Assembly (NCBI GenBank): GCA_016204605.1
Contig: JACQKK010000010.1
Location: 77,549-141,548 of the forward strand
From: Candidatus Lambdaproteobacteria bacterium
GTDB taxonomy: Bacteria > SAR324 > JACQKK01
Direction: 5' to 3'
DNA: 64,000 bases
In this document: positions 1 through 64,000 of the stretch, in pieces
Position numbering within the stretch: position 1 is the first letter of the stretch
Layout: each line of letters opens with the position of its first letter
The notes under the pieces: generated by a model
What the model was told of the DNA's origin: nothing
The model's database searches: none
What the model saw: the letters and a program-made list of their open reading frames with translations, nothing else
Program-made: the position numbers and the translations under genes

Positions 1-855
1 GATTTCAAGGCCGGCGTGCGCGAGCTGGCCCGGGCCGAGCAGAACCCGCTCTCGGCGTTCGTGCTCAAGCAGATCAACGCCAACTACGACATCGCCGAGG
101 CCGACGGCCGGCCCATGTGCGGCGACACGGGCCTGCCGCGCTGGTACGTCAAGGCCGGCAACGCCTGCCGCACCGAGGGCGGCTTCTTCGCCCTGGAGCG
201 CGCCCTGCGCGAGGCGACCGCAGAATCCACCCGCGAGATTCCGCTGCGTCCGAACCGCGTGCACCCGCTCACCCGCCAGGATCACGACAACAACCTCGGC
301 ACCCACGCCCCGGAGATCCAGTACGCCTTCGAGCCCGAGGGCGAGTGGCTCGACCTGACCACGGTGCACAAGGGCGGCCTGTTCGGCAGCGACTACCGCA
401 TGCTCTTCCCCGCCGACGGCATCCCCGGCATCAAGAAGTTCTTCCTCGATACGATGGTCGAGTTCGGCCGGCGCGGCATGGCCTGCCAGCCCGCCGTGGT
501 GGGTCTCGGCATCGGCGGCTGCAAGGACACCACCATGCGCATCGCCAAGGAGGCCGCCTGCCTGCGGCCCGTGGGCGACCGCAACCCCGACTCCCAGCTC
601 GCCGCGCTCGAGCTCGAGCTGAAGAAGCTCGGCAACTCGATCGGGATGGGGCCGATGGGCTTCGTGGGCAGCGCCATGGTGGTCGACGCGCACATCGAGA
701 TCGCCTACACCCACACGGGCGGCATGCCCTGCGCCATCCACACCTTCTGCTTCGCCTCGCGCCGGGCCACCGCCCGCCTCACCCCCGCGGGCGAGGTCAG
801 CTTCCGCGACGACCCCCAGTGGTTCACCGACTACTACCGCCGCGAGGGGGTGTGA
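1..855 (+). CDS. Fumarate hydratase class I (Fe-S hydro-lyase) alpha subunit, 5'-truncated by the window edge
   Basis: The reading frame is open from base 1. It has the CGDTGLP motif and overall similarity to FumA N-terminal and TtdA-type hydro-lyases, and a beta-subunit gene follows. Confidence 0.85.
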   Translation, partial: DFKAGVRELARAEQNPLSAFVLKQINANYDIAEADGRPMCGDTGLPRWYVKAGNACRTEGGFFALERALREATAESTREIPLRPNRVHPLTRQDHDNNLGTHAPEIQYAFEPEGEWLDLTTVHKGGLFGSDYRMLFPADGIPGIKKFFLDTMVEFGRRGMACQPAVVGLGIGGCKDTTMRIAKEAACLRPVGDRNPDSQLAALELELKKLGNSIGMGPMGFVGSAMVVDAHIEIAYTHTGGMPCAIHTFCFASRRATARLTPAGEVSFRDDPQWFTDYYRREGV

Positions 856-1008
856 GGCGCGCAAACGTGCACGAGTCTTGATCAAGGCCCGCGTGGCTGA
901 GGAGACCCGTGCTGCGGGTCGATTCGAAGCATGTCCTGAGTATGTCGAAGGAGCCGCGGCCCGCAGCCCATACGTATCCAGCCAGATCGCTGCAACCGGA
1001 GAGACGAG

Positions 1009-1698
1009 ATGACCATCACCAGCATCGACCAGGTGACGATGGACCAGGTGCGGCTCCGCTGCCCGGTGCGCACCGACGACCTGCGGGCGCTCAAGCTGGG
1101 CGACGTGGTCTACCTCGACGGCGTGATCTACACCGGCCGCGAGGGGCTCTACCACCGCCTGCTGGATGAGAAGCAGGAGCTGCCGGTGCCCTGGAGCACG
1201 GTCTCCAACGTCAACTTCCACTGCTCGCCGGCCGCCAGCCCCACCGAGGGGGGCGGCTACAACGTGCGCGCGGTGACGGCCACCGCGTCGTTCCGCTTCG
1301 GCAAGTGGATGCAGGCCTTTTTCGAGAAGACCGGCGCCAGGCTCATCATCGGCAAGGGCGGGATGACCTCCAAGGACTACAAGCGGCTCTACGTGCCCAA
1401 CCAGGCGCTGTACCTGACCACGGTGGGCTACGGCCTGGGCGCCATGTACGGGCGCGGCATCACCGGCGTGCGCGCCGCCCACTGGCTCAAGGAGCTGGGG
1501 ATCGCCCAGGCCGTGTGGGTGCTCGAAGTGAGCAACATGGGGCCGTTCATCGTCGAGAGCGACTCGGAGGGCAACAGCCTGTTCGAGCTCGCCAACAAGA
1601 AGATCAACGAGAACCTGGCCGAGGTCTACCAGGGGCTGCCCCAGCCCGTGCTGCGCCGCTTCGGCGAGGAGACGGACCGGCGCGAGGAGGTGGTGTGA
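1009..1698 (+). CDS. Fumarate hydratase class I beta subunit (Fe-S hydro-lyase beta)
   Basis: 229 aa with the KGGMTSKDY..GRGITG..EVSNMGPFIV region typical of FumB-C-terminal/TtdB family proteins. It lies directly downstream of the alpha subunit. Confidence 0.85.
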   Translation: MTITSIDQVTMDQVRLRCPVRTDDLRALKLGDVVYLDGVIYTGREGLYHRLLDEKQELPVPWSTVSNVNFHCSPAASPTEGGGYNVRAVTATASFRFGKWMQAFFEKTGARLIIGKGGMTSKDYKRLYVPNQALYLTTVGYGLGAMYGRGITGVRAAHWLKELGIAQAVWVLEVSNMGPFIVESDSEGNSLFELANKKINENLAEVYQGLPQPVLRRFGEETDRREEVV

Positions 1699-2075
1699 GC
1701 GCGCCCGAGACGCGATCGGCCGGGCGACGCAGCAACGGCCTCTGGGGCTGGCTGCTGCAGCGGGTGAGCGGCATCTTCCTCGCCTACGCGCTGGTGGTGC
1801 ACCTGTGGACGGTGCACGTGGTCAACGTGGACCGGTTGACCTGGGCCACCATCTCCGCGCGGCTCCAGGACGGCACGCTCTGGACGGTCTACTACCTGCT
1901 GTTCGTGCCGGCCGTCGTGTACCACGCCCTGAACGGGGTGTGGGGCATCGCGCTCGACTACAGCCCCGCCCCGGCGGCGCGGCGGGGGATCGCGCTGGCG
2001 CTGTGGGCGGCCGGGCTGGCCCTGCTGGTCTACGGCTACTTCGGCCTGCGGCCCCTGTTCGGCGCGGGAGGCTGA
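1695..2075 (+). CDS. sdhC: Succinate dehydrogenase/fumarate reductase cytochrome b membrane subunit
   Basis: The GTG start overlaps the fumB stop (GTGA). The ~126-aa product has three TM segments and a conserved His (YHALNGV). It sits in an sdh/frd cluster. Confidence 0.7.
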   Translation: MSAPETRSAGRRSNGLWGWLLQRVSGIFLAYALVVHLWTVHVVNVDRLTWATISARLQDGTLWTVYYLLFVPAVVYHALNGVWGIALDYSPAPAARRGIALALWAAGLALLVYGYFGLRPLFGAGG

Positions 2076-2079
2076 GGCC

Positions 2080-2469
2080 ATGACCGCCCTCGTCGCCTAC
2101 CTGCGCCGCAGCCTGCTCCCCCAGGTCAACGTCGGCAACGCCGCCTGGCTGCTCCACCGGCTGACCGGGCTCGCCCTGGCCGTGTACCTGCTGCCCCACT
2201 TCGTCTCGATCAACGGCTCGCGCGCCGGGCCGGCGGCGTTCGATGCCGGGCTGGCGGTGTTCACGGCGCCCCTCTACAAGGCGGCGGAGTGGCTGCTGAT
2301 CGGCACCGTGGCCTTCCACGGGTTCAACGGGCTGCGCGTCATCGCCATCGACTTCTTCGCCCTGAGCGGCCGGCAGAAGCTCTTGTTCTGGCTGGTCATG
2401 GCCGCCACGGCGGCGGTGCTGCTCGCCGCCTCGCTGCTGTTCGTCCCGCGCATCCTGGCGCCGGCCTGA
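2080..2469 (+). CDS. sdhD: Succinate dehydrogenase/fumarate reductase hydrophobic membrane anchor subunit
   Basis: 129 aa, multi-TM, with an HGFNGLR motif. It is adjacent to sdhC. Confidence 0.7.
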   Translation: MTALVAYLRRSLLPQVNVGNAAWLLHRLTGLALAVYLLPHFVSINGSRAGPAAFDAGLAVFTAPLYKAAEWLLIGTVAFHGFNGLRVIAIDFFALSGRQKLLFWLVMAATAAVLLAASLLFVPRILAPA

Positions 2470-2577
2470 GAAAACCAACACGCACCATTTGGCGATGCAT
2501 GTTGTACGTGAGCAATACTGTGATGCAGCAGAAAGAAAGTCCAGCGCAATACTGAACTCTTGCCGGAGCGGCCGCAA

Positions 2578-3033
2578 ATGAACGATAAGGAGAAAATTGA
2601 CATATTGCTCAAGCAGGCCGAATTCTCTCTAGGCCAATTGCGCTTCCGCCAGCAACAAGAATGGCGCCTCAGTCTTTCCTTCTGGGGGCTCATCGCGGTC
2701 GCTGTCGGATTTTCGTGGATCAACATACCAGGCGTGCCAAAGTTCCCCATCATCCCTCTTTTGCTCTTTGAGGTTTTTGTCTTCGTAACCTACATCGTTG
2801 TGTGGGGGATTGGTATATGGAAAGGCAACTTCTATATTTCAAGAAGAGCCTATCATTACCGAGATGAAGCCTTAAGAATATTGGCAAATCCGAATCACGT
2901 ACTACAGCTATTTCCTTTTTATCCCGACTATAGATTTCCGCGAGCTGTCTGGTATCTGCTTTTTCGGGCACCGTTAACGCAAGTATTTGTAACGTTTCTA
3001 CTTCTTGCAATCAGTTTCTTTATTCTGGTTTAG
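2578..3033 (+). CDS. Hypothetical multi-TM membrane protein encoded on an AT-rich insert
   Basis: ORF 2560/2578..3033 sits in a segment (about 2470-3140) whose GC is far below the ~70% flanks. The product is very hydrophobic with several TM helices. I recognise no family. Confidence 0.45.
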   Translation: MNDKEKIDILLKQAEFSLGQLRFRQQQEWRLSLSFWGLIAVAVGFSWINIPGVPKFPIIPLLLFEVFVFVTYIVVWGIGIWKGNFYISRRAYHYRDEALRILANPNHVLQLFPFYPDYRFPRAVWYLLFRAPLTQVFVTFLLLAISFFILV

Positions 3034-3141
3034 ATGTTGTGCCCATCTGAGACATATCCAAGATGAAGTCGTTCGCATAGTGTAAAAATATTATCTTACC
3101 GATGTTATCAAGCCCCATTATCTTCTTGCAGAGAATGGACG

Positions 3142-4899
3142 ATGCCAAGCGCAAGCTGGGAGACGCTGGAGACCGACGTGCTGGTGCTGGGCAGCGGCGG
3201 GGCGGGGCTGTGCGCAGCTCTGCACATGGCCGACGCTGGGCGCCCGCCGCGGGTGACGCTCGCCGTGAAGGGGCTGTTCGGCAAGTCGGGCTGCACGCGC
3301 ATGGTGCAGGGCGGCTACAACGTGGTGCTCAACCCCAAGGACTCGCTGGAGGCGCACTTCGCCGATACCATCAAGGGCGGCCAATGGATCAACAACCAGG
3401 AGCTGGCCTGGCTGCTGGTGCAGCAGGCGCCGGGGCGCGTGCTGGAGCTGGAGAACCGCGCGGGCTGCTTCTTCGACCGTGACGCCGAGGGCAACGTCCA
3501 CCAAAAGCCCTTCGCCGGGCAGTCCTTCGACCGCACGGTGCACAAGGGCGACCTGACCGGAATCGAGATCATCAACCGCCTGGCCGAGCAGGTGCGCGCC
3601 GCGCCCAACACCACGATTCTCGAAGAGGTGCGCGCCGTCGAGCTGCTGCACGACGCCGCGGGCCAGCGCATCGTGGGCGCGCTGCTGGTGAACCAGCGCA
3701 CGGGGGGGTTCATCTGCGCCCGCGCCAAGGCCACGCTGCTCGCGACGGGCGGCGGGCCGACCATGTACAAGATCTCGGCGCCCTGCCAGGAGAAGTCCTG
3801 CGATGGCATCGCGATGGGCTACCGCGCCGGCGCCACGCTGATGGACATGGAGATGGTGCAGTTCCACCCGACCGGCCTGCTGGTGGCCAACCAGTTGATC
3901 TCCGGCACGGTGCTCGAGGAGGGTCTGCGCGGCGTGGGCGCCCACCTGGTCAACGGCAAGGGCGAGCGCTTCATGCACAAGTACGATCCGCGCGGCGAGC
4001 GGGCCACCCGCGATATCGTCTCCCGCAGCTGCTTCATCGAGGTGATGGAGGGGCGCGGCACGCGGGAGGAGGGCGTGCTGCTCGATGCCTCGCACCTGGG
4101 CGCCGAGTTCGTGCTGAAGAACTTCAAGGGCATGACCTTGCGCTGCCGCGACGTGGGGTACGATCTCACCCGCGAGCCGGTGCCGATCTCCCCCACGGCC
4201 CACTTCATGATGGGCGGCGTGCAGATCGACACCCGCTGCCGCACGGAGCTCGAGGGGCTGTTCGTGGCGGGCGAGGATGCGGCGGGCGTCCATGGCGCCA
4301 ACCGGCTCGGCGGCAACGGCGTGGCCGAATCGACCGTCTTCGGCGGCATCGCGGGCGATGTCATCGCGCGCTGGGTGCTGGAGGCGCCGCTCGTGCCCGT
4401 CGTCGAAGCGGAGCTGCGGGAAGGCATCGCCCGCAGCCTGGCGCCCTTCGCCAACACCGGCACGGGCTCGGTCTATCCCCTGCGCACCCGGCTGCGGGAG
4501 ACCATGTGGCGCAACGCGGGGCTCGTGCGCAGCGAGGCCACCCTGCGCGCGGCCGAGGCCGATCTCGACGACCTCCGCCAGCAGCTCGCACGGGTCGCGC
4601 TGCCCTCAGGGCGCGCCTACAACATGGCCTGGATGGATGCACTGAACCTGGAGAGCTACCTCGACATCTCGGGGGCGATCGTGCGGGCCGCGCTGGCCCG
4701 GCGCGAGAGCCGCGGCTCCCACTTCCGCTCCGACTTCCCGGAGAAGGACGACGCGCACTTTCTCTGCAACCTGCTGCTGACCCGCGACGACCGCGACCCC
4801 ATCCCGCAGGCCATCGACTTCTCCCGCCTCAAGCCGGACCATCCCGACATCTTCAACCGCTTCGACGTGGTGGGCCGCCCGCCGACGAAGGCGCTGTAG
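3142..4899 (+). CDS. sdhA: Succinate dehydrogenase/fumarate reductase flavoprotein subunit
   Basis: 585 aa with an N-terminal GSGGAG FAD-binding fold, HFMMGG, and the RSHFRSDFPEKDD C-terminal region typical of SdhA/FrdA. Confidence 0.9.
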   Translation: MPSASWETLETDVLVLGSGGAGLCAALHMADAGRPPRVTLAVKGLFGKSGCTRMVQGGYNVVLNPKDSLEAHFADTIKGGQWINNQELAWLLVQQAPGRVLELENRAGCFFDRDAEGNVHQKPFAGQSFDRTVHKGDLTGIEIINRLAEQVRAAPNTTILEEVRAVELLHDAAGQRIVGALLVNQRTGGFICARAKATLLATGGGPTMYKISAPCQEKSCDGIAMGYRAGATLMDMEMVQFHPTGLLVANQLISGTVLEEGLRGVGAHLVNGKGERFMHKYDPRGERATRDIVSRSCFIEVMEGRGTREEGVLLDASHLGAEFVLKNFKGMTLRCRDVGYDLTREPVPISPTAHFMMGGVQIDTRCRTELEGLFVAGEDAAGVHGANRLGGNGVAESTVFGGIAGDVIARWVLEAPLVPVVEAELREGIARSLAPFANTGTGSVYPLRTRLRETMWRNAGLVRSEATLRAAEADLDDLRQQLARVALPSGRAYNMAWMDALNLESYLDISGAIVRAALARRESRGSHFRSDFPEKDDAHFLCNLLLTRDDRDPIPQAIDFSRLKPDHPDIFNRFDVVGRPPTKAL

Positions 4900-5429
4900 C
4901 CCCCGGTTCGCATTCCCCGGCAGGCCGATCGGCGCGAACGATCGCGTCCTGCACGAGCACCGAGCTCTCCGCGACGCACGTCCTGGGCGGCGCCCAAGGT
5001 GGCGGCTGGGTGCCACGGCAACCGGCCTCCGGCGACGACTCCACGAGCGGTCGGGATCACGCAAGTCTGCGGCAACGGGCCCTCCGGCGTCGCTCCCGGT
5101 TCGGTCGCAGCAATTCCGCTCAAGTTCGGCGGGAATGGCTGTTGTGGGCTGTTTGCGCCCCATCCCGGTCGAGGATATCCATTGACACCCCTGGACGACC
5201 CGTGTTACTTCCAGTCGCTTCGGGTTTGATGGGGATGGGCGTGGCGCCTGTCCCGCGCGGTGTGCCTCGCCTGGTGCGCCGCGGTGTGGTGAACGATCGC
5301 GCCCGCGCTCTTCCGGTAGGGTACCTGCTCCGCAGGGTACGTTGCACGCCGTTCGCGTGAATCCCGGTTCGGCCCCGCGCATTTGACGACGCCCAAGACG
5401 CCCTCGGGCCAAGACGACCTCGGGTTCGT

Positions 5430-5900
5430 ATGGATTTCCGTGCCTCGAAATATCTCGTAGAAGTCTTCAACTTCGACGTGCTGCACATGCAGCTCAACAC
5501 GTCCCTGTTCATCCTGGGCCTCGTGTTGATCGTGATGTTCCTCATGAACCGCTGGCTGTTCAAGCCGGTGCTGCGGACGATGCAGAACCGCGAAAGACTG
5601 GTCGTCGAGCTGCACGCCACGTCCGAAGCGCAGCGGGCGGAGATCGGCCGGCTCACCCAGACCTACGAGGAGCAGCTCCGGCAGGCGCGCGAGGAGGTGG
5701 CCCGCGTGCGGCAGGAGGCGCGGCGCGAGGCGCAGCAGGCCGTGGAGGCCGTGCTGGCGCGCGCACGCCGGGAGGCGGCGGCGGAGCTGGCCGCCGCCGT
5801 CGCGGCGCTCGGGGCCGACGTGCGCGAAGCCCGCGCCCAACTGGGCCGCAGCGCCGATCTGCTGGCGGAGCGCGTGGCCACCCGCCTGCTCAGCGCGTGA
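5430..5900 (+). CDS. atpF: F-type ATP synthase subunit b' (second b-type stator subunit)
   Basis: 156 aa with an N-terminal TM helix and a long charged coiled-coil. The FKPVLRTMQNRE motif is typical of b/b'. It comes first in the atp gene run. Confidence 0.75.
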   Translation: MDFRASKYLVEVFNFDVLHMQLNTSLFILGLVLIVMFLMNRWLFKPVLRTMQNRERLVVELHATSEAQRAEIGRLTQTYEEQLRQAREEVARVRQEARREAQQAVEAVLARARREAAAELAAAVAALGADVREARAQLGRSADLLAERVATRLLSA

Positions 5901-6523
5901 AGGAGCGCATGGTGATGAAGACCCGGCACCTTTGGAGGTCGGCGGCCCGCGCTGCGGTCGCACTGGGCGCGGCGCTGTTCACCGTGCTGTGCACTGCACT
6001 GCTGACGGTGCCGGCATGGGCGGCGGAGCAGGCCGGCCATGGCAGTCCGTGGCTGGAACTGCTGTGGAAGACCATCAACTTCGCCGTCCTGATGGGGCTG
6101 CTGATCTACTTCCTGCGCAAGCCGATCGCGGGCTACCTCGCGCGCAGCGCCGGCGAGATGAAGCAGGGCCTCGACGACGCGCGCAGGAGCGCCGCGGAGA
6201 CGGCTGCACAGGTTCTGCAGCAGAAGCGGAACATCGAAGGCATGCAGGCCGAGCTCGAACGGATGGTGGCCGCCGCCAAGGCCGACGCCGCGCTGGAGCT
6301 GCGCCGCATGACCGAGGAGGCCGAGGCCCACGCGACGAAGAGCAAGGCCCAGACGGCGCTCCAGATCGAGCAGGAGGTGCGCAAGGCGCGCCAGGCCCTG
6401 CAAGAGGAGATCGCCGACCAGACCACGCGCATCGCCGAGCGGCTGATCCGTGCGCGCATGACGCCGGAGCGGCAGCAGCGCCTGGTCGCCGGATACGCGC
6501 GCCAGATGGGAGGCCAGCGATGA
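5897..6523 (+). CDS. atpF: F-type ATP synthase subunit b
   Basis: 208 aa with a TM segment plus an Ala/Glu/Arg-rich coiled-coil. It overlaps the upstream stop and is followed by delta. Confidence 0.75.
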   Translation: MKERMVMKTRHLWRSAARAAVALGAALFTVLCTALLTVPAWAAEQAGHGSPWLELLWKTINFAVLMGLLIYFLRKPIAGYLARSAGEMKQGLDDARRSAAETAAQVLQQKRNIEGMQAELERMVAAAKADAALELRRMTEEAEAHATKSKAQTALQIEQEVRKARQALQEEIADQTTRIAERLIRARMTPERQQRLVAGYARQMGGQR

Positions 6524-7062
6524 GCACCGCCGTGATCTCCCTGCGCTACGCGCGGGCGCTGATGAACCTCGCCGCCAAGGCCGGCCAGGTGGATGCCGTG
6601 GGCCGGGGGCTCGATGACCTGGCCGGCGCGCTGGAGTCCTCCCCCGCCCTGACCGGACTGCTCACCGAACCGCGGGTGTCGCACGCCCAGAAGAACGAGG
6701 TGCTGGGCCAACTGCTGCACCGCTTGCAGGCGCCGGCGCTGGTGACCACGTTTGTGCGCTTCGTCGCCCAGCAGCGGCGCACCCCGCTGCTGGCCGAAAT
6801 CGGCGCGCTGTACCGCCGGCTGGCCGATGAGCGCCAGGGGCGCGCCCAGGCCGAGGTGACGGTGGCGGAGCCCCTCGCGGCCGAGCAGCAGGAGGATCTG
6901 CGCCGGCGGATCGAGGCGCTGACCGGCAAGACCATCACGCTGCACGTACAGGTGGATCCCGCGATCCTGGGCGGCGTCGTCACCCGCATCGGCAACACGG
7001 TGCGCGATGGCAGCCTGCGCAGCCAACTGAACCACGTCCGACAATCGATCAGGGAAGGATGA
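6520..7062 (+). CDS. atpH: F-type ATP synthase subunit delta (OSCP)
   Basis: The ATG overlaps the atpF stop (ATGA). The product begins [14 protein letters not shown] and ends with a [23 protein letters not shown]-like C-terminus. Confidence 0.8.
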
Positions 7063-7069
7063 GTCCGCG

Positions 7070-8581
<1,512 letters not shown>

Positions 8582-8602
8582 CCGGACGGGCGCGCGTTTC
8601 TT

Positions 8603-10955
<2,353 letters not shown>

Positions 10956-11330
10956 CCCGCCAGCACCGGGCAGTCCCGCCGCGGCCCTGCACGCCTGCGG
11001 GGTCGCCATCCCGTCTGGCGCTCCTCCCGCCCGGCCCGATCGCGGTGTCTGGCCGCAGATCGGTCGCCTTGGCACCCCTCCGCTGGCGGTCACCGCCGCC
11101 GCACCAATGAACCCTGTTGCACGATGCGGGGCGTCGCCGCCCACCCCTCCGCCGGGGCCGCGGGGCTGCACCCCGCTGGGCGCCTGCGGCGCGGTCGCGC
11201 GCCCTCGCCCCATGCGCTGGATGCAGGGAGCCCTGCGGCCTGCCGGCAAGTGAACGTGGGGCGGGGCGGTCGAGGGGGTGAGGTCTCGTGCCAACTCGCC
11301 GGGCGTTGCGGGGGCGAACGCGCCTCGCCG

Positions 11331-11570
11331 CTACTGGCACAGGCGCTTCAGCCAGCCCACCACGAGACGGGTCTCCCGCTCCTCGAACTGGGCCCGCTCG
11401 AGCTTGCCCTGGCGGAATCCGCTGCGCAGATAGTGCAGCTTGGCGAGCCACTCGGTCTCGTCGGCGCAGTCGCTCCACCCCTCGCGGGCGCGCTTGACGA
11501 GGCGCTCGTACTCCGCCTCTTCGATCGGCTGCGGGACGCGCTCCGAGAACGGGCGCAACGGGATCGCCAT
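11331..11570 (-). CDS. Hypothetical small protein (79 aa) downstream of apt
   Basis: The ORF has an ATG and GC-rich codon usage and is co-directional with apt. I recognise no family. Confidence 0.35.
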   Translation of the reverse strand: MAIPLRPFSERVPQPIEEAEYERLVKRAREGWSDCADETEWLAKLHYLRSGFRQGKLERAQFEERETRLVVGWLKRLCQ

Positions 11571-11580
11571 CAGGTGGCCC

Positions 11581-12105
11581 TCATTCGCCCGCGAATTCCA
11601 CCAGGGCGTCGACGGGGTATCGCCCCAGCCGGTCGCGCCCCTTGAGATCGACCAATTCCACCACGAACGCGCAGCCGGCGACATGGGAACCCACCTGCTC
11701 GACCAGCCGGCAGGCCGCTTCCATGGTGCCGCCGGTCGCGAGCAGATCGTCGACCATCAGCACGCGGCTCCCGCGGCGGAGCGCATCGACGTGGATTTCG
11801 AGGCGATCCGTGCCGTATTCGAGCGCATACTCGACCCCCAGCTTCGGCCCCGGCAGCTTGCCCGGCTTGCGCACCGGCACGAACCCCTTGCCCAGCGCGT
11901 AGGCCACCGGCGCGGCCAGGATGAACCCCCGCGATTCCACCCCCACCACCGCATCGAACGCCGTGGCGCGATGGCGCTCGATCAGCGCATCCACGGCCCG
12001 CCGGAACCCTTCGGGGTGAAGGAACAGCGTCGTCAGGTCGCGGAACTCGATGCCCGGCTTGGGAAAGTCGGGAATGGTGCGGATGTACTGCTTGAGATGA
12101 TCCAT
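11581..12105 (-). CDS. apt: Adenine phosphoribosyltransferase
   Basis: 174 aa with a VLMVDDLLATGGT PRPP-binding motif and overall Apt similarity. Confidence 0.9.
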   Translation of the reverse strand: MDHLKQYIRTIPDFPKPGIEFRDLTTLFLHPEGFRRAVDALIERHRATAFDAVVGVESRGFILAAPVAYALGKGFVPVRKPGKLPGPKLGVEYALEYGTDRLEIHVDALRRGSRVLMVDDLLATGGTMEAACRLVEQVGSHVAGCAFVVELVDLKGRDRLGRYPVDALVEFAGE

Positions 12106-12214
12106 GTCGCGAGGAGTTCGCTCCAGCGTGTGTGGACGTGGCCGGCGACGCCGTGCGGGAATCGCGCGCGCTGCCCGCCTGCGGCGGGAGCCTGGGGCCG
12201 GGCCGCGGGCCGTT

Positions 12215-13375
12215 TCAAGAGGCGGTCGTGGCCGTGCCCTGGTCGGCGCCCGCCGGTGGCGCCTGCGGGGCGGGGCGGGACTGCAACTGCTGCAGGAAGC
12301 GGCTGAGCTTCAGCCGGTTGAGCTCCTTCATCCCGACGAACTCGCCGTGCATCTGGAGGGTCCCGTCCGCGCGCTGCTGGGTGCCCACCACTGTGCCGAC
12401 AAGGTCATCGCGGATCTGGGCCTCGACGAGGCGGAACAGCACCATGTCGCCCTCCTGCGGGTCCTGCTCACCCTGCGGCACGATCAGCAGCGCACCGCCG
12501 ATGCTGAGGTCTTCCACGTGGCCGTGTAGGGCGTACTGCGATTCGTCCGCCTTGAAGTGGCTGTGGCTGCGGGCCGCAGCCACCTCATGGCGCACGATGA
12601 AGAACTGCGTGTCGATATGCACTTGGAGCCGCGCGGCGTTGCGGAACAACAGCCGCTGAATCTCGCCGGTGTGCTCGACGGCGACCGCCTGCTGGCTCTG
12701 GCCCACCACCTGCGCCGTGAACTGGTACTCGGCATCGTCCTCCCGTGCAATCCGGAACGTGAGGGCGTGGAACCTGCGCAAGTCCACCGGCTTCCCTTTC
12801 ACCGTGGGCGGCCTGATGAACATGTGCCGCTCCGTCACCCCCACCACGGAGGTGAGGAAGGTGATCTCGCGCTTGACGGGAAGCCTGCATTGTACGCGCA
12901 ACCCCGCGGAGAGCATCCGCGTGTCATCGAACGGATTGCGCCGGTTGTTGAACCCGTATCCCAGCTTCTGGCGCAGATAGGCCGCCTTGCGCAGGGCGGC
13001 GTGCTCGGGGAAGCTTTCCCGGAAGGCGGCCACGGCCTCCTCGAACGCCTTGCGCACTTCGATCAGCGGGATGTTCCGCACCGGATCGACGCTCTGGGAG
13101 AAGGTTTCCAGCAACTCCCGGTCTCGCTCGTTCAAGCCCAGCTCGGTGAGAAACAGCCTGAAGCGCGCTTCCTCGCGCTGCTTGTTGTACTCGCTCGCCT
13201 GGAGCCGGCGCTTGAGATACAAGAGGAACAGGATGCCGAGGATGAGCAGCACCACTCCCAGCACGCTGAACATCACGACCTGATTGAGGCCGGCCGATTC
13301 GCTCTGCTGGAACTGGAGGTACTTGAGATCCAGCTCGGTGGCGACGGCGAGGATGGGTGGCGCGTGCATAGTCAC
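12215..13375 (-). CDS. Membrane-anchored PilZ-domain protein (putative c-di-GMP receptor, YcgR-like)
   Basis: 386 aa with an N-terminal TM helix. The C-terminal region carries the PilZ motifs RxxxR (FRNAAR) and DxSxGG (EDLSIGG). Confidence 0.6.
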   Translation of the reverse strand: MTMHAPPILAVATELDLKYLQFQQSESAGLNQVVMFSVLGVVLLILGILFLLYLKRRLQASEYNKQREEARFRLFLTELGLNERDRELLETFSQSVDPVRNIPLIEVRKAFEEAVAAFRESFPEHAALRKAAYLRQKLGYGFNNRRNPFDDTRMLSAGLRVQCRLPVKREITFLTSVVGVTERHMFIRPPTVKGKPVDLRRFHALTFRIAREDDAEYQFTAQVVGQSQQAVAVEHTGEIQRLLFRNAARLQVHIDTQFFIVRHEVAAARSHSHFKADESQYALHGHVEDLSIGGALLIVPQGEQDPQEGDMVLFRLVEAQIRDDLVGTVVGTQQRADGTLQMHGEFVGMKELNRLKLSRFLQQLQSRPAPQAPPAGADQGTATTAS

Positions 13376-13438
13376 CCCGGGCAGACGGTGAGGGGAGGGG
13401 ATCGTGCAACGATCAGTGTACCACTACGGGGGAAAAAG

Positions 13439-14119
13439 TTGACGCATCCTCCGGCGGTGTCCGCCCAGCGACCCGTCCTGTTCGGCGGCTCGTTCAACCC
13501 CGTGCATGAAGCGCACCTGGCGCTGATCCGCGGGTTGCTCGCACGGGCGGACGTCTCGCGCGTGTATGTGGTGCCCGCCGCCCTCTCGCCGTTCAAGCAA
13601 GAATCGGCCCCGCTGCCCGCGGAGCTGCGCTTGCGGATGCTGCGCCTGGCGCTGGGCGGGTTCGAGCGGGTGTGCGTGCTCGATCTCGAGGTGCGGCGCG
13701 AGCCGCCGTCCTACACGATCGATACAATGGTCGCCCTCGGCGCCGCGCATCCCCAGGCCGCGTGGCGCATCGCCATGGGTTGCGACACCTACCTCGGCTT
13801 CGCCCGCTGGCATCGGGCGGGCGACCTGCTGCGGTTGGCCGGGCTGCTCGTCGTGGCGCGCGCCGGCATGGTCGCGCCCTTCCAGGACGACCCCCAGCGT
13901 TGGCGGATGGCGCTGCCCCCGCCCTGGTGCGGCGAGGCCCGGGTCGAGCCCGACGGCAGGATCATCGCCCGCGACGGCCGGGTGCTGGTCGAGTACGCGG
14001 CGCTGAACCTGCCCGACGACAGCTCGACCCGCATCCGGCTCGACCACGCCTACGACCGCGTGCCGGCACCGGCGCGTGAGCTGCTGCTCGCGTACGAGCG
14101 CACGCTCCCGCGGCCCTGA
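13439..14119 (+). CDS. nadD: Nicotinate-nucleotide adenylyltransferase
   Basis: LFGGSFNPVHEAH carries the (H/T)xGH signature and the fold is NadD-like. The exact start (TTG at 13439) is uncertain. The gene lies upstream of rlmH, as in the conserved nadD-rsfS-rlmH neighbourhood. Confidence 0.8.
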   Translation: MTHPPAVSAQRPVLFGGSFNPVHEAHLALIRGLLARADVSRVYVVPAALSPFKQESAPLPAELRLRMLRLALGGFERVCVLDLEVRREPPSYTIDTMVALGAAHPQAAWRIAMGCDTYLGFARWHRAGDLLRLAGLLVVARAGMVAPFQDDPQRWRMALPPPWCGEARVEPDGRIIARDGRVLVEYAALNLPDDSSTRIRLDHAYDRVPAPARELLLAYERTLPRP

Positions 14120-14138
14120 AGCTGGTCAGGAGCGCCCG

Positions 14139-14612
14139 ATGCACCCGCTGCGCGTGATCTGGATCGGCCGGGGCGACGAGCCGTTCGTGCGGGATGGCGT
14201 GGCCCACTATCTCGACCGCATCCGCCATTTCCAGCCGATCGAAACGGTGGCGATTCGCCCGGCCACCCGTTCCGCCCGCAACCCCATGCAGGGGCTGCGC
14301 AAGGAAGCGGAGGCGCTGCTCGGGCGGCTCGAGCCCGACCACGCCGTGGTGCTGCTCGACGAGCGCGGAAAGACCCTCAACTCGCAGGAGCTGGCACGAC
14401 TGGTGGGACAGGTCACCCGCGAGCAGGGCCGACCCATGGTGTTCATCGTCGGGGGAGCCTACGGCGTCGACGATTCGGTGCGGCGCCGCGCGCAATGGAC
14501 GCTCTCGCTCTCGCGCCTGACCCTTCCGCATCAACTGGCGCGGCTGGTGCTGGTCGAGCAGGTCTATCGGGCGCTGACGCTGCTCGCGGGCCACGGCTAT
14601 CACCACGAATGA
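14139..14612 (+). CDS. rlmH: 23S rRNA (pseudouridine1915-N3)-methyltransferase
   Basis: The ~157-aa product from the ATG at 14139 has the SPOUT-family RlmH sequence (MVFIVGGAYGVDDSV..LSLSRLTLPHQLARLVLVEQ). Confidence 0.85.
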   Translation: MHPLRVIWIGRGDEPFVRDGVAHYLDRIRHFQPIETVAIRPATRSARNPMQGLRKEAEALLGRLEPDHAVVLLDERGKTLNSQELARLVGQVTREQGRPMVFIVGGAYGVDDSVRRRAQWTLSLSRLTLPHQLARLVLVEQVYRALTLLAGHGYHHE

Positions 14613-14696
14613 GGCCGCCGGCTCGCGGAGCGGAGGGTGCCCCGGCCCGCACCGCGCCCCAGGCGGGTGCGGTGGAAGGCGCGGGGCCGATGGCGA

Positions 14697-15056
14697 TCAG
14701 CGCGCCAGTGAAATGGTCTTGCCGCGTACGTTGACGCGCAGCTTGTCTCCCGGCTTCATCCCGGCGCGCAGCAACGGCTCCTGAGGGACGTTGACCCCAT
14801 ACGCGCTGCCTTTCCCGCGCCGCTTGACCTCCACGATTTCCACCCGTTTCAGGCCTTTCTTGCCGCCGCGTTCGGGTTTGAACGGGGGCACCGGCTGACC
14901 CGTCAACTGGGAGGCTTTCACGAGCCGGTTGTTCAGCGTGAACGTGGTCTTGAACCCCAGCGACCGCGCGATTTCCTTCTGGTTGTGGCCCTCGTTGACC
15001 AGGGCCTTGACCTTCGACAGCAACTCCTGGGCCGTTTCTTTCGTATCCTTGGGCAT
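14697..15056 (-). CDS. Small DNA-binding protein with an N-terminal HTH and a C-terminal AbrB/SpoVT-like swapped-hairpin segment
   Basis: 120 aa. NQKEIARSLGFKT is HTH-like. The C-terminal GKGSAYGVNVPQEPLLRAGMKPGDKLRVNVRGKTISL is AbrB/MazE-like. GC is somewhat below the background. Confidence 0.45.
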   Translation of the reverse strand: MPKDTKETAQELLSKVKALVNEGHNQKEIARSLGFKTTFTLNNRLVKASQLTGQPVPPFKPERGGKKGLKRVEIVEVKRRGKGSAYGVNVPQEPLLRAGMKPGDKLRVNVRGKTISLAR

Positions 15057-15855
15057 AGTTTTGTTCACGGGATCAGGGTTTCGGCAGACACGGTCCTCGC
15101 AGAACGATGTCGCCGGGAGTGGCATTCACGATGGTAAGTTGAAGGGCCGATCGGCGAATGCGGGTGGAGTGGGCAACGCAAGGCCGTCAATAGTCCCACG
15201 GGATTATTTAGCATTATCCCGCCCGATGTGCAATATGCCATCGCAATGAATTCTTCAGGAATGTGAGGGATTCTTCGGGCAGCCAAGCTGCGACACTCAG
15301 CGCCGGTCACGGTCATTGGCCGAAGCGAATGCCACGCGCCCGACGGTGGCAGGTGCGACTCGCCGTGGCACCGTCCTCTGCATGCAGGGGTGAAATATCG
15401 GCGGGGTCGCCTCGGGGAACCGCATGGGCCGGGCGGCAGCCGCCCGGCATGGCCAACCGCAGCGGTGCGGGGCCGCACGCGGCGTGGGAATTTCCGTGCA
15501 CGCGCCGGGCTGCGACCTGCTCAGGAGCGGGCCGGTGCCGGGCGGGGGCGCTTGCCGCGCCTCGTCGAGCGGGCCCGCGCATCCATGGGCACCCTGGATA
15601 CCAGTTCGCCCGAGGGCAAGACCGCCGCCGCCGCAGACCGGCATCGCGCCGCAGCGCAATCCTGCTCCGCGGACAGAAATCGACCCCGACGGCACGGACG
15701 AACCTGGAATCGAACGGAGCCGTATCATGGCATACACCGCAGCGGATCGCCTCCACGCCCGCGACGGCCGTAGCTTCGCACCTCCTGTGGCAGGCGCGCC
15801 AGGCCACGTCCCGTCGGGCACGAGGAACCGGCTCCCGCCGAGCCGCCGCCCGCCA

Positions 15856-18723
15856 TCAGAAGAATGTAAGCGCCTCGAAGAAGATGAAGCGCTCTTGTTG
15901 ATATTGCCTGTCGTTGAAAGGGATGGAGACTTCGAAGCGCAATGGGAACGCCACATGGCTCAGAACATCAACGTCGAACCCGATTCCCACGCCCACATCT
16001 TGCCGCTGGGGGGCACGGTACGGATTCTCGTCGTTGTTCCACCCCTTGCCGGCGTCGACGGAGAAGATTCCGCTGATCCGCCGCGACTGGAGTGCCGTGC
16101 CGATGATGCGGCGGGTGACGATGTACTGGTACTCAAAACGCATCGCGGCGATCTGGTCGTTGACCAGCGCCACGTCGCGGGGGTAGCCGCGCAGCACGGT
16201 CGGGTCGCCGAGCAGGTGCCGCTTCTGGATCGGCGCGTCGCCATCGGTCAATCCGCGGATCAGATCGAACTTGATGACGTGACGGGGGCCCAGCGTGAAC
16301 GTCTGCGCAAACGCCAGCCGCAGCGAACCGTAGTTGAAGTCGGCATCCAAGGCCTGGGCCGAGTGCTCGTAGGACAGCGTGAATCGTCCGAAGTACTTTT
16401 CGCCGCCGCGGTAGCTGGTCTCATTGGACAGCTCCCAGTTCCCCGAGCGGCCGGGGCGCTGGATCGTGCTGGTCAGTCTGTCGGCTCGCGCGGCCTCGAC
16501 ATGCTCCACATTCGCGGCGATGCCGGTCTGCACGAAGAAGGCCTCCGGGGTCGGATGGCGGAAGTACAGGGCCGCACCCCGGGAGACGCGACCGCCGATC
16601 TGCTCCGCGTTGAGATCGAGCGAGAGCCGCTCGAACAGGAACCGCTTCCGCACCCAGCCGGCCTCGTAGAGCAACCGCTCGCTCTCCTGGCCGTAGCCGG
16701 GAATGAGGCGCACCTCGTTGTCCTCGTCGATCAGGGCGGTGGCGCCGAGACCCACGAAGTTGCCGTCGATGGCGTTGCCGCCCAGGCTGCCCCGCAGCAG
16801 GATCAGCTTTTCGCGCTGCTTCTGCCAATCGAAGAACGGGCGGAACCGGATCAGCGTGTCGGAGCGGTTGTTCTGCCGATCGGTTTCCAGCAGGTACTCC
16901 CCGGGGTCGAGCACGATGCGCTCGACCGGCCCCGCGAGCACGAACCGCAGGGTGGCGGCCTGCTCCTTGCCATCCCAGCGCTGCATGAGCGTTTCCCCGG
17001 TGACGGCGGTGACCTCGACGTCGACCGGCATGATCCCGGCCTCGCGGCGCTCGACCCGCACCTCCACGAGAGTGCTGCCGTCGCGGGGTCGCTGGCTCCA
17101 GCCGGCCAGCGCATAGTCGACGCGGGGGGTGCCGTAGAACCACTCGGCGATGAACCAGTCGATCGGCACGCCGGCGACCTCCGTCATCACCTGCTCGAAC
17201 CCCTGCTCCGTGGCGGCGCGATAGCGGTAGCGGCGGTAGAACTCCCGGATTCCGCGCCGGAACCGCTCTTCGCCGACGATGTGCGACAGCGCTCGCACCA
17301 CGAGCGGCGCCTTCTGGAACAGGCTGATCAGGGCCGAGCGGAAGTGCGGGTACTGGCTCAGCGATACCATCAGCGGGGCATCTTCGCTGGTGGCGATCTG
17401 GCCGCGCACGGCCTGCTCGAAGTAGTGCTCGCGGTAGCGCGGATTCAGCCAGTCCATCAGCCCATGGATGCCGGCGTCCCAGCCATAGAGGTAGGCGTAG
17501 AAATCCAGCGACAAGAACCCGCCCATGCCCAGCGGCAGCCAGGCCTGTCGATCCGAGTTGGCCCACACCTCCTGCCCGAACCAGATTTGCGCCAGCGCCT
17601 GCGAAAGCTTACCGACGAACACCCGGTCGATGATCCGGTTGTTCACGTAGTACAGGGTGGGAATCACGATGATCTGGCCGGCCACTCGGATATCGCCGGG
17701 ATGGGAATCGATCTCGACGAACGTGAGCTCGGGCATTGGCAGGTCTAGCCCGTAGCGCTCGCGCATGAAGAGCAGGAACTCCTCGGCCACGTCGCGGGCC
17801 AGGTTCGATACGCGCCGGTTCCCGTTCCGATAGAACGAGCGCAGCCGGATGCCATCGAAGGTCGATTCCTGCAGCTCCATCGAGTCGATGTGGACGAAGG
17901 GCAGGCTGCGCATCGGCAATGGGTTATCCGGGAGCATCAGCCGCCCGCCCTCTTCGAGCTGCAACGCTGGGCCGCGCCCCGCAACGAGCCACCCGGCCCG
18001 GTCGGCCTGGATCTTGCCTGCGAATTTCCCCGGCGTGGGATCGGCGGGGTCGCGCACCCACTCGCCGTCCCGGAAGTTGAGCAGGGCCGGGTGCCAGTGC
18101 TCGGCGAACACGCCCGTGGTGTTCCAGCCGTCCCAATAGCGTTCGGGCAGGGTGGTGCGGAAAAAGATGCGTACCGCCCTTCCGGTCGTGCCCGGCGTGA
18201 ACTCGACCCGGAGCAGCCCATCGCGGATGGAATACCCCTCGGGCAGCAGCGGATTGGCCCAATACGTGTGGCGCAGCAGACGCCCGTCATCGTCGGTGAC
18301 GGCGAAGATTTCGATCATGCCGAAGCTGAATCCCTCGGGCAGCAACGGGTCGCCCTGTTCGGGCGTCACGAACGAGCGCCCGAACGGAATCGATTCCATG
18401 TTCCGGCGCGGCCCCCGCGGGTCCGATTCCAGGAAGCGGTTCGGCGGAAGGTGAAACCACCACGTGCCGCGCGGACGCGCATCGTTTTCCGCCACCCGCA
18501 CGTCGATGCTGCCGAAGATGGCGCGGCCGGAGCCATCGAGGTGCACATCGATCCGGTAGTCAGGGATCGATTGGGCCAACGCCTGGGGCACGAGCGCATA
18601 CATCGCGATCGAGAGCAGCAGCCAGCCGGGCGCGATCGGCCGCGACCGCCCGCTCGCGGCCGCACCGGGCGCCCGCAGCGACGCCCGGAGGGCCTCGGCC
18701 CGCTCGGTTCGTGCCGGCATCAC
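15856..18723 (-). CDS. Large outer-membrane protein with an N-terminal degenerate M1-peptidase-like region and a C-terminal Omp85/ShlB-type beta-barrel
   Basis: 955 aa with a signal peptide (LLLSIAMYALVPQALAQ). The last ~350 aa have alternating beta-strand patterning, LRGY/GYPRD-like Omp85 motifs and a terminal Phe. The middle region aligns to the M1 zincin and GAMEN segments, but the HEXXH is replaced (LSQALAQIWFGQEVW). Confidence 0.6.
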   Translation of the reverse strand: MMPARTERAEALRASLRAPGAAASGRSRPIAPGWLLLSIAMYALVPQALAQSIPDYRIDVHLDGSGRAIFGSIDVRVAENDARPRGTWWFHLPPNRFLESDPRGPRRNMESIPFGRSFVTPEQGDPLLPEGFSFGMIEIFAVTDDDGRLLRHTYWANPLLPEGYSIRDGLLRVEFTPGTTGRAVRIFFRTTLPERYWDGWNTTGVFAEHWHPALLNFRDGEWVRDPADPTPGKFAGKIQADRAGWLVAGRGPALQLEEGGRLMLPDNPLPMRSLPFVHIDSMELQESTFDGIRLRSFYRNGNRRVSNLARDVAEEFLLFMRERYGLDLPMPELTFVEIDSHPGDIRVAGQIIVIPTLYYVNNRIIDRVFVGKLSQALAQIWFGQEVWANSDRQAWLPLGMGGFLSLDFYAYLYGWDAGIHGLMDWLNPRYREHYFEQAVRGQIATSEDAPLMVSLSQYPHFRSALISLFQKAPLVVRALSHIVGEERFRRGIREFYRRYRYRAATEQGFEQVMTEVAGVPIDWFIAEWFYGTPRVDYALAGWSQRPRDGSTLVEVRVERREAGIMPVDVEVTAVTGETLMQRWDGKEQAATLRFVLAGPVERIVLDPGEYLLETDRQNNRSDTLIRFRPFFDWQKQREKLILLRGSLGGNAIDGNFVGLGATALIDEDNEVRLIPGYGQESERLLYEAGWVRKRFLFERLSLDLNAEQIGGRVSRGAALYFRHPTPEAFFVQTGIAANVEHVEAARADRLTSTIQRPGRSGNWELSNETSYRGGEKYFGRFTLSYEHSAQALDADFNYGSLRLAFAQTFTLGPRHVIKFDLIRGLTDGDAPIQKRHLLGDPTVLRGYPRDVALVNDQIAAMRFEYQYIVTRRIIGTALQSRRISGIFSVDAGKGWNNDENPYRAPQRQDVGVGIGFDVDVLSHVAFPLRFEVSIPFNDRQYQQERFIFFEALTFF

Positions 18724-18901
18724 GACTCGCGCTCCCGCACGCCGCTAGGGCTGGATCGCACCTTCGCACCCGCCCGGTCGCCGCGAGGCCGCCGCGCACT
18801 CGGGCGCCCGCAGCGACCAGTCGCGCTGGAGCGAACATGCGTACACGGCGCCACGGCTGAGTCGCGGCGGATCACGACCGGCTCGGGCACGCTGAGAACG
18901 C

Positions 18902-19210
18902 TCATAGACCGGGATCGCGGTGGGCCAGCATGTCCAGGTACTGCTCCCACTCGACGGGCAGGAGGTACTTCTTCCGGCGGTTGCACTCGCGGCAACAGGG
19001 CACGACGTTCGATTTCGTCGTACGCCCGCCGCGCACGAGCGGCACCACGTGATCCATCGTCAGCTCCCGCACGGGGAAGCGGCGCCGGCAATAGTGGCAG
19101 AGCCCGGCGGCGCGCCGGTTCTTCCACCACTGGGTCTCGCGGAGCTCGCGCGCCTTGCGCTTCTCGCGGCGCAACTGTTCCTCGTCAACCTCGATCGTGA
19201 ACTCTACCAT
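18902..19210 (-). CDS. HNH endonuclease
   Basis: 102 aa from MVEF. CHYCRRRF..DHVVPLVRGGRTTKSNVVPCCRECNRRK is a classic HNH/zinc-finger nuclease motif. Confidence 0.7.
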   Translation of the reverse strand: MVEFTIEVDEEQLRREKRKARELRETQWWKNRRAAGLCHYCRRRFPVRELTMDHVVPLVRGGRTTKSNVVPCCRECNRRKKYLLPVEWEQYLDMLAHRDPGL

Positions 19211-19516
19211 GGGGGATGGATCGAATCCGGCAAGCCAGTGCCACGAACCGCGTCCGTCCGAGCCGGCGGCGGCGCCGCCACCCGGGGGACGCGCACCGCC
19301 CGACCCGATCGGCGGGCCCATCCGCAAGGCCCCCGCCGAGCCCGATCGCGCCGGTCGCCACCACACCAGCCTAGCCCAGCCGGCCGCCGGATGGAATGAG
19401 ACGCCGGGCGACGGCAGCGGGTCAGCTTCGCGGAATCGAGCGGGCCGTCGCCGTGGCCTCAGAGCCTGTGAATCAATCCATGTTCGCCAGCGGTGAGGCC
19501 GCCCTGCAAGGGCGCG

Positions 19517-19600
19517 CTACCCGTTCGTCGTACCGTAGAAGGCCATGGCGTTCCTGCAGACGATCTTCTCGCGGACGCGCTTGGGCCGGTGGCTGCGGGG
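19517..19600 (-). repeat. Direct repeat copy R1 (~85 bp) downstream of the DUF433/DUF5615 module
   Basis: It shares the ...GGCCATGGCGTTCCTGCAGACG.TCTT.TCGCG.ACGCGCTTGGGCCGGTGGC... core with copies at 20399-20500 and 21118-21215. Confidence 0.7.
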
Positions 19601-19619
19601 TGGCGGTTCGGGGGGTGGG

Positions 19620-19997
19620 CTACGCCTCTTCGCCAATCGGCAGCAACCGTACGCGCATGCGGGCTTCATCGAACACGACCACCGCCCCTCGGGTCAGGGG
19701 CTCCTGAACCGCGGGCAGGTTGGCGAGCAGGAGTGCCAGTTGCGCCTCCGGCCGGCGGCTCGTGCCGCGCCGGAACAGGATCAGCGACGGCTTGCGTTCG
19801 TGGCGCAGCGCCAGCAGCCCTCCGAAGTCGGTATCGGCGGAAACGAGGGTACGGCCCTCCGCGGCCGCCCGCGAAAAGATTTCCGCGTCGTCGGCCGCCT
19901 GGAGACCATAGTCCAGCACATGGGCGGCATCGAATCCGTTGCGCCGGAGGCCATCGGCGATGGCCGGCGACAACGCATTGTCCACGAGGAACTTCAC
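19620..19997 (-). CDS. DUF5615-family (PIN-like) putative toxin
   Basis: 125 aa with a GTG start overlapping the upstream stop (GTGA). [11 protein letters not shown].. resembles DUF5615 proteins, which pair with DUF433. Confidence 0.6.
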
Positions 19998-20221
19998 GGG
20001 GCCACGAGCGGCAGCTCGCGTTCACGGACGGCCTCGGCCGCGTAGCGCAGGGCCTCGCGGATGTCCGCCGCCTCCAGGCTCGGATAGGCTCGCAGGATTT
20101 CCGCGTCGGTCATGCCGTCCGCGACCATCGCCACCACCGTCGCGACCGGGATGCGCAATCCCCGCAGGCACGGCATCCCGTCCATCTGGCGGGGATCGAC
20201 GGTGATTCGGGTGAACTTCAT
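19994..20221 (-). CDS. DUF433-family putative antitoxin
   Basis: 75 aa from [10 protein letters not shown]. The sequence ..[40 protein letters not shown] is characteristic of DUF433. Confidence 0.7.
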
Positions 20222-20398
20222 GGGTGCGCCTCCCCAACGGGTTCGCGTCCACCCCATCGTCGCATCGCGGGCGGCATCCCGTCCAGCAGGTGCCCGCGAC
20301 GACGGCGGCCGCCACCACGACAGGGTGACCTGGCGAATCAACCCGAAGCGGGGCGGATGCGGCCCCGAACGCCCAGGCTCGCAGTCCCCCCCTCTACT

Positions 20399-20500
20399 TT
20401 ACCCGTTCTTCAGGCCGTAGCAGGCCATGGCGTTCCTGCAGACGTTCTTGTCGCGCACGCGCTTGGGCCGGTGGCCGCGGAGTGGCGGGTCTGCTACGCT
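20399..20500 (-). repeat. Direct repeat copy R2 downstream of hicA
   Basis: It has the same ~85-bp core as R1 and R3. Confidence 0.7.
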
Positions 20501-20578
20501 GCACCCATGATTCAGGAGATCACCGAGAACCGCGCCGCGCTGGCGGCGCTGTGCCGGCGCTTGCTGCCAGCATTGCCC

Positions 20579-20785
20579 TCAGACCGTTGCGAAGACCGAC
20601 CAGTCGAGTCCCAGTTGGCGCACTGCCGCCCGCACCGTTCCCGCCTTGAGGTCTTTCGAGCCCCAGTCCGGCGCGGCCCGACCGGTTGCGGGATTTAACC
20701 ACTTCCGATGGGAGCCTCCGCCGCGGCGGGGCAACTCCTCGCAGCCCAGGCGACGCAGCCTGCCGGCCGCCTCCCGGTAGGTCAC
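20579..20785 (-). CDS. hicA: HicA mRNA-interferase toxin
   Basis: 68 aa with a GTG start overlapping the hicB stop (GTGA). LRRLGCEELPRRGGGSHRKWLNPATGRAAPDWGSKDLKAGTVRAAVRQLGL matches the HicA/YcfA fold signature. Confidence 0.7.
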   Translation of the reverse strand: MTYREAAGRLRRLGCEELPRRGGGSHRKWLNPATGRAAPDWGSKDLKAGTVRAAVRQLGLDWSVFATV

Positions 20786-21039
20786 CTGCCGCTCCAGAGG
20801 TACTCGAACCAGATCGGCTCCGCCTGAGGATTCTGGCTCAGGTTGCCCGGCAGCGGCCGGGCACGTTCCTCGTAGAGTTCCAGCACCGCCCGCAAGGCAT
20901 CCTGCACGTTTTCCAGCACCGCCTCCAGTGAGTCGCCCTCGGTCACCAGCTCGGGCAGTAAGGGACTGGTGACCGTGTATCCACCCTCTGGTTGGGGCGT
21001 CAACAACAGCGGAATCTTGAGCACGGCATCCATAGGCAT
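20782..21039 (-). CDS. hicB: HicB-family antitoxin (UPF0150-like N-terminal domain only)
   Basis: 85 aa. MPMDAVLKIPLLLTPQPEGGYTVTSPLLPELVTEGDSLEAVLENVQDALRAVLELY is typical of the HicB N-terminal domain. It lies upstream of, and overlaps, hicA. Confidence 0.65.
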   Translation of the reverse strand: MPMDAVLKIPLLLTPQPEGGYTVTSPLLPELVTEGDSLEAVLENVQDALRAVLELYEERARPLPGNLSQNPQAEPIWFEYLWSGR

Positions 21040-21117
21040 CGCTCCGGATCGCGGGTCGCTGCGCGGCTGACCCCCACCATACCACGCGGCGCCCGCCTTC
21101 CGCCTGCCCTCTTCCCG

Positions 21118-21215
21118 CTACCCGTTCTTCAGGCCGTAGCAGGCCGTGGCGTTCTTGCAGGTGATCTTCTCGCGCACGCGCTTGGGCCGGTGGCCGAACT
21201 GCTTCCGGATGGCGC
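21118..21215 (-). repeat. Direct repeat copy R3 between the argJ stop and hicB
   Basis: It has the same ~85-bp core as R1 and R2. Confidence 0.7.
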
Positions 21216-21257
21216 CTGCCGCCAACGCCGGGGGTCAGGGGAAGGGGTCGCAGCCGC

Positions 21258-22442
21258 CTACGTCGTGTAGTAGGCGTTTTCCTTGATGTAGCCCTCGGTG
21301 AGGTCGCAGCCCCAGACGGTCTCCTGGTGGCGGCCATAGCCGAGGCGGATCACGAGCCTGACCTCGGGACGCTGGAGGTAGGCGGAGATGCGGGCGAGCA
21401 GCTCCGGCGACTGGCCCGCCGCCGAGATGGCGAGGGGCGGGCGCTCCTGGCCGAACTCGATGGAGAGCCCCCCGATGGGCACCGGGTGGGCGAACACCTT
21501 GCCGATGGCCATCACGAACCGCCCCCAGTTGGGGTCGGCGCCGTAGAGGGCGGTCTTGACCAGCGGGGAGTTGATGACGGATTTGGCGAACGCCAGCGCG
21601 GCCCTGGCGCTGGGGGCCTCGGCCACGGTGAGCTCGATCAGCTTGGTCGCCCCTTCGCCGTCGCGGGCGATCTCCTGGGCCAGGTAGGCAGTGGCCTCGG
21701 CGAGCGCCGCCTCGAAGGCCGCCGCCGGGACGGCGCCCGCGAGCCCGTTGGCCATCACCACCACCGTGTCGCTGGTCGAGGTGTCGGAATCGACCGAGAG
21801 GCGGTTGAAGGAGCGCGCCACCGTGCGCCGGAGCATGGCCCGCAGGGTGCGCGGGGGCAGCAGGGCGTCGGTGAAGAAGTAGCTGAGCATGGTGGCCAGG
21901 TTGGGCTCGATCATGCCGGCCCCCTTGGCCACCCCCGTCAGCACCGCAGCGCCAATGCGCACCGAGACGGCCTTGGGGCGCGTGTCGGTGGTCATGATGG
22001 CCCGGGCGAACGCCTCCAGGGCCGCGCGATCTCCCGCCAGCGCCCCCGGCACGACCCGGCAGGCGGCTTCGAGCTTCTCGACCGGCAGCGGCACGCCGAT
22101 CACCCCCGTCGAGCTGGGCAGCACCAGGGTGGCGTCGATGCCGAGCGCCGCGGCGAGCTGCTGGCACACCCGGCGGGCATGCTCGATCCCGGTCGCGCCC
22201 GTGGCCACGTTGGCGTTCTTCGAGTTGACGACGATCGCCTGCAGACGCCCGCCCGCGACGTGCTCGCGCCCCACGATCACCGGGGCGCCGGGGAAGTTGT
22301 TGCGGGTGAAGACGGCCGCTGCGGCGCAGGGGCGCTCCGAGAACGCCACCCCGAAATCGAGGCGGTCGTCCTTGATGCCGATGTTCCGGCCCAGCCAGGA
22401 GAACCCTGGCACCGGAAGCAACGGTTCCCTGATGCCGGCCAT
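21258..22442 (-). CDS. argJ: Bifunctional glutamate N-acetyltransferase/amino-acid acetyltransferase
   Basis: 394 aa with ATML autoproteolytic-site context and a C-terminal ..GYIKENAYYTT typical of ArgJ. Confidence 0.9.
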   Translation of the reverse strand: MAGIREPLLPVPGFSWLGRNIGIKDDRLDFGVAFSERPCAAAAVFTRNNFPGAPVIVGREHVAGGRLQAIVVNSKNANVATGATGIEHARRVCQQLAAALGIDATLVLPSSTGVIGVPLPVEKLEAACRVVPGALAGDRAALEAFARAIMTTDTRPKAVSVRIGAAVLTGVAKGAGMIEPNLATMLSYFFTDALLPPRTLRAMLRRTVARSFNRLSVDSDTSTSDTVVVMANGLAGAVPAAAFEAALAEATAYLAQEIARDGEGATKLIELTVAEAPSARAALAFAKSVINSPLVKTALYGADPNWGRFVMAIGKVFAHPVPIGGLSIEFGQERPPLAISAAGQSPELLARISAYLQRPEVRLVIRLGYGRHQETVWGCDLTEGYIKENAYYTT

Positions 22443-22454
22443 GCGGGAGGGCTC

Positions 22455-23285
22455 CTACCGGCAGATGCCGCGTTTGGAACTGCGGACGAACGCCGCGAAG
22501 TGCCGCACGCCGGGGGAGCCGCCGAGCTCCGCGTCCAGCCGCGCGAGCGCGTCGGCCTGGGCCAGCCGGCTGCGGAAGAAGATCCGATAGGCCTTCTCGA
22601 TGGCGCGGATCTCCTCGGGGGGGACGCCGTTGCGTTCGAGGCCGATCTTGTTGACGCCATACAGGCGCACGCGGTTGCCCGTGGCGATGACGTAGGGCGG
22701 CACGTCCTGCGCGATCATGGTCTGGCCGCCCGTCATCGTCAGCGTGCCGATGGTGCAGAACTGGTGCACGGCCGTGAAGCCGCCCAGCGTGACCCGGTCC
22801 TCGATGGCGACGTGGCCGCCCAGCGTGGACGCGTTCGCGAACACGGTGTGGTCGCCCACCCGGCAGTCGTGGGCGATGTGGCAGTAGGCCATGATCCAGT
22901 TGTCGCTGCCGACGCGGGTCAGCCCCTCCGGCCCGTGGGAGCCCCGGTTGATCGTCACGAACTCCCGGATCACGTTGTCGTCGCCGATCTCCAGCCGCGA
23001 GACGTCCCGCCCGGTGAATTTCTTGTCCTGCGGGTCGGTGCCGAGCGAGGCGAAGGGGAAGACGCGGTTCCGGCGCCCCAGGCGGGTGGGGCCCTGCACG
23101 CTCGCGTGGTGCATGATCTCGCAGCCCGCCCCGATCTCCACACCCTGGCCGATGACGGCGAAAGCCCCCACCGTCACGCCTTCGGCGAGCACCGCCCCCG
23201 GGTGGATGATGGCCGTGGGATGGATCGCCGCGTGTCCATGGCGCGCCCCGGCCGGCTCCGCCTCCATCGGGTGTAGATTGACCAT
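22455..23285 (-). CDS. lpxA: Acyl-ACP--UDP-N-acetylglucosamine O-acyltransferase
   Basis: The C-terminal ~276 aa of a long ORF. It has left-handed beta-helix hexapeptide repeats, IHPTAIIHPGAVL and the GIGAGCEIMHHASV region typical of LpxA. The start could be 23285 or a few codons downstream. Confidence 0.85.
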   Translation of the reverse strand: MVNLHPMEAEPAGARHGHAAIHPTAIIHPGAVLAEGVTVGAFAVIGQGVEIGAGCEIMHHASVQGPTRLGRRNRVFPFASLGTDPQDKKFTGRDVSRLEIGDDNVIREFVTINRGSHGPEGLTRVGSDNWIMAYCHIAHDCRVGDHTVFANASTLGGHVAIEDRVTLGGFTAVHQFCTIGTLTMTGGQTMIAQDVPPYVIATGNRVRLYGVNKIGLERNGVPPEEIRAIEKAYRIFFRSRLAQADALARLDAELGGSPGVRHFAAFVRSSKRGICR

Positions 23286-23356
23286 GATCCCTGAGCCCTC
23301 CCTGAGCCCGCCGTGCGCGCCGCGACGGCCATCCCACGGCCACGGCGCCCTACGGA

Positions 23357-23450
23357 CGCGACGCCGGCTCGAACGCGGCCGACTCGCACGCGGCGCTCCC
23401 GAACGGGGCGCTCCCGAACGCGGCACCTTCGAACGCGGCGCTTTCGAACG
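23357..23450. repeat. Six imperfect tandem copies of a 15-bp unit (consensus CTCCCGAACGCGGCG) upstream of lpxA
   Basis: I read it directly: GGCTCGAACGCGGCC / GACTCGCACGCGGCG / CTCCCGAACGGGGCG / CTCCCGAACGCGGCA / CCTTCGAACGCGGCG / CTTTCGAACGCCGCA. Confidence 0.7.
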
Positions 23451-23620
23451 CCGCACATCTTGCAACAATTCGGCCGCGAGGGCAACGGACGCACCGGCCC
23501 CCCGGCCCACCTCCGCAGGCCTGCCGCTCCGCGCCCGCCACGCGATGGCGCGCCCATCGTCGGATGTACGCGGAACCGGGAGCGGGGGAAGTTCCCTCGC
23601 CTCGCCGTGACAGGCAGCGC

Positions 23621-23725
23621 CTAGAAGTGATTGTCGCCGTGCACTTCCTGCCAGTGGCTGTGGAGCACAAACCCCACCACCGCAATCAGGATGGCGAATC
23701 CGATGATCGAAATGAACAGGTCCAT
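23621..23725 (-). CDS. Possible tiny hydrophobic membrane peptide (34 aa)
   Basis: MDLFISIIGFAILIAVVGFVLHSHWQEVHGDNHF forms a single TM helix. Local GC is below the background. It lies in the divergent intergenic region between lpxA and the REC-GGDEF gene. Its short length makes the call uncertain. Confidence 0.25.
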   Translation of the reverse strand: MDLFISIIGFAILIAVVGFVLHSHWQEVHGDNHF

Positions 23726-24025
23726 GGTGTCCGTGACGTTCGCGAGCCGTGACGACCGAACCGGGGTGCCGGCGGCGGCGGCCCTGCCGCGGCCATCGCC
23801 GCGGGGCTGCTCCAGGCCGCGCGGGCCGGCTCCTGCGGCGGGACTCGCCGCGCAGGCGGTGCGCCGCCCCTTTACCCTCCTGTTGATGCCTGCACGGCGG
23901 GAATATTGCAAGCGTTGTCCCACCCGGGCATCCTGGCCCCTCGACCCGGCACGGGGCGCCGCAACGAGCGCCGGGGCGAGCGCCAACGCCAACAGGGCAC
24001 GGATCGCAGCGGCAGGAGGCCACCC

Positions 24026-25021
24026 ATGACCCAGATCCTCATCGTCGCCGAGAATCCGGACAATCTGACGATCGCCTCGATGGTGCTCGCCCGGGACCGG
24101 TACGAGATCGTCACGGCCGACAGCGGCGCCGAGGCGCTGCGCAAGGTGCAGGAGGCCAAGCCCGACGTGATCCTGCTCGATATCGTCCTGCCGGAGCTGG
24201 ACGGCTTCGAGGTATGCCGCCGGCTCAAGGCCGATCCCGCGACCCGCCATATCCCGGTGGCCTTCCTCAGCTCGGATCGCACCGACATCGATTCGATTTC
24301 CCACGGGCTCGAGCTGGGCGCCGAGGACTACATCGTCAAGCCCTTCAGCAGCGTCGAGCTGCGCTCGCGCCTGAAGGTGCTGGCCCGGCTCAAGAAGAAC
24401 GTGGACGAGCTGTTCCGCAAGAATGCCGAGCTGCAGGAGGCGAACCAGGCCCTGGAACAGGCGAACGCGGAGCTGGCCTCGACCAAGAAGGAGCTGGAGC
24501 AACTGGCGATCACCGATCCGCTGACGGGGCTGTACAACCGGCGCTACTTCGACGAGCGCATGAACGAGGCGTTCAGCCTGATTCCGCGCTCGCCCATGAC
24601 GATCCACTTCCTGAGCTTCGACCTCGATCACTTCAAGCGGGTCAACGATCAGCACGGCCACCACATGGGGGATCTCGTGCTGGTCCAGTTCTCGAACATC
24701 CTGCGCCGATTCGTGCGCAAGAACGACATCATCGCGCGGATCGGCGGCGAGGAGTTCGTGATCGCCATGCTCCAGATTCCCGCATACGAAGCCCACCGCG
24801 CCGCCGAGCGCATCCGGAGTGAGATGGAGATGCGCACCTTGGGCGGAGAAGGCGTGGCGCTGCGGATGACCACCAGCGTGGGCGTGGCCTCCTATCCGGA
24901 AGTGAAGCTCGACCCGCCCACGCCGGGCGCGCTGCTCAAGGTCTCGGACGATGCGCTCTACCAGGCCAAGAACACCGGCCGCAACCGGATCGTCATCGCG
25001 GCGCCGAGCGGGAGCGCCTGA
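24026..25021 (+). CDS. Response-regulator receiver domain fused to GGDEF diguanylate cyclase (PleD/WspR-like)
   Basis: An AGGAGG ribosome-binding site lies 7 nt upstream of the ATG. The N-terminal REC domain has DIVLPELDG. The GGDEF domain carries a RIGGEEF active-site motif. Confidence 0.85.
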   Translation: MTQILIVAENPDNLTIASMVLARDRYEIVTADSGAEALRKVQEAKPDVILLDIVLPELDGFEVCRRLKADPATRHIPVAFLSSDRTDIDSISHGLELGAEDYIVKPFSSVELRSRLKVLARLKKNVDELFRKNAELQEANQALEQANAELASTKKELEQLAITDPLTGLYNRRYFDERMNEAFSLIPRSPMTIHFLSFDLDHFKRVNDQHGHHMGDLVLVQFSNILRRFVRKNDIIARIGGEEFVIAMLQIPAYEAHRAAERIRSEMEMRTLGGEGVALRMTTSVGVASYPEVKLDPPTPGALLKVSDDALYQAKNTGRNRIVIAAPSGSA

Positions 25022-25221
25022 GCGGCGATCTCACCCCGCCGCGCTCGCCGCGGCGCGCCCCCGCTCCCCGAGGAACAGGGGCTCCGATCCGCCGTGATGG
25101 CTGGTTTGGATCACCCTGCCGCTTCCCGGCGAGCGGGAGGGATCGCAAGGGGCGGGCGGGGTCGCCACCCATCCCGCAGCCAAGGGCTCCTGCCGAGGGC
25201 CCGGCATGCCCTCACGCCCCG

Positions 25222-25662
25222 TCAGCCGGCCTTGCGGGCCGGCTCCTCCCGCACCATCCGGAACTCGCGACAGGCCAGCTCGAGGGCGGTCTCGACGAAG
25301 TCCTTGGGCAGCTCCACGTAGCGCACGTCCTTGCCGCGCTGCCAGCGCACTTCGTCGTGGGCGAGGCCGTGGCCGCCCACCTTGTCGAACTCGAACCACT
25401 CGAAGTCGTACAGGTACTGCAACCGGCTCATGCCCACCCGCTCGCCCTCGGGCGAGACCAGCACCACGCCACGGCCGGGGGGGCCGTGTCCCGCCTCCGC
25501 CGCGGAGCTGGTCACCCGTTCGAGGTAGGCGCGAAAGTCCTTCTTCCCCCAGATGAAGTGCACCATCCAGATGCCGCCCTTGGCGACCGTCTGGAAGATG
25601 GCGAATGTCTCGGTACCGAACTTGTGAACGTTCACCGCACCCTGGCTGTTGGTTGAATCCAT
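25222..25662 (-). CDS. Hypothetical protein (146 aa)
   Basis: The ORF has native GC. I recognise no family with confidence. Confidence 0.35.
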   Translation of the reverse strand: MDSTNSQGAVNVHKFGTETFAIFQTVAKGGIWMVHFIWGKKDFRAYLERVTSSAAEAGHGPPGRGVVLVSPEGERVGMSRLQYLYDFEWFEFDKVGGHGLAHDEVRWQRGKDVRYVELPKDFVETALELACREFRMVREEPARKAG

Positions 25663-25719
25663 CGAGGCGGCCGGCCGGGAAGCTCCCGGCGCCACCCACC
25701 CGGCACGGTAGCGGGGTCG

Positions 25720-26646
25720 CTACCCGATTTTCAAGTGTTTTTCCGCGAGGGCGAAGAGCGCGCGCGCGTCGCCGGGTTCCACCCAGCGGATGCCGGGCTG
25801 GCGGCGAAACCAGGTGCCCTGGCGCTTGGCGTAGTGGCGCGTGCGCCCGGCGATGGTCCCTGCCAGCGTATCGGCCCCGCGCCGCCCCTCGACGTACTCG
25901 ACGATCTCGCGGTACCCGATCGCCCGCAGGGGCTTGAGGCGCGGCGAGAACCCCAGGGCGAGCACACGGTTTACCTCCGCCACCCAGCCGGCGGCGAGCA
26001 TGGCTTCCACACGCCGGTCGATACGCCCGTAAAGCTCGGCGCGTGGCCAGCGCACCTCCAGCAGCAGCAGCTCGGGCGGCGGCGGCGCGAACAGCTGCTG
26101 CCGCTGGAACGCGCTCAGGGGGCGGTTCGTGGCCAGGTGTACTTCGAGCGCCCGGCCGATGCGGGCGGGATCGTGCGGGTGGATGCGCGCGGCGGCGACG
26201 GGATCGCGCCGCGCCAGCTCGCGGTGGCATTCCGCCGGCCCCAAGCGCTCCAGCAGCGCCTGCACGCGGGCGCACACGTCGCCCGGCACCGGCGGGATTT
26301 CCGCCAGCCCGCCCAGCAGCGCCTGCAAGTAGAGCCCCGTGCCCCCGCACAGGATGGGCACCCGGCCCCGGCCCCGGATCGCCGCCAGCGCCTCGACCGC
26401 GGCCCGGCGATAGGCGCCGGCGGAGAACGGCTGGTCGGGCTCCACGATGTCCAGCAGATGGTGGGGCACCCGCGCCCGCTCCGCGGCGCTGGGCTTGGCC
26501 GTGCCGATATCCAGGTGGCGGTATACCTGCATCGAGTCCAGCGAGACGATCTCCCCCCCGAGCCCTTCGGCCAGCGTCAGCGCCAGCGCCGACTTGCCGC
26601 TGGCCGTCGCCCCTACCACCGCCAGCAGCGGCCCCGCGCCCAGCAT
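25720..26646 (-). CDS. miaA: tRNA dimethylallyltransferase
   Basis: 308 aa from MLGAGPLLAVVGATASGKS (P-loop), with an overall MiaA pattern (..SMQVYRHLDIGTAKP..). Confidence 0.85.
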   Translation of the reverse strand: MLGAGPLLAVVGATASGKSALALTLAEGLGGEIVSLDSMQVYRHLDIGTAKPSAAERARVPHHLLDIVEPDQPFSAGAYRRAAVEALAAIRGRGRVPILCGGTGLYLQALLGGLAEIPPVPGDVCARVQALLERLGPAECHRELARRDPVAAARIHPHDPARIGRALEVHLATNRPLSAFQRQQLFAPPPPELLLLEVRWPRAELYGRIDRRVEAMLAAGWVAEVNRVLALGFSPRLKPLRAIGYREIVEYVEGRRGADTLAGTIAGRTRHYAKRQGTWFRRQPGIRWVEPGDARALFALAEKHLKIG

Positions 26647-27065
26647 GCCCGGCCCGGGCGACGCCTGGGGGCCGGGCGCGGGGTTCGCCACCCGTGAAGA
26701 GGCGCTGGGGGGATTGCGGTGCACCTCGTATCCTCGGCGACTTGGCATCCTCGGCGACTTGGACGAGCTGTCCCAGGGCGCGGCAGCCCGCCGCCGGGAC
26801 TGATTGTCTCCAAGTTTAGCGGCGAGCCGCCACGGGGAGCAAGGCCGCGGCCCCAGGCGCCGCAGACCAAGAGGGTGTGCCCCGCGATCGGCCCGGCGCG
26901 ACGCCCCGCCCCGCGCCCACACACTGCGCCCGCCCCGGCCGCCGATCGGGGCCCGGCCCAAGCCGGCTTGACGCCCACGCCCGTGGCTGCGACCCTTCCC
27001 TTCGGGCCGAAGGCCGAGTCGCGGGTAGCGGGTCAGTTCGGTGGACGCGAGCGGGCAGGCGCCGC

Positions 27066-27212
27066 AGCCTCACCCCCGCCGCTGGTGGGGCCGCAGGGTC
27101 CCCACCCCTGCCCCTCCCCACCAAGTGGGGAGGGGTGATGGCAGCCGGCGCGGCTGGCTGGTTCGGGGCTCCTCCCGCTCCACCAGGAGCGGGAGGGCCG
27201 GGGTGGGTGAGT
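27066..27212. repeat. Composite palindromic REP-like element (copy C)
   Basis: It has outer CCTCACCC...GGGTGAG ends and inner hairpins CCCCTCCCC-ACCAAGT-GGGGAGGGG and CTCCCGCTC-CACCAGG-AGCGGGAG. Confidence 0.6.
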
Positions 27213-27378
27213 CCGCCGGCGGATGCGCCTATGTTCCCACGGACCCACTGCCGGGTCGGGACTTGGCAGGCGGTTCCCGACGGGCTATGGGTAAGGACTG
27301 GAAATCCCACGAGCAGTGACCGACCACGGGGACGTTGCTATGGCGAAGCACAAGCAGGCGGGTGCGGTTCCGGGCGGG

Positions 27379-29235
27379 ATGGCGGGCAAGATCCTCCGCG
27401 TGGACCTGGGCACGAGCAAGACCTGGACGACCACGCTCACGCCCAAGGAGGCACGCCAGACGGTGGGCGGCTCCGGCCTCGGCGCGCAGATCCTCTACGA
27501 CGAGGTGCCGGCGCACGTGAACTGGGACCACCCGGAGAATCGGCTGATCATGGCGACCGGGCCCCTGGCCGGCATGCCGGTGTGGGGCACCGGCGGGCTG
27601 ACCGTGGTCACGCGCGGCGCCATGACCAACGGCGCCACCTCGACCCAGGCCAACGGCTTCTTCGGCACCAACCTCAAGTACTCCGGCTACGACGCCATCG
27701 TGCTGCAGGGGCAGGCCCCCGACTGGGTGTACCTCTACATCAACGACGACGAGGTGGAGCTGCGCGACGCCCGCCTCCTGCTGGGCAAGGACACCTGGGA
27801 GACCCAGGACGCGCTCCACGAGGAGCTCGGGCTGCACGGCCACCGGCTGAGCGTCTACTCGATCGGACCGGCCGGCGAGAACCTGGTGCGCTTCGCGGCC
27901 ATCGCGGGCGACTACGGCCACGTGGCGAGCAAGAACGGCTGCGGCGCCGTGATGGGCAGCAAGCGGCTGAAGGCGGTCGCCATCGTGCGCGGCACCAGGC
28001 CGCTCGCGCCCCACGACGCCAAGGGCGTATACCAGGCCGCCGACGTGATCTCGCACGACCTGCAGACCAACCCCACCACGCAGGGGCTGTACAAGCTGGG
28101 CACGCTCTCGGGGGTCGCCAACAACCCCAGGCTGGGCATGCTGCCCATCAAGAACTACACCACCAACCTGGTCGATCCCTCGGTGGACATGAAGACGTGG
28201 GAGGGACAGAGCCTGCGCGACGGGTTCGACCACCGCGGCCACCAGTGCAACGCCTGCGGCATGCACCATTGCCACCAGGTGGTGCTGAACAAGTCGAGCA
28301 AGTACGCCGGCGAGGTGGTGGACGAGCCCGAATACGAGGGCTGGTCCTCGGGCTGGGCCCAGGGGATCACCAAGCCCGCCGACACGGCCTACCTCAACAC
28401 GCGGCTGGACCGCGCCTGCGTGGACCTGAACGAGTTCGGCTGGCTGATCGGCTGGGTGATGGAGTGCTACGAGAAGGGCTACCTGACCAAGGAGCAGCTC
28501 GATGGGATCGAGCCGCGCTGGGGCGATATGGAGGCGTCCAACGCCCTGCTGCAGAAGATCATCCGGCGGGAGGGGGTCGGTAACCTGCTCGCCGAGGGCG
28601 TGAAGCGCGCCTCCGAGAAGATCGGCGGACCCGCGGCGGATTGCGCGATCTACACGCTCAAGGGCAACACCCCGCGCGGCCACGATCACCGCGCGCGTTG
28701 GGAGGAGCTGCTGGATACCTGCGTCGGCAGCGGCGGCACCATCGAGACCGGCCCCGCCGTCGAGCCGGGCGAACAGGGGCGCCCCGCGCGCATCAATCCC
28801 CAGGACCCGGTCGAGGTGCCCAAGAACGTGGCCGGGCTGCTGGGCCGCCGCCATTTCGAGGACTGCCTGGGCTCGTGCCTGTTCACCACGCGCACCAAGC
28901 TCGCCAACATCTGCTTGGCCGTCAACGCCGTGACGGGCTGGGACATGGACGTGCCAGAGGCGGTGCGGGTCGGCAAGCGCGTCTCGGCGCTGATGCGGGC
29001 CTTCAACGTGCGCTGCGGGATCGGCCCGGAGCTGGAGCGGCCCTCGAAGCGCTACGGCTCGATTCCCGTGGACGGCCCGGCGGCCGGCAAGGACAGCCAG
29101 CGCCACTGGGAGGATATGCTCACCCTGTACTACGACATCGCCAGGTACGACCGGAAGACCGGCCGGCCCAAGCCCGAGCTGCTGCAGGAGCTGGGGCTGG
29201 AGCAGGTGTCCCAGGACCTGTGGGGCGCGACATGA
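27379..29235 (+). CDS. aor: Tungsten-containing aldehyde:ferredoxin oxidoreductase family protein
   Basis: The MAGKILRVDLGT N-terminus is typical of AOR. The AOR_N and AOR_C domain sequence is present throughout. An alternative upstream start exists at 27316 or 27340. Confidence 0.85.
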   Translation: MAGKILRVDLGTSKTWTTTLTPKEARQTVGGSGLGAQILYDEVPAHVNWDHPENRLIMATGPLAGMPVWGTGGLTVVTRGAMTNGATSTQANGFFGTNLKYSGYDAIVLQGQAPDWVYLYINDDEVELRDARLLLGKDTWETQDALHEELGLHGHRLSVYSIGPAGENLVRFAAIAGDYGHVASKNGCGAVMGSKRLKAVAIVRGTRPLAPHDAKGVYQAADVISHDLQTNPTTQGLYKLGTLSGVANNPRLGMLPIKNYTTNLVDPSVDMKTWEGQSLRDGFDHRGHQCNACGMHHCHQVVLNKSSKYAGEVVDEPEYEGWSSGWAQGITKPADTAYLNTRLDRACVDLNEFGWLIGWVMECYEKGYLTKEQLDGIEPRWGDMEASNALLQKIIRREGVGNLLAEGVKRASEKIGGPAADCAIYTLKGNTPRGHDHRARWEELLDTCVGSGGTIETGPAVEPGEQGRPARINPQDPVEVPKNVAGLLGRRHFEDCLGSCLFTTRTKLANICLAVNAVTGWDMDVPEAVRVGKRVSALMRAFNVRCGIGPELERPSKRYGSIPVDGPAAGKDSQRHWEDMLTLYYDIARYDRKTGRPKPELLQELGLEQVSQDLWGAT

Positions 29236-29570
29236 ACCCACACGCGGCCGCCCGCTCCGCCGCCGGATCGGAGACGATCCAGGTGACGGTCGAGGCGGCG
29301 TCCTACATCGCCCAGTTCGCGGGCGGCACGGGCTCGGCGGCGCTCGAGTTCGTCGAGACCGTGCGGGCGGGGGCCACGGTGCGCGAGGTGCTGCGCGGCC
29401 TGACCGCTCGCTTCCCCAAGCTCGCCGACGTGCTCTGGCTCGGCGACGAGATCGGCGAGCACGTCGAGGTGGCGGTCAACGATGCCTTCCTCGGCCAGGA
29501 GTACACCCTCGATTCGCCCGTGCGCGCGGGCGACCGCATCATCCTGATCGGCCAGTTCACCGGGGGGTGA
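29232..29570 (+). CDS. MoaD/ThiS-like ubiquitin-fold protein ending in Gly-Gly
   Basis: The ATG overlaps the aor stop (ATGA). The C-terminus ..RIILIGQFTGG* is the hallmark of beta-grasp sulfur carriers. The 111-aa length is longer than canonical MoaD. Confidence 0.6.
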   Translation: MNPHAAARSAAGSETIQVTVEAASYIAQFAGGTGSAALEFVETVRAGATVREVLRGLTARFPKLADVLWLGDEIGEHVEVAVNDAFLGQEYTLDSPVRAGDRIILIGQFTGG

Positions 29571-29582
29571 GCGCGGCCGCGA

Positions 29583-29706
29583 CCTCACCCCCTGGCCCCC
29601 TCTCCAAGAAACGGAGAGGGGAAATGCGCGCCAATCCGCGCGGGTGGCCGACCAGCGGCCCCCTCGCTCTCCAATTCTTGGAGAGGGAGGGCTGGGGAGG
29701 GTGAGG
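29583..29706. repeat. Composite palindromic REP-like element (copy A) between convergent moaD-like and proB
   Basis: CCTCACCCCCTGGCCCCCTCTCCAAGAAACGGAGAGGGG ... CTCTCCAATTCTTGGAGAGGGAGGGCTGGGGAGGGTGAGG. It could act as a bidirectional terminator. Confidence 0.6.
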
Positions 29707-29720
29707 TGGCGCGGCGGCCG

Positions 29721-30803
29721 CTACACCAGCAGCATGCGCTCCTTGCGGATGGCGGGCTGGGAGCGGGAGCCGCGGCGCTTGTGGCGCAGCAGCGCCAGCA
29801 GCTCCTCCGCGGAGAAGTGGATCAGCCCCACCCCGAGTTTCTCCTCGGCCTTGTTGAAGATCTCCACGATATCCCCGCTGCTGAAGCTGCCCACGACGGC
29901 GGTGATGCCGGCGGGAAGCAGGCTCTTGTCGTTGCGCAGGGCGCGCTCGGCGCCCTCGTCCACCGTGATGCGGCCGCTGGTGAGCGCCCCGAAGCGCAGC
30001 CACTGGCGGTAGCTCTTGAGCCGCTTGGTGGTGACCCGGAAGCGCGTGCCGATCGCTTCGCCGTCGAGGATGCGGGGCACCACGTCGGGCAGCTTGCCCG
30101 GGGCGATGTGGGTCTCGATGCCGAAGGAGGTCGCCATCTCCGCGGCCTTGAGCTTGGAGAGCATCCCGCCGCGCCCGCCCGCGGAGAGCGACGTCTCGCA
30201 GGAGTCCCACATCTCCTGGGTGATGCGCTCCACCTCGGGCAGCAGCCTGGCTTCGGTGCTGGCGTGGGGGTCGCCGCCGAGGAAGAAGCCCTCCGCCGTG
30301 GTGAGCAGGAACAGCCGGTTCGCCCCGATCATCGGGGCCACCGCCGCGGCCAGGTAGTCGTTGTCGCCGAAGGTGAGGGCCTCGGTGGCCACCACGTCGT
30401 TCTCGTTGATGATCGGGAGCACGCCGTGCTGGAGCAGCCCCTCGATCACGTTGCGGATATTGAGATAACGCTCGCGGTCGCCCAGGTCGGCCCGCGTGAG
30501 CAACGCCTGGCCTACGCTCAGATCGTACTCGCGGAAGAAATCGGCGTAGAGCGCCATCAGCCGCGGCTGGCCGAGGGAGGTCATCATCTGCCGCCGCACC
30601 AGCCACTTGCGCTCGCGGCTGAGGTCGGCCATGCCCTGCGCGGCGCCGGCCGCGCCGGAGGTCACCAGCACCACGGTGTGCTTGCGCCGGCGCAGGTCGC
30701 CGATCTGGGCGACGATCTGGTGGATGACGTTGTAGTCCAGCGCTTGATTGGGCTGGGTGAGCACGTTGGTGCCCACCTTGACCACCAACCGTTCAGCAGC
30801 CAT
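29721..30803 (-). CDS. proB: Glutamate 5-kinase (with C-terminal PUA domain)
   Basis: 360 aa. MAAERLVVKVGTNVLT.. and the VLVTSGA and GGM(L)SKL motifs match ProB. Confidence 0.9.
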   Translation of the reverse strand: MAAERLVVKVGTNVLTQPNQALDYNVIHQIVAQIGDLRRRKHTVVLVTSGAAGAAQGMADLSRERKWLVRRQMMTSLGQPRLMALYADFFREYDLSVGQALLTRADLGDRERYLNIRNVIEGLLQHGVLPIINENDVVATEALTFGDNDYLAAAVAPMIGANRLFLLTTAEGFFLGGDPHASTEARLLPEVERITQEMWDSCETSLSAGGRGGMLSKLKAAEMATSFGIETHIAPGKLPDVVPRILDGEAIGTRFRVTTKRLKSYRQWLRFGALTSGRITVDEGAERALRNDKSLLPAGITAVVGSFSSGDIVEIFNKAEEKLGVGLIHFSAEELLALLRHKRRGSRSQPAIRKERMLLV

Positions 30804-30969
30804 CGGGCGATCGGGGAGCGGAAGACCGGGTGCGCAGGCGGGCCAATCCGCCGGCAGGTGACTGAGCGACGCGCGCCCGGAGCGTCCGACGGGCGCCGGC
30901 GCGGCCGCTGCACATCCACCGCGCCACTCTAGACCAACATGCCGCGCCGCGCCAGCGGCGGCGCGGACG

Positions 30970-31099
30970 GCCTCACCCACCCCGGCCCTCCCTCTCCTGG
31001 GGGAGAGGGACGGAGCTCCTGATCGGCCACCGAAGCGGATTCGGACGCGCCCCCTCTCCCCCAGGAGAGGGGGCTGCCGCGCCAGCGGCGGGGGTGAGG
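30970..31099. repeat. Composite palindromic REP-like element (copy B)
   Basis: CCTCACCCACCCCGGCCCTCCCTCTCCTGGGGGAGAGGGA ... CCCCTCTCCCCCAGGAGAGGGGGCTGCC...GGGGGTGAGG. Confidence 0.6.
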
Positions 31100-31186
31100 C
31101 TGCGGCGCCTGCCCCCTCGATTCCACCGAACCGACCCACTACCCGCGGCCGGCGCACGGCGCGGGAGTCGCCGGCGCTGTGCGGGC

Positions 31187-31936
31187 TCACCCGCTGCTCG
31201 GGCGCACCAGCACGTCGTGGATCTGCACGCGCGGATGGGCGGAGAGCATGAACCTGATGATATCGGCGATGTCGTCGGACTCGAGCGGCGTGCCGGCGCG
31301 GGCCGCGGCGCTGGTCCTGCCGCGGGAGCCGACCTCCGCGATTTCCGTGGCCACGATGCCCGGTGAGATCATGCCGATCTTGGTCTTGCTCTGGCGTTCG
31401 ACCAGCTCGCTGCGCACGCCCTCGGTGATGGCCTTCACGGCATGCTTGGTGCCGCCGTAGAACACGTTCTTGTTGCCCGGCCGCATGGAGTGGGCGCCCA
31501 TGGACGAGATGTTGATGATGTAGCCCTCGTCGCGGTTGGCCATGTCGAGGATCGCTTCGCGGATGCAGATGGTGAGGGCGAGCACGTTGACCTCGAGCAT
31601 CTGCCGGAACTCGGCGTCGGTGCGCCTGACCAGCGCGCCGCCCCAGCCCAGGCCGGCGTTGTTGATGAGCACATCCACGCCGCCCCATTCCTTCCGCACG
31701 GACTTCCACATATCGTGGATATCGGCCTCCTTCTGCAGGTCGGTGGGGATGACGAGCACCTTCGCGCCACCGGCCTCGAGCTCCTTCTTGAGCTGCTGAA
31801 GCCGTTCCGCGCGCCGTGCGCAAACGGCGACCTTCATGCCTTCCTTGGCCAGCATGACGGCCGTGGCGCGCCCGATCCCGCTCGACGCGCCCGTGACCAG
31901 CGCCACCTTCCCCTTCCAGCGATCCATTCCCACCAT
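31187..31936 (-). CDS. Short-chain dehydrogenase/reductase (SDR) family oxidoreductase
   Basis: 249 aa with a TGASSGIG Rossmann motif, NNAG, and a YxxxK catalytic dyad (YGGTKHAV). A GGAG ribosome-binding site precedes the ATG. Confidence 0.8.
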   Translation of the reverse strand: MVGMDRWKGKVALVTGASSGIGRATAVMLAKEGMKVAVCARRAERLQQLKKELEAGGAKVLVIPTDLQKEADIHDMWKSVRKEWGGVDVLINNAGLGWGGALVRRTDAEFRQMLEVNVLALTICIREAILDMANRDEGYIINISSMGAHSMRPGNKNVFYGGTKHAVKAITEGVRSELVERQSKTKIGMISPGIVATEIAEVGSRGRTSAAARAGTPLESDDIADIIRFMLSAHPRVQIHDVLVRPSSG

Positions 31937-31997
31937 GACGTTCTCCTCTTGATGATGACCGGGCGCCGCCCGCCCTCGCGGGCAGGAGGGCCTGGCC

Positions 31998-32759
31998 TCA
32001 GAAGGGCTGCCCGATCGGGCGCAGCACGATGTCGTGAATCTGCACGTGACGCGGGGCGGCCAGCAGGTGCAGCACCTGCGCCGCCACGTCCTCCGCCCGC
32101 AGGAACTCGAAATCCGCATCGGTCGCGGTGCGCCAGGGCTCGTGACGCGCCGCACGCGGATGGAACTCGGTGCGCACCAGCCCGGGGGAGATCATGCCCA
32201 CCTTGATCGGGCTCCGCCGCTGGGCGAGCTCGGCCCGCAGCCCCTCGGTGATGACGCGCACGCCGTGCTTGGCGGCCGAGTAGTACACGTTCGTCTGGCC
32301 GGGCAGATAGCGATGGCCCGCCAGCGACGAGAGGTTGACGATCTGGGCGTCGGTCTTGCCGGTCATGTCCTGGACGGCTTCGCGGATGCAGACGGAGAGC
32401 GACAGGACATTGATCTCGAGCATCTCGCGCCAGTCGTCCGTCCGCCCCTCCAGCAGCGACCCGGCCACGCCGATCCCCGCGGAGTTGATCAGCACGTCCA
32501 CGCCGCCCCACCGGGCGCGCACCGCCCGGAACAGCGCCACGATCGCCGCCTCGTCGCGCAGGTCCGTCGGCACGTCGAGCGCCGCGCCTCTGCCGGCCTC
32601 GATCTCGCGGCGCACCTCGGCCAGGCGCGACCCCGTGCGGGCGGCGAGCGCCACCCGCAGCCCCGCGCCGCCCAGGGCCAGGGCCGTGGCGCGACCGATG
32701 CCGCTCGAGGCGCCCGTCACCAGCGCCACCCGGCCCTTCCAGCGTTCGAGTCCCTCCAC
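31998..32759 (-). CDS. SDR family oxidoreductase (tandem paralog of the previous gene)
   Basis: 253 aa with TGASSGIG and YSAAKHGV. It is ~50% identical to the downstream SDR. Confidence 0.8.
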   Translation of the reverse strand: MEGLERWKGRVALVTGASSGIGRATALALGGAGLRVALAARTGSRLAEVRREIEAGRGAALDVPTDLRDEAAIVALFRAVRARWGGVDVLINSAGIGVAGSLLEGRTDDWREMLEINVLSLSVCIREAVQDMTGKTDAQIVNLSSLAGHRYLPGQTNVYYSAAKHGVRVITEGLRAELAQRRSPIKVGMISPGLVRTEFHPRAARHEPWRTATDADFEFLRAEDVAAQVLHLLAAPRHVQIHDIVLRPIGQPF

Positions 32760-32978
32760 CGTGCGCTCCCTGATGGGTGGGTCGGCCCGCGGCCCTCCGC
32801 TCCGCCCGCCACCGAGCAGCCACCCCCACCGGGAACCTTACTAATGCGGAGGGCGCGGCGGAGTCAAGACGCACCCAGGCGGCGCGCACCCGTCCGCGAT
32901 CGCCGCACCGGCGTAGGCCTTCATGCCGGCGGGAGTGCGGAGGTGCTTCCGGCGCGGGGGGCGGGTCGGCGCAGAGGA

Positions 32979-34229
32979 TCAGCGGGCAGAGACGGCGCGA
33001 CCGCGCTCACCCAGGAACGGCGCTGTTTCGCGGATGTATCCCGGCAGATCGAACCCGAAGCTTTCCGGGCGAAGCGCGGCGGTGATCGAGAGGGGATTCT
33101 CGCCTTCCTGCTGCGCCAGGTCCACGATCTCGCCCGGAGGAACCAACTGGTGTAACGCATCGAACACAATCCACACCTGGGGCAGCAGCCGCGGACTGTG
33201 GTGGATCGACAACACGAGGCCGAGCCGGTTGTCGCTCAGCCGCACGAAGCTGCCCACCGGATAGAGCCCGAACGCTTCCTCGAACGCCTGCACCAGGTCG
33301 GGCCCGAACTCCTGGCTGCCCCACTTGCGGATCCAGTCCATGGCCTCGTAGGGGCTCAGGTGCCCCTTTTCCGTGTCGCCGTTGGTGAGCTTGTCGAAGG
33401 TGTCGGCGATCATCACGGGCTTGGCGAGCGGCGCGATCTCCTCGGCGACCAGCCCCTGGGGAAAGCCGCTGCCATCGCCACGCTCATGGTGGTGGAGCAG
33501 GATCATCAGGCTCTGGCGCTTGATCTCCTTGTAGCCATCGAGGATCTTGGCGCCTTCCAGCGCGTGGGTCTTGTACGTCTGATACTCTTCCGGCGTGAGC
33601 TCGCCGGTCTTTTCGAGCAGCGCTTTCATCAGGCGCATCTTGCCGATATCGTGCAGCGCCGCGCCCGTGCCCAGGATCTCCAGGTCCAACCGGCTCAGCC
33701 CGATGTGATAGCCGAGCAGCAGGCTCAGGATCGCCACCGACATGGAGTGGCGGAACGCCGACTCGCTGTGGGTCTTCAGATGCAGCAGGCTGTGCAGGGC
33801 GTCGCGGTTGCGCACGATGGAGGCGATGATCTCGTCGATCGACTCCTGCACGGGCTCCAAGGGCAACGCCTTGCCCTCGCGCACCGCCGACATCAGCGTG
33901 CCGATGTGCTGCAGCGCGCGATCGTGGATGCGCTCCGCAGTCGGCACCTCGTCGAAGTACGCGACCGGGTCCACCGCCGGCGGATGCGGCGAGGGCGCTG
34001 CGGCCTGCGGCTCGGGCGGCGCCTTCGGCCGCTCCGAGGCCGGCAGGTCCAGCCCCTTGTCGGTGTTGATGTAAACCTCGCGCACCTTGTAGCTCTTGAG
34101 CTGCTGCACCTGCCGCTCGCCGGTGATGAGGGGGCGGAAGACCGGCACCGAAAGCCAGTGGCGGTCCAACCGCTCGATGAACATGCCGGGTCGGAGCTGA
34201 TCGACCTTGATCTTGCGCAGCATGGGCAA
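32979..34229 (-). CDS. HD-GYP domain c-di-GMP phosphodiesterase-family protein
   Basis: 416 aa. The HD domain shows HDIGK ... HHHERGDGSGFP, an HD-GYP signature with the Tyr replaced by Phe. Confidence 0.8.
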   Translation of the reverse strand: MPMLRKIKVDQLRPGMFIERLDRHWLSVPVFRPLITGERQVQQLKSYKVREVYINTDKGLDLPASERPKAPPEPQAAAPSPHPPAVDPVAYFDEVPTAERIHDRALQHIGTLMSAVREGKALPLEPVQESIDEIIASIVRNRDALHSLLHLKTHSESAFRHSMSVAILSLLLGYHIGLSRLDLEILGTGAALHDIGKMRLMKALLEKTGELTPEEYQTYKTHALEGAKILDGYKEIKRQSLMILLHHHERGDGSGFPQGLVAEEIAPLAKPVMIADTFDKLTNGDTEKGHLSPYEAMDWIRKWGSQEFGPDLVQAFEEAFGLYPVGSFVRLSDNRLGLVLSIHHSPRLLPQVWIVFDALHQLVPPGEIVDLAQQEGENPLSITAALRPESFGFDLPGYIRETAPFLGERGRAVSAR

Positions 34230-34340
34230 TGCCTCAGGTGTGCACGCCCGCCAAGCGCCCGGCGCGCGAACAGATCGGTGTTCCGGCCCTGCGCGGGCCG
34301 GCGGGCAGCGCTGGTGACCGATCGTGCCGCCCCCGCGGAA

Positions 34341-34904
34341 TCAGCGCCATCCCTTCAAAGGCCAGCGGCCGGATGCGCCGGAGCGACCATCGAGCGGTGC
34401 TCTCTGTCGCTCTTGCAAGCGCAATACCGTGAAACGTTCCAACTGTACGCGCTCGTCCGCGCCGATGCCCCCTTTTTCCCGGCAGATTTCGAGCTGGCGC
34501 AGGGCCGTCTCGACGCCGGGGAGATCGGGGAGCAGCACGCCGCAGCGGACGCCCGCGCTGACGATCAAGCCGAAGCGGCGCGGGTCGTGCAGCGCCAGCT
34601 CCTCGATCGGCTCCGGCGACGAAAGCAGATCGATCGAGATGCGCAGCCGCTCCAGCTCCTCGGCGCCGACGGGATCGAAGCGCGGATCGCGGGTGGCGGC
34701 CGCCACGGCGTTCTCGATCACTTCCTCCTCCACCGTGGCGCGGGTCGGGCGCAGCGTGCCGATGCAGCCGCGCAGCGCGTGGCCGACCTTCAGCGACACG
34801 AAGCAGGCCCGCGGCGCCCCGCTGCCGGTTCGGGCGGGCGGGTGCGCACCGGCCAGCTGGTGGCGCAAGGCATTGCGCGCCAGCAGCAGCAGCGGATGGT
34901 CCAT
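34341..34904 (-). CDS. AMMECR1-domain protein
   Basis: CFVSLK...LRGCIGT is the AMMECR1 signature. Confidence 0.75.
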   Translation of the reverse strand: MDHPLLLLARNALRHQLAGAHPPARTGSGAPRACFVSLKVGHALRGCIGTLRPTRATVEEEVIENAVAAATRDPRFDPVGAEELERLRISIDLLSSPEPIEELALHDPRRFGLIVSAGVRCGVLLPDLPGVETALRQLEICREKGGIGADERVQLERFTVLRLQERQRAPLDGRSGASGRWPLKGWR

Positions 34905-34931
34905 GGCGCTCCGGGTCGATGGCTGTGGCGC

Positions 34932-35903
34932 TTACAATTCGCGCGCCACCGCGTAGTCCGCCAGGCCGGCCAGCATCTCGCGCTCGCGGCAGTCGGGCAG
35001 CGCGGCCAGCCCGAGCTTGGCCTGCTCGGCATAGCGCCGGGCCTCGGCCAGCGTGTAAGGCAGCACGTCGTGGCCGCGCATCAGGTCGATCACGCGCAGC
35101 ACGTCGCGATCCTCGATCGCGTCCTTGCGCAGGAGCGCCAGCAGCTCCTCGCGCTCGCCATTGCGGGCCACGTGCAGCAGGCGGCTCAGGGGGAGCGTCA
35201 CCTTGCGCTCCTTGAAGTCGGCGCCGAGCGGCTTGCCGATCTTGTCGCGCTCCGCGACGTAGTCGAGGGCGTCATCCACGATCTGGAACGCGATGCCGAG
35301 CCGGTTCCCGTACTCGTACAGCGCCTGCTGCTGTGCGGGGGTGGCGCCGTTGATGGCCGCGCCGATCTGGGCGGCGGCTGCGAACAGGCAGGCGGTCTTG
35401 TGGACGATGATATCGAGGTACTGCTGCTCGGTGGCCGTATCGAAGGTGCGGATCAGTTGCAGAATCTCCCCCTTGGCCATCAGGGACGTGGCGTGCGAGA
35501 TCACGTCCAGCACGGTCAGGTTTCCCCGCAGCGTCAGCGTGCGGAACGAGACCGCCAGCAGGTAATCGCCGACCAGTACGCTGGCCGCATTGCCCCAGAT
35601 GGCGCGGGGCGCCTTGCGCGCGCGCCGCAGATCGCCGTCGTCCACCACGTCGTCGTGCAGCAGCGTGGCCGTATGCAGATACTCGACCGCGCTGGCGGCC
35701 TTGTAGATGCCCTCGCCCAGCGGCCCGAACATCTTGGCCCCCACGATCAGCACCACGGGCCGCAGCCGCTTGCCGCCGGAGCTGACGATGTACTGGCCAA
35801 GCTCGTTCAGCAACGGGATCTCGGTGTGCAACTGCCCGAAGATCTCGCGCTCCACCTGGCCCAGATCGTCCTTGACGCTCTCGATCAGCTTGTTGATATC
35901 CAT
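34932..35903 (-). CDS. ispB: Polyprenyl (hepta/octaprenyl) diphosphate synthase
   Basis: 323 aa from MDINK, with the two Asp-rich motifs LLHDDVVDDGDLRR and QIVDDALD. Confidence 0.85.
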   Translation of the reverse strand: MDINKLIESVKDDLGQVEREIFGQLHTEIPLLNELGQYIVSSGGKRLRPVVLIVGAKMFGPLGEGIYKAASAVEYLHTATLLHDDVVDDGDLRRARKAPRAIWGNAASVLVGDYLLAVSFRTLTLRGNLTVLDVISHATSLMAKGEILQLIRTFDTATEQQYLDIIVHKTACLFAAAAQIGAAINGATPAQQQALYEYGNRLGIAFQIVDDALDYVAERDKIGKPLGADFKERKVTLPLSRLLHVARNGEREELLALLRKDAIEDRDVLRVIDLMRGHDVLPYTLAEARRYAEQAKLGLAALPDCREREMLAGLADYAVAREL

Positions 35904-36435
35904 CCGTATCGCCCAGAAATGAAAGCTCGCCTCGCACAGCCTTGCGCCGGCGTGGGGAGCGCCGGCCGACGTGCCCGGCAACCGCGCCTTGCTACCGGGA
36001 ATGTCTGCTCCTGCCGTCCGTGCGCTCGGGGGCGTGTACCATGTATCGGGCGCCTTTTGCTCTGAAAAGATACAAGGGTCCAGTCGGACGGATTATAACA
36101 TCTACCGGCGTGACCGCCATCGGCGAAGGGGACCCGGTTCAGGGCGCTCGCAAGAACGTCTCCATCCCCACGCCGCTGCCGTGGCCCGCGAGCATCGCGG
36201 CTCACGCCCGGCAACCCCGCGCGGCACTTCGGGCACCGCGCCCCGCGCGCGGGGTGCGACCGGAGGAGGGGTTGCGCGGGCGATCCGCACCGGAGAGCAG
36301 TTCGAGTCGAGCCATACCCCCGACCGATCCTGCGCTTGCCCCGCAGGGCCGGTTCCGCACCCGATCAAAGGCAGTTCGCCGGGCCCGCCGCCATCCCGGC
36401 GCGGGGCGCGAGCGGCGGGCTTGCCGCTCCCGACC

Positions 36436-37011
36436 ATGGCCAGCTTCCTGACCGTATGTTACCTTTTGCTGAGGGCATTGGCGCCGCTGGTGGCGCGTGC
36501 ATCCTCCGGCCGCCGGGGTCGGCGGGGTCTGGAGGATGGCGCGACGGCGCCCACGGCAGAGGGGGAGCGCGTGCAGCCGAGGCTTGCGGCGGTAGCGGTT
36601 CTGGCGGCCCTGCTCTGGGCCTCTCCGGCGCGGCCGTTCGAGTATCCGGCCCTCCGGGCCGAGATCACCGACGCCCTTGGCCAGCCGAGGGGCACCGCCC
36701 GCATCTATCGCAATTTCGTGCGCCTGCACGATGCCACCGGCCAGGAGCGGGGTGCCGTCGGCGTGGTAATCGCGGAAGGGTACGTGCGGCTGTTCCTCGT
36801 GCAGGCCAACGATCAGCGCACGCTGATCGGCTGGTCCCGCGACCACCGACTGTACGACGCGCAGAACAAGCTGGTCGGCTACTACAACTGGACCCCGACC
36901 TGGAGCTACGTCTACTCGCCGACGCTGAAAAAGGTGGGACAGGCACAATGCCTCGCGTATCAAGGCGTGTGCGCCGCCGGGGTCGCAGGTTTCCTGCTGG
37001 GCCTCTTTTGA
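36436..37011 (+). CDS. Hypothetical secreted protein (191 aa) with a signal peptide
   Basis: MASFLTVCYLLLRALAPLVARASSG looks like a signal peptide. The long upstream extension of the ORF is probably non-coding. Confidence 0.4.
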   Translation: MASFLTVCYLLLRALAPLVARASSGRRGRRGLEDGATAPTAEGERVQPRLAAVAVLAALLWASPARPFEYPALRAEITDALGQPRGTARIYRNFVRLHDATGQERGAVGVVIAEGYVRLFLVQANDQRTLIGWSRDHRLYDAQNKLVGYYNWTPTWSYVYSPTLKKVGQAQCLAYQGVCAAGVAGFLLGLF

Positions 37012-37069
37012 GCACCCCCGCGCCCCTGCCGCCGCACGGGCGCCTGGATCGCCCCAGGAGGCACACGCC

Positions 37070-38026
37070 ATGACGGAAAGCACGGCCCTGTTGACGGCGT
37101 CAACCGCCCTCGCGCTGCTGGCGCTGGCGCTGCAGCGTCCTCAGTGGCGCGACCGGCTCGGGCGGGCGGGCGCGGCCTGGGTGACCGCCGGCACGGTGCT
37201 GCCGCTGACCGATTTCGCGCTGGGCTATCTCGCGACGGGTGAGCGCATCGAGGCGCTGGCGCGCGATCCGTTGTTCTACGTACCCGCCTACGGGCTGACG
37301 GCCCTCGCCGGCGCCGCGCTGGTCGCCGCCATCGCCTGGGGCGGGGCCCAGGCGTCGCGCGCGGCCCTGCTGGTGGGGCTCGGCTATGGCCTGCACCTGG
37401 CGCTGGCGGTGCTGACCCCGACGGGACTCCCGCTGCTGGCCCCCTTCTCGCCGGACCCCATCGGCGTCCCGCTCTCGCCCGCGGGCCATCCGCTGCTGCT
37501 GGGATTGCTCTTGGCGCTGCTGGCGGCGGATCACCTGCCCGGTCGCACCCGGCCCTGGCTGAAGCGGGTGGCGCTGGCGGGCGTGGCGCTTTACGGTTCC
37601 GCGGCGATCGTGCAGTGGGGCTGGGTCGCGTGGCGCGCCCAGACCCTCAGGCCGCCCGGCGGCAGCGTGTCGGTCGAGCCGGCCGATCCGTTCCTGACGG
37701 AGTGGCTCGTCGTCGGCGAAGGGCGAGACACGTTCGAGGTGCGCCGCCAGCGCGCGTTCGCCGCCGCATGGGAGGAGCCGGTGCGCATCCCGCGCTGGAA
37801 CCACGTCCCCGAAACGCTGGCGCTGCTGGCCGATCCGCTGCTACAACGGCTGTACTATCGCCTGTTCCGCCAGCCGGTGGTCCGGGTGGAGCAGAGCGGG
37901 GCGCGCACCCACCTCTTCATCCAGGAGGTGCGAGACCAGGCGCCCCCGAGCGCCGGGGCCACGCTTTACGTGGAATCCGATGCCAATGCCCAGGATCGCC
38001 TGTACCAACTGCAGCGGCTGGATTAG
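37070..38026 (+). CDS. Hypothetical polytopic membrane protein
   Basis: 318 aa with several TM helices in the N-terminal two-thirds. I recognise no family. Confidence 0.45.
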   Translation: MTESTALLTASTALALLALALQRPQWRDRLGRAGAAWVTAGTVLPLTDFALGYLATGERIEALARDPLFYVPAYGLTALAGAALVAAIAWGGAQASRAALLVGLGYGLHLALAVLTPTGLPLLAPFSPDPIGVPLSPAGHPLLLGLLLALLAADHLPGRTRPWLKRVALAGVALYGSAAIVQWGWVAWRAQTLRPPGGSVSVEPADPFLTEWLVVGEGRDTFEVRRQRAFAAAWEEPVRIPRWNHVPETLALLADPLLQRLYYRLFRQPVVRVEQSGARTHLFIQEVRDQAPPSAGATLYVESDANAQDRLYQLQRLD

Positions 38027-38378
38027 CCCGGACGCGCCGCCGCCATGGGCGGGCTGGCGGCTGCGCCAGACCACGCTCGACGACCCCTCCCCGCGCCCGC
38101 GCCCGCCGGCCGGGGAGGATGACGGGGCGCAGCGGGGGCCGCTCCTGGCGGTGCGGGTGATGGACAACGCCGTCAACACCTACGCCGAGGTGATCGAGGT
38201 ATGCTGCCGTGTGCTCGGCGTTTCCGTGGAGCAGGCCTATCGGATGGCCCGCACCATCGACTCCCGCGGGAGCTGCGTGGTGTGCGTCCGAGCCGAGCCC
38301 GAGGCCCGCAGCGCTGCGGCCGGCATCGGCGCGATCGGCATCGAGGTACGGCTCGAGCCGTGCGGTGCGCCAATCTGA
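37980..38378 (+). CDS. ClpS-like adaptor-fold protein with an N-terminal Cys-rich segment
   Basis: The core LLAVRVMDNAVNTYAEVIEVCCRVLGVSVEQAYRMARTIDSRGSCVVCV aligns with the ClpS fold (YKVILLNDD.T.MEFV...). The start is uncertain. Confidence 0.45.
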   Translation: MPMPRIACTNCSGWISPDAPPPWAGWRLRQTTLDDPSPRPRPPAGEDDGAQRGPLLAVRVMDNAVNTYAEVIEVCCRVLGVSVEQAYRMARTIDSRGSCVVCVRAEPEARSAAAGIGAIGIEVRLEPCGAPI

Positions 38379-38537
38379 CTCTGGGCGCCGACCTGACTCT
38401 GGGTGCCGATCTGACCCCTGGCGCCGGAGTTTCGCGCTGCCCGCCGGGACTCCGCGGGGGCAGAAGGTGCCGCATTTGCATGCGAGTGTGCAGGATACCC
38501 CGACGGGCCGGAGCCACCGCAGAACGACGTTGACGTC

Positions 38538-39863
38538 ATGTCCGAGAATCGCAAGCTCAAGTACGCCCTGGTGCTCTCGGGCGGCGGCGCCCGCGGCGCC
38601 TATGAAGCGGGCGTGATGTACTACATCCGCACCCAGTTGCCGAAGGATCTGGCCGGCGCGCCGCTGTTCAACATCTTCTCCGGCACCAGCGTTGGCGCGA
38701 TCAACTCCGCGTTTCTCGCCGCCACGGCCGCCGATCCCCTCTATCAGGGCGCGCGCCTGCGCGAGCTGTGGCGCACGCTGGGCTCGGACGATATCTATTT
38801 CGCCGATACGCAGGCGCTGGCCGGGTTCCTGGTCAAGACCGGCTTCTTCGTGGCCACCAACTTCTTCGGCCTGCATGAGGCGCTGGAAAAGTCCGGCAAG
38901 ATCTCGACGTTCCCATTCCGCTGCGTGCTCAATACCACGCCGTTCCTGCTGTACCTGCGGCGCAACGTCCCCTGGTCGCAGATGCACGCCAACGTGCAGC
39001 GGCACATCGTGGATGCCATCACCGTCTCCACCACGCACATGCTGAGCGGCCACCTCACCTTGTTCGTGGAGAAGCACGCGGAAATGCCGTACCGGCAGGG
39101 GCCGCCCTATCCGGTGTTCGGGAACCTTTCGCCCCGCCACATCCTCGCCTCGGCCGCGATCCCGCTGATCTTCCCCATCATCCGCATCAACCGGCAGTTC
39201 TACGGCGACGGCAGCCTGCGCCAGAACACGCCCATGAGCCCGGCGATCCACCTGGGCGCGGACCGCATCCTGGTCGTGGTCGCCCAGCAGCCGCGCCAGG
39301 TGCGCCCGTTCCCCGGCAGCGGCGCGGCGGAGTATGATGCCGAGCCGGCGCTGGGCGACGTGCTGGGCCGCCTGCTGAACTCCCTCTTCGAGGACAAGCT
39401 CGCCTACGACCTCGAGCAGATGCGGCGCATCAACCACCTGATCGACGATTTCGAGCTGATCTTCGGTGCGGACGCGCTCGACAAGGTGAACGCCAACCGT
39501 CGCCAGCGCTTCAGCGGGCTGCGCGAGGTCTCGGAGCTCAAGAAGGTCGTGCCATTCGTGATCTCGCCGAGCGAGGATCTCGGCGCGCTGGCGCTCAGCC
39601 ACTACAAGCGTGTGCTCAGGCACCGCGAGTCGCTCAATCCGATCCATCGCTTCTTCGCGCGGGCCGTCGAAAGCACGCCGGAAGGCAACAACGATTTCTT
39701 GAGCTACCTCATGTTCGAGCCGGGCTACCTGAACACGCTGCTCGATCTCGGCTACCAGGATGCCCGGCGCGCCCACGACAACCTGGTGCACTTCTTCCGG
39801 GGCGAATCCCTCGTCGTGCCGGAAGGACCCAAGCTCCCGGCCCCGGCACGCACCACGGCCTGA
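38538..39863 (+). CDS. Patatin-like phospholipase
   Basis: 441 aa with an LVLSGGGARGAYEAG oxyanion motif, a GTSVGA (GxSxG) nucleophile, and a DGS/DGG catalytic Asp. Confidence 0.75.
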   Translation: MSENRKLKYALVLSGGGARGAYEAGVMYYIRTQLPKDLAGAPLFNIFSGTSVGAINSAFLAATAADPLYQGARLRELWRTLGSDDIYFADTQALAGFLVKTGFFVATNFFGLHEALEKSGKISTFPFRCVLNTTPFLLYLRRNVPWSQMHANVQRHIVDAITVSTTHMLSGHLTLFVEKHAEMPYRQGPPYPVFGNLSPRHILASAAIPLIFPIIRINRQFYGDGSLRQNTPMSPAIHLGADRILVVVAQQPRQVRPFPGSGAAEYDAEPALGDVLGRLLNSLFEDKLAYDLEQMRRINHLIDDFELIFGADALDKVNANRRQRFSGLREVSELKKVVPFVISPSEDLGALALSHYKRVLRHRESLNPIHRFFARAVESTPEGNNDFLSYLMFEPGYLNTLLDLGYQDARRAHDNLVHFFRGESLVVPEGPKLPAPARTTA

Positions 39864-40088
39864 GCCCCCGCCGCGCCGGGGATTGGGCGGCCGTCTCCGA
39901 TTCCGCTCGACGCGGGATCGCTACCCCCGGCCGCGCCGGCCGCGCACAGTGCATCGTCGCCCGGCTCGGCCCAGCAGATGCCGATCCGCCGCGACTATTC
40001 GTACACCTTGACAGGCGCCGGGTCGGCGACCCAGGCTTGCTGGTCGGGGAGAAGGGCAGGGGGGTGCTCATATGGCGAAGGTCTTCAC

Positions 40089-40544
40089 ATGGACGTGGGA
40101 CAGTTCTTCTTTAGCTTCTGGCAAGGCATCATTGCTTTGCTTGCGTTGCTGGTGAGCTGTTGGGCCGTGTGGACAGCTCATCGTGCAGACGTGCGAGCGG
40201 CAACATCTGCCAAACGTGAAGTGTATTGGCCGCTATATGCTGAGGTCCTCAGACTCCTCCTTGAATTGAACTCAGCAGGCGACGCGAGTGCCGTTCATGC
40301 CCTGTGGATTCGTGCGCGCAACTTGGAGGAATTCCACAAGCCTGTTATCGAACAGGAAGTCATCCATTTCTTCACGGAGTTGTCCGGAGACCTCCGCGAG
40401 TACGAGCGAAGTTTGAAATCACTCTCCGGAACGGTTTCGGATCGCGATTCGGCCGTCACGAAACGAGACGTCTTGTGGGCGCGACTCATGGCCCATCACA
40501 ACAAGTTGCGTGACGTATTCGGTCGCCTAATCAGGCTGAGTTGA
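40089..40544 (+). CDS. Hypothetical protein with an N-terminal TM helix, on a lower-GC islet
   Basis: 151 aa from MDVGQFFFSFWQGIIALLALLVSCWAVW. GC is about 50-55% against the ~70% background. Confidence 0.45.
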   Translation: MDVGQFFFSFWQGIIALLALLVSCWAVWTAHRADVRAATSAKREVYWPLYAEVLRLLLELNSAGDASAVHALWIRARNLEEFHKPVIEQEVIHFFTELSGDLREYERSLKSLSGTVSDRDSAVTKRDVLWARLMAHHNKLRDVFGRLIRLS

Positions 40545-40545
40545 T

Positions 40546-40640
40546 TACCCGGCCACCCCCAGAATTCCCCGCCGGATCGTCTGCACGGTCTCCTCGCTGA
40601 GGCCGCCCTTGCGGGCGACGGCCTGGGGGGCTGATTCCGC
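40546..40640 (-). pseudogene. Short remnant resembling the C-terminus of a recombinase/transposase HTH
   Basis: The minus-strand reading ...AVARKGGLSEETVQTIRRGILGVAG* has no start codon or upstream body, so the call is tentative. Confidence 0.25.
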
Positions 40641-40684
40641 TTTCCGGCGCGCCTCGGACTGCCAAGACAGGGCCGGCAGCGCCT

Positions 40685-40879
40685 GCGCCGACCTTGCTCG
40701 GTCCGGCCGAGGCGCCCATGCGCAGGCTCGCCGGCCGCTACCGCTGGATGCTGGGGCTGAGCGCGGAAACCATCGGCCCGAACCACCGCACCCTGCGCGC
40801 GGTGCTGGACGACCCCGCCCTCAAGCTCGGCACTCAGGAGCGCCTGGCAGTGGACGTGGAGCCGTACAATCTGATGTAG
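40685..40879 (+). pseudogene. priA: Orphan 3' fragment of primosomal protein N' (priA)
   Basis: LLGPAEAPMRRLAGRYRWMLGLSAE...LAVDVEPYNLM* matches the PriA C-terminus (VLGPVPAPMARLRGRYRWQ...LDVDP...). There is no upstream PriA body. Confidence 0.55.
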
Positions 40880-40974
40880 GGGAAGGCGAAGATCTCTTCC
40901 GCTGGCCCCCCTCGCCGTCTACGGAGCGGCGGGAGCTGCGCCGGGGGCGGGGCGCGATGCCGGACACACCCGCC

Positions 40975-42294
40975 CTACGTCCAGAGGAACCTCCGCATGC
41001 GGATGTTGAGCATGAGGGCGACACCGATCAGCATGGTGATCATCGAGGAGCCGCCGTAGCTGAAGAAGGGCAGCGGCACGCCCACCACCGGCAGCAGCCC
41101 GAGCGACATGCCGATGTTGACCAGCACCTGGGCCACCAAGATCGAGAGCACGCCCAGCGTGAGGAAGGCACTGAAGCGGTCGCGCGTCTGCAGGATGATG
41201 CCCGTGGCGCGGACGAACAGCACGGCGTAGAGCCCCAGCAGCACCACCGTGCCCGCGAAGCCCCACTCCTCGGCGAAGATGGCGAAGATGAAGTCGGTGT
41301 GGCGGGCGGGGAGGAAGTTCAGCGCCCCCTGCGTGCTCTCGCCGAAGCCCTTGCCCCAGAACCTGCCGCTGCCGACGGCCACGCGCGACTGGATCACGTG
41401 GTAGCCGGCGCCCAGGGGGTCGTGCTCCGGGTAGACGAACGTGATCAGCCGCCGCTGCTGATAGGGGCGCAGCAGCGCGGAGATGAACGGGCGGAAGGCG
41501 CGCTCCTCGATGGTGCGCCAGCGGGAGTCGAGCGACCCCTCGAAGCTGCCCTTCGGGAACGCCGCGTACAGGCTTGTTTCCCGGTAGAACTTTCGCCCCT
41601 CCAGCGCGCGGGAGGCATCGACCACCGGCGCGGCATCGTCGCGGCGCTCGAGCGCTTCGATCACGCCGTCGTCGACCTGGTAGAAGCCGAACTGGAACGA
41701 GGCCACGAGCAGCACCACCGCCAGCGCGCCGGCCGCCAGCAGGTACAGCAGCAGGCGCAGGCGGATGCCCGCCAGCACGATCAGCGGCAGGAACACGATC
41801 ACCAGCAGCAGCGCCGTGCCGAGATCCGGCTGCTTGACGATGAGGTAGAACGGCACCAGCACCAGCGCCGCCGGCACCAGCACCCCCTTGATGCCGAGGT
41901 TGCCCACGCGCTGGCTATCGCGGAAGTAGTAGGCGATCGCCAGCACCGTGGTGAACTTCGCGAACTCGGAGGGCTGGATGGAGATCGGCCCGAGATCGAA
42001 CCAGCGGCTGACCTCGCCGCTGCCGGCGCGCGCCAGCAGGGCGCTCAGCGCCAGGATCACCAGGCCGTGCAGCACGTAGGCCAGGGGCCCCAGCGCGCGG
42101 AAGTCGATCAGCAGCACCACGAATCCCGCTGCGAGCCCGAGCCCGATCCAATAGAGCTGGCGCAGCCAGTAGTGGGTGTTGCCGGGATAGCCCTTCGAGG
42201 CGGAATAGATCGCGGCCACGCCGATCAGGCAGATCAGCATCGTCACGCCGACCAGGAACCAGTCGAAGTTCGCCAGCAGCCTGCGATCGAACAT
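40975..42294 (-). CDS. rodA: Peptidoglycan glycosyltransferase RodA (SEDS family)
   Basis: 439 aa from MFDRRLLANFDW with 10 TM helices. ..FIFAIFAEEWGF.. and ..FFSYGGSSM.. are typical of RodA/FtsW. Confidence 0.85.
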   Translation of the reverse strand: MFDRRLLANFDWFLVGVTMLICLIGVAAIYSASKGYPGNTHYWLRQLYWIGLGLAAGFVVLLIDFRALGPLAYVLHGLVILALSALLARAGSGEVSRWFDLGPISIQPSEFAKFTTVLAIAYYFRDSQRVGNLGIKGVLVPAALVLVPFYLIVKQPDLGTALLLVIVFLPLIVLAGIRLRLLLYLLAAGALAVVLLVASFQFGFYQVDDGVIEALERRDDAAPVVDASRALEGRKFYRETSLYAAFPKGSFEGSLDSRWRTIEERAFRPFISALLRPYQQRRLITFVYPEHDPLGAGYHVIQSRVAVGSGRFWGKGFGESTQGALNFLPARHTDFIFAIFAEEWGFAGTVVLLGLYAVLFVRATGIILQTRDRFSAFLTLGVLSILVAQVLVNIGMSLGLLPVVGVPLPFFSYGGSSMITMLIGVALMLNIRMRRFLWT

Positions 42295-42405
42295 GGCGGT
42301 CAAGCACCGTGAAAGCGCCGGGCGCCGGTTCCGGGGTGAGGGGCGCCCCCCAGGCGGCCGGCGCATGCCGGGCGGGCGGCCCCGCGCGCACCCACCCCGG
42401 CCATG

Positions 42406-44142
42406 CTAGGGGGTCGCGGCGTTCGGTCGGTCCACCCGGAACAGATAGTGGGTGTTCAGGTAGCCGCCGGATTCCCACTCCATGGCGCCGTAGCGATCGC
42501 CCATCTCCAGGAAGAAGCCGTGCTGCCCCTTGGGCACCGTGATCGAGAACGTGATGCGGCTGCGGGGGAAATGGGTCTGCAGCAACGCGCCCTGCTCATC
42601 ATACACCCGCAGAGCGGGGCTGAGGTTGGTGCGCCCGAGCAGCACCCACTGCACCTGCAGCGTCTCGCCCGAGGGCAGGTACTCCGCGACGAAGGTATCC
42701 ACGTCGCTGCGCGAATCCAGCAGGCCGTACACGGCGGCGCCGATCGGGATCGGGTTCGCACGTTCGTGCCAGCCGTTGTCTTCGACCTCTGCGTAGACCG
42801 GATCCAGCTGCTGCGGCTCCTGCTGCGCGGCGAGCAACGCGTCGATCATCTCCGCCACGGAGCCCTGCCGCTGCTCCGCCGGAAACGGCTTCAGCTCCTG
42901 CTGCCTGGGCGGGTCGCGCCGGCGCACGTCGAGCTCGAGCACGTTGTTGACCCAGAAGGCGTTGAGCACCTCGAAGCCCTCGATCATCCGGCGCTGCAGC
43001 GCATCCTCCAGGCCGCGCCGCTCCTCGCTGTACGTGCCGCTGTAGGTGACGCTCTCCGGGCCGATCTCGCGCAGGGCGAACTTCTCGAACGGGGTGTCGC
43101 GGCGGAAGAACGCCCGCTCGAACGCCTCCTCCTCCGCCAGGTTGCGGAAGCCGCTCACCCGGATCTTGAGGGGGCGCGCGCCCCCCGCCACGAGCTGCTG
43201 CAGGGGCAGCGTGCGCGGCTGGAACTGGTTGAGCAACCCCTCGACCAGCAGCGCCGCCAGCTCCGGACCGGGGGCCGGCGCGACGCTGGCAGGACTTGCG
43301 CCGCCCGCGGGACGCGCACGCTGGACGATCTGCGTGAGGGCTTCGCCCGTCTCCGTCTGGTAGAGCGTCGCTTCGGCCGCGGGCACCCACTCGGCGGGGG
43401 CGCCGGGCGGGGCGCGTAGCGCGAAGGCCAGGAACAGCACGGCGGGCGACCGATAGCGCCGCAGCGCCTGCTGGCGCGGGGCCGGGTTGGCGTGCGGCGC
43501 CGCAAGCAGTTGCGCCACGGGGGCGGCCACCGCCTGCACCACGCTCGGCGCGAGGTTGAGCAGCGCCAGCCGCGCGGTCAGGTCAGCCAGGATGCGGGTG
43601 CGCTGCGAGGCAAGCGCCAGCACAGGATCGTGGGCGGAGTAGATCACGGCGATGGGACGGGGCGGCTCCCCGCGGATGGGCAGCGAAAGCTCGCGCAGGT
43701 CTTCCGTCAGTTGGGGGCGGTTCACCTGGGCCTGCACCGTCACCGCGTATCGGGTGCGGTCGAGCGAAGGCTCCGAGCGCTGCAGGCGGAAGGCGGCGAT
43801 GTAGCGGTCCAGCCGCCCGAGGATGCGGCGCCGAATCTCGTCGTCGTAGAGCGCCAGCCAGTCGGGGGCCACCAGCTCCTCGACCGCCTTGCGCACGATC
43901 GAGTTGCGGGCGACCTGCACCGCGCGGGTGCGGGCGTCGTCGAGGTTGTCCTCGAAGATCGGCACCTGGGCGCTGTCGCTGCGTTGCTCCGCCGTGTCCT
44001 GCGCCCAGAGCGCCCCACCGCCGAGCAGCCACCCGGCCAGCGCCAGCGCAGCGACCCGCAGCCCAACGAGCAGCGGTTCAGCGCGGCCTCGCCATGCGCC
44101 CTGGCGGCGCCCGCCGCCGGCCAGCGCCGCTCCCTGCCGCAT
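42406..44142 (-). CDS. Hypothetical secreted protein (578 aa)
   Basis: A signal peptide follows the MRQGAALAGG start (LRVAALALAGWLLGGGALWAQ). GC is native. I recognise no family. Confidence 0.5.
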   Translation of the reverse strand: MRQGAALAGGGRRQGAWRGRAEPLLVGLRVAALALAGWLLGGGALWAQDTAEQRSDSAQVPIFEDNLDDARTRAVQVARNSIVRKAVEELVAPDWLALYDDEIRRRILGRLDRYIAAFRLQRSEPSLDRTRYAVTVQAQVNRPQLTEDLRELSLPIRGEPPRPIAVIYSAHDPVLALASQRTRILADLTARLALLNLAPSVVQAVAAPVAQLLAAPHANPAPRQQALRRYRSPAVLFLAFALRAPPGAPAEWVPAAEATLYQTETGEALTQIVQRARPAGGASPASVAPAPGPELAALLVEGLLNQFQPRTLPLQQLVAGGARPLKIRVSGFRNLAEEEAFERAFFRRDTPFEKFALREIGPESVTYSGTYSEERRGLEDALQRRMIEGFEVLNAFWVNNVLELDVRRRDPPRQQELKPFPAEQRQGSVAEMIDALLAAQQEPQQLDPVYAEVEDNGWHERANPIPIGAAVYGLLDSRSDVDTFVAEYLPSGETLQVQWVLLGRTNLSPALRVYDEQGALLQTHFPRSRITFSITVPKGQHGFFLEMGDRYGAMEWESGGYLNTHYLFRVDRPNAATP

Positions 44143-44346
44143 GAGGTTTTCCTGTCTTTCCACCGGGACTCCATGCCACAGCGCCGCGGGCCGGCAGGCC
44201 ACCCGCCCCAGCCACCTGCGGGATGCACGGTTGCCGCCAGGAGCGCTGGAACGCGGGGGTGGCGGATCGAAACGCGCTACGATCCGGGCGCGGGGCGCTC
44301 CCTCCCCCATCAGGCAGGGAGCGCGAGGTGCGGCGAAGGCCAAGGG

Positions 44347-45579
44347 TCAGGAGCGGATGAAGCTCTGCAGCTCGTTCTTGAGCATGCGGATCACCAGCAG
44401 CGCATCGGCGCCGCCGACGGCGTCGGCGGGTCCGAAGATCCCCCGCACCTTGTTCTTGGGCTCCATCAGGTTGCGCGAGACGACCACCTGCACGGCGTTG
44501 AAGTAGGGCAGGTCGTTGCGCACGTCGGCGAAGGGCGAGGGGCTGCCGATGAACTTGGTGCGCAGCCCGCGTTCGCCGGTGACCTTGACCAGGATATCCT
44601 CGACCATCAGCGCGAACTCGGCCCGCGTGATGGGCTGGTCGGGGCTGAAGCGATGGTCCGGCCCTGGTTCGAGCCCGGCGATCTTCAGCTTCATCGCCTC
44701 CTCGATATCGGCCTTCAGCGGGTGATCGCCGATGTCGGTGGCTTCGGGCGCCCGTTGCAGCGTATCGGCCTGGAACCCCTGCTGGCCCTCGGGCGGGCGG
44801 AAGCCCGTATCGGCCTGCGGCGGGTTCCCTCTGCCGTAGATGCTCGCCAGCTTCAGCTCCTCGACGAACAGCGCGGCGATGTCGGCCTTGGTGATCTTCT
44901 CCTCGAACGCCACTGCGCGGCCATGGCGCGTGCCGGGGGCGGCGCGCAGAATCTTCTGCACCGTCGCCAGCTCGTCGTTGGCCTCGCCCGTCAATCCCCG
45001 GTTCATCCCCAGCACCCTCTGGTAGAGCTCCTGCGCCTTCTGCATCTCGAACGCGTCGCGGTAGGCGCGGGCCATGAAGAAGGCGGGCCGGGCATCCTGG
45101 CGCTGCTTGTCGAGCTTGGTCGCATCCGCGAAGTGATCCTCCGCCTCGCCCAGCCAGCCATCGGGAATCTTGCCGAGCTGGAACACGCGGATCGCGGCCA
45201 CGTGGGCCTCGCGCTTCTCGTCGTCGTTCTTGGCGTCGCTCAGAGCGCGCTTGATCAGGTCGCGCGCCTGCGACACCAACTCCTTCCGCTTGTCGCCGGA
45301 AACCCGGGGCTGGGCCGAGCGCGACGCCAGCACCACGGCCTTGCCGGCCTGGGCCGGGGCAAACTCGCGGTTGAGGCTGAGGGCGAGGTCGAAGGAGCGG
45401 TCGGCCTCGTCCAGCCGACCCTCGGCCAGGAAGTCGTTGCCGCGCAGCGCGTGGTGCTCCGGCGTATCGAGCCGGCCTGCGGCCTGGCGCGGTTTTTCGG
45501 CGCAGCCGCCGAACCCGATCGCCAGCGCGGCCGCGAGCAGCAATCCCAGCCCTGGCAGGCTTGCGTGTAAGCGCTTCAT
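44347..45579 (-). CDS. Putative lipoprotein with TPR-like repeats and a C-terminal SLH-like domain
   Basis: MKRLHASLPGLGLLLAAALAIGFGGC is a lipobox-like signal. The C-terminal FSPDQPITRAEFALMV resembles an S-layer-homology motif. Confidence 0.55.
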   Translation of the reverse strand: MKRLHASLPGLGLLLAAALAIGFGGCAEKPRQAAGRLDTPEHHALRGNDFLAEGRLDEADRSFDLALSLNREFAPAQAGKAVVLASRSAQPRVSGDKRKELVSQARDLIKRALSDAKNDDEKREAHVAAIRVFQLGKIPDGWLGEAEDHFADATKLDKQRQDARPAFFMARAYRDAFEMQKAQELYQRVLGMNRGLTGEANDELATVQKILRAAPGTRHGRAVAFEEKITKADIAALFVEELKLASIYGRGNPPQADTGFRPPEGQQGFQADTLQRAPEATDIGDHPLKADIEEAMKLKIAGLEPGPDHRFSPDQPITRAEFALMVEDILVKVTGERGLRTKFIGSPSPFADVRNDLPYFNAVQVVVSRNLMEPKNKVRGIFGPADAVGGADALLVIRMLKNELQSFIRS

Positions 45580-45650
45580 GAGCCTTCTCCTATCGGGGGT
45601 GCGTCCGGAAGGGCCGCCCGCGAGGGTGCAGGCGGTCCGGCGCGAGACGC

Positions 45651-46523
45651 TCAATCGAGCACGATCATCACGCGGGCTTCGCGCAGGAAGGTCTGGCCCT
45701 GTGAGGCGGCGCGCAGCCCATCGGCATCCTCCTTGGAGACCACCAGATCGGCGTTGTTCGCGCCCTGCGACTTGACGGCCTTGATCAGGGCGGGGTTGCC
45801 CTTCACGCGGTCGTTGGTCTGGGCCGCCTCGACGGATTTCACATAGCCCACCATCCCCTGCTTGATGGCGAAATCCCGGCTGACATAGGCCGAACCGTAA
45901 ACCTCGCGCCCGTCGGGATCGTAGACCTTGGGCGACATGGCGGGCACGATGCCCGTGCCGCGCGCGTCGATGACAAGTCCGCTGTAGGTCGTGCCCGGGG
46001 CGATCCGGCTGCCGCCGATCGGCCCTCCGGGCGCTTCCAGCAGCCTGGGGGCACCGCCCTCCTTACCCGCGTACAATTCGGCCGGCACGATCTCGTACAG
46101 CCGGGCCTCGACCTTGACCTGGATGGAACCGTCGGAGAAAAACTTGGGCTGGCCCAATTCACGCACGCCGTACAGGCGACCCTCGATAGACGACGCCACC
46201 TGGTCGTTCTCGATCATCGCCTGTTTCATGCTGGTCTGCGAGGAGATGTTGAGCCCCTTGATCAGCTCGAGCAGATTGCGGGACGCATCGATCCGGGCCG
46301 CACGCCGCGCCGTCAGGTTCTTCTGGGCGGCCGTGTTCGCGAACGCGGCCGGCGCTCCGGAACCCACGGCGATCGCGAAGCCGTTCGCCCAATCCACGCA
46401 GGAGGTTTCGCTGGGCTGAAGGCAGCGCGGGTCGATGTTTCCGCCCGGAACCGCCGGTGCCTGCGCCATCGCGGCCAGCGGCCCGATCCAGAGCGCCGCG
46501 AGCACCCACACCAATCTGGACAT
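45651..46523 (-). CDS. Hypothetical secreted protein (290 aa)
   Basis: It has a signal peptide (MSRLVWVLAALWIGPLAAMAQA) and native GC. Confidence 0.5.
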   Translation of the reverse strand: MSRLVWVLAALWIGPLAAMAQAPAVPGGNIDPRCLQPSETSCVDWANGFAIAVGSGAPAAFANTAAQKNLTARRAARIDASRNLLELIKGLNISSQTSMKQAMIENDQVASSIEGRLYGVRELGQPKFFSDGSIQVKVEARLYEIVPAELYAGKEGGAPRLLEAPGGPIGGSRIAPGTTYSGLVIDARGTGIVPAMSPKVYDPDGREVYGSAYVSRDFAIKQGMVGYVKSVEAAQTNDRVKGNPALIKAVKSQGANNADLVVSKEDADGLRAASQGQTFLREARVMIVLD

Positions 46524-47002
46524 ACCGAGTCTCCCCAAAAAGCACCTCGCCCGCCGCCTCTGCCGGACACCCTCAAGCACGGGGCGGAGCGTCCGGCTCA
46601 TCCTGCCAGCCCGCTGGCGACGAGGGCTCGCGCACTGTATCCAGGCGCCGTTGCGCCTGCCCTCAGACTCTACTGGTCGCGTTGCCGATCTGTCAAATGG
46701 CGGCACCGCGCGGGCAGCCTTCGGCAAGGCGCCCGACCACGCTGCGGGTCGCCGGCTCCGGCATCCGGGCAGCCGATGCAAGAACCACACCGCCAGTGGC
46801 GCAAAACGGCACAGGCTCCCGGTGCGCACCGCCGCGCCGTCGCGCCGGGAGAGGGGACGGATCGTGGCCGGATCGACACACGGCGGTCCGTGTTCGTGAT
46901 TCCGGGATGCCATGCCCCTGGACCGGTCCGGCAGCGCCCGGGGCCCGTCGCCGAGGCTGCATCCCCGTTCACCCGAGCGATTCTCCTGAACCTCCGCAGG
47001 GG

Positions 47003-47737
47003 TCAGAACGGGACGATGTACGCCAGCAGCACCGTATGGCCGGAAAGGCTCAGCAGGTGCCCGCTCTCGTCCCACGTCTCCCGCAGCTGGAGCGAGAAGG
47101 GCGTGGCGAAGGACCACTCGATCATGAGCGCCCCGATGCCGAGGGTTTCCTTGACGGCAGCGACATCGCTGCAGGTCGTCGTGGCGTCGCGCCCGCTGCA
47201 CTGCCGCAGTTGCACGAGGCGCTGCTGGACGCCGAGCCCGTAGCCGAAGAACCACGCCCGGCCGGCCCGCAGGCCGTGGAACAGCCAGAGCTGGTCGGAT
47301 TCGATGCCCACGAAGTTGAAGGCATCGCCCTTGTATTGCGCCGCGCTGGTGAGCTTGCCCCGGTAGACGCTGCGGGCATAGCCCAAGCGGGCGGCGCTCC
47401 AGACGGCCATCGCGTTCAGCTCCGCGCCCCTGGCGAAGAGCGGGCCGCTCCCCAGCTCCGCGCCGGTCTCCTCCGAGCGCAGCGTCAGGAACGGGGAACC
47501 GAGCGCGATCTGGAATCCGTGGTCGGGCTCGATGTGCTCCGGGCGCATCGGCTCGGGCACGCGCACGGGCAGGTCATAGGGAGCCGCGGGGAACGCGGTC
47601 GCTGGCGCCATCGGGCCGGGCGGCCCGGACACTTGTGCATGCGCCCGCGAGGCGCCGAGCGCCAGCAGCGCCGCCAGGATCGCGGCTGCCGCGGTCGCAG
47701 CCCTCCGGCCGCATGGCGCCGCGCCGGTGGCGCTCAT
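47003..47737 (-). CDS. Small outer-membrane beta-barrel protein
   Basis: It has a signal peptide, alternating hydrophobic beta-strand patterning and a C-terminal ...LLAYIVPF. Confidence 0.55.
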   Translation of the reverse strand: MSATGAAPCGRRAATAAAAILAALLALGASRAHAQVSGPPGPMAPATAFPAAPYDLPVRVPEPMRPEHIEPDHGFQIALGSPFLTLRSEETGAELGSGPLFARGAELNAMAVWSAARLGYARSVYRGKLTSAAQYKGDAFNFVGIESDQLWLFHGLRAGRAWFFGYGLGVQQRLVQLRQCSGRDATTTCSDVAAVKETLGIGALMIEWSFATPFSLQLRETWDESGHLLSLSGHTVLLAYIVPF

Positions 47738-50172
47738 AGCCCCTGCCAAGGCAGAAGGGAGCGGCTTCCGCTCACGGCGTTCCCGAGGTTCACGGTGAGC
47801 AACAGGGTGCGGTCCAGGATATACAGGGGCTGCCCGCGCTGGGTCGTCAGGCTCACCTGCTCCTGGTAGCTCAGGCGCAGCCCATAGCAGCCGGGATGGT
47901 AGTCCAGGAACGCCAGCCCCGTCTCGATGCGCCGATCGAGCGGCGCCGGCTGCTTGGCCATGTTGACGGTGCCGCTCAGCCCCATCGAGACCGTGTCGCT
48001 GACCAGCAGCTCGCTGGAGAAGCCGAAGGAGCTGGCGGCGGGGTTCAGCTTGTCGTCGGGCGTGCGGTAGGTGAAGTCGTTCTGGTAGTACGAGACGGCC
48101 AGGTTGCTGTGGGGGATGATCTGCCCCTCGAGCCCGATCCGGGTCTCGACGACCCGCGCCAGCTCATGATCGTAGCGCAGGGTCAACCCCAGGCCGTAGC
48201 CGCGACCCCTCAGCGTGCCCTCGACGATGGCGGGGAGCAGCGGCTTGCCGGGCGGGTTCTCCGCTGTGCAGTCCGGGGTCAGCGCGCTCTCGAGCGGGCA
48301 GGGGAGCTTCGGCCCCTTGTGCTCGAAGGTCTTGTCGGCCAGCAGCAGGTTGTAGCGCTGGATCAGGTTGAGCGTAGCCACGCTCCGCGGCGCGCCATCG
48401 CCCACGCGGCGCTCCCAGGTGTTGTCAAACCGGAAGGTCGCCAGGCGCTGTGCGAAAAGGGGGCGGATCACACCACTCACCGGATCCAGGGGGCGGATCT
48501 CGCCGCTTGCCGGGTCTCTGTGCAAACTCTGCGAGGCCTCGGGTGGGCAGGTGGCGGACGTATTCAGGTTGCAGAACACCAGCGACCCGGCGAGCGGCTG
48601 CGCCACGTCCTCGACCTCGGCATAGAGCAACCGCGGCGTGAAGCGGTGGCGCAGGGTCGATCCCTCGCCGCGGAAATCGCGAGACCAGGGCCAGCGCCAT
48701 TCGACCTCCATCCCGCTCTGGGCGTATGCTTGAGGATCGAGCGCCAGTTCGTCGGGCGCGTTAGCCCCTGGTTCTGGGATGAAGCGGCGCGTCAGCCCCT
48801 GGTACTGCACGAATCGCCGCACGAGATTGGTACGGAGCTCCATCGAGCCGACCAGCGGGATGGGCAGGGTAAGGGTCGGGCTGGCGGTGTAGGCCGTGCC
48901 TGAGACCCCCTGCTCGGTGGCGAAGCGGGTGGCCGTGGCGGAAAGCTGCATCCCCAGCTCCAGCTTCGAGAACAGCCGGCCCCCGGTGGAGAACACCAGG
49001 CGCGGCGCCTGCAGCGGCCGCTGCTTCTCATCGGTGAAGGCTGTGCGGTTCGCGAACAGGGACTCTTCGCTGTATTCTGCGGCGCGGGTCAGCGAGATGG
49101 CGCCATCGCCCCAGCTCGATTGGTGCGAGAGCGTGCCCTCGGCCACCAGCGCCGGCCGGTAGTTCTCCAGCCGGTCGTACTCGCGCCGCACCTGACCATC
49201 GCTGGAGCGCGCTGCGCTCCAGGTCAAGCGGGTGGCGGCACCGAGCGCCTGAGTGTGGTTCCAGTCGAAGGTGAAGCGCGCCGGGTGGCGGGTCTGCTGT
49301 GCCAGATCGATCGAGGGCAGGGTGTTCTCGATCTCCAGCGCACGGGCCACGGCTTCCGAGATGCCCCACAGCCGCACCAGGCCGCTCTGATCCTCGCGGA
49401 ACGCGTAGGCGTATTCCGTGCCCAGGGCGCCGCCCCGCCGCTCGATGTATTCCGGGTAGAGCGTCAGGTCATGGTCCACCCCGAGCGCCCAGAATACGGG
49501 GAACGACAAGCGGTTGTTCAGCTTGAGCCGGGTGAGGGAGGAGCTGTGGAACGCCAGCCGGGGCGGCAACACCCCGCTGCGCCGCTCGTCCACCGTGGGC
49601 CAGGCCACGATCGGAAACCAGAACACCGGGACCCCGCCCACCTGAAGCGTGAAGTTCCTGGCCACCGCGAATTCGCCGGGGTAGTAGTCCACGAGGCTGG
49701 CGGAGACCCGCCAGCCGGTGTCCGGCGGGCGGCAGTTGGTGATCGTGCACCGGCTGGCCCGGAAGTGCTTCTCGTCCACCTGCACGATCTGCTCGCCGGC
49801 AATGGTGTAGCCGCTCTGCGTATCGTAGAGCTGCCCCTCGAAGAAGGTGCCCATGCCCGTCTGCCCGTCGAGCTCGAGGCGCCGGGCGACGCCGTAGAGG
49901 CGGCCCTGGCTGAACCGGACGGCCCCGGTGGCGCGGATGCGGCTGGTCTCCGTCTCGATCTCGATCTCGCTCGCGTCGATGGTCAGCTCGCCCAGTTGCA
50001 CGCGCGCGTCTTGGTACCGGTAGGTCTTCGTGCGCTCGTCGTACTCGAAGGTGGGGGTGTCGATGCGGATCTCGACGGCGTGGGCCAGGCCGGAAGACCC
50101 GGGCCAAAGCGGCAAGCCGCCCTTCCCCAGCAGCGCGATCGCCGCCACGAGCGCCCAACCGATCCGTCTCAT
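47734..50172 (-). CDS. lptD: LPS-assembly protein LptD (OstA)
   Basis: 812 aa with a signal peptide, an N-terminal OstA-like domain, and a large C-terminal barrel. Confidence 0.85.
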   Translation of the reverse strand: MRRIGWALVAAIALLGKGGLPLWPGSSGLAHAVEIRIDTPTFEYDERTKTYRYQDARVQLGELTIDASEIEIETETSRIRATGAVRFSQGRLYGVARRLELDGQTGMGTFFEGQLYDTQSGYTIAGEQIVQVDEKHFRASRCTITNCRPPDTGWRVSASLVDYYPGEFAVARNFTLQVGGVPVFWFPIVAWPTVDERRSGVLPPRLAFHSSSLTRLKLNNRLSFPVFWALGVDHDLTLYPEYIERRGGALGTEYAYAFREDQSGLVRLWGISEAVARALEIENTLPSIDLAQQTRHPARFTFDWNHTQALGAATRLTWSAARSSDGQVRREYDRLENYRPALVAEGTLSHQSSWGDGAISLTRAAEYSEESLFANRTAFTDEKQRPLQAPRLVFSTGGRLFSKLELGMQLSATATRFATEQGVSGTAYTASPTLTLPIPLVGSMELRTNLVRRFVQYQGLTRRFIPEPGANAPDELALDPQAYAQSGMEVEWRWPWSRDFRGEGSTLRHRFTPRLLYAEVEDVAQPLAGSLVFCNLNTSATCPPEASQSLHRDPASGEIRPLDPVSGVIRPLFAQRLATFRFDNTWERRVGDGAPRSVATLNLIQRYNLLLADKTFEHKGPKLPCPLESALTPDCTAENPPGKPLLPAIVEGTLRGRGYGLGLTLRYDHELARVVETRIGLEGQIIPHSNLAVSYYQNDFTYRTPDDKLNPAASSFGFSSELLVSDTVSMGLSGTVNMAKQPAPLDRRIETGLAFLDYHPGCYGLRLSYQEQVSLTTQRGQPLYILDRTLLLTVNLGNAVSGSRSLLPWQGL

Positions 50173-50190
50173 CGCGGGGCTTGATCCCTC

Positions 50191-51072
50191 TCAGGCGTTG
50201 CCCACTTGGCTTTCCCGCAGAAGGGCGCTCAGATCGCTTCTGGAGAAAACGTAGGTCGTCGCGCAGAACTGGCAGTTGACCTCGGCCTTGCCGTCGCGAT
50301 CGCGCATGTCGCGCAACTCCTCCGGCTCGATCATGCGCAGCACCGACTCGACCTTCTCGCGCGAGCACTGGCAGCGGTAGGAGGGCTCGGTTTCGCCCAG
50401 CAGTTGGGGGCGCTCCGCGATCCCCAATCGCTCCAGCATGGCCTCGAGCGGGCGCGGGGCCGCTTCGAGCCAGCCCTGGAAATCGCGCTGCTCCAGCGTG
50501 CGGCGGTGGCGGTCGAACAGGGTCAGGTCGCAGCCGGGCAGCGGCTGCAGCAGGAGGCCCACCGCCGAGCGCAGCCGCAGGGGTTCGAGCGGCGGCATGT
50601 TCAGCCCCACCACCAGCGCCGACTCGATCCCGAAGGACAGCGAGAGGAAGTGCGCCAGATCCCGGGAGACATCCCGGAACACCGCCTGCGTGATGCCCTT
50701 GCGGCCGACCCGGTTCGGCCAGCTCGTCACCCCGGAAACCTGGCCGCTGCCGCCGATGGCCTGCGAGAGCGTGGTCACCTCCGGGAACAGCCTCAGGCGC
50801 TGGGCGAACCCGCGCACCTCGCCCCGCTCGTTGAGGTCCGCCAGGATCGTGCCCACCGGGCCCGGGTACAGCCAGCGCAGGGTCAGCCGCTGCTCGTGCT
50901 TGAGCTCCACGGACAGCAGCGCGGCACATGTGAGCGCCTCGCTGAGCAGCCAGCCCGCCACCTGATCGGCATGATGGCGCGCGATGCTCTCGCTGCACAG
51001 GGCAGCCGCCTCGCATGCGGCGAAGCGGATGTGATGCGCGGGGAACGTGCCCCGGATCAGGCGGTCGGCCAT
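50191..51072 (-). CDS. hslO: 33 kDa chaperonin Hsp33 (redox-regulated)
   Basis: 293 aa from MADRLIRG. The C-terminal CQCSREK...CQFCATTY is the zinc-binding redox switch of HslO. Confidence 0.85.
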   Translation of the reverse strand: MADRLIRGTFPAHHIRFAACEAAALCSESIARHHADQVAGWLLSEALTCAALLSVELKHEQRLTLRWLYPGPVGTILADLNERGEVRGFAQRLRLFPEVTTLSQAIGGSGQVSGVTSWPNRVGRKGITQAVFRDVSRDLAHFLSLSFGIESALVVGLNMPPLEPLRLRSAVGLLLQPLPGCDLTLFDRHRRTLEQRDFQGWLEAAPRPLEAMLERLGIAERPQLLGETEPSYRCQCSREKVESVLRMIEPEELRDMRDRDGKAEVNCQFCATTYVFSRSDLSALLRESQVGNA

Positions 51073-51875
51073 CCGTGCTGCTCCAGCGGGGGCTGGCCAG
51101 CCGCGGAAATCCCCCACGGGCCGGCCGGTTGGTTGCGCCGCTCCGCCGCGGCGCTGCGCTCCTTCGCCGGGACCACCATAGCGGCCCCGCGCGCGGAGGT
51201 AAACGGGGCGGCAGGCCTCAGCGGCTGGGCGCGCGAACGCGCGCCGGCGCGGCTGCCTCAGGCCAGGCGGAGCATGCCGTATCCGCGTGTGCATGCTCGC
51301 CCGCCCTCGTGCTATAATTTGCTTTTGTCAGGCCCCTTGTGACCACGACTGTGAACCGTGCAATGATGATCTGAAGAGGTCTGGCCAATTTGCGCAAGGA
51401 TCAGGTTCGTCGCGGCGTCACACCTGAGCGCCGTGCTGCTCCTGCACGGTGCAGGATGCTCGACCGCCCCGCCGGCCCCCCACCGGCTGTGGGAATCGGG
51501 GGGGCAACTCGGCGTTCCGGTATTCGGGAGTAGACTTTGACGACTATGTCGCCCACCTGCACAACAGCAGAGCCACGACGAGCTCCTATCTGACCGAGGC
51601 GAATAAGGCCCAGGTCATCGAGGCGTGTAGCCCCTTCGATTCGGCGGTTGGTCGCGACCGCGACAACGGTCGAATTCTCTCACCTCCGAGTCCCCGCCTA
51701 GAAAGGCCGGGCGGTGACCTCGGAAATGGGACGGAACCGAAAGTCGTCAAGACGAAGATTCGTTGGCGCCCAGGTTGATGTGGGCGGGGAAAATAGTTCG
51801 GGCTGCAGCGGGCCCTCGACGAGTTGGGTCATCTGGCCATGGCAGCGGTGACTGAGTCATGCCCGCACGGGTCTG

Positions 51876-52601
51876 GTGTTTCCGGACGTGATGCGCTATA
51901 GAGCACCGGACTCCGAAGCGAGCGGAAATTCAAGGCAGAAGACTACCAGCGCAGGACTACACGTGGCGGGCTACCATATTGAACTCGAAGGTCAGGCTCT
52001 CGTTCTACTGGGGAAATTCAATCCGGGCATTATTCAACCGGCTTGGCTAGCCCACCAGGGACTCATCCGCCCTGAAGAGTCAGACAGCGCAAAGATTGAT
52101 ATCATTCGCTCTGAAATCTCGCTGTTCTCGATTGGTTCACTTAAACTGCTAACGCAGCCGGAAAAATTCCAAATTGAGACCGTCGCAGTTGAAGAGAGTC
52201 CTACGATCAAGGACCTTGCGCTTGGCATATTTACAGTGCTTGAGCATACCCCATTGTCAGCACTCGGGATTAATCGAGATGTCCATTTCAAAGTTGAATC
52301 GACCGACGTGTGGCATGCCGTTGGTCATCGACTTGTACCTAAGGATGTTTGGAAATCAATCATGGAAGAGCCAGGCACGAGATCTGTCATCGTAAGATCA
52401 AACAGACCAACCAAGGAGGGGCGATTGACGGTAAGAGTCGAACCGTCTGCGCGGACACAACCTGGCATCTATGTAGGAACAAACCTGCATTTCAACCTTG
52501 AACGACCCCAAATACTTCAAGTATTGGATAAAATGTGGGAGCAATCGCAGATCAACGCGCGAAAAGCAGCCGAGACGATTCTCGAATATTGCACAGGATG
52601 A
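51876..52601 (+). CDS. Hypothetical protein (241 aa), gene 1 of a low-GC island
   Basis: GC is ~48-50% against the ~70% background. I recognise no family. The start could be a few codons downstream (MRYRAP). Confidence 0.5.
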   Translation: MFPDVMRYRAPDSEASGNSRQKTTSAGLHVAGYHIELEGQALVLLGKFNPGIIQPAWLAHQGLIRPEESDSAKIDIIRSEISLFSIGSLKLLTQPEKFQIETVAVEESPTIKDLALGIFTVLEHTPLSALGINRDVHFKVESTDVWHAVGHRLVPKDVWKSIMEEPGTRSVIVRSNRPTKEGRLTVRVEPSARTQPGIYVGTNLHFNLERPQILQVLDKMWEQSQINARKAAETILEYCTG

Positions 52602-52608
52602 CTAGGAA

Positions 52609-53250
52609 ATGCTTACACCAAAGGAGTTCAAAGTTTGGCAGCCTCCTCCATTCGATGAGGCGGATCTCACTGCAACATTCGATGAGGCGGATCTCACTGC
52701 AAACAGAGATCGATCCTTACCGGGGGGCGGTACAAGTCGGTCCCTTCCACCTACCCTTGTTCCCCAATCTCGCACAATCCCCGACCAGTCGACTGCCACT
52801 CTGAGACCAGAAGAAGCGCAATCCGAGAGAATGAGTAGGCCGGCTGAAAAGCAGGTGCACGAGGTTCCATTTGTCGTCCCGCAACAAGGGACTATTACCC
52901 ATCGAACGCAGCTCTTGGAACAATGGGAAGGGACTGTTCAGACGATTTCCCAGAAGAAGTTCGTCGCGGTGCTAAGGTCAATGCTTTCGGCAGAACGAAC
53001 TGAAGAGTCGGCAACCTTCGAAATCGATTCGGTACCTGATGCCGACCTTTCGCTTGTACAGCCCGGGGCCGTATTCTATTGGAGTGTCGGCTACAGGAAC
53101 GAGCTAAGCGGGCAGAAGGTGCTAATGAGCGTTGTCAGATTCCGAAGGCTGCCCGCATGGTCGAAGCGCGATATTGAACGCGCAAGAAACACAGCGGAGA
53201 AATTCTCGGTATTTTTCGATGATCAACATTCGGAATCGGCCAGCGGCTGA
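52609..53250 (+). CDS. Hypothetical protein (213 aa), gene 2 of the low-GC island, with an internal 24-bp tandem duplication
   Basis: GC is low. FDEADLTA is repeated twice, encoded by a perfect 24-bp tandem repeat. I recognise no family. Confidence 0.45.
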   Translation: MLTPKEFKVWQPPPFDEADLTATFDEADLTANRDRSLPGGGTSRSLPPTLVPQSRTIPDQSTATLRPEEAQSERMSRPAEKQVHEVPFVVPQQGTITHRTQLLEQWEGTVQTISQKKFVAVLRSMLSAERTEESATFEIDSVPDADLSLVQPGAVFYWSVGYRNELSGQKVLMSVVRFRRLPAWSKRDIERARNTAEKFSVFFDDQHSESASG

Positions 53251-54310
53251 CGAGTTTGAGTTGTCGCTATTTGGTCCAGGGGTTGGCGAATGTGTAGTTG
53301 TGCACCTAGGACAAGGCGAGTGGCTTGTTGTTGATTCCTGTATCGATCGTGAAACGCGGAAACCCGTAGCCCTAGACTACTTCGACAAACTAGGTCTGAA
53401 TCCGGCTGAAGCCGTGCGACTGGTCATCGTGACTCACTGGCACGACGACCACATTGGTGGAGCATCGGCCGTAGCCAAAGCCGCAACCCGGGCCGACATC
53501 GTCTGTTCCGCTGCGCTCAACTGTAAGGAATTTCAGACGGTGCTAGGCGTTACGGCCGTGCCGTACATGCGGGGTGCCGGCGTCGATGAGATGACGCAGA
53601 TCTTCGAGCTTCTACTTGATCGAAGGAGTAGTAACCGATTGGATATTACCCCAGTCTGGGCGAAAGCACACACTCGACTGTATCAAACCGTTGCCGGAAG
53701 CGTTGAGGCTCTGAGCCCGTCTGACGCAACCTTCTCTCGCTTTCTTCAGGAGATTGCGAGTCTGCTGCCCGGCGTGGGAGCAACTGCACGCCGAGCAGTA
53801 AAGAACACACCCAATGAAACTGCGATTGCCATCTGGATTGAGGCGGGCGAAATCCGGGCGTTATTGGGCTCTGACTTGGAAAAGGGTGATACCGGAGTCA
53901 CCGGTTGGCAGGCCGTCGTCAATTCAACTCGCCGGCCACAAGGGAGAGCCAGACTCTTGAAAGTCGCCCATCATGGCTCTGACGGAGCAGATGAGCCGCG
54001 TGTGTGGAGCGACATGCTGGAACCACAGCCTCTGGCTGTCCTGACGCCATTTCGGCGAAGTTGGTTGCCCCGCGAAACAGACCTAGAACGCATTGCATCA
54101 CAAGCGGGGCAGGCATTTTGCACTGCGCTCCCGCGACCTACTCGCCCAGCCCGCCGCGCGCCAACTGTTGAAAAGCTAGTCCGTCGTGTTGCGCCCGATT
54201 TGCGCGAAGTTGTGGGTCCGATGGGACATGTCCGGATTCGGATCAAGCGGGGTGCGTCGACGCCCTCCATTGAACGGCGCGGCCCGGCATTTCAGTTGAG
54301 ACACCCGTAG
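53219..54310 (+). CDS. ComEC/Rec2-related metallo-beta-lactamase-fold hydrolase (COG2333-like), gene 3 of the low-GC island
   Basis: THWHDDHIGGA is the HxHxDH motif. The downstream KVAHHGSDGADE is the ComEC-type MBL signature. GC is low. The start could be 53132 or 53219. Confidence 0.6.
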   Translation: MINIRNRPAADEFELSLFGPGVGECVVVHLGQGEWLVVDSCIDRETRKPVALDYFDKLGLNPAEAVRLVIVTHWHDDHIGGASAVAKAATRADIVCSAALNCKEFQTVLGVTAVPYMRGAGVDEMTQIFELLLDRRSSNRLDITPVWAKAHTRLYQTVAGSVEALSPSDATFSRFLQEIASLLPGVGATARRAVKNTPNETAIAIWIEAGEIRALLGSDLEKGDTGVTGWQAVVNSTRRPQGRARLLKVAHHGSDGADEPRVWSDMLEPQPLAVLTPFRRSWLPRETDLERIASQAGQAFCTALPRPTRPARRAPTVEKLVRRVAPDLREVVGPMGHVRIRIKRGASTPSIERRGPAFQLRHP

Positions 54311-54366
54311 AAGCCATCAAGTATGGATCCAGCGCTCGGTGTGGCGCCCGCGCCCGCGCCCTCGCC

Positions 54367-54726
54367 TCAGGCCAGGCGCAGCATGCCGTAGCGGCTGTCG
54401 GGGCCGCACAGCAGCCAGATTTCGCCGAACGGATGGGGGCGGGGGATGCGGATCTCGGCGGCGTGGCGGTCGAAGTCGTCCTGGGTCCAGACGAAGGTCA
54501 GGTTGCGGATGCCCAGCCAGATCGGGCGCTCCGCATAGGCGGCCGCCGTCCGCTCGGCGAGCAGCCGGTTGAGCGCCTGGGTCACCTCGTGCACGCCCAC
54601 GCCGCCCACCTGGGATAGGGGGTCGCGCCGCCCGCCGCCCCAGGCGCGCCTGCCCAGCACGCGGTGCGCGGTGCGCGGCGGCAGCGCGAGCGGCGCCAGC
54701 GCCACCCACACCGGCTGCCCTTCCAT
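54367..54726 (-). CDS. Hypothetical protein (119 aa or longer) downstream of truA
   Basis: GC is native and the ORF is co-directional with truA. I recognise no family. It could start further upstream at a GTG. Confidence 0.35.
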   Translation of the reverse strand: MEGQPVWVALAPLALPPRTAHRVLGRRAWGGGRRDPLSQVGGVGVHEVTQALNRLLAERTAAAYAERPIWLGIRNLTFVWTQDDFDRHAAEIRIPRPHPFGEIWLLCGPDSRYGMLRLA

Positions 54727-54902
54727 CTCGCAGAGCAGCTCCGGTTCGGGCGCCACGCCGCGGCGGCGCAGGTTCACCGCGCAGCCGTGCACGATCGAGA
54801 GCGCCTCGAGGGTGCGGGCGATCACGCGCCGGTCGGGCTCCTGCCCGGGGGTCGCGAGCGGGCCCCGCGCGGGTGCCGGGGCGGGCTCGCCATCCTGGCC
54901 GC

Positions 54903-55718
54903 TCACGGCTCCTCCAGCGCGCGGAGTTCGGGGAACGCGGCCAGGTCGTAGGCGACGTGCACCAGGTGCAGGCCGCAGCCGGGGGCCGTGGCATCGGCGC
55001 GGTCGCGGCGGCGGCTCGCCAGGATCGGCCCGAGGGCCTGGGGGGCCAGCCGACCCAGCCCCACGGCGACCAGCGTGCCGACGATGATGCGGGCCATGTG
55101 CTGGAGGAAGCCCGAGGCCTCGAGCTCGATGCGCAGCGTGGCATCGTCCCAGCCGCCTTCGGCGATGTCGATCCGCCGCAGCTCCCGCACCGGCGAGCGT
55201 GCGGCGCACTCGCTCGCGCGGAAGGCCGAGAAGTCGTGCTCGCCCAGCAGCGCCGGGGCCGCCTCGCGCAGCGCCGCCACATCGAGCGGCATCCGCAGCC
55301 ACCAGCCGCAGCGGCGCGCGAACACGGGCGGGTAGGGTCGGTTGTACAGGTGGTAGCGGTAGGTCTTGCCTGTCGCGCTGTGGCGCGCATGGAAACCGGC
55401 CGATACGGGCACGATGCGCTGCACCGCGATGGCCGGCCCGGCCAGGGCGTTGAGGCTGGTGCGCACCCTGCCGGGATCGAGGCCGGGCGGGCCGAAGAAG
55501 TTGGCCACCTGCCCGAGCGCGTGCACGCCCGCGTCGGTGCGCCCCGAGCCCTGCACGCGCACCGGCCGGCGCAGGATCACCGCCAGCGCCTGCTCCAGGC
55601 GCCCCTGCACCGTCTCGCCGCTCGACTGGACCTGCCAGCCCCTGAAGGCACTGCCGTCGTATGCGAGCCGCAGGGCGTAGTTCTGCCGACCCGCCTCGGG
55701 CGCGGCACCGCCCCGCAC
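54903..55718 (-). CDS. truA: tRNA pseudouridine(38-40) synthase
   Basis: ..YALRLAYDGSAFRGWQVQ.. at the N-terminus and the GRTDAGVHA catalytic-Asp motif. A GTG start is inferred at 55718. Confidence 0.8.
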   Translation of the reverse strand: MRGGAAPEAGRQNYALRLAYDGSAFRGWQVQSSGETVQGRLEQALAVILRRPVRVQGSGRTDAGVHALGQVANFFGPPGLDPGRVRTSLNALAGPAIAVQRIVPVSAGFHARHSATGKTYRYHLYNRPYPPVFARRCGWWLRMPLDVAALREAAPALLGEHDFSAFRASECAARSPVRELRRIDIAEGGWDDATLRIELEASGFLQHMARIIVGTLVAVGLGRLAPQALGPILASRRRDRADATAPGCGLHLVHVAYDLAAFPELRALEEP

Positions 55719-55837
55719 GGCGGGTGCACCATGCTGCGCTGCCGGGTCGAGCGAAAGGCGGGGCTCCACGGCGGCCCTCCTCGCGAGCGTAGGGCGCTCC
55801 CCGCGCGGGCGACGCCCCGGCGGGGGCGCGAGCCGGC

Positions 55838-56158
55838 CTACAGGGCCTGGTCCACCATCGCCCGCACCTTGCGCGGGTCGTTGCCGATGGTGACGTTCAC
55901 CTGCTGGCCATCCTTGAACAGCATCACGGTCGGGATGCCGCGGATGCCGAGCTTGCCGGGGATGTTGGGGTTGGCGTCGATATCCACCTTGGCCACGCGC
56001 ACCTTGCCGGCATAGTCTTCGGCGATCTTGTCGATGTGCGGCCCGAGCGCGAGGCACGGCGCGCACCATTCCGCCCAGAAATCCACCAGCGTCAGCCCCT
56101 CGGCCACGCCGGAATCGAAATCCTGCTCCGAAAGATGGATCACCTTCTCGTTCGCCAT
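55838..56158 (-). CDS. trxA: Thioredoxin
   Basis: 106 aa from MANEKVIHLS with a WAEWCAPC active site. Confidence 0.9.
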   Translation of the reverse strand: MANEKVIHLSEQDFDSGVAEGLTLVDFWAEWCAPCLALGPHIDKIAEDYAGKVRVAKVDIDANPNIPGKLGIRGIPTVMLFKDGQQVNVTIGNDPRKVRAMVDQAL

Positions 56159-56426
56159 GACTCCCCTTGCCCGGTTCCCCGGGTCTGTTGGCCGCTGCGG
56201 TGTGTGCGCCGCCGGTGTGTGCACTGGGCCGATGTGTGCGCTGGGCCGCCCGCGCAGGCGGCCCGTGCTTGTGCTCACCCGGCGGACGCCGTATGGTGGC
56301 GCCAGTCGCCACTACGGGTGGCGCCCGCTCCGCTCTCCCCCGGCGGGCGCACCCGGCACGGCTCGGTGCAGCGTCATTATAGCAATGGCCGGGGGCGAGG
56401 CAACCACAGGACAGGGGAGTGCCACC

Positions 56427-56723
56427 ATGGCAAGGACTGCCGCCAAGACCGTGCGCCGCGAGCGCGAGTACGCCATCCCGGGGAAATGCTCCCCCGGCAT
56501 GTTCCCGAGCGAGTACGCGGTGACCATCCAACTCGGCGATAAGGAGTTCTCGCTGTTCGCGGACCGCAGGGACGTCAAGCTGCTCGACGCCGAGACGGGG
56601 GAATGCCTGGTTCGAGTGCGCGTGTTCGACAAGAAGAAGCAGATCATCTCACTGCCGGGGGAGACGCTGGAGAATGGTCGTCAATTCGCCGTATACCCGA
56701 TAGACCAACTCCATGACCTATGA
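56427..56723 (+). CDS. Hypothetical small protein (98 aa) translationally coupled to the downstream dcd-like gene
   Basis: A GGGGAG ribosome-binding site precedes the ATG. The stop overlaps the next start (ATGA). I recognise no family. Confidence 0.4.
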   Translation: MARTAAKTVRREREYAIPGKCSPGMFPSEYAVTIQLGDKEFSLFADRRDVKLLDAETGECLVRVRVFDKKKQIISLPGETLENGRQFAVYPIDQLHDL

Positions 56724-57301
56724 TTCTAAGCAATTCCGAAATTCTACGTGCAATATCGAGAGGTGAATTGGCGATCGGCGAGTTACGCGGCGATGAAGAT
56801 CCGTCTCGATCGCCCTTTAACACCTGCTCTGTGGATCTCCGGCTTGCAGATATAGTGGTGGAACCCAAAGACGCCATATCCTCCGTGGATTTCTTTCGAG
56901 GACAAGGCAAAATTTCGGACTACCTTGCTGATAACTCTAAATCGTATCGTATTCATCCCAATCAGTCTTATACCCTATCTCCTGGCGGTTTCGTACTCGC
57001 AAAAACGGAAGAAAGAGTGCAATTTCCTGTAGCAAAGTCCAGATCCAGGCGCACATTTGGCGGTCGGGTAGAAGGCCGCAGCAGCATCGCACGATGCGGG
57101 GTGTTGGTTCATTGCACCGCGCCCACGATTCACGCCAATTTCGAGGGAACCATCACGTTGGAGCTCGTCAATCTCGGCAAATGGAATTTCCTGCTGTACC
57201 CCGGCATGTTAATTTGTCAACTCATGGTCGAGCATGTCCACGGCCGAGTCATTCCCACGCCCACACAGTTCATCGGGCAAGACAAGCCCTTCGGCCGCTG
57301 A
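56720..57301 (+). CDS. dcd: dCTP deaminase-family (dUTPase-fold) protein, low-GC
   Basis: 193 aa. GRSSIARCGVLVHCTAPTIHANFEGTITLELVNLGKWNFLLYPGMLICQLMVE aligns closely with the E. coli Dcd core (GRSSLARLGLMVHVTA..IVLEFYN.G..PL.L.PGM.I). GC is ~50%. Confidence 0.8.
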   Translation: MILSNSEILRAISRGELAIGELRGDEDPSRSPFNTCSVDLRLADIVVEPKDAISSVDFFRGQGKISDYLADNSKSYRIHPNQSYTLSPGGFVLAKTEERVQFPVAKSRSRRTFGGRVEGRSSIARCGVLVHCTAPTIHANFEGTITLELVNLGKWNFLLYPGMLICQLMVEHVHGRVIPTPTQFIGQDKPFGR

Positions 57302-57307
57302 ATCTCC

Positions 57308-58069
57308 ATGCCCCCACGCCCGTTGACGATCCACCCCGTGACCGGCCTGCCCGAGTTCATGCCGGGCGATGACCTGGCGGCCGCCTTCTGGGGCGCCGTG
57401 CAGGCGCAGGGGTTGGCCCTGGCCGAAGGCGACGTGGTCGTCGTGGCGCAGAAGGCAGTCTCGAAGTGCGAAGGCTCGCGCATGGCGCTGAGCGCCATCG
57501 ACCCCTCGCCCTTCGCGCGCTATTGGGCCGAGAAGTGGGGCAAGGACCCGCGCCAGGTGGAGATCGTGCTCCGGGAGAGCCGGCGCATCGTCAGGATGGA
57601 GCGCGGGCTGATCATCGCCGAGACCCGCCACGGCTACGTCTGCGCCAACGCGGGCGTGGACCTCTCCAACGCCGGCACGGCGGAGGGGGTGGCGATCCTG
57701 CTGCCGGAGGACCCGGACCGCTCGGCCCGCACGCTGCGGGAGCGCATCCGCGATCTCTCCGGGCGCTCGGTGGCGGTGATCGTGGCCGATACTTTCGGGC
57801 GCCCCTGGCGGAGCGGGCTGGTGCAGGTCGCCCTCGGCGCGGCCGGGCTGCTGCCCGTGCGCGACTACCGCGGCAAGACCGATGCCGACGGCCGCGAGCT
57901 GAAGAGCACCGAGATCGCCCTGGCCGACGAGCTGGCCTCAGCCGCGGACCTCGTCTGCGGCAAGGTGCACCGCGTCCCCATCGCCGTGATCCAGGGCTAC
58001 GAGGCCCCCCCCGGCGAGGCCGACGGCCGCGCCCTGATCCGCCCCCCGGAGATGGACCTGTTCAGGTAG
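57308..58069 (+). CDS. cofE: Coenzyme F420-0:L-glutamate ligase
   Basis: 253 aa. The CofE family pattern (..VVVAQKAVSKCEGS...GYVCANAGVD.SN..) is present. GC is native. Confidence 0.8.
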   Translation: MPPRPLTIHPVTGLPEFMPGDDLAAAFWGAVQAQGLALAEGDVVVVAQKAVSKCEGSRMALSAIDPSPFARYWAEKWGKDPRQVEIVLRESRRIVRMERGLIIAETRHGYVCANAGVDLSNAGTAEGVAILLPEDPDRSARTLRERIRDLSGRSVAVIVADTFGRPWRSGLVQVALGAAGLLPVRDYRGKTDADGRELKSTEIALADELASAADLVCGKVHRVPIAVIQGYEAPPGEADGRALIRPPEMDLFR

Positions 58070-58106
58070 TAATGACTGACCAAATTCGCCAATTATAATT
58101 CCTTAT

Positions 58107-59558
58107 TCAAATGTTTTCCATAATCTGCGCTTGCCTACGAATTAAGTTCCTTCCAAGAATATAACAGTAAACTGCGGCCTCTTGAAATTCGATTCTCAGA
58201 CCCTCGACTTCGTGTTCCCCATGTACCGATTTTGTCGTAACTTTCGCATGATCCAGGCCAACCCGTGCGCAGAAAGCAATGAGACTCTTCAAGTCTTTTG
58301 TGTTGTCAAAATATCGGTCGCTCCATTTCACTTCAACACACCATCTCACTTCATTACCTTTTTCCAGATCAACAATGTCAACTTCGCCTTCCGATCCTCC
58401 CTTCTTCCAACGAGCATAGTGAATATTATTCATGAAGTTCCCCGCATGAATCCACTGACAAAATATTGCAGTTTCGACTAAGCTCCCAATTTCATCTTCG
58501 ATCTTGACTAGTCCAAATAGGGCTGCGTACATTGATGGATTTGTTAGATAGACTTTGAAGAAATTGATCTTGTTAAATGTTTTGCCATTGTTATCAACTC
58601 TTTTCACAGTCTTGATGAGAAATGCCGCTTCAAGGTATTCGATATATCGCTTGATCGTATTCTTAGACAGCCCTGAAGCTACACTTAAATTTTCAAACGT
58701 AATCTCATTTCCAGTCTGGTACGCGAGGACATAGAATAGACGAGTAAGTTCTTGTACATCATTGATACCATAAAGAGATGGCAAGTCTCGCAGCAAGACC
58801 TTGTCGATGATGTCGCTACGGATGAACCTTTCAGGATTCTTCTGGATAGCTTCACTGAATACGGATTCTGGGAAGCCGCCAAAATTAATGTAACGAATGA
58901 ACTCTCGATTGAGACTCGCAATATCTTTGACTTCAATCCGCCCATGTTTCTTAATTGAAACGAAGTACCTTTCGTGTAAATTTTGCAGGTCTAAAAATTC
59001 ATAGAATGTGAGAGGAGGTAACATGAAGTCTGTAAATCTGCCGGCACCAGACTCCAAACTCTTCATTCTAAGGGCAGCAGCTGCGGAACCCGAAGCAATG
59101 AACTTGGTATGCTTCTCAGTATCCACAAGATGTTTCAGATGTACTTCCCAACCGTTCAAATATTGGATTTCATCGAAAATGACTATGCATCCATTCGTCT
59201 TGTCCTTGTCGGTCACTTCTTTGTAGAGTTTCACCAATTCTTCGAGGCGGAGGCCTTGAAATAGCGGTGTTTCTAAAGGCAAGTAAACAATGTCATGAGG
59301 CTGTTTCCCGGAGTCAATCAGCTTTTGTATGAAATGATGAAGCATTACCGTCTTGCCAACGCGCCTAGGTCCCATAAGGACAACGGCCCGATTGGGTGTA
59401 GTACTGCTGCCAAGAGGGTAGAATAGATCGAAATATCGCCTTTGCTTGTACTTGCGGAGTTCTGGATCGATTGAGGACGTTTGCCAGTGGGGATTCAGAT
59501 CGCGCAGTTTTTTGTGTAGCGTGTCTTGGGGAATTTCTCGGATCACGATACTCTCCAA
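58107..59558 (-). CDS. AAA+ superfamily ATPase of the COG1373 / AAA_14+DUF4143 family, low-GC
   Basis: 483 aa. The Walker A is LMGPRRVGKT and the Walker B region is CIVIFDEIQ. The C-terminal region resembles DUF4143. GC is ~40%. Confidence 0.75.
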   Translation of the reverse strand: MESIVIREIPQDTLHKKLRDLNPHWQTSSIDPELRKYKQRRYFDLFYPLGSSTTPNRAVVLMGPRRVGKTVMLHHFIQKLIDSGKQPHDIVYLPLETPLFQGLRLEELVKLYKEVTDKDKTNGCIVIFDEIQYLNGWEVHLKHLVDTEKHTKFIASGSAAAALRMKSLESGAGRFTDFMLPPLTFYEFLDLQNLHERYFVSIKKHGRIEVKDIASLNREFIRYINFGGFPESVFSEAIQKNPERFIRSDIIDKVLLRDLPSLYGINDVQELTRLFYVLAYQTGNEITFENLSVASGLSKNTIKRYIEYLEAAFLIKTVKRVDNNGKTFNKINFFKVYLTNPSMYAALFGLVKIEDEIGSLVETAIFCQWIHAGNFMNNIHYARWKKGGSEGEVDIVDLEKGNEVRWCVEVKWSDRYFDNTKDLKSLIAFCARVGLDHAKVTTKSVHGEHEVEGLRIEFQEAAVYCYILGRNLIRRQAQIMENI

Positions 59559-59701
59559 TTTGGTTTCTGGTTGGACGTTAGGCTAGCAGGGGTTACCGAT
59601 AAGATCAAGCGACTGATTCAAGTTGTTTCTTGTCCCGTAACCCACGGAAATGATGACGCATCCGGCTGTCAAGAAATCAAAAATGGCTTGGCCGGTAATC
59701 T

Positions 59702-60868
59702 ATGTCCACCTTACATTTCACTGAGACCGCGCCCCCCACCCTTGAGGAGGCGTACGCCCTGATCGGGGCGGAGGGGGTGGCGCTGCTGGAGTTGATGCAC
59801 GCGGCGGCGAGCCTGCGCGAGGCGCACAAGGGGCGCGCCGTCACATACTCGCGCAAGGTGTTCATCCCGCTGACGACCTACTGTCGCGACGACTGCGGCT
59901 ACTGCACCTTCAAGCACGATCCGGGTCATCCGGGCGCGAAGACGCTCTCGCCCGAGGAGGTGCTGGCTATCGCCCGGCGCGGCCGGACGCGCGGCTGCAA
60001 GGAGGCGCTGTTCAGCCTGGGCGACAAGCCCGAGCTGCGCTTCCCCGAGGCGGCCGCGGCGCTGGCGCGCTTCGGCCACCGCACCACGGCGGAGTACCTG
60101 GTGGCGATGTGCCGGCTGGTGCTGGAGCAGACGGGGCTGCTGCCCCACGCCAACCCCGGCACGCTGGGGCGCGCGGAGGTGGCGGCCCTGCGCGACGTGA
60201 CCGGCAGCATGGGCATCATGCTGGAGAACGTGAGCCCGCGCCTGCGCGGGCCGGGCATGCCGCACGAGCACGCGCCCGACAAGGCCCCCGGCGCGCGGCT
60301 GGCCATGCACCGCTTCGCGGGCGAGCTGAAGGTGCCGTTCACGACGGGGCTGCTGATCGGGATCGGGGAGACGCCGCGGGAGCGCGTGGACACGCTGTTC
60401 GCCATCCGCGACCTGCATGCGCGCTACGGCCACATCCAGGAGGTGATCGTGCAGAACTTCCGCGCCAAGCCGGGCATCCCGATGGCCGCCTGGCCCGACG
60501 CCACGCTCACCGACCTGCTGCGCACCATCGCCGTGGCGCGGCTGGTGCTGGGCGGGGAGATGAACCTCCAGGCCCCGCCCAACCTGAGCCCGGAGGCGTA
60601 CCCGCTGCTGCTGCTGGCGGGGATCAACGACTGGGGCGGCGTGTCCCCCGTGACCCCGGATCACATCAACCCCGAGGCGCCCTGGCCGGAGATCCAACGG
60701 CTGGCCGAGCGCAGCGCCGAGGTAGGCTATCACCTGCGGGAGCGGCTCACGCTCTATCCCGAATACATCACGCGGAAGCCGGGCTTCATCGCGGAGCCCG
60801 TGGCCGACGCGGTGCGCCGGCTCGCCGATGCGGAGGGCTATGCCATCCCCGCCGAAAAGCGTCCCTGA
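59702..60868 (+). CDS. cofG: 7,8-didemethyl-8-hydroxy-5-deazariboflavin (FO) synthase subunit CofG (radical SAM)
   Basis: 388 aa with a CRDDCGYC radical-SAM cluster motif and overall CofG/FbiC-N similarity. Confidence 0.85.
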   Translation: MSTLHFTETAPPTLEEAYALIGAEGVALLELMHAAASLREAHKGRAVTYSRKVFIPLTTYCRDDCGYCTFKHDPGHPGAKTLSPEEVLAIARRGRTRGCKEALFSLGDKPELRFPEAAAALARFGHRTTAEYLVAMCRLVLEQTGLLPHANPGTLGRAEVAALRDVTGSMGIMLENVSPRLRGPGMPHEHAPDKAPGARLAMHRFAGELKVPFTTGLLIGIGETPRERVDTLFAIRDLHARYGHIQEVIVQNFRAKPGIPMAAWPDATLTDLLRTIAVARLVLGGEMNLQAPPNLSPEAYPLLLLAGINDWGGVSPVTPDHINPEAPWPEIQRLAERSAEVGYHLRERLTLYPEYITRKPGFIAEPVADAVRRLADAEGYAIPAEKRP

Positions 60869-60872
60869 GCCG

Positions 60873-62363
60873 ATGGCGGGCTCGCTGGTCACGAGCGCGC
60901 TGGTCGCCGGGCTGCCCCGACCTGTCGGCCTGATCGGCTACGGGGTCGAGGGGCGCGAGACCCTGCGCTGGCTCGCGGCCCACGGCCTGCGCGAGGCGCT
61001 GCTGTTCGACCGGGCGGTCGGCGCCGGGCCGCCTCCCGAACTGGTCGCCGAGCTGCCCCCGCTGGAGCGCGTGGCCTGGTACGGCGAGCGCGACTTCATG
61101 GCGCACCTGCCGCGCTGCGGCACCGTCGTGCGCAGCCCCGGCGTGCGCCCCGACCAGCCCTGGCTGGCAGCGGCGCGCGCAGCCGGGGCACGGATCACTT
61201 CGGCCACGTCGCTGTTCCTGGCGGCGTGTCCCGGCCCGGTGGCGGGGGTGACGGGCACCCTCGGCAAGGGCACAGCCTCGACCCTGATCGCCGAAGCCCT
61301 GCGCGCCTCGGGCATGGCCTGCCGGTTGGGCGGGAACATCGGCACCAACCCGCTGGCCTTCCTCGACGAGCTCGATCCCGGCACGGCGGTGGTTCTGGAG
61401 CTCTCCAGCTTCCAGCTCATGGACCTGGCCCCGCAGCCCCGGCCGCGCGTGGCGGTCGTGCTGCGCACGACCAGCGAGCACCAGGACTGGCACACCGACG
61501 TTCACGAGTACCGCGCCGCCAAGCGCGGCCTGCTCGCCACCCCCGGTGAGGCGCAGACGGTCATCTACTGCGCCGACGCCGAGGGCACGCAGGAGGTAGT
61601 GGGCGAGCGCCGGCACGCGGAAGCGGGCGCGGCCGATGGCTGGACCTACAGCCTCGCCGGGCCGGTGCGGGAGGGCATCGGCAGGGAGGGTAGCAGGCTC
61701 GTGCGCTTCCGGCACGGGCGGGCCACCCCGCTCGACGGGCTGGAGCGGCTCGCGATGCCCGGGCGCTTCAACCTGGAGAACGCCGCCGCCGCCTATCTCG
61801 CCGCCGAGGCGCTCGGGGAGGCGCTCGCCGAGCCGGGGCAACCGGGGTTCGACGCCGGGCGCGCCATCGCCGCGATCGCCGCGTTCCCCGGCCTGCCGCA
61901 CCGGCTGGAGCGGGTGGGCACCCTCGGCGCGGTGACCTGTTACAACGACTCCTACGGCACCCGGCCCGATGCAACGCTCGGCGCGGTCAACTCGTTCGAC
62001 CAGCCGCTGGCGCTGATCCTGGGCGGCTCGGAGAAGCACGCCGACTTCGCCCCGCTGGCCGAGGCGCTCTGCCGCCACCGGAGTCTGCGGCGCGTGGTGC
62101 TGATCGGGCAGACCGCGGAGCGCATCGCCGGGGAGATCGGCCGCGCCGAGGCGCACCTCGGTCAGGGGCCGGTGCGGCTCCGCGCCGGGTCGCTGGAGGA
62201 GGCGCTGGGGCTCGCGCTCGCGGCGCTGCCGGCGGGCGGCGTGCTGCTGTTCAGCCCGGCCTGCGCCAGCTTCGACATGTTCCCCAACTATAAGGTGCGC
62301 GGCGAGACGTTTCGCAGGCTGGTGCAGCAACGCGAACAATGGCGCAAGACTGCAGGGGAGTGA
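60873..62363 (+). CDS. murD: UDP-N-acetylmuramoyl-L-alanine--D-glutamate ligase
   Basis: The Mur ligase P-loop GVTGTLGKGT, and MurD-like NDSYGT, LILGGSEKHADF and FSPACASFDMF motifs. Confidence 0.8.
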   Translation: MAGSLVTSALVAGLPRPVGLIGYGVEGRETLRWLAAHGLREALLFDRAVGAGPPPELVAELPPLERVAWYGERDFMAHLPRCGTVVRSPGVRPDQPWLAAARAAGARITSATSLFLAACPGPVAGVTGTLGKGTASTLIAEALRASGMACRLGGNIGTNPLAFLDELDPGTAVVLELSSFQLMDLAPQPRPRVAVVLRTTSEHQDWHTDVHEYRAAKRGLLATPGEAQTVIYCADAEGTQEVVGERRHAEAGAADGWTYSLAGPVREGIGREGSRLVRFRHGRATPLDGLERLAMPGRFNLENAAAAYLAAEALGEALAEPGQPGFDAGRAIAAIAAFPGLPHRLERVGTLGAVTCYNDSYGTRPDATLGAVNSFDQPLALILGGSEKHADFAPLAEALCRHRSLRRVVLIGQTAERIAGEIGRAEAHLGQGPVRLRAGSLEEALGLALAALPAGGVLLFSPACASFDMFPNYKVRGETFRRLVQQREQWRKTAGE

Positions 62364-62403
62364 ACCTCCCCCACCGCCCCCGACGGAACCTTCGGATCTA
62401 TCC

Positions 62404-63291
62404 ATGCCCGATTTCTACAAGTACCACGGTCTCGGGAACGACTACCTGGTGCTGGAGCCGGCCCGGTTCGAGGGCCCGCCCACGCCCGAGGCCATCCGCC
62501 TGATCTGCGACCGCAACCGGGGGCTGGGCTCCGACGGCATCCTGTGGGGGCCGGCGCCGCTCAAGGCCAAGCAGCGCGCCGCCGCCACGCCGGGGGTGCG
62601 CATCTACAACCCGGACGGCAGCGAGGGCGAGAAGAGCGGGAACGGCCTGCGCATCTTCGCGCGCCACCTCTGGGCGCGACGGCTGGTGGAGTCGCCCGCC
62701 TTCGCCATCGACACGATCGGCGGCCGGGTGCAGGCGCGGGTGCTCGATCGCACGGGCGGGCGCATCCGCATCGGGATGGGCCGCGTGCGCTTCGAGAGTG
62801 CGGCCATCCCCTGGAGCGGCCCGCCCAGGGAGGCGCTCGGCAAGCGGCTGAACCTGGGCGGCGAGACGTTGATTCTCAACGGCGCCACCCTCGGCAACCC
62901 GCACTGCGTGGTGTTCGTCGAGGAGCCGAGCGAGGCCCTGGCGCGGCGGCTGGGGCCGCTGCTGGAGACCCACCCGCTCTTCCCCAACCGCACCAACGTG
63001 CAGTTCGCGCAGGCGCTCGATCCGCACCGGCTGAAGATCGAGATCTGGGAGCGCGGCGCGGGCCACACGCTGGCCTCGGGGTCGAGCAGTTGCGCCGCGG
63101 CGGCGGTCGCGTGCCGGCTCGGCCTCTGCCGCTCGCCGGTGACGGTCGAGATGCCGGGCGGCGCGCTGCGCATCGAGATCGATCGGGCCTACCACGTCGC
63201 GATGGAAGGCGAGGTGCAGGCGGTCGGCAACGGCCGCTTCGCGGCGGAGTTCTTGCGCGCGCTGGGCCTGCGGCGTGCGCGCCGCGGCTGA
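62404..63291 (+). CDS. dapF: Diaminopimelate epimerase
   Basis: FYKYHGLGNDYLVL, NPDGSEGEKSGNG, GNPHCVVFV and SGSSSCAAA are all DapF hallmarks. Confidence 0.9.
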   Translation: MPDFYKYHGLGNDYLVLEPARFEGPPTPEAIRLICDRNRGLGSDGILWGPAPLKAKQRAAATPGVRIYNPDGSEGEKSGNGLRIFARHLWARRLVESPAFAIDTIGGRVQARVLDRTGGRIRIGMGRVRFESAAIPWSGPPREALGKRLNLGGETLILNGATLGNPHCVVFVEEPSEALARRLGPLLETHPLFPNRTNVQFAQALDPHRLKIEIWERGAGHTLASGSSSCAAAAVACRLGLCRSPVTVEMPGGALRIEIDRAYHVAMEGEVQAVGNGRFAAEFLRALGLRRARRG

Positions 63292-63569
63292 CGCCAGCGC
63301 GGGAAGGGGTGGCCGAAGGCCGGGGTGGGGTGCCCGGGCAACGGCCGCCGCGGCTCGCAGGTGATCGAGGCCGCGACTCGCTCCGGCATGCTGCTCGGGC
63401 GACTTCGCACGGCACCATGGGGCTGTTGTCGCCGGCGAGCGGCGCGAGGATGCGGACGTCCTTGCGCTCGCCGTGGCTCCCCGCGGGCCCGCCATTGCCA
63501 GGGCGAGCGCCTTCGGGTAAGGGTGCGCGTACCAGGGGTGAACGCGCACCGCACCATCGGGATGGAGCC

Positions 63570-64000
63570 ATGGAAATCGAACGGGGCCTCGTCAGGACCT
63601 CCGCCGGGTACATCCACTACCGGGCGGCGGGGGCCGGCAAGCCGATCCTGCTCATGCACGCCAACCAGCGCTCGTCGGCGCTGCATCTCGAGGCGCTCGA
63701 GGTGCTGGGCCGGCAGGTGCGGGCGATCTCGATGGATCACCCCAGCCATGGCATGTCGGATCACCTGGCGCAGCAGCCGACCATTGCCGACTATGCCCGC
63801 TACGCCTCCGAGGTGCTGGACGCCCTGGCCATCGGGAAGGCGACCGTCCTCGGCGAATCGGCCAGCGCCGCCATCGCGGTCGAGTTCGCCAACACCTTCC
63901 CCGCCCGCACCGAGGGCATCGTGATGGTGAACTGCCCCTTCTGGCAGAAGCGCGAAACGGAGGGCCACAACCAGGTGCTGCAGAAGATGCGCGGCCAGCG
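63570..64000 (+). CDS. Alpha/beta-hydrolase fold protein, 3'-truncated by the window edge
   Basis: From the ATG at 63570 the product reads MEIERGLVRTSAGYIHYRAAGAGKPILLMHAN...VLGESASAAIAVEF (GxSxG nucleophile elbow). The frame is open to the window end and is absent from the ORF track for that reason. Confidence 0.5.
   Translation, partial: MEIERGLVRTSAGYIHYRAAGAGKPILLMHANQRSSALHLEALEVLGRQVRAISMDHPSHGMSDHLAQQPTIADYARYASEVLDALAIGKATVLGESASAAIAVEFANTFPARTEGIVMVNCPFWQKRETEGHNQVLQKMRGQ

Follow-up and report, generated by a model that had tools for sequence, protein, structure and literature searches.

The succinate dehydrogenase genes in the DNA analyzed here (a stretch of 64,000 nucleotides, referred to below as the window) are interrupted between sdhD and sdhA by a segment of foreign, essentially unameliorated DNA, which carries a single gene for a small membrane protein, ORFX (HY423_01280). 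This protein is not part of complex II. We consider it probable that the segment stems from a recent horizontal acquisition, by which a mobile accessory cargo gene came to lie in the sdhD-sdhA spacer.

The first 4.9 kb of the window is taken up by a co-directional string of fumA-like, fumB-like, sdhC and sdhD genes, the sdhD-sdhA gap, and sdhA (Table 1); no SdhB-type Fe-S motif was found on searching the window. At 0.448, the GC content of the 672-bp gap (positions 2470 to 3141) lies 7.4 robust standard deviations under the median for equally long windows (0.693), and the overall GC content of the 64 kb is ~0.68. Only 1.5% of the 672-bp windows are equally low, all of them inside other low-GC islets. 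The window holds at least three such further islets, one of which carries a dCTP-deaminase-like gene. Composition switches sharply at both ends of the insert, and the GC content at third codon positions (GC3) is 0.50 in ORFX versus 0.95 to 0.98 in sdhC, sdhD, sdhA, and fumB, on the basis of which we classify the segment as foreign and unameliorated. An earlier reading of this DNA from its sequence only had pointed to ~670 bp of low GC between the end of sdhD (2469) and the start of sdhA (3142), and both the composition and the gene bounds agree with our results. The boundaries of the insert were set by composition, and up to ~15 nucleotides per end could be ancestral spacer.

Table 1. Features of the fumAB-sdhCD-sdhA gene string and of the insert (positions within the window)
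Feature	Position	Strand	Evidence or remarks
fumA-like gene, class I fumarate hydratase alpha part	16..855	+	Pfam Fumerase, E=1e-63; first visible gene of the string
fumB-like gene, fumarase C-terminal part	1009..1698	+	Pfam Fumerase_C, E=7e-23; stop overlaps sdhC start
sdhC, membrane anchor subunit	1695..2075	+	Pfam Sdh_cyt, E=8.5e-12; GC3 0.97
sdhD, second membrane anchor subunit	2080..2469	+	Pfam Sdh_cyt, E=1.5e-15; GC3 0.98; TGA at 2467-2469
Low-GC foreign insert, whole	2470..3141	+	GC content; short spacer in relatives; two assemblies
Insert 5' leader	2470..2577	+	GC 0.51; 108 nt
Shine-Dalgarno-like GGAG	2565..2568	+	9 nt 5' of the ORFX ATG
ORFX (HY423_01280), 151 aa, three predicted TM helices, predicted N-in/C-out	2578..3033	+	phmmer homologues, AlphaFold, hydropathy
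Insert 3' spacer, to the sdhA ATG	3034..3141	+	GC 0.40; no attC-like structure, no terminator
sdhA/frdA-type flavoprotein subunit	3142..4899	+	Pfam FAD_binding_2, E=7e-80, and Succ_DH_flav_C, E=5e-27; directly 3' of the insert

Since the window derives from a metagenome-assembled genome (MAG) labeled Candidatus Lambdaproteobacteria, the abrupt switch in composition at both insert ends might also suggest an assembly or binning artifact, i.e., a chimeric join with reads from a low-GC organism. However, the insert and both junctions were found to be base-for-base the same in the Logan assemblies of two separate runs (SRR12113384 and SRR12113383), and the reproduced junctions include hundreds of bases of high-GC sdh flank. 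Because these single-run assemblies are independent and yet carry the same insert, it is not an assembly chimera, and we regard an artifact of any such kind as barely conceivable. Additionally, every recorded contig that encodes exactly this SdhD protein bears the insert, no empty-site allele is on record, and the insert thus appears to be fixed in the sampled population.

The open reading frame that the sequence-only reading had noticed on the same strand (from 2560 or 2578 to 3033, ~150 amino acids) proved to be real, and the family alignment described below places its start at the ATG at 2578 rather than at the TTG at 2560. A stop-free frame of 151 codons is estimated from base composition to arise in such AT-rich DNA with a chance of ~1e-4. 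Several transmembrane (TM) helices had been predicted as well, and hydropathy and an AlphaFold model now put their number at three (approximately residues 31 to 49, 57 to 81, and 127 to 151). As the loop formed by residues 81 to 123 is positively charged, the positive-inside rule predicts a cytoplasmic N terminus and an outside C terminus. The AlphaFold model, for which the family alignment was supplied, reached a pLDDT of 90.7 and a pTM of 0.78 and consists of two very long helices (residues 3 to 47 and 58 to 103), which pair as a TM hairpin that extends into the cytoplasm, and a third TM helix. The model had no significant Foldseek match in the PDB or in BFVD, and searches of ORFX against Pfam, PHROGs, PADLOC, and NCBIfam were likewise negative (for Pfam and NCBIfam, at E≤1). 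A word-indexed homologue search returned ORFX alone, as the sole member of its own 90% identity cluster, and the same type of search with the family alignment returned four proteins.

A phmmer search over 1.84 billion cluster representatives, on the other hand, yielded 117 further proteins at E<1e-3. The earlier impression that ORFX belongs to no recognizable family therefore stands as far as named families are concerned but not with respect to these remote homologues. They are mostly 140 to 220 amino acids long (typically ~150), are 24 to 44% identical to ORFX, and align with it from end to end. Within the family alignment, R24 is invariant and W29, W36, and W76 are near-invariant. Three motifs stand out: an N-terminal one that leads into TM1 (K-E-K-F-D-A-C-x-K-x-A-E-F...R-R-x-Y-E-W-K-V-x-L-G-F-W), one following TM2 (W-L-R-G-x-W-x-A-N-x-x-D-K...H-F...I-L-x-D-P-x-H), and one preceding TM3 (F-L-x-D-W-S-x-x-F-Q). 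Judged from these alignments, ORFX and its homologues make up a real protein family, unnamed, and sparse yet widely scattered. ORFX itself keeps R24, E28, W29, W36, W76, N84, H93, and the NPxH motif (as NPNH). However, I87 replaces the near-invariant Asp of the N..DK motif, a Ser replaces the neighboring Lys, and the Trp of the C-terminal DW motif is missing. These replacements mark ORFX as a divergent member of the family, which may be functionally diverged or decaying.

Profile searches with 69 family members gave matches at noise level only: in Pfam to 8xMP and S_4TM, with 8xMP (PF24838) found in 6 of the 69 (best E=3.4e-4), and in PADLOC to PycTM, in 3 of the 69 (E=0.005). One of the 69 members had a match in PHROGs. 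We rejected assignment to the octameric membrane protein family 8xMP, as ORFX has no match to it and the matches of other members are typical of TM-composition bias; a literature search on Pfam 8xMP retrieved nothing relevant. A resemblance to SLATT proteins lies in the long N-terminal cytoplasmic helix leading into a TM hairpin, and of the 12 highest-ranking Foldseek hits in BFVD, all of them weak, three are viral proteins annotated as SLATT (E of ~0.8 to 1.6; TM-score of ~0.33 to 0.42). However, SLATT proteins have two TM helices, whereas ORFX has three and lacks an associated nucleotide-signaling gene. A SLATT/S_4TM effector was rejected as well, since these fold hits are insignificant and SLATT is absent from the Pfam matches listed for ORFX and the 69 members.

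The genomic contexts of the family were collected by a degenerate-pattern scan of metagenome contigs with an alignment of 14 sequences, which gave 49 loci, to which 6 further contigs were added. Each of the 49 loci holds one family gene, and across the family loci there is no conserved neighbor, partner gene, or tandem paralogue. In 25 of the 28 loci examined for composition, the GC content of the family gene is below that of its flanks. Several members turned out to be integron cassettes. The attC sites were called with a heuristic of our own, which recovers canonical sites in L085, L086, L090, and L104/L134. In the first three of these loci, canonical attC sites (RYYYAAC...GTTRRRY, forming hairpins of 54 to 131 nucleotides) directly bracket the family gene; the sites are near-identical 90-nucleotide elements (GCCTAAC...GTTAGGC) with zero core mismatches. 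The L090 contig, 7 kb in length, carries 12 attC sites, with the family gene (4424 to 4855) lying between two of them (4323 to 4412 and 4867 to 4956). In L104/L134, from a Bacteroidota MAG, attC sites of 54 to 114 nucleotides separate small same-strand open reading frames, one of which is a family member. At least two independent attC arrays thus contain a family member as an integron gene cassette.

Other loci place the gene in different mobile contexts. One member (L084) is the sole passenger of a 1-kb tRNA-Glu islet in which a repeat of the tRNA 3' end is present, and another (L098) is flanked by a 103-nucleotide duplication of the end of a host gene, representing a target duplication. Neighbors elsewhere include an IS1-like transposase, a tyrosine integrase, a TIR protein, a resolvase, and, at one locus, a Bro-N protein. 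Most contexts are nevertheless plain housekeeping neighborhoods rather than defense islands: the closest homologue of ORFX sits 36 bp after guaA, and another member adjoins truA in a MAG that belongs to the same study series. It is therefore well supported that the family behaves as mobile cargo, occurring as cassettes, in islets, and as lone genes among housekeeping genes.

We also compared the sdhD-sdhA junction with its counterparts in related genomes, as the sequence-only reading had proposed. A scan with SdhA, restricted to one genome per species, gave 80 loci for examination, 13 of which, at 65 to 75% SdhA identity, hold both sdhD and sdhA, mostly in the order fumA-fumB-sdhC-sdhD-sdhA. 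The spacer between the two genes measures 7 to 30 bp in nine of these relatives, usually with a GGAG-type ribosome-binding site, which agrees with the suggestion that ORFX is a foreign gene placed co-directionally within the operon. Relatives with a family member of host-like GC content at this junction, which the sequence-only reading had named as the finding that would refute it, were not encountered. The other four relatives depart from the short spacer in various ways. One (L007) has an AT-rich spacer of 137 bp with repeats, and two (L009 and L016) hold 2.7 to 3 kb of genes of host-like GC content, e.g., for a LysE-type transporter. In the fourth (L014; SdhA 66% identical), a same-strand insert of 2 kb has a low GC content (0.38 to 0.51, versus 0.66 to 0.70 in its flanks) and encodes AbiEi (PADLOC, E=6e-20) and AbiEii (Pfam PF08843, E=1e-21). 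AbiEi and AbiEii form a known abortive-infection/toxin-antitoxin module (type IV TA). A comparison among the inserts of ORFX, L014, and L007 and the remaining low-GC islets in the window revealed no common sequence. As the ORFX and L014 inserts share no sequence, the junction was struck independently by different foreign cargo, although the spacer may simply be the sole site at which insertion is tolerated in a constrained gene string.

The AbiE insert offers a close parallel to ORFX, in that it, too, lies between the stop of sdhD and the start of sdhA, on the same strand, and has a low GC content in a high-GC host. Unlike ORFX, however, AbiE is a two-gene module with apparent operator palindromes of its own and unrelated sequence, whereas ORFX is a single membrane-protein gene without a partner.

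Within the insert, the noncoding flanks of ORFX were inspected for signals. The 5' leader contains an imperfect palindrome (2476 to 2504) and a 9-nucleotide direct repeat (GCAATACTG, at 2512 to 2520 and 2546 to 2554), and its predicted fold is no more stable than that of shuffled sequences (z=+0.4 for 2466 to 2515 and +2.0 for 2466 to 2580). The same holds for the 3' spacer (z=-0.16 for 3031 to 3145). The insert has no Rfam match and no antisense RNA. Terminal inverted repeats at its ends and flanking direct repeats of more than 12 nucleotides were both absent from the region examined (2300 to 3300). We rejected an IS, MITE, or transposon, since the insert has no terminal inverted repeats, target-site duplication, or transposase open reading frame.

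In scans for sigma-70-type promoter and intrinsic-terminator consensus sequences, to be read with the reservation that the host belongs to an uncultured lineage, a single promoter-like match turned up in the insert, within ORFX itself (2810 to 2838); none lies upstream of that gene, and the plus strand bears no terminator-like site from sdhD to sdhA. Since the gene has a Shine-Dalgarno sequence of its own but no predicted upstream promoter, with no plus-strand terminator predicted either, expression by read-through from the fum-sdh operon is likely, as far as consensus scans can tell. Cotranscription with the operon, as envisaged in the sequence-only reading, is plausible for the same reasons, but it remains at the level of inference.

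A phage-derived gene had been another suggestion, and neither it nor, more specifically, a holin, superinfection-exclusion, or moron gene gained support: no relative of the family was confirmed in IMG/VR, ORFX had no tblastn match in INPHARED, and PHROGs (no match for ORFX) and BFVD were negative as well. The insert DNA showed no similarity to plasmid or phage DNA, and ORFX had no protein match in the plasmid collection. A phage origin is therefore not supported.

How, then, did the insert come to interrupt this operon, and does its position say anything about respiration? A small multi-TM protein whose gene lies precisely where the anchor genes meet the flavoprotein gene, in the same direction and probably cotranscribed with them, might well be taken for a subunit peculiar to the lineage, or for an assembly factor or modulator, that was recruited into the operon of succinate dehydrogenase/fumarate reductase because of an action on the membrane anchor; an accessory membrane subunit had indeed been proposed. 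However, nine relatives have nothing but the short spacer at this junction, and the others hold unrelated genes there. Matches to the ORFX-family HMM were absent from all 80 SdhA-relative loci examined, and, conversely, Sdh or Fum genes were found near family members at none of the 49 metagenome loci and none of the 6 further contigs. Linkage of ORFX to sdh is unique to this genome, and with co-occurrence absent in both directions, ORFX is not an SDH subunit. The GC3 of 0.50 also speaks of a very recent arrival. Membership in Sdh_cyt, SdhE, or another Sdh/Frd family was rejected because ORFX has no Pfam or NCBIfam match at E≤1. Taken together, a role in complex II is highly improbable. As for the route of entry, the genuine cassettes in the family raise the question of whether ORFX was itself inserted by an integrase, at a secondary, non-attI site, and has since lost its attC site to decay. 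Cassettes lack promoters and need outside transcription, which fits the co-directional placement, and non-integron homologues of cassette genes without attC are documented (bioRxiv 10.1101/2024.07.02.601719). Yet the heuristic detected no attC-like R''/R' pair with a hairpin between 2440 and 3200, even with up to three core mismatches allowed, and there is no GTT-type junction. Applied to all 64 kb of the window, the same heuristic gave just two isolated hits, both in GC-rich coding DNA, and no attC array. Moreover, 108 nucleotides of noncoding foreign DNA precede the ORFX start codon, versus 11 nucleotides between the upstream attC and the family gene in L090, and a similar excess is found on the other side. 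With ~108 nucleotides of foreign, non-attC DNA per side, ORFX probably did not enter as a free integron cassette, and the unameliorated GC3 leaves little time for an attC site to decay, so that integrase-mediated insertion at a secondary site seems distinctly unlikely. In the horizontal-acquisition account that we prefer, the DNA would instead have been a small piece of the chromosome of a donor whose copy of the gene already lay outside an integron. The fragment would have survived because the spacer is the only permissive site in the gene string, and transcription from the fumAB-sdhCD promoter would now read through ORFX and on through sdhA.

What ORFX does is a separate question. Our guess, a tentative one, is that it might have a stand-alone, membrane-level function in conflict, such as phage exclusion, abortive infection, or infection-triggered membrane damage. 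It draws on the mobile-cargo behavior of the family, the AbiE module at the L014 junction, the dCTP-deaminase-like gene in another islet of the window, and precedents for defense genes among cassettes. Many integron cassettes of unknown function prove to be phage-defense genes, about a third of them with TM helices, and one cassette membrane protein, Deva, blocks T7 genome injection (bioRxiv 10.1101/2024.07.02.601719); cassettes are also enriched in TA systems and in proteins with signal peptides (transmembrane or secreted) (PMC10661359). Against a conflict role stand the PADLOC matches at noise level only, the lack of viral or PHROG links, the lack of a conserved partner, the housekeeping rather than defense-island setting of most family members, and the absence from ORFX of the near-invariant Asp, its neighboring Lys, and the Trp of the DW motif. 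The main alternatives are that ORFX is a passenger, near-neutral or in decay, as the lost Asp/Lys motif might suggest, or that it serves some niche function. A further reading regards the insert as junk of neutral or mildly harmful effect, a stranded fragment with a nonfunctional gene that is retained because its exact deletion is unlikely and an inexact one would damage sdhD or sdhA. It can appeal to the same lost residues (Asp, Lys, and the Trp near the C terminus), to the absence of attC, terminal inverted repeats, target-site duplication, and a recombinase, and to ORFX being a single-copy orphan, alone in its 90% identity cluster. We think it unlikely, however, given an intact frame of 151 codons in AT-rich DNA, full-length alignment with the family and retention of R24, E28, W29, W36, W76, N84, H93, and the NPxH motif, a confident AlphaFold model, and a retained Shine-Dalgarno sequence. 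The sequence-only reading had further raised a selfish or addiction element. Its mobile side is borne out by the cassettes and islets, whereas a toxin or addiction mechanism is not. That ORFX is a membrane toxin or toxin-like protein, guarded from loss by the essential operon, would suit a small, hydrophobic product, and a true TA/Abi module does occupy the same junction in L014; TA genes are moreover common among cassettes (PMC10661359). Nonetheless, we judge it very unlikely, since no locus has an antitoxin partner or conserved neighbor, there is no antisense RNA, Rfam match, or PADLOC/TA-family match, and many family members stand alone between housekeeping genes. The known TA and abortive-infection types were rejected, as PADLOC did not match ORFX, its hits among family members are at noise level, and there is no conserved neighbor that would make up a two-gene module.

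ORFX may be compared with integron cassettes, being a single open reading frame of ~450 bp that lacks an upstream promoter-like site and would depend on outside transcription. As with about a third of BRiCs, the product is a TM protein with no known domain, and its copy outside an integron and without attC is matched by some BRiC homologues (bioRxiv 10.1101/2024.07.02.601719). The family profile showed no sequence similarity to Deva/BrcWGS21, for which the sequence available to us, taken from a PDF supplement, is noisy. The copy in the window differs from integron cassettes in having no detected attC site or attC array and ~108 nucleotides of extra DNA per side. With its sharp composition boundary, one gene, and location between conserved syntenic genes, the insert matches the small islets found in core operons; it is a small accessory-gene islet that came by ordinary horizontal transfer and shows no essential difference from that category.

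For respiration biology, the outcome is negative, in that no new complex II subunit has come to light. What is gained is an unnamed three-TM family of ~120 clusters, without a Pfam entry, that can now be recognized as cassette and islet cargo and is worth including when cassettes of unknown function are screened for their roles. The insert also provides a natural example of a cassette-type gene outside an integron that apparently borrows the transcription of a core operon. The tie of the family to integron cassettes and the parallel AbiE insertion should be of modest interest to researchers of integrons and defense islands. If the family proves to be a defense gene, such "parking" within operons would be worth a systematic survey. 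One could go further and suppose that the family is a new single-gene, membrane-acting anti-phage/conflict system that circulates as cassettes, and that the short spacers within highly expressed core operons are landing pads at which promoterless defense cargo obtains its transcription. We doubt that this is so, but if it were true, the sdhD-sdhA junction would supply two independent cases, ORFX in the present genome and AbiE in a distant relative. Either way, the parallel presence of an unrelated defense module, AbiE, at the same junction in another lineage is a by-product of the comparison.

Genes of the ORFX family, the remote homologues of the three-TM protein gene in the low-GC sdh insert, were found in mobile settings, in addition to which inserts turned up in the gene strings of relatives and further low-GC islets elsewhere in the window (see the table below). 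In the integron-type array of the metagenome locus L134, a nested repeat family of ~200 nt parts the two halves of attC at many sites (families D1, D4, D6, and D8), and these nested repeats could represent an attC-targeting element. At a second metagenome locus, L084, a repeated 23-nt stretch from the tRNA-Glu(CTC) 3' end delimits the islet, which does not contain an integrase. Finally, the duplication of a host coding end on both sides of the family-gene insert in L098 suggests that integration took place there in a way that regenerates the target gene's 3' end.

Inserts were also observed in the fum-sdh gene strings of two relatives, L014 and L007. The AbiE insert of L014 starts with a perfect 30-nt palindrome (CCAGTACAATGCGTTAACGCATTGTACTGG), probably the AbiEi operator, of which a second, partial copy lies beyond a masked run of N.

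Features of family-gene loci, relatives' gene strings, and the window
Feature	Locus	Coordinates	Strand	Details
Cassette array, integron type	L134	1500-13000		Bacteroidota MAG
~1-kb islet adjoining tRNA-Glu(CTC)	L084	5568-6660		Family gene is sole cargo
103-nt duplication around family-gene insert	L098	99-201 and 833-935		98% identical; GC-rich host coding end
AbiEi/AbiEii module in low-GC insert	L014	3934-5973		sdhD/sdhA junction, distant relative
Two GAF/adenylate-cyclase genes	L007	2434-5149		Inserted between fumB and sdhC
AT-rich sdhD-sdhA spacer, 137 nt	L007	5864-6000		CACAGAG/CTCTGTG inverted repeats
sdhA	Window	3142-4899
Low-GC islet	Window	51876-54310	+	Two orphan ORFs and a metallo-beta-lactamase-fold protein
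dCTP-deaminase-like gene	Window	56720-57301	+	GC 0.48-0.54; Pfam PF22769, E=8e-27
cofE/F420 ligase gene	Window	57308-58069		High GC
Low-GC islet	Window	58107-59558	-	AAA_14/DUF4143 ATPase; GC 0.37-0.49

Within the window itself, the two larger low-GC islets are both flanked by core genes of ~0.7 GC, and a comparison of each with the sdh insert revealed no common sequence. A third islet consists of one gene only, encoding a dCTP-deaminase-like protein, and the ATG of cofE lies 6 nt past its stop codon; this gene is wedged in codirectionally, in the same manner as ORFX. Among antiphage genes, dCTP deaminases form one known class.

As for the sdh genes, the best-scoring model for SdhA was that of TfrA (thiol:fumarate reductase; NF004900), at 557 bits versus a cutoff of 718. 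No sdhB was found in the window (positions 1 to 64000), where the ferredoxin motif C..C..C...CP, which was specifically sought, occurred in no ORF, and relatives likewise lack sdhB downstream of sdhA. In the window, ~530 bp of noncoding DNA separates sdhA from the ATP synthase operon that comes next.

Lastly, in one protein of 1,062 amino acids (P0021), retrieved in the exhaustive search, residues 9 to 43 of ORFX were matched in 11 separate stretches; this could be a repeat protein made of the N-terminal helix motif, or the matches could be low-complexity noise.

Follow-up and report, generated by a model that had tools for sequence, protein, structure and literature searches.

Outside integrons, plasmids and large islands, little is understood of how chromosomal toxin-antitoxin (TA) modules pass from one genome to another. 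The locus described here poses this problem in a compact form: two unrelated predicted TA pairs, each shorter than 1 kb, are stacked at a single point behind the housekeeping gene argJ, and the same short sequence brackets each of them. What this sequence is, and how the two pairs came to lie between its copies, was addressed by analysis of the 64-kb window (the whole stretch of DNA under study) and by searches of genomes, metagenomes and protein collections.

Gene content and organization of the array

Read along the minus strand, the order of the elements is argJ, the repeat copy R3, hicBA, R2, DUF433/DUF5615, R1 and an HNH endonuclease gene:

21258..22442, minus strand: argJ, the housekeeping gene that precedes the array (Pfam ArgJ, 1.4e-126)
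21118..21210, minus strand: R3, the copy on the argJ side of the array (similar to R1 and R2 over 21118-21196, 78 nt)
20782..21039, minus strand: hicB-like putative antitoxin gene (Pfam HicB_lk_antitox, E = 0.0027, below the Pfam cut-off)
20579..20785, minus strand: hicA putative toxin gene (Pfam HicA_toxin, 1.8e-9; exact product called on Logan contig L085)
20399..20505, minus strand: R2, the repeat copy between both cassettes (92-nt register copy at 20400-20491)
19994..20221, minus strand: DUF433 gene, putative antitoxin (Pfam, 2.3e-23; exact product found in three samples)
19620..19997, minus strand: DUF5615 PIN-like gene, putative toxin (Pfam DUF5615, 7.3e-24, and PIN_10)
19517..19609, minus strand: R1, the distal repeat copy, which starts ~10 nt past the DUF5615 stop
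18902..19210, minus strand: free-standing HNH endonuclease gene, 102 aa (Pfam HNH, 4.4e-14)

Pfam agrees with the initial annotation of argJ, hicA, DUF433, DUF5615 and HNH and places only the HicB-like match below its cut-off. The GTGA overlaps that had been read between hicA and hicB and between the DUF433 and DUF5615 genes (4 nt in each pair) recur in independent gene calls on the Logan metagenome contig L085, where hicB starts at 21033 (83 aa). Each pair thus consists of adjacent, overlapping small genes of known families, and on this basis hicBA and DUF433/DUF5615 are both predicted to be type II TA systems. The HNH gene, at most a candidate third cassette, lies 306 nt past R1 and is not followed by a copy of the repeat; its matches in NCBIfam and PADLOC are at the level of the domain only.

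The GC content at third codon positions is 0.79-0.85 in the cassette genes against 0.88-0.95 in the adjoining housekeeping genes. The DUF5615 protein has 4335 homologues at E <= 1e-20, and those with 70-76% identity are scattered over many phyla. Judging from base composition and this distribution of homologues, the cassette genes look acquired.

Three direct copies of one repeat

Repeat finding recovered a single family with three direct copies, at 19518-19609, 20400-20491 (88% identity to the first) and 21119-21210 (76% over 92 nt). Self-BLAST gives 88% identity over 92 nt for R1 and R2, 92% over 78 nt for R2 and R3, and 87% over 79 nt for R1 and R3. The copies are spaced at 719 and 882 nt, and every gene of the array is encoded on the minus strand. 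Three copies are far above chance: sub-patterns of 19 and 27 nt occur in the 64 kb only at these three sites (0.17 and 0.00 occurrences expected), and an nhmmer profile finds each copy at E ~1e-27, with nothing below E = 0.27 in the rest of the window. The layout reported initially, a gene pair followed by a conserved repeat and iterated right behind a housekeeping gene, is therefore real.

The copies are not of equal extent, and their substitutions are placed differently. R1 and R2 have a common 5' extension of ~14 nt (12/14 identical) that R3 lacks, with weak extra similarity of R2 to R1 reaching ~20505; the 57 nt upstream of the shared part are unique in R3. Across the 51-nt left core, the three copies are roughly equidistant (45-47/51 identical). 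Over the 3' 28 nt, R2 and R3 are identical at 27/28 positions and R1 matches at 22-23/28, which makes the 3' part of R1 the most divergent stretch of the family. Overall, the copies differ by 8-13%, and the longest identical run that they share, by reading the in-register alignment, does not exceed ~27 nt. The flanks on either side of each copy are mutually unrelated. The GGCC-N6-GGCC hairpin initially attributed to the repeat can be recognized as a palindrome in R2 and R3; R1 reads TACC...GGCC and the hairpin is missing there.

The array in independent assemblies

Contigs of three Logan metagenome assemblies overlap the locus. L085 (SRR12113384), reached through a 99%-identical DUF5615 cluster, corresponds to window positions 21317-15765 at 99.98% identity, L084 (SRR12113383) to 20497-10881 at 99.97%, and L086 (SRR12113420) to 20672-19739 at 99.9%. 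The array is reproduced in these contigs and so is not an assembly artefact. It is invariant across the three overlapping samples, in which neither an empty site nor alternative cassette content nor a circular junction was seen. The start of L084 at 20497, near the 5' end of the R1-R2 similarity, was considered as a possible population polymorphism; L085 and L086 continue through this position. In the sample of L084 (SRR12113383), hicA is not fully assembled.

Searches for further copies

No copy of the repeat was detected elsewhere in the 64-kb window outside the 1.7-kb array, or by an nhmmer profile in 80 related argJ loci (1.27 Mb). The search of bacterial genomes proposed at the outset, run with a 22-mer of the repeat, yielded no match among 185,579 species genomes, and the same 22-mer had none in viral contigs. 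In JGI metagenomes it had one chance match, in an unrelated gene on another organism's contig, that did not extend past the pattern. The whole array, compared by blastn with plasmids and phages, matched nothing. As no copy was found outside the array, the status of the repeat as an attachment site rests on one locus.

Structure of the repeat and the search for a recombinase

The initial annotation compared the repeats to integron attC sites. The array does have the geometry of an integron, with at least two sites within ~4 kb that divide short co-oriented cassettes; the sites themselves are not attC. Over 18801-21300, neither strand contains a pair of RYYYAAC...GTTRRRY (R''...R') motifs spaced by 40-150 nt, perfect stems within the repeat copies reach 5 bp at most, and DNA folds of both strands are no better than those of shuffled sequences (z = +0.22 to +1.66). 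The attC-like reading thus fails on structure. RNA structure prediction likewise gave no signal above shuffled sequence (z = 0.06-1.43), and no Rfam family matched the repeat at the gathering score. The only sub-threshold match, to the algC motif, involves R2 alone (21.5 bits against a cut-off of 33.8) and is a sequence-only resemblance, so that a structured RNA was rejected.

The absence of an integrase gene within the array, already noted at first, extends to the ~48 open reading frames (ORFs) scanned across the window, none of which has a Phage_integrase, resolvase or transposase match in Pfam. No tRNA or tmRNA target was found, there are no terminal inverted repeats, and the window contains no dif match with three or fewer mismatches, the query being a partly degenerate E. 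coli 28-mer that is weak for a distant GC-rich lineage.

Reading frames within the repeat

The minus-strand frame previously described, ...GHRPKRVREKIxCxNAxACYGLKNG followed by a stop codon, is open in all three copies, and in each of them the similarity ends exactly at this stop codon (TAG, replaced by TAA in R2). The frame has no usable start codon in R2; in R3 it comprises 35 codons, with a TTG start only and no visible Shine-Dalgarno sequence. The peptide C-terminus was searched as a three-sequence profile against 5.8 billion proteins with a word index, which returned a single word-sharing candidate and none that scored, and as a 30-column profile with full HMMER against 1.84 billion representatives, which returned no matches. 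The ORFs of the repeat had no matches in Pfam, NCBIfam or PADLOC. The earlier proposal that the repeat is the remnant of a gene 3' end accordingly stays unproven.

A DsbA-like gene follows argJ in relatives, and an origin of the repeat as a relic of this gene was examined and rejected: DNA Smith-Waterman comparison gave z <= 1.8, no better than shuffles. What had made this origin attractive is that the DsbA-like gene of the two closest GTDB relatives ends in ...KNG followed by the stop codon, as does the repeat peptide.

Homologous modules and related argJ loci

A homologue of the DUF433/DUF5615 cassette was identified on an unrelated metagenome contig, L087, which matches the following part of the array:

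19624..20287, minus strand: promoter region and both genes of the DUF433/DUF5615 cassette (82% nucleotide identity to L087)

The 315 nt upstream and the 160 nt downstream of the module on L087 contain no copy of the repeat, which thus belongs to the locus or the carrier and is no inherent part of the TA module. We propose that it plays no role in the working of the TA systems themselves.

In the closest relative, represented by contig L082 from JGI 3300036766, the lpxA-argJ region matches at 90% nucleotide identity, and the homology detected by blastn ends at window position 21254, 4 nt past the argJ stop; the 204-nt tail after argJ on this contig does not contain the repeat. In 12 more distant relatives, lpxA-argJ is kept and is followed by the DsbA-like gene and mreB, without TA, HNH or repeat. 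From these comparisons, the insertion point downstream of argJ appears to be lineage-specific. A direct comparison with an empty site was abandoned since the L082 contig stops 204 nt after argJ and the distant relatives have no synteny downstream.

On contig L088, from a second and unrelated genome, a ~765-nt sequence occurs in two diverged copies (81-89%) that flank a DUF433/DUF5615 pair. One of them corresponds to the 3' two-thirds of a neighbouring gene that is intact, and the other begins 4 nt past the toxin stop. Flanking repeats are not a rule for DUF433/DUF5615 modules: only two of the seven other loci have them, L088 (765 nt) and one Pseudanabaena plasmid (108 nt), and among the five plasmid-borne modules examined, one has a flanking repeat.

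Serial insertion as the preferred explanation

The view that we favour, tentatively and with less than even confidence, is that two small circular cassettes were inserted serially at one site by single crossover, through a recombinase that is encoded elsewhere or long gone. The serial capture at one site that was inferred initially thus survives as the best reading, given that the TA module also occurs without the repeat and that homology breaks right after the argJ stop; its integron form does not. Under serial insertion, the 2.3 kb that separate argJ from the M1-peptidase/Omp85 gene would be a small accessory islet, built by two successive Campbell-type insertions into an ~80-bp sequence directly downstream of argJ. 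Every incoming circle would have borne its own copy of this ~80-bp sequence, with circle sizes of ~0.72 kb for hicBA and ~0.88 kb for DUF433/DUF5615. A single crossover would leave one repeat copy on either side of the insert; the left junction would then be represented by R3, the right one by R1, and the boundary of the two cassettes by R2. Either a site-specific recombinase whose gene lies elsewhere or has disappeared, or homology-dependent recombination, could have produced the crossover. Given the 8-13% divergence of the copies and the lack of identical runs beyond ~27 nt, the array is effectively frozen.

Direct copies in the same orientation around each gene pair are the geometry that a single crossover between a circle and the chromosome leaves behind. 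The junction status of the repeats, the circular intermediates and the succession of the steps are inferred. The unequal extent of the copies and the sites at which they vary resemble those of junction copies, a likeness that is only suggestive. In a permutation test on the 79-nt core, the left/right partition of substitutions specific to single copies gave p = 0.33 when counted by site and 0.86 when counted by event, and inclusion of the unequal 5' extent gave p = 0.013; with the core not significant (p = 0.33), the mosaic was set aside as a proof of site-specific crossover. By analogy, the coincidence of the end of similarity with a stop codon looks like the outcome for elements that insert in a gene 3' end and bring a replacement end. 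The L088 locus might also be considered an analogue, albeit a single case, with its DUF433/DUF5615 pair bracketed by duplicated neighbour sequence. Several results count against serial insertion: no recombinase is encoded by the ~48 window ORFs scanned, no repeat copy was found outside the array, no target gene can be named (the R3 frame has 35 codons and its peptide no homologue), the mosaic signal is weak, the three samples with the locus show neither an empty site nor other cassettes nor a circular junction, and L088 is a solitary analogue.

If the repeats are insertion scars, they indicate an uncomplicated path for the spread of TA pairs, which would be carried with a short flanking homology or attachment sequence, enter by single crossover and become stabilised as the repeats diverge. 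With one genome, no enzyme and no dynamics, the locus is mainly a pointer to a targeted survey and not a discovery. A bolder version, which we regard as quite improbable, is that the repeat is the site of an unrecognised cassette-capture system acting on a double-stranded, non-hairpin sequence of ~80-100 bp, with its recombinase elsewhere in the genome. Such a system, if it exists, would let a SAR324-related lineage accumulate small cassettes with TA or defence genes downstream of a housekeeping gene, and would be functionally analogous to integrons and mechanistically unrelated to attC/IntI.

Alternative explanations

The repeats might instead belong to a dispersed, lineage-specific intergenic family (REP-, BIME- or MITE-like) or form a family-specific landing pad, in which case a cluster of copies downstream of argJ would predate the insertion of selfish TA modules between or next to them and would mark a permissive intergenic hot spot, not recombination junctions. 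The copies are indeed solely intergenic and directly behind stop codons, they have neither a protein homologue nor an Rfam family, and their count of three refers to the 64-kb window. However, all three copies in 64 kb fall within 1.7 kb and none was detected in related loci totalling 1.27 Mb; the repeat lacks the palindromes and stable folds of REP, ERIC, BOX and Correia elements, there are no terminal inverted repeats, and no called protein with the peptide occurs in a collection that includes Logan assemblies of this organism's samples. We consider a dispersed repeat unlikely, though still a live rival. Local duplication of a 3'-flanking segment by unequal crossing-over or replication slippage, unlinked to capture, would leave the repeats as neutral relics among genes that came or were replaced independently. 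The non-significant core mosaic (p = 0.33-0.86), the rough equidistance of the copies in the 51-nt left core and the invariance of the array in three samples all agree with such a history; yet it requires two different TA modules to have landed precisely between the copies, no larger duplicated unit is visible because the flanks of each copy are unrelated, and the repeat edges abut cassette gene ends, R1 lying ~10 nt past the DUF5615 stop. These points make local duplication unlikely.

That the repeat encodes a product, be it a basic peptide on the minus strand, a peptide on the plus strand or a small RNA, copied as a third component of each module, is suggested by frames that are open in every copy on both strands. 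The minus frame stops at the repeat boundary despite the change from TAG to TAA, and the plus-strand peptide MAFLQTIFSRTRLGRW... keeps its start as ATG or GTG in all copies, with two synonymous changes in the MAFLQ...GRW segment and hydrophobic swaps as the remainder, before the three frames diverge downstream. Against this stand the missing start in R2 and the TTG start without a Shine-Dalgarno sequence in R3, plus-strand ORFs of ~27, 46 and 166 codons with unrelated tails, minus-frame substitutions that are mostly non-synonymous (by codon reading of the alignment), the lack of any protein homologue, fold signal or promoter-like site, and the homologous TA module of L087 that does without the repeat; an encoded product is accordingly very improbable. 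The remaining alternative is an integrase-less integron array (CALIN), in which an IntI from another part of the genome would act on attC sites in their folded, single-stranded form. It would account for the short (0.7-0.9 kb) co-oriented cassettes with a conserved site behind each, and sedentary chromosomal integrons typically contain TA cassettes (e.g. bioRxiv 10.1101/2022.08.03.502626). With neither an R''/R' pair nor a stem above 5 bp, with folding on both strands no better than that of shuffled sequences, and with no intI in the 64-kb window, this reading is effectively refuted on structure and hardly credible.

Relation to known systems

Sedentary integrons and CALINs resemble the array in the iteration of one or more genes plus a site of ~80-100 bp, in co-orientation, in richness in TA genes and in the lack of an adjacent integrase. 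In contrast to them, the array has only two cassettes, and its sites lack the attC hairpin, the RYYYAAC/GTTRRRY cores and any architecture of extrahelical bases, and show less structure than shuffled sequence. The pdif modules of Acinetobacter plasmids depend on XerC/XerD and are delimited by 28-bp dif-like sites in alternating orientation. They are likewise small, often carry TA pairs between short recombination sites and use a host recombinase encoded elsewhere, whereas the repeats here are 80-100 bp long and all direct, and the window has no dif match, by what is a weak test.

Integrase-less elements that accrete in tandem at an att site, such as CIMEs and islets beside ICEs and IMEs, are among the elements treated in a review (PMC5704250). 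CIME-like accretion shares with the present locus the direct repeats on the left, between the segments and on the right, the segments without an integrase of their own, a repeat whose end coincides with a stop codon, as in duplicated 3' ends of genes, and the position directly after a housekeeping gene. It differs in that the elements here measure 0.7-0.9 kb and consist of a TA pair only, with no identifiable target gene, cognate integrase, related ICE/IME or second genome with the site.

L088 illustrates a single-crossover or homology-facilitated insertion in which a piece of the target is duplicated. In it, the duplicated sequence is 765 nt long and derives from the 3' part of an intact gene, whereas the repeats behind argJ are of 80-100 nt and have no recognisable parent, and at the argJ locus two different cassettes would have used one sequence. 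Both loci hold a DUF433/DUF5615 pair between diverged direct copies, with the downstream copy beginning a few bases past the toxin stop.

Organization of the array behind argJ

Two TA cassettes and three copies of one repeat separate argJ from an HNH endonuclease gene, and every gene in the array region lies on the minus strand. Gene identities come from Pfam, and gene calls made independently on public contigs agree with them.

Features of the stretch from argJ to the peptidase gene
22442-21258, minus strand: argJ
43 nt, minus strand: gap between argJ and R3
about 21210-21118, minus strand: repeat copy R3
21039-20579, minus strand: hicB-like gene and hicA (4-nt overlap)
about 20505-20399, minus strand: repeat copy R2
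20221-19620, minus strand: DUF433 and DUF5615/PIN genes (4-nt overlap)
19609-19517, minus strand: repeat copy R1
306 nt, minus strand: spacer between R1 and the HNH gene
19210-18902, minus strand: HNH endonuclease gene (102 aa)
15856-18723, minus strand: M1-peptidase/Omp85 protein gene (955 aa), after the HNH gene

R1, R2 and R3 belong to a single repeat family, with identities of 88% over 92 nt (R1-R2), 92% over 78 nt (R2-R3) and 87% over 79 nt (R1-R3). The initial annotation recognized these three copies correctly, because in all 64 kb of the window both the sub-patterns and an nhmmer profile hit these three places and no other, against a chance expectation near zero; the GGCC-N6-GGCC palindrome that it assigned to the repeats is absent from R1. 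The cassette genes have a lower GC3 (0.79-0.85) than their neighbours (0.88-0.95). The 955-aa protein is an unusual fusion, in which residues 311-528 form an M1-peptidase domain and residues 766-948 a C-terminal domain of Omp85 type.

The array is reproduced on Logan contigs of three sequencing runs, which were reached through a 99%-identical DUF5615 cluster. One (SRR12113384) carries the argJ 3' end, R3, R2, R1, the HNH gene and the peptidase gene at 99.98% identity, and those from SRR12113383 and SRR12113420 carry overlapping parts at an identity of at least 99.9%. The array is therefore real DNA, independently assembled and the same wherever it was seen. The SRR12113383 contig begins at window position 20497, near the 5' limit of the R1-R2 similarity at R2, which could reflect a population variant at a cassette boundary or low coverage; judging from the alignment of the repeats, there is no 31-mer common to the copies at which a de Bruijn assembly would break, and two other samples continue straight across this point.

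Nature of the repeat

An integron attC site is defined by an imperfect hairpin and a pair of RYYYAAC/GTTRRRY cores. No such pair is present on either strand of 18801-21300, perfect stems within the repeat copies do not exceed 5 bp, and folding of single-stranded DNA (both strands) or of RNA gives no gain in stability over dinucleotide-shuffled sequence (z from +0.06 to +1.66). The core-motif scan and the folds refute the proposed attC identity, and the term "integron-like" holds for the layout but not for membership in the attC class. No dif-like site was found, and none of about 48 window ORFs scanned encodes an integrase, resolvase or transposase, which bears out the earlier remark that the array lacks an integrase. 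Rfam searches of the repeats returned nothing at threshold. A sub-threshold match of R2 (20399-20451, minus strand) to the algC motif (RF02929; 21.5 bits, cut-off 33.8) is one of sequence only (...GCCUGAAnAAnGGGUAA), with R1 and R3 falling short of E = 1, and probably arose by chance.

The similarity of all copies ends exactly at the stop codon of the minus-strand frame ...GHRPKRVREKIxCxNAxACYGLKNG* (TAG, changed to TAA in R2), which suggests a duplicated gene end. This much of the peptide frame noted previously stands, but an expressed product is doubtful: R2 has no start codon and R3 only TTG, substitutions in the frame are mostly non-synonymous, and a profile of the three peptides had no match among 5.8 billion proteins (word-indexed search) or 1.84 billion representatives (full HMMER search). 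A plus-strand frame (MAFLQTIFSRTRLGRW...) looks no less plausible, but its tails are of about 27, 46 and 166 codons, and an expressed gene is not demonstrable for any copy. A DsbA-like (HCCA-isomerase-type) gene lies between argJ and mreB, in the same orientation, in L002 (5892-6497), L003 (8777-9382) and nine further related loci; in the two closest GTDB relatives its product ends in ...K(P/T)KNG*, which matches the final residues of the repeat peptide. Derivation of the repeat from the 3' end of this gene was not adopted because the DNA alignment is no better than shuffles.

Comparison with related argJ loci

ArgJ is closest (73% aa identity) to that of MAGs labelled SAR324 or Lambdaproteobacteria. 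In the nearest relative found (L082, a 2.35-kb JGI contig), lpxA-argJ is 90% identical at the nucleotide level, and homology to the window stops 4 nt past the argJ stop; the final 204 nt have no resemblance to any part of the window and open, by eye, with a hairpin-forming inverted repeat where R3 would be. Twelve more distant relatives keep lpxA-argJ, followed by the DsbA-like gene and mreB. In all 80 related loci fetched, the surroundings of argJ lack the repeat, both TA pairs, the HNH gene and any homologue of the M1-peptidase/Omp85 protein. Because relatives diverge right after argJ and lack the array components, the site directly behind argJ is a lineage-specific breakpoint. The comparison of orthologous loci recovered no clean empty site.

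DUF433/DUF5615 modules in other contexts

A contig from an unrelated metagenome (L087) carries a DUF433/DUF5615 module with 82% nucleotide identity to window positions 20287-19624, a segment comprising both genes and 66 nt of upstream region. The module lies there between unrelated flanks that contain no repeat. Because this module occurs without the repeat, the latter is a property of the present locus, or of the carrier of the module, rather than of the TA module itself.

An independent analogue comes from the one long contig with a DUF5615 homologue that we examined as DNA (L088, ENA ERZ25039557 contig_45706): within 2883-5145, a DUF433/DUF5615 pair (3783-4378) stands between two ~765-nt copies of a sequence (81-89% identity). 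On the left (upstream), this sequence forms the 3' two-thirds of an intact 328-aa gene of unknown family; on the right (downstream), it is frame-shifted and begins 4 nt past the toxin stop, similar to the onset of R1 about 10 nt past it here. A partial third copy occupies 6197-6407. This region may be a prophage or another mobile region, given an ERF-like gene nearby. On the Pseudanabaena galeata plasmid pPg_03 (L092), a 108-nt direct repeat (90%; 2597-2704 and 3903-4010) flanks the pair, its downstream copy falling inside a hypothetical gene of the opposite strand. No flanking repeat was found at four other plasmid loci or in the short L087. In three of five plasmid records the pair is directly followed (0-190 nt) by a gene for a serine recombinase or a tyrosine integrase, and a fourth has an integrase within 1 kb (Xylella, Bradyrhizobium, Fukatsuia and Fervidibacter; L089, L090, L091 and L093). 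Other TA pairs (RelE, BrnTA, Phd/VapC) often form a tandem with the plasmid-borne pair.

Possible origin of the array

If a circular molecule recombined with a chromosomal site through a single crossover, site-specific or homology-driven, direct repeats would be left on each side of the insert; R3 would then be the left junction, R2 an internal one and R1 the right. The copies are roughly compatible with such junctions: a 5' extension of ~14 bases is common to R1 and R2 (12/14 identical) but missing from R3, and over the 28-nt 3' end R2 and R3 agree at 27 positions and R1 at 22-23. When copy-specific substitutions are partitioned into left and right within the 79-nt core alone, the pattern is not significant (p = 0.33 by site and 0.86 by event); adding unequal extent lowers this to p = 0.013, a nominal significance that comes from extent only. 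The mosaic is thus compatible with the junction model but no proof of it.

We tentatively favour, as the most likely single explanation albeit at somewhat less than even chances, that two small TA cassettes were inserted one after the other, each by a single crossover, at the same short sequence behind argJ, and that divergence of the copies has since frozen the array. The main rivals are a dispersed, lineage-specific repeat, which is unlikely, and neutral local duplication, which is slightly less likely still. That the array marks an unrecognised cassette-capture system is improbable; at best, serial insertion here would be a new variant of known att-site accretion.

Other features of the window

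The rest of the window is housekeeping (fumarase, succinate dehydrogenase/fumarate reductase, ATP synthase, apt, miaA, mrdB-type genes, a murein ligase and a dapF-like gene). About five copies of a 15-nt tandem unit (CGAACGCGGCnCnnC-like) occupy 23370-23450, around the start of an lpxA-like gene and near a divergent GGDEF response-regulator gene. At 58107-59558 (minus strand), a lone AAA_14 + DUF4143 ATPase gene lies in the midst of housekeeping genes; its product is a match (E = 7e-58) to PDC-S01, a candidate defence family of PADLOC.

Follow-up and report, generated by a model that had tools for sequence, protein, structure and literature searches.

A mobile two-gene cassette pairing a divergent dCTP deaminase-fold enzyme with a small protein predicted to be all-beta

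Introduction

Why does a dCTP deaminase-like gene of low GC content lie directly in front of the F420 gene cofE in a GC-rich genome, and is it a piece of ordinary thymidylate metabolism or part of something else? The gene is found in a stretch of 64,000 nucleotides, here called the window, from a Candidatus Lambdaproteobacteria bacterium (SAR324; GenBank assembly GCA_016204605.1, contig JACQKK010000010.1). An initial annotation, made from the letters of the window alone, described a horizontally acquired, stand-alone member of the dCTP deaminase (Dcd) family, ~50% in GC and coupled to a small ORF. It noted that enzymes of this family can act as nucleotide-depleting anti-phage effectors, and it allowed that the gene might instead be a laterally replaced housekeeping dcd. 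The answer that we favor, although tentatively, departs from both suggestions: the gene is one half of a conserved pair, and the pair may form a regulated toxin-like module.

Results

The locus

The layout first described, in which a 98-aa ORF (ORF-A) overlaps a 193-aa Dcd-fold ORF (ORF-B) by the letters ATGA and cofE begins 6 nt farther on, was confirmed by the sequence, by a match to Pfam family PF22769 and by an AF2 model. The features of the locus are as follows.

55838–56158, minus strand: trxA (thioredoxin), native, divergent and upstream, given as context (Pfam Thioredoxin, E = 9e-27)
56159–56426, no strand assigned: intergenic region between trxA and ORF-A, of native composition (GC 0.74)
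56414–56419, plus strand: Shine-Dalgarno-like GGGGAG, 7 nt 5′ of the ORF-A ATG, read from the sequence
56427–56723, plus strand: ORF-A, 98-aa partner protein with an ATG start
56720–56723, plus strand: ATGA start/stop overlap of ORF-A and ORF-B, read from the sequence
56720–57301, plus strand: ORF-B, 193-aa Dcd/dUTPase-fold protein of a distinct subfamily
57062–57166, plus strand: catalytic block GRVEGRSSIARCGVLVHCTAPTIHANFEGTITLEL, with S121, R125, H138, and E148 of ORF-B as placed by alignments
57308–58069, plus strand: cofE (F420-0:gamma-glutamyl ligase), native, given as context outside the cassette (TIGR01916, E = 2e-82)

As read from the sequence, the ATGA overlap implies translational coupling of ORF-A and ORF-B. 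ORF-B appears in the NCBI annotation as a 177-aa protein that starts with TTG at codon 17; because homologs of 187–203 aa align from residue 1, the ATG at 56720, which brings the overlap with it, seems the better call. A sigma-70-like consensus scan found no plus-strand promoter 5′ of ORF-A; transcription of ORF-A, ORF-B, and cofE presumably now starts from a promoter within the intergenic region at 56159–56426. Since a terminator scan found none between the ORF-B stop and the cofE ATG at 57308, the cassette and cofE are probably co-transcribed.

Two metabolic accounts can be given of this arrangement. One is that ORF-B is a laterally replaced dcd of the ordinary housekeeping kind, locally atypical in composition, with the upstream ORF incidental; an intact gene that is probably expressed with cofE would suit this account, as would the finding of no second dcd or dut in the 64-kb window, which says little, the window being a fraction of the genome. 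The other is that ORF-B serves dTTP synthesis as an accessory or back-up dCTP deaminase, with ORF-A as its regulatory or stabilizing subunit, and that the two travel as a mobile metabolic module. Probable co-transcription with cofE is consistent with this second account as well.

Composition and insertion between trxA and cofE

The low GC content noticed at the outset was borne out, as ORF-B has a GC of 0.515 (~0.52) and a GC3 of 0.55, compared with 0.73 and 0.96 for cofE and a GC of 0.68 for the entire window. This is no chance dip, since the same signature recurs at loci elsewhere: cassette GC is more than 3 points below that of the flanks in 74 of 85 loci (median −8 points) and more than 3 points above it in none of the 85. 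ORF-A is less deviant than ORF-B (GC 0.61, GC3 0.81). This strong asymmetry within the window is local, because the median difference in GC3 between partner and enzyme across loci is only +0.03.

Synteny around trxA and cofE, which the initial annotation had proposed to inspect, proved informative. The closest relatives (loci L168 and L169) retain the order truA-trxA-cofE-cofG with the cassette absent and a trxA-cofE spacer of only 220–300 nt. Because trxA and cofE are adjacent and cassette-free in these relatives, the cassette in the window is an insertion between the two genes, which argues against a housekeeping dcd at this position. The empty site, the mixing of phyla in the family tree, and the low GC across loci all support the horizontal acquisition that had been proposed. 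No convincing direct or inverted repeats that would mark a transposon or att site were found flanking the cassette. Two more low-GC insertions lie within 5 kb in the window, one of them a PDC-S01 ATPase by PADLOC.

A conserved pair

In 75 of 80 non-redundant loci, drawn from more than 15 phyla, the enzyme gene is immediately preceded by a small ORF that is homologous to ORF-A and runs in the same direction. The gap between the two ORFs is −8 to +30 nt in 73 of these 75 cassettes, and the 4-nt overlap seen here recurs in 42 of them. The distance matrices of partner and enzyme are correlated (r = 0.70), a value reached in 0 of 2000 permutations. The coupling to a small ORF that was first noticed is thus real across loci, and the description of ORF-B as stand-alone gives way to that of one half of an obligate-looking pair; likewise, the partner is neither the orphan nor the non-conserved ORF that it might have been. 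A link to the upstream ORF of this regularity also counts against an ordinary housekeeping dcd with an incidental neighbor. In the remaining 5 of the 80 loci, the enzyme occurs without the partner and with its catalytic motifs intact.

No third gene is conserved. Among 285 flanking ORFs, examined in two batches with 157 and 165 Pfam families, no family was present in more than four ORFs per batch. ORF-A and ORF-B make up a single conserved two-gene cassette that moves horizontally and is found in hundreds of unrelated bacteria. Our literature searches did not find a description of a dCTP-deaminase-like two-gene cassette.

The enzyme

ORF-B matches the Pfam DCD family PF22769 with E = 8e-27 and 94.6 bits (cut-off 27), and its only Pfam matches are DCD and dUTPase. 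Against the NCBIfam equivalog TIGR02274 it scores 91.9 bits, just below the cut-off of 92.8. The AF2 model (pLDDT 92.8) matches 1XS1, 2V9X, and 4A6A with Foldseek E values of about 1e-14 and TM scores of 0.77–0.80, and the structural matches, which include E. coli Dcd and M. tuberculosis Dcd:dUTPase, show the Dcd/dUTPase jelly-roll fold in the ORF-B model. We found 217 homologs at E ≤ 1e-5 and 295 stretches matching ORF-B in species-representative genomes. In the family tree, the ORF-B family forms its own clade, apart from canonical Dcds; this separation and the altered motif described below are hard to reconcile with a housekeeping dcd. No PADLOC model matched ORF-B at E ≤ 0.1.

By alignment, S121, R125, and E148 of ORF-B correspond to S111, R115, and E138 of E. 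coli Dcd, and all three are invariant in 26 family members. By contrast, the position of the superfamily motif-III Asp (Asp128 in the 'IDPG' of E. coli Dcd) holds an invariant His138, such that the family motif reads TAPTIHAGF, compared with a TAG[FY]IDPGF-type motif with Asp in E. coli Dcd and in all 30 of the 30 phage Dcds compared. ORF-B therefore has His where bifunctional Dcd:dUTPases have the catalytic Asp for dUTP hydrolysis. We take the Asp of dUTPases to be equivalent to this position in Dcd:dUTPases on the basis of the superfamily motifs. In dUTPases, this Asp coordinates the catalytic water, and M. tuberculosis Dut with the D83N substitution has its catalytic efficiency lowered to 0.0002 (PMC5519681). 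As ORF-B has lost the motif-III Asp, it is therefore predicted to convert dCTP to free dUTP, with no onward step to dUMP.

It is also conceivable, although in our view rather improbable, that the Asp-to-His change marks a different substrate or chemistry, with CTP, 5-methyl- or 5-hydroxymethyl-dCTP, or another nucleotide as the substrate and the partner as a subunit for specificity or sensing that may be OB-like and bind nucleic acid. The invariance of His138 at a position that contacts sugar and water would fit such a change, as would the TIGR02274 score slightly under the equivalog cut-off. However, the pyrimidine-pocket and triphosphate-lid motifs are otherwise Dcd-like, and the neighborhoods carry no sign of modified-nucleotide pathways.

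The partner

A word-index homolog search with ORF-A alone returned only ORF-A. Its apparent orphan status was overturned by the ORFs found 5′ of ORF-B homologs and by an iterative HMM search, and 1,363 clusters of a 50%-identity library matched its profile at E ≤ 1e-3. Across phyla, the partner gene is conserved in the amino-acid sequence that it encodes, with an invariant G24..F26..E29 ('GMFxxE') and a near-invariant L76-P77. As judged from its AF2 model (pLDDT 74.7, seven strands), ORF-A is probably a small all-beta protein of an undescribed family.

Searches of ORF-A and 44 partner homologs against Pfam, NCBIfam, PADLOC, and PHROGs gave only noise, and a sequence-profile search of the PDB with the partner gave a single chance match (E = 0.94). 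No DNA-binding domain (HTH, RHH, AbrB, or Phd) was detected by Pfam in the 44 members. The structure search that had been suggested for this protein gave no significant Foldseek match (best E = 0.12). The best of the weak matches are to tRNA- and ssDNA-binding proteins with OB folds, which would be in keeping with a nucleic-acid-binding sensor subunit for an enzyme of altered substrate, but none of them reaches significance (E ≥ 0.12, TM about 0.35).

Distribution and genomic contexts

Phyla are intermixed in the ORF-B family tree, and the distribution across phyla is patchy. The B. pseudomallei copy lies inside an island with an integrase and Phage_GPA, is rare (4 sequences in one cluster, from 3–4 contigs), and encodes an enzyme unrelated to the solved Dcd of the genus, 4DHK. 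This rarity, this setting, and this lack of relationship make it unlikely that the family in general arose by lateral replacement of a housekeeping dcd. For the locus in the window, where 64 kb of the genome was covered, we regard such replacement as a very improbable account.

Other copies also travel with mobile DNA. In one Verrucomicrobiales MAG, the cassette lies within an identical repeat of at least 9.9 kb, with primase-like genes, that occurs at three contig ends. A Sinorhizobium conjugative megaplasmid and a viral contig (L123) carry more distant copies from a sister clade. We considered whether the family came from phages or plasmids, and neither origin found support. Close family members (≥40% identity) are absent from the PLSDB plasmids and the INPHARED phages; the best IMG/VR and INPHARED matches are ordinary phage Dcds of ≤38% identity with the Asp motif, the one exception in the viral collections being the divergent cassette on L123, and PLSDB contains just the Sinorhizobium sister clade. 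In the kind of phylogeny that the initial annotation had proposed, the family thus came out as a clade of its own with intermixed phyla.

Most neighbors of the cassette are housekeeping genes. In a Planctomycetota clade, the cassette is fixed between nuoF and nuoG, where it adjoins an inserted Zeta_toxin gene; this placement looks like long-term vertical retention and equally fits a useful metabolic role. Such stable retention inside the nuo operon, the housekeeping neighborhoods, the intact deaminase residues in a confidently predicted Dcd fold, and the solo enzymes with intact motifs all speak for an accessory or back-up dCTP deaminase. We nevertheless consider this mobile metabolic module a less likely explanation, if a serious one. 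We know of no canonical Dcd that needs a partner protein, and the invariant Asp-to-His change argues for an altered function. Moreover, the cassette behaves as an accessory element, with low GC nearly everywhere, a patchy spread over phyla, integrative elements as carriers, and sister-clade copies on a megaplasmid, and the rare Burkholderia copy exists beside a different, genus-level Dcd (4DHK).

The neighbors at some loci are Mrr, PLD or ParS-type antitoxin genes, BstA, or RmrA, and at some further loci PD-T4-6, PDC-S01, PDC-S24, or type IIG restriction-modification genes. A gene that matches PADLOC lies within two genes on either side at ~20–25% of loci, a rough count that has no background rate beside it; the association of the cassette with defense genes is modest.

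Discussion

How does the cassette compare with systems that are already described? With canonical Dcd and Dcd:dUTPase (E. coli 1XS1; M. tuberculosis 2QLP/4A6A; PF22769, TIGR02274), ORF-B shares the fold, a similar length, the Ser/Arg/Glu deaminase residues, and a C-terminal tail rich in Gln and Gly. It differs in being just 26–30% identical, in forming a separate clade, and in having His for the motif-III Asp; in addition, it is accessory and mobile, and a small gene nearly always precedes it as its partner. The link first drawn to known nucleotide-depletion defense enzymes does not hold at the level of the protein. Although removal of dCTP by deamination is the outcome predicted for ORF-B as well, the enzyme of Tal et al. 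is a 576-aa product of a single gene in which a kinase-like domain at the N terminus is fused to a zinc-dependent cytosine deaminase domain, whereas ORF-B is a 193-aa single domain of the unrelated dUTPase fold with a protein partner and no PADLOC match. ORF-B has neither the zinc cytidine-deaminase-fold domain nor the N-terminal kinase-like domain and length of >350 aa that characterize the enzyme of Tal et al.

The closest functional analog is AvcID, a type III toxin-antitoxin system of Vibrio cholerae. It too has two components, a labile antitoxin restraining a deaminase toxin, and deoxycytidine nucleotides are depleted upon phage infection (PMC10511110). The parts differ, since AvcD has a P-loop domain and is a deoxycytidylate deaminase of the CDA fold, restrained by an RNA antitoxin (AvcI), whereas the cassette consists of a Dcd-fold enzyme and a conserved protein. 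The cassette also resembles type II toxin-antitoxin systems: it is made up of two small, adjacent, tightly spaced genes that run in the same direction with the smaller one leading, overlap by 4 nt, and are inherited as a unit, and it shows patchy distribution, low GC, and carriage on mobile elements. Unlike those systems, it has no recognizable DNA-binding antitoxin domain, and its putative toxin has a metabolic enzyme fold for which our literature searches found no precedent among toxin-antitoxin toxins.

If the enzyme is not simply metabolic, what might the cassette do? The explanation that we find most plausible, although tentatively, is a module of the toxin/inhibitor or abortive-infection type in which dCTP is turned into dUTP. 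ORF-B would be a homotrimer-type Dcd-fold cytosine-nucleotide deaminase that keeps the Ser/Arg/Glu machinery and carries an invariant His in place of the motif-III Asp, the residue that activates the hydrolytic water in the dUTPase superfamily. ORF-A, the cognate beta-protein, translated first and coupled, would most likely bind ORF-B and keep it inactive, in the manner of a protein antitoxin or inhibitor. If the partner were lost, titrated, or degraded, as might follow loss of a plasmid or element or phage-induced shut-off, ORF-B would be freed, dCTP would be drained, and dUTP would flood the pool. Loss of dCTP and excess of dUTP could then stall replication and yield uracilated DNA in both host and phage. 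The outcome would parallel that of AvcID and the defensive dCTP deaminases, with unrelated folds. This explanation is favored by the close pairing, by the mobility, and by the defense or toxin genes that neighbor some copies, among them the Zeta_toxin gene in the nuo operon and the PDC-S01 ATPase insertion in the window.

Both halves of this proposal have precedents. AvcD, a deoxycytidine deaminase toxin held by a labile antitoxin, functions in phage defense (PMC10511110), and the Stl protein, the SaPIbov1 repressor, binds and inhibits dUTPase-fold trimers (PMC5847570, PMC9927489). Structures of Stl complexes, 7PWX and 8P8O, are among the structural matches of the ORF-B model. Stl itself, however, is a helical DNA-binding repressor that is unrelated to the predicted all-beta ORF-A and does not share an operon with its target.

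Several observations call for caution. The five solo enzymes with intact motifs are awkward for a strongly toxic ORF-B. A partner that, unlike most type II antitoxins, has no recognizable DNA-binding domain counts against a toxin-antitoxin reading. So do the modest association with defense genes, the mostly housekeeping neighbors, the stable place between nuoF and nuoG in Planctomycetota, and the absence of close family members from PLSDB and INPHARED. Finally, output of dUTP alone need not be toxic, since the monofunctional Dcd of E. coli also releases dUTP, harmlessly.

It is possible, although we put this more guardedly still, that the family as a whole represents a new, widespread class of protein-regulated nucleotide-pool toxins, in which a dUTP-releasing dUTPase-fold deaminase is silenced by a beta-protein of new fold and acts in toxin-antitoxin or abortive-infection roles through dCTP starvation and uracilation of DNA. 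Should the cassette prove to be a conflict system, bacteria would have weaponized deoxycytidine deamination a third time, by independent evolution, the two earlier cases being AvcID and the kinase-CDA dCTP deaminases. The fold used would be a housekeeping one that pipelines label 'dCTP deaminase' and that defense-finding tools have for this reason overlooked, and the cassette would offer for study a protein that naturally regulates a dUTPase-fold enzyme, together with a defined Asp-to-His change in the active site. The ~300 species-representative matches and many metagenomic copies are annotated as dcd. Before such dcd copies are counted in the thymidylate pathway, metabolic reconstructions should establish whether the upstream partner and a TAPTIH motif are present.

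An inserted two-gene cassette between trxA and cofE

The cassette consists of a small partner gene, ORF-A, followed by a gene for a Dcd/dUTPase-fold enzyme, ORF-B:

7 nt 5′ of the ORF-A ATG, + strand: Shine-Dalgarno-like GGGGAG
56427-56723, + strand: ORF-A, 98 aa
56720-57301, + strand: ORF-B, 193 aa; its ATG lies in an ATGA shared with the ORF-A stop
57308, + strand: start of cofE, 6 nt past the ORF-B stop

ORF-B matches Pfam DCD (PF22769; E = 8e-27) and scores 91.9 bits against the NCBIfam dCTP-deaminase equivalog, for which the cut-off is 92.8, while ORF-A has no match in Pfam, NCBIfam, PADLOC or PHROGs. In the public annotation of this MAG, labeled Candidatus Lambdaproteobacteria (locus tags here HY423_01550 and HY423_01555), ORF-B (HY423_01555) is a 177-aa "hypothetical protein" with an internal TTG start, which hides the ATGA overlap (window 56720-56770). 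Because alignments with ORF-B homologues of 187-203 aa begin at residue 1, the ATG start and the overlap with ORF-A stand.

In the nearest available relatives, loci L168 and L169 (cofE 65-70% identical), the gene order is truA(-), trxA(-), cofE(+), cofG(+), and the trxA-cofE spacer of 220-300 nt contains neither ORF-A nor ORF-B; the L169 stretch, which reaches further, has a Mur-ligase-like gene after cofG. The cassette is thus an insertion in this genome. A native-GC spacer is retained 5′ of ORF-A and the cassette lies directly before the cofE start codon; a scan found no terminator between ORF-B and cofE, and no flanking repeats were found around the cassette. No second dcd or dut occurs within the 64-kb window. 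We consider plain replacement of a housekeeping gene very improbable.

GC content is 0.515 in ORF-B, 0.61 in ORF-A, 0.74 in the spacer 5′ of ORF-A and 0.73 in cofE, and GC3 is 0.55, 0.81-0.83 and 0.96 in ORF-B, ORF-A and host cofE, respectively. As the partner-minus-enzyme GC3 difference is only +0.03 across 74 other loci, the strong asymmetry is specific to the window locus. Possible causes include differential amelioration, recombination or selection for stronger expression of the partner.

Two further low-GC segments lie nearby. Between cofE and cofG is a 483-aa AAA_14 + DUF4143 ATPase (58107-59558, - strand, GC 0.43), with a match to PDC-S01, a candidate system in PADLOC (E = 7e-58); cofG directly follows cofE in L169, and an AAA_14 homologue follows cofE in another relative, L172. 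Beside truA, an island (51876-54310, + strand, GC 0.54) holds three co-directional ORFs: two of 241 and 213 aa without family, and a 392-aa metallo-beta-lactamase-fold protein (phrog_28593, E = 7e-44) with weak PADLOC matches to LmuA and RTasMBL. This island is possibly another imported defense-type module. Together with the cassette, these make three foreign insertions in ~8 kb of conserved housekeeping synteny.

A Dcd subfamily with an altered motif III

ORF-B has 217 homologues at 40-55% identity, hereafter the family, and a one-genome-per-species scan gave 295 matching stretches. In a neighbor-joining tree, the family forms a clade separate from canonical Dcds, within which phyla are mixed (e.g., Blastocatellia with Alphaproteobacteria, Bacteroidales with Dehalococcoidales). 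The AF2 model of ORF-B (pLDDT 92.8) aligns structurally with the Dcd of E. coli and the Dcd:dUTPase of M. tuberculosis (TM 0.77-0.80, 26-29% identity).

S121, R125 and E148, which correspond to the deaminase residues S111, R115 and E138 of E. coli Dcd, are invariant across the family. Motif III reads TAPTIHAGF, versus TAG[FY]IDPGF in E. coli Dcd and 30 phage Dcds, such that its Asp is replaced by an invariant His. We take the "IDPG" Asp of Dcd enzymes to be the same motif-III residue as the water-coordinating Asp of dUTPases. In trimeric dUTPases the motif-III Asp coordinates the catalytic water, and the D83N substitution in M. tuberculosis Dut lowers efficiency to 0.0002 of the wild-type value (PMC5519681). 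From these residues, we infer that the family could deaminate and would be unable to hydrolyze dUTP canonically. A changed substrate seems to us unlikely.

A conserved partner family that diverges with the enzyme

A homologue search with ORF-A alone returned only ORF-A itself. In all four loci inspected first, an ORF of 88-94 aa lies directly 5′ of the enzyme and has the motifs "PGMFSNE," "SLFAD" and "LP.ETLE.G.RW" in common with ORF-A, which is therefore a member of a conserved family and not an orphan. We then ran an iterative HMM search over the 80 best loci together with those inspected earlier, and counted pairing in 80 non-redundant loci. The coupling to a small ORF proposed in the initial annotation holds well beyond this genome: in 75 of the 80, the partner lies 5′ of the enzyme and in the same orientation, with spacings of -8 to +30 nt in 73 of these 75. 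The two genes overlap by 4 nt in 42 loci and by 1 nt in 4. Pairwise distances between partners correlate with those between enzymes (r = 0.70, reached by none of 2000 permutations), and both genes therefore travel and diverge together.

The partner profile retrieved 1,363 clusters (E ≤ 1e-3, 50%-identity library), almost all stand-alone proteins of 78-125 aa; one is a tandem duplication and one has a helical extension at the C terminus. G24, F26 and E29 ("GMFxxE") are invariant and L76-P77 near-invariant. ORF-A is predicted to be all-beta with seven strands (AF2, pLDDT 74.7). Foldseek searches of this model against PDB and BFVD gave nothing significant, the best matches being OB folds (E = 0.12, TM ~0.35), and the partner profile found no PDB sequences.

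Five loci (L011, L019, L023, L032 and L051) encode the enzyme with intact catalytic motifs and no recognizable partner ORF 5′ of it. L019 and L023 have similar sequence 5′ of the enzyme (GAAAAGTCGAGC...), where another kind of regulator might be hidden.

A sister clade shares the His motif, and its 79-aa partner is divergent. On the Sinorhizobium garamanticum conjugative megaplasmid NZ_CP120375.1 (L248, 2737-3567), a 79-aa ORF ("GTHPSE...LPRET..G.WRVW") precedes a 188-aa gene annotated dcd with TAPTIHAGF; the second site is one IMG/VR contig (L123). The L248 cassette shows the pair to be older than the family at 40-55% identity and to extend beyond it. Phage and plasmid collections otherwise yielded only ordinary Dcds (≤38% identity).

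Genomic context and mobility

Horizontal acquisition, proposed from composition in this genome, is borne out by the empty site in its relatives and extends to other loci: cassette GC is more than 3 points under the flanks in 74 of 85 (median -8) and more than 3 points above them in none. In at least two cases the cassette is mobile-element cargo. In B. pseudomallei, the island that holds it also encodes an integrase and a replication protein of the Phage_GPA type; the cluster of the cassette protein has only 4 sequences, on 3-4 contigs, and the protein does not match the solved Dcd of the genus (4DHK) even at E ≤ 1. In the Verrucomicrobiales MAG CBDDIW01, three contig ends (L024, L026 and L027) share, at 100% identity, a stretch of at least 9.9 kb that contains the cassette along with genes for a DUF5906 protein and for a primase-like protein with a DnaG-type zinc ribbon. 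This stretch is probably an integrative element present in multiple copies, at which the assembly breaks.

Among 285 flanking ORFs there is no conserved third gene; two batches gave 157 and 165 different Pfam families, each with at most 4 ORFs per batch. Many neighbors are housekeeping genes. By a rough raw count, about one-fifth to one-quarter of the loci have defense genes nearby, for example Mrr, PLD and ParS-type antitoxin genes at one locus (L004), and BstA, RmrA, PD-T4-6, PDC-S01, PDC-S24 and type I/II/IIG R-M genes in single loci. In a Planctomycetota clade (L249-L254), the cassette (~7001-7840) is fixed between nuoF and nuoG of the Complex I operon. In the same nuo operons, further inserted genes lie between nuoE and nuoF (one Zeta_toxin/AAA_33 gene) and between nuoC and nuoD (three Uma2 genes and one DUF4058 gene). 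This essential operon appears to be a landing pad for selfish-looking genes.

Discussion

Our data agree with a self-contained and mobile module of two genes, the smaller encoding the enzyme's cognate partner. What might such a module do? We tentatively favor a toxin/inhibitor or abortive-infection role. The partner, made first and translationally coupled, would silence a dUTP-releasing dCTP deaminase; its loss would drain dCTP and raise dUTP. By analogy, support comes from AvcID, in which a deoxycytidine deaminase toxin and a labile RNA antitoxin provide anti-phage defense (PMC10511110), and from the protein Stl, which inhibits trimers of the dUTPase fold (PMC5847570). The likeness to defensive dCTP deaminases drawn in the initial annotation is a coincidence of names: those are 576-aa kinase + zinc-dependent cytosine-deaminase proteins, and ORF-B matches no PADLOC model.

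Several observations weaken the toxin/inhibitor reading: the partner lacks a DNA-binding domain, five solo enzymes keep their motifs, the association with defense genes is modest, and the fixed position in nuo operons suggests long-term retention. The main alternative is that the enzyme is an accessory dCTP deaminase, subject to regulation, that serves metabolism; we think this possible, though less probable than the toxin/inhibitor or abortive-infection reading.

We found no description of the ORF-A/ORF-B pair in the literature searched, and databases name its members solely "dCTP deaminase" or "hypothetical protein." The anatomy and distribution of the pair are solid and unreported, and its function is what we infer from them: a two-gene module, built from unrelated parts, that would target the nucleotide pool.
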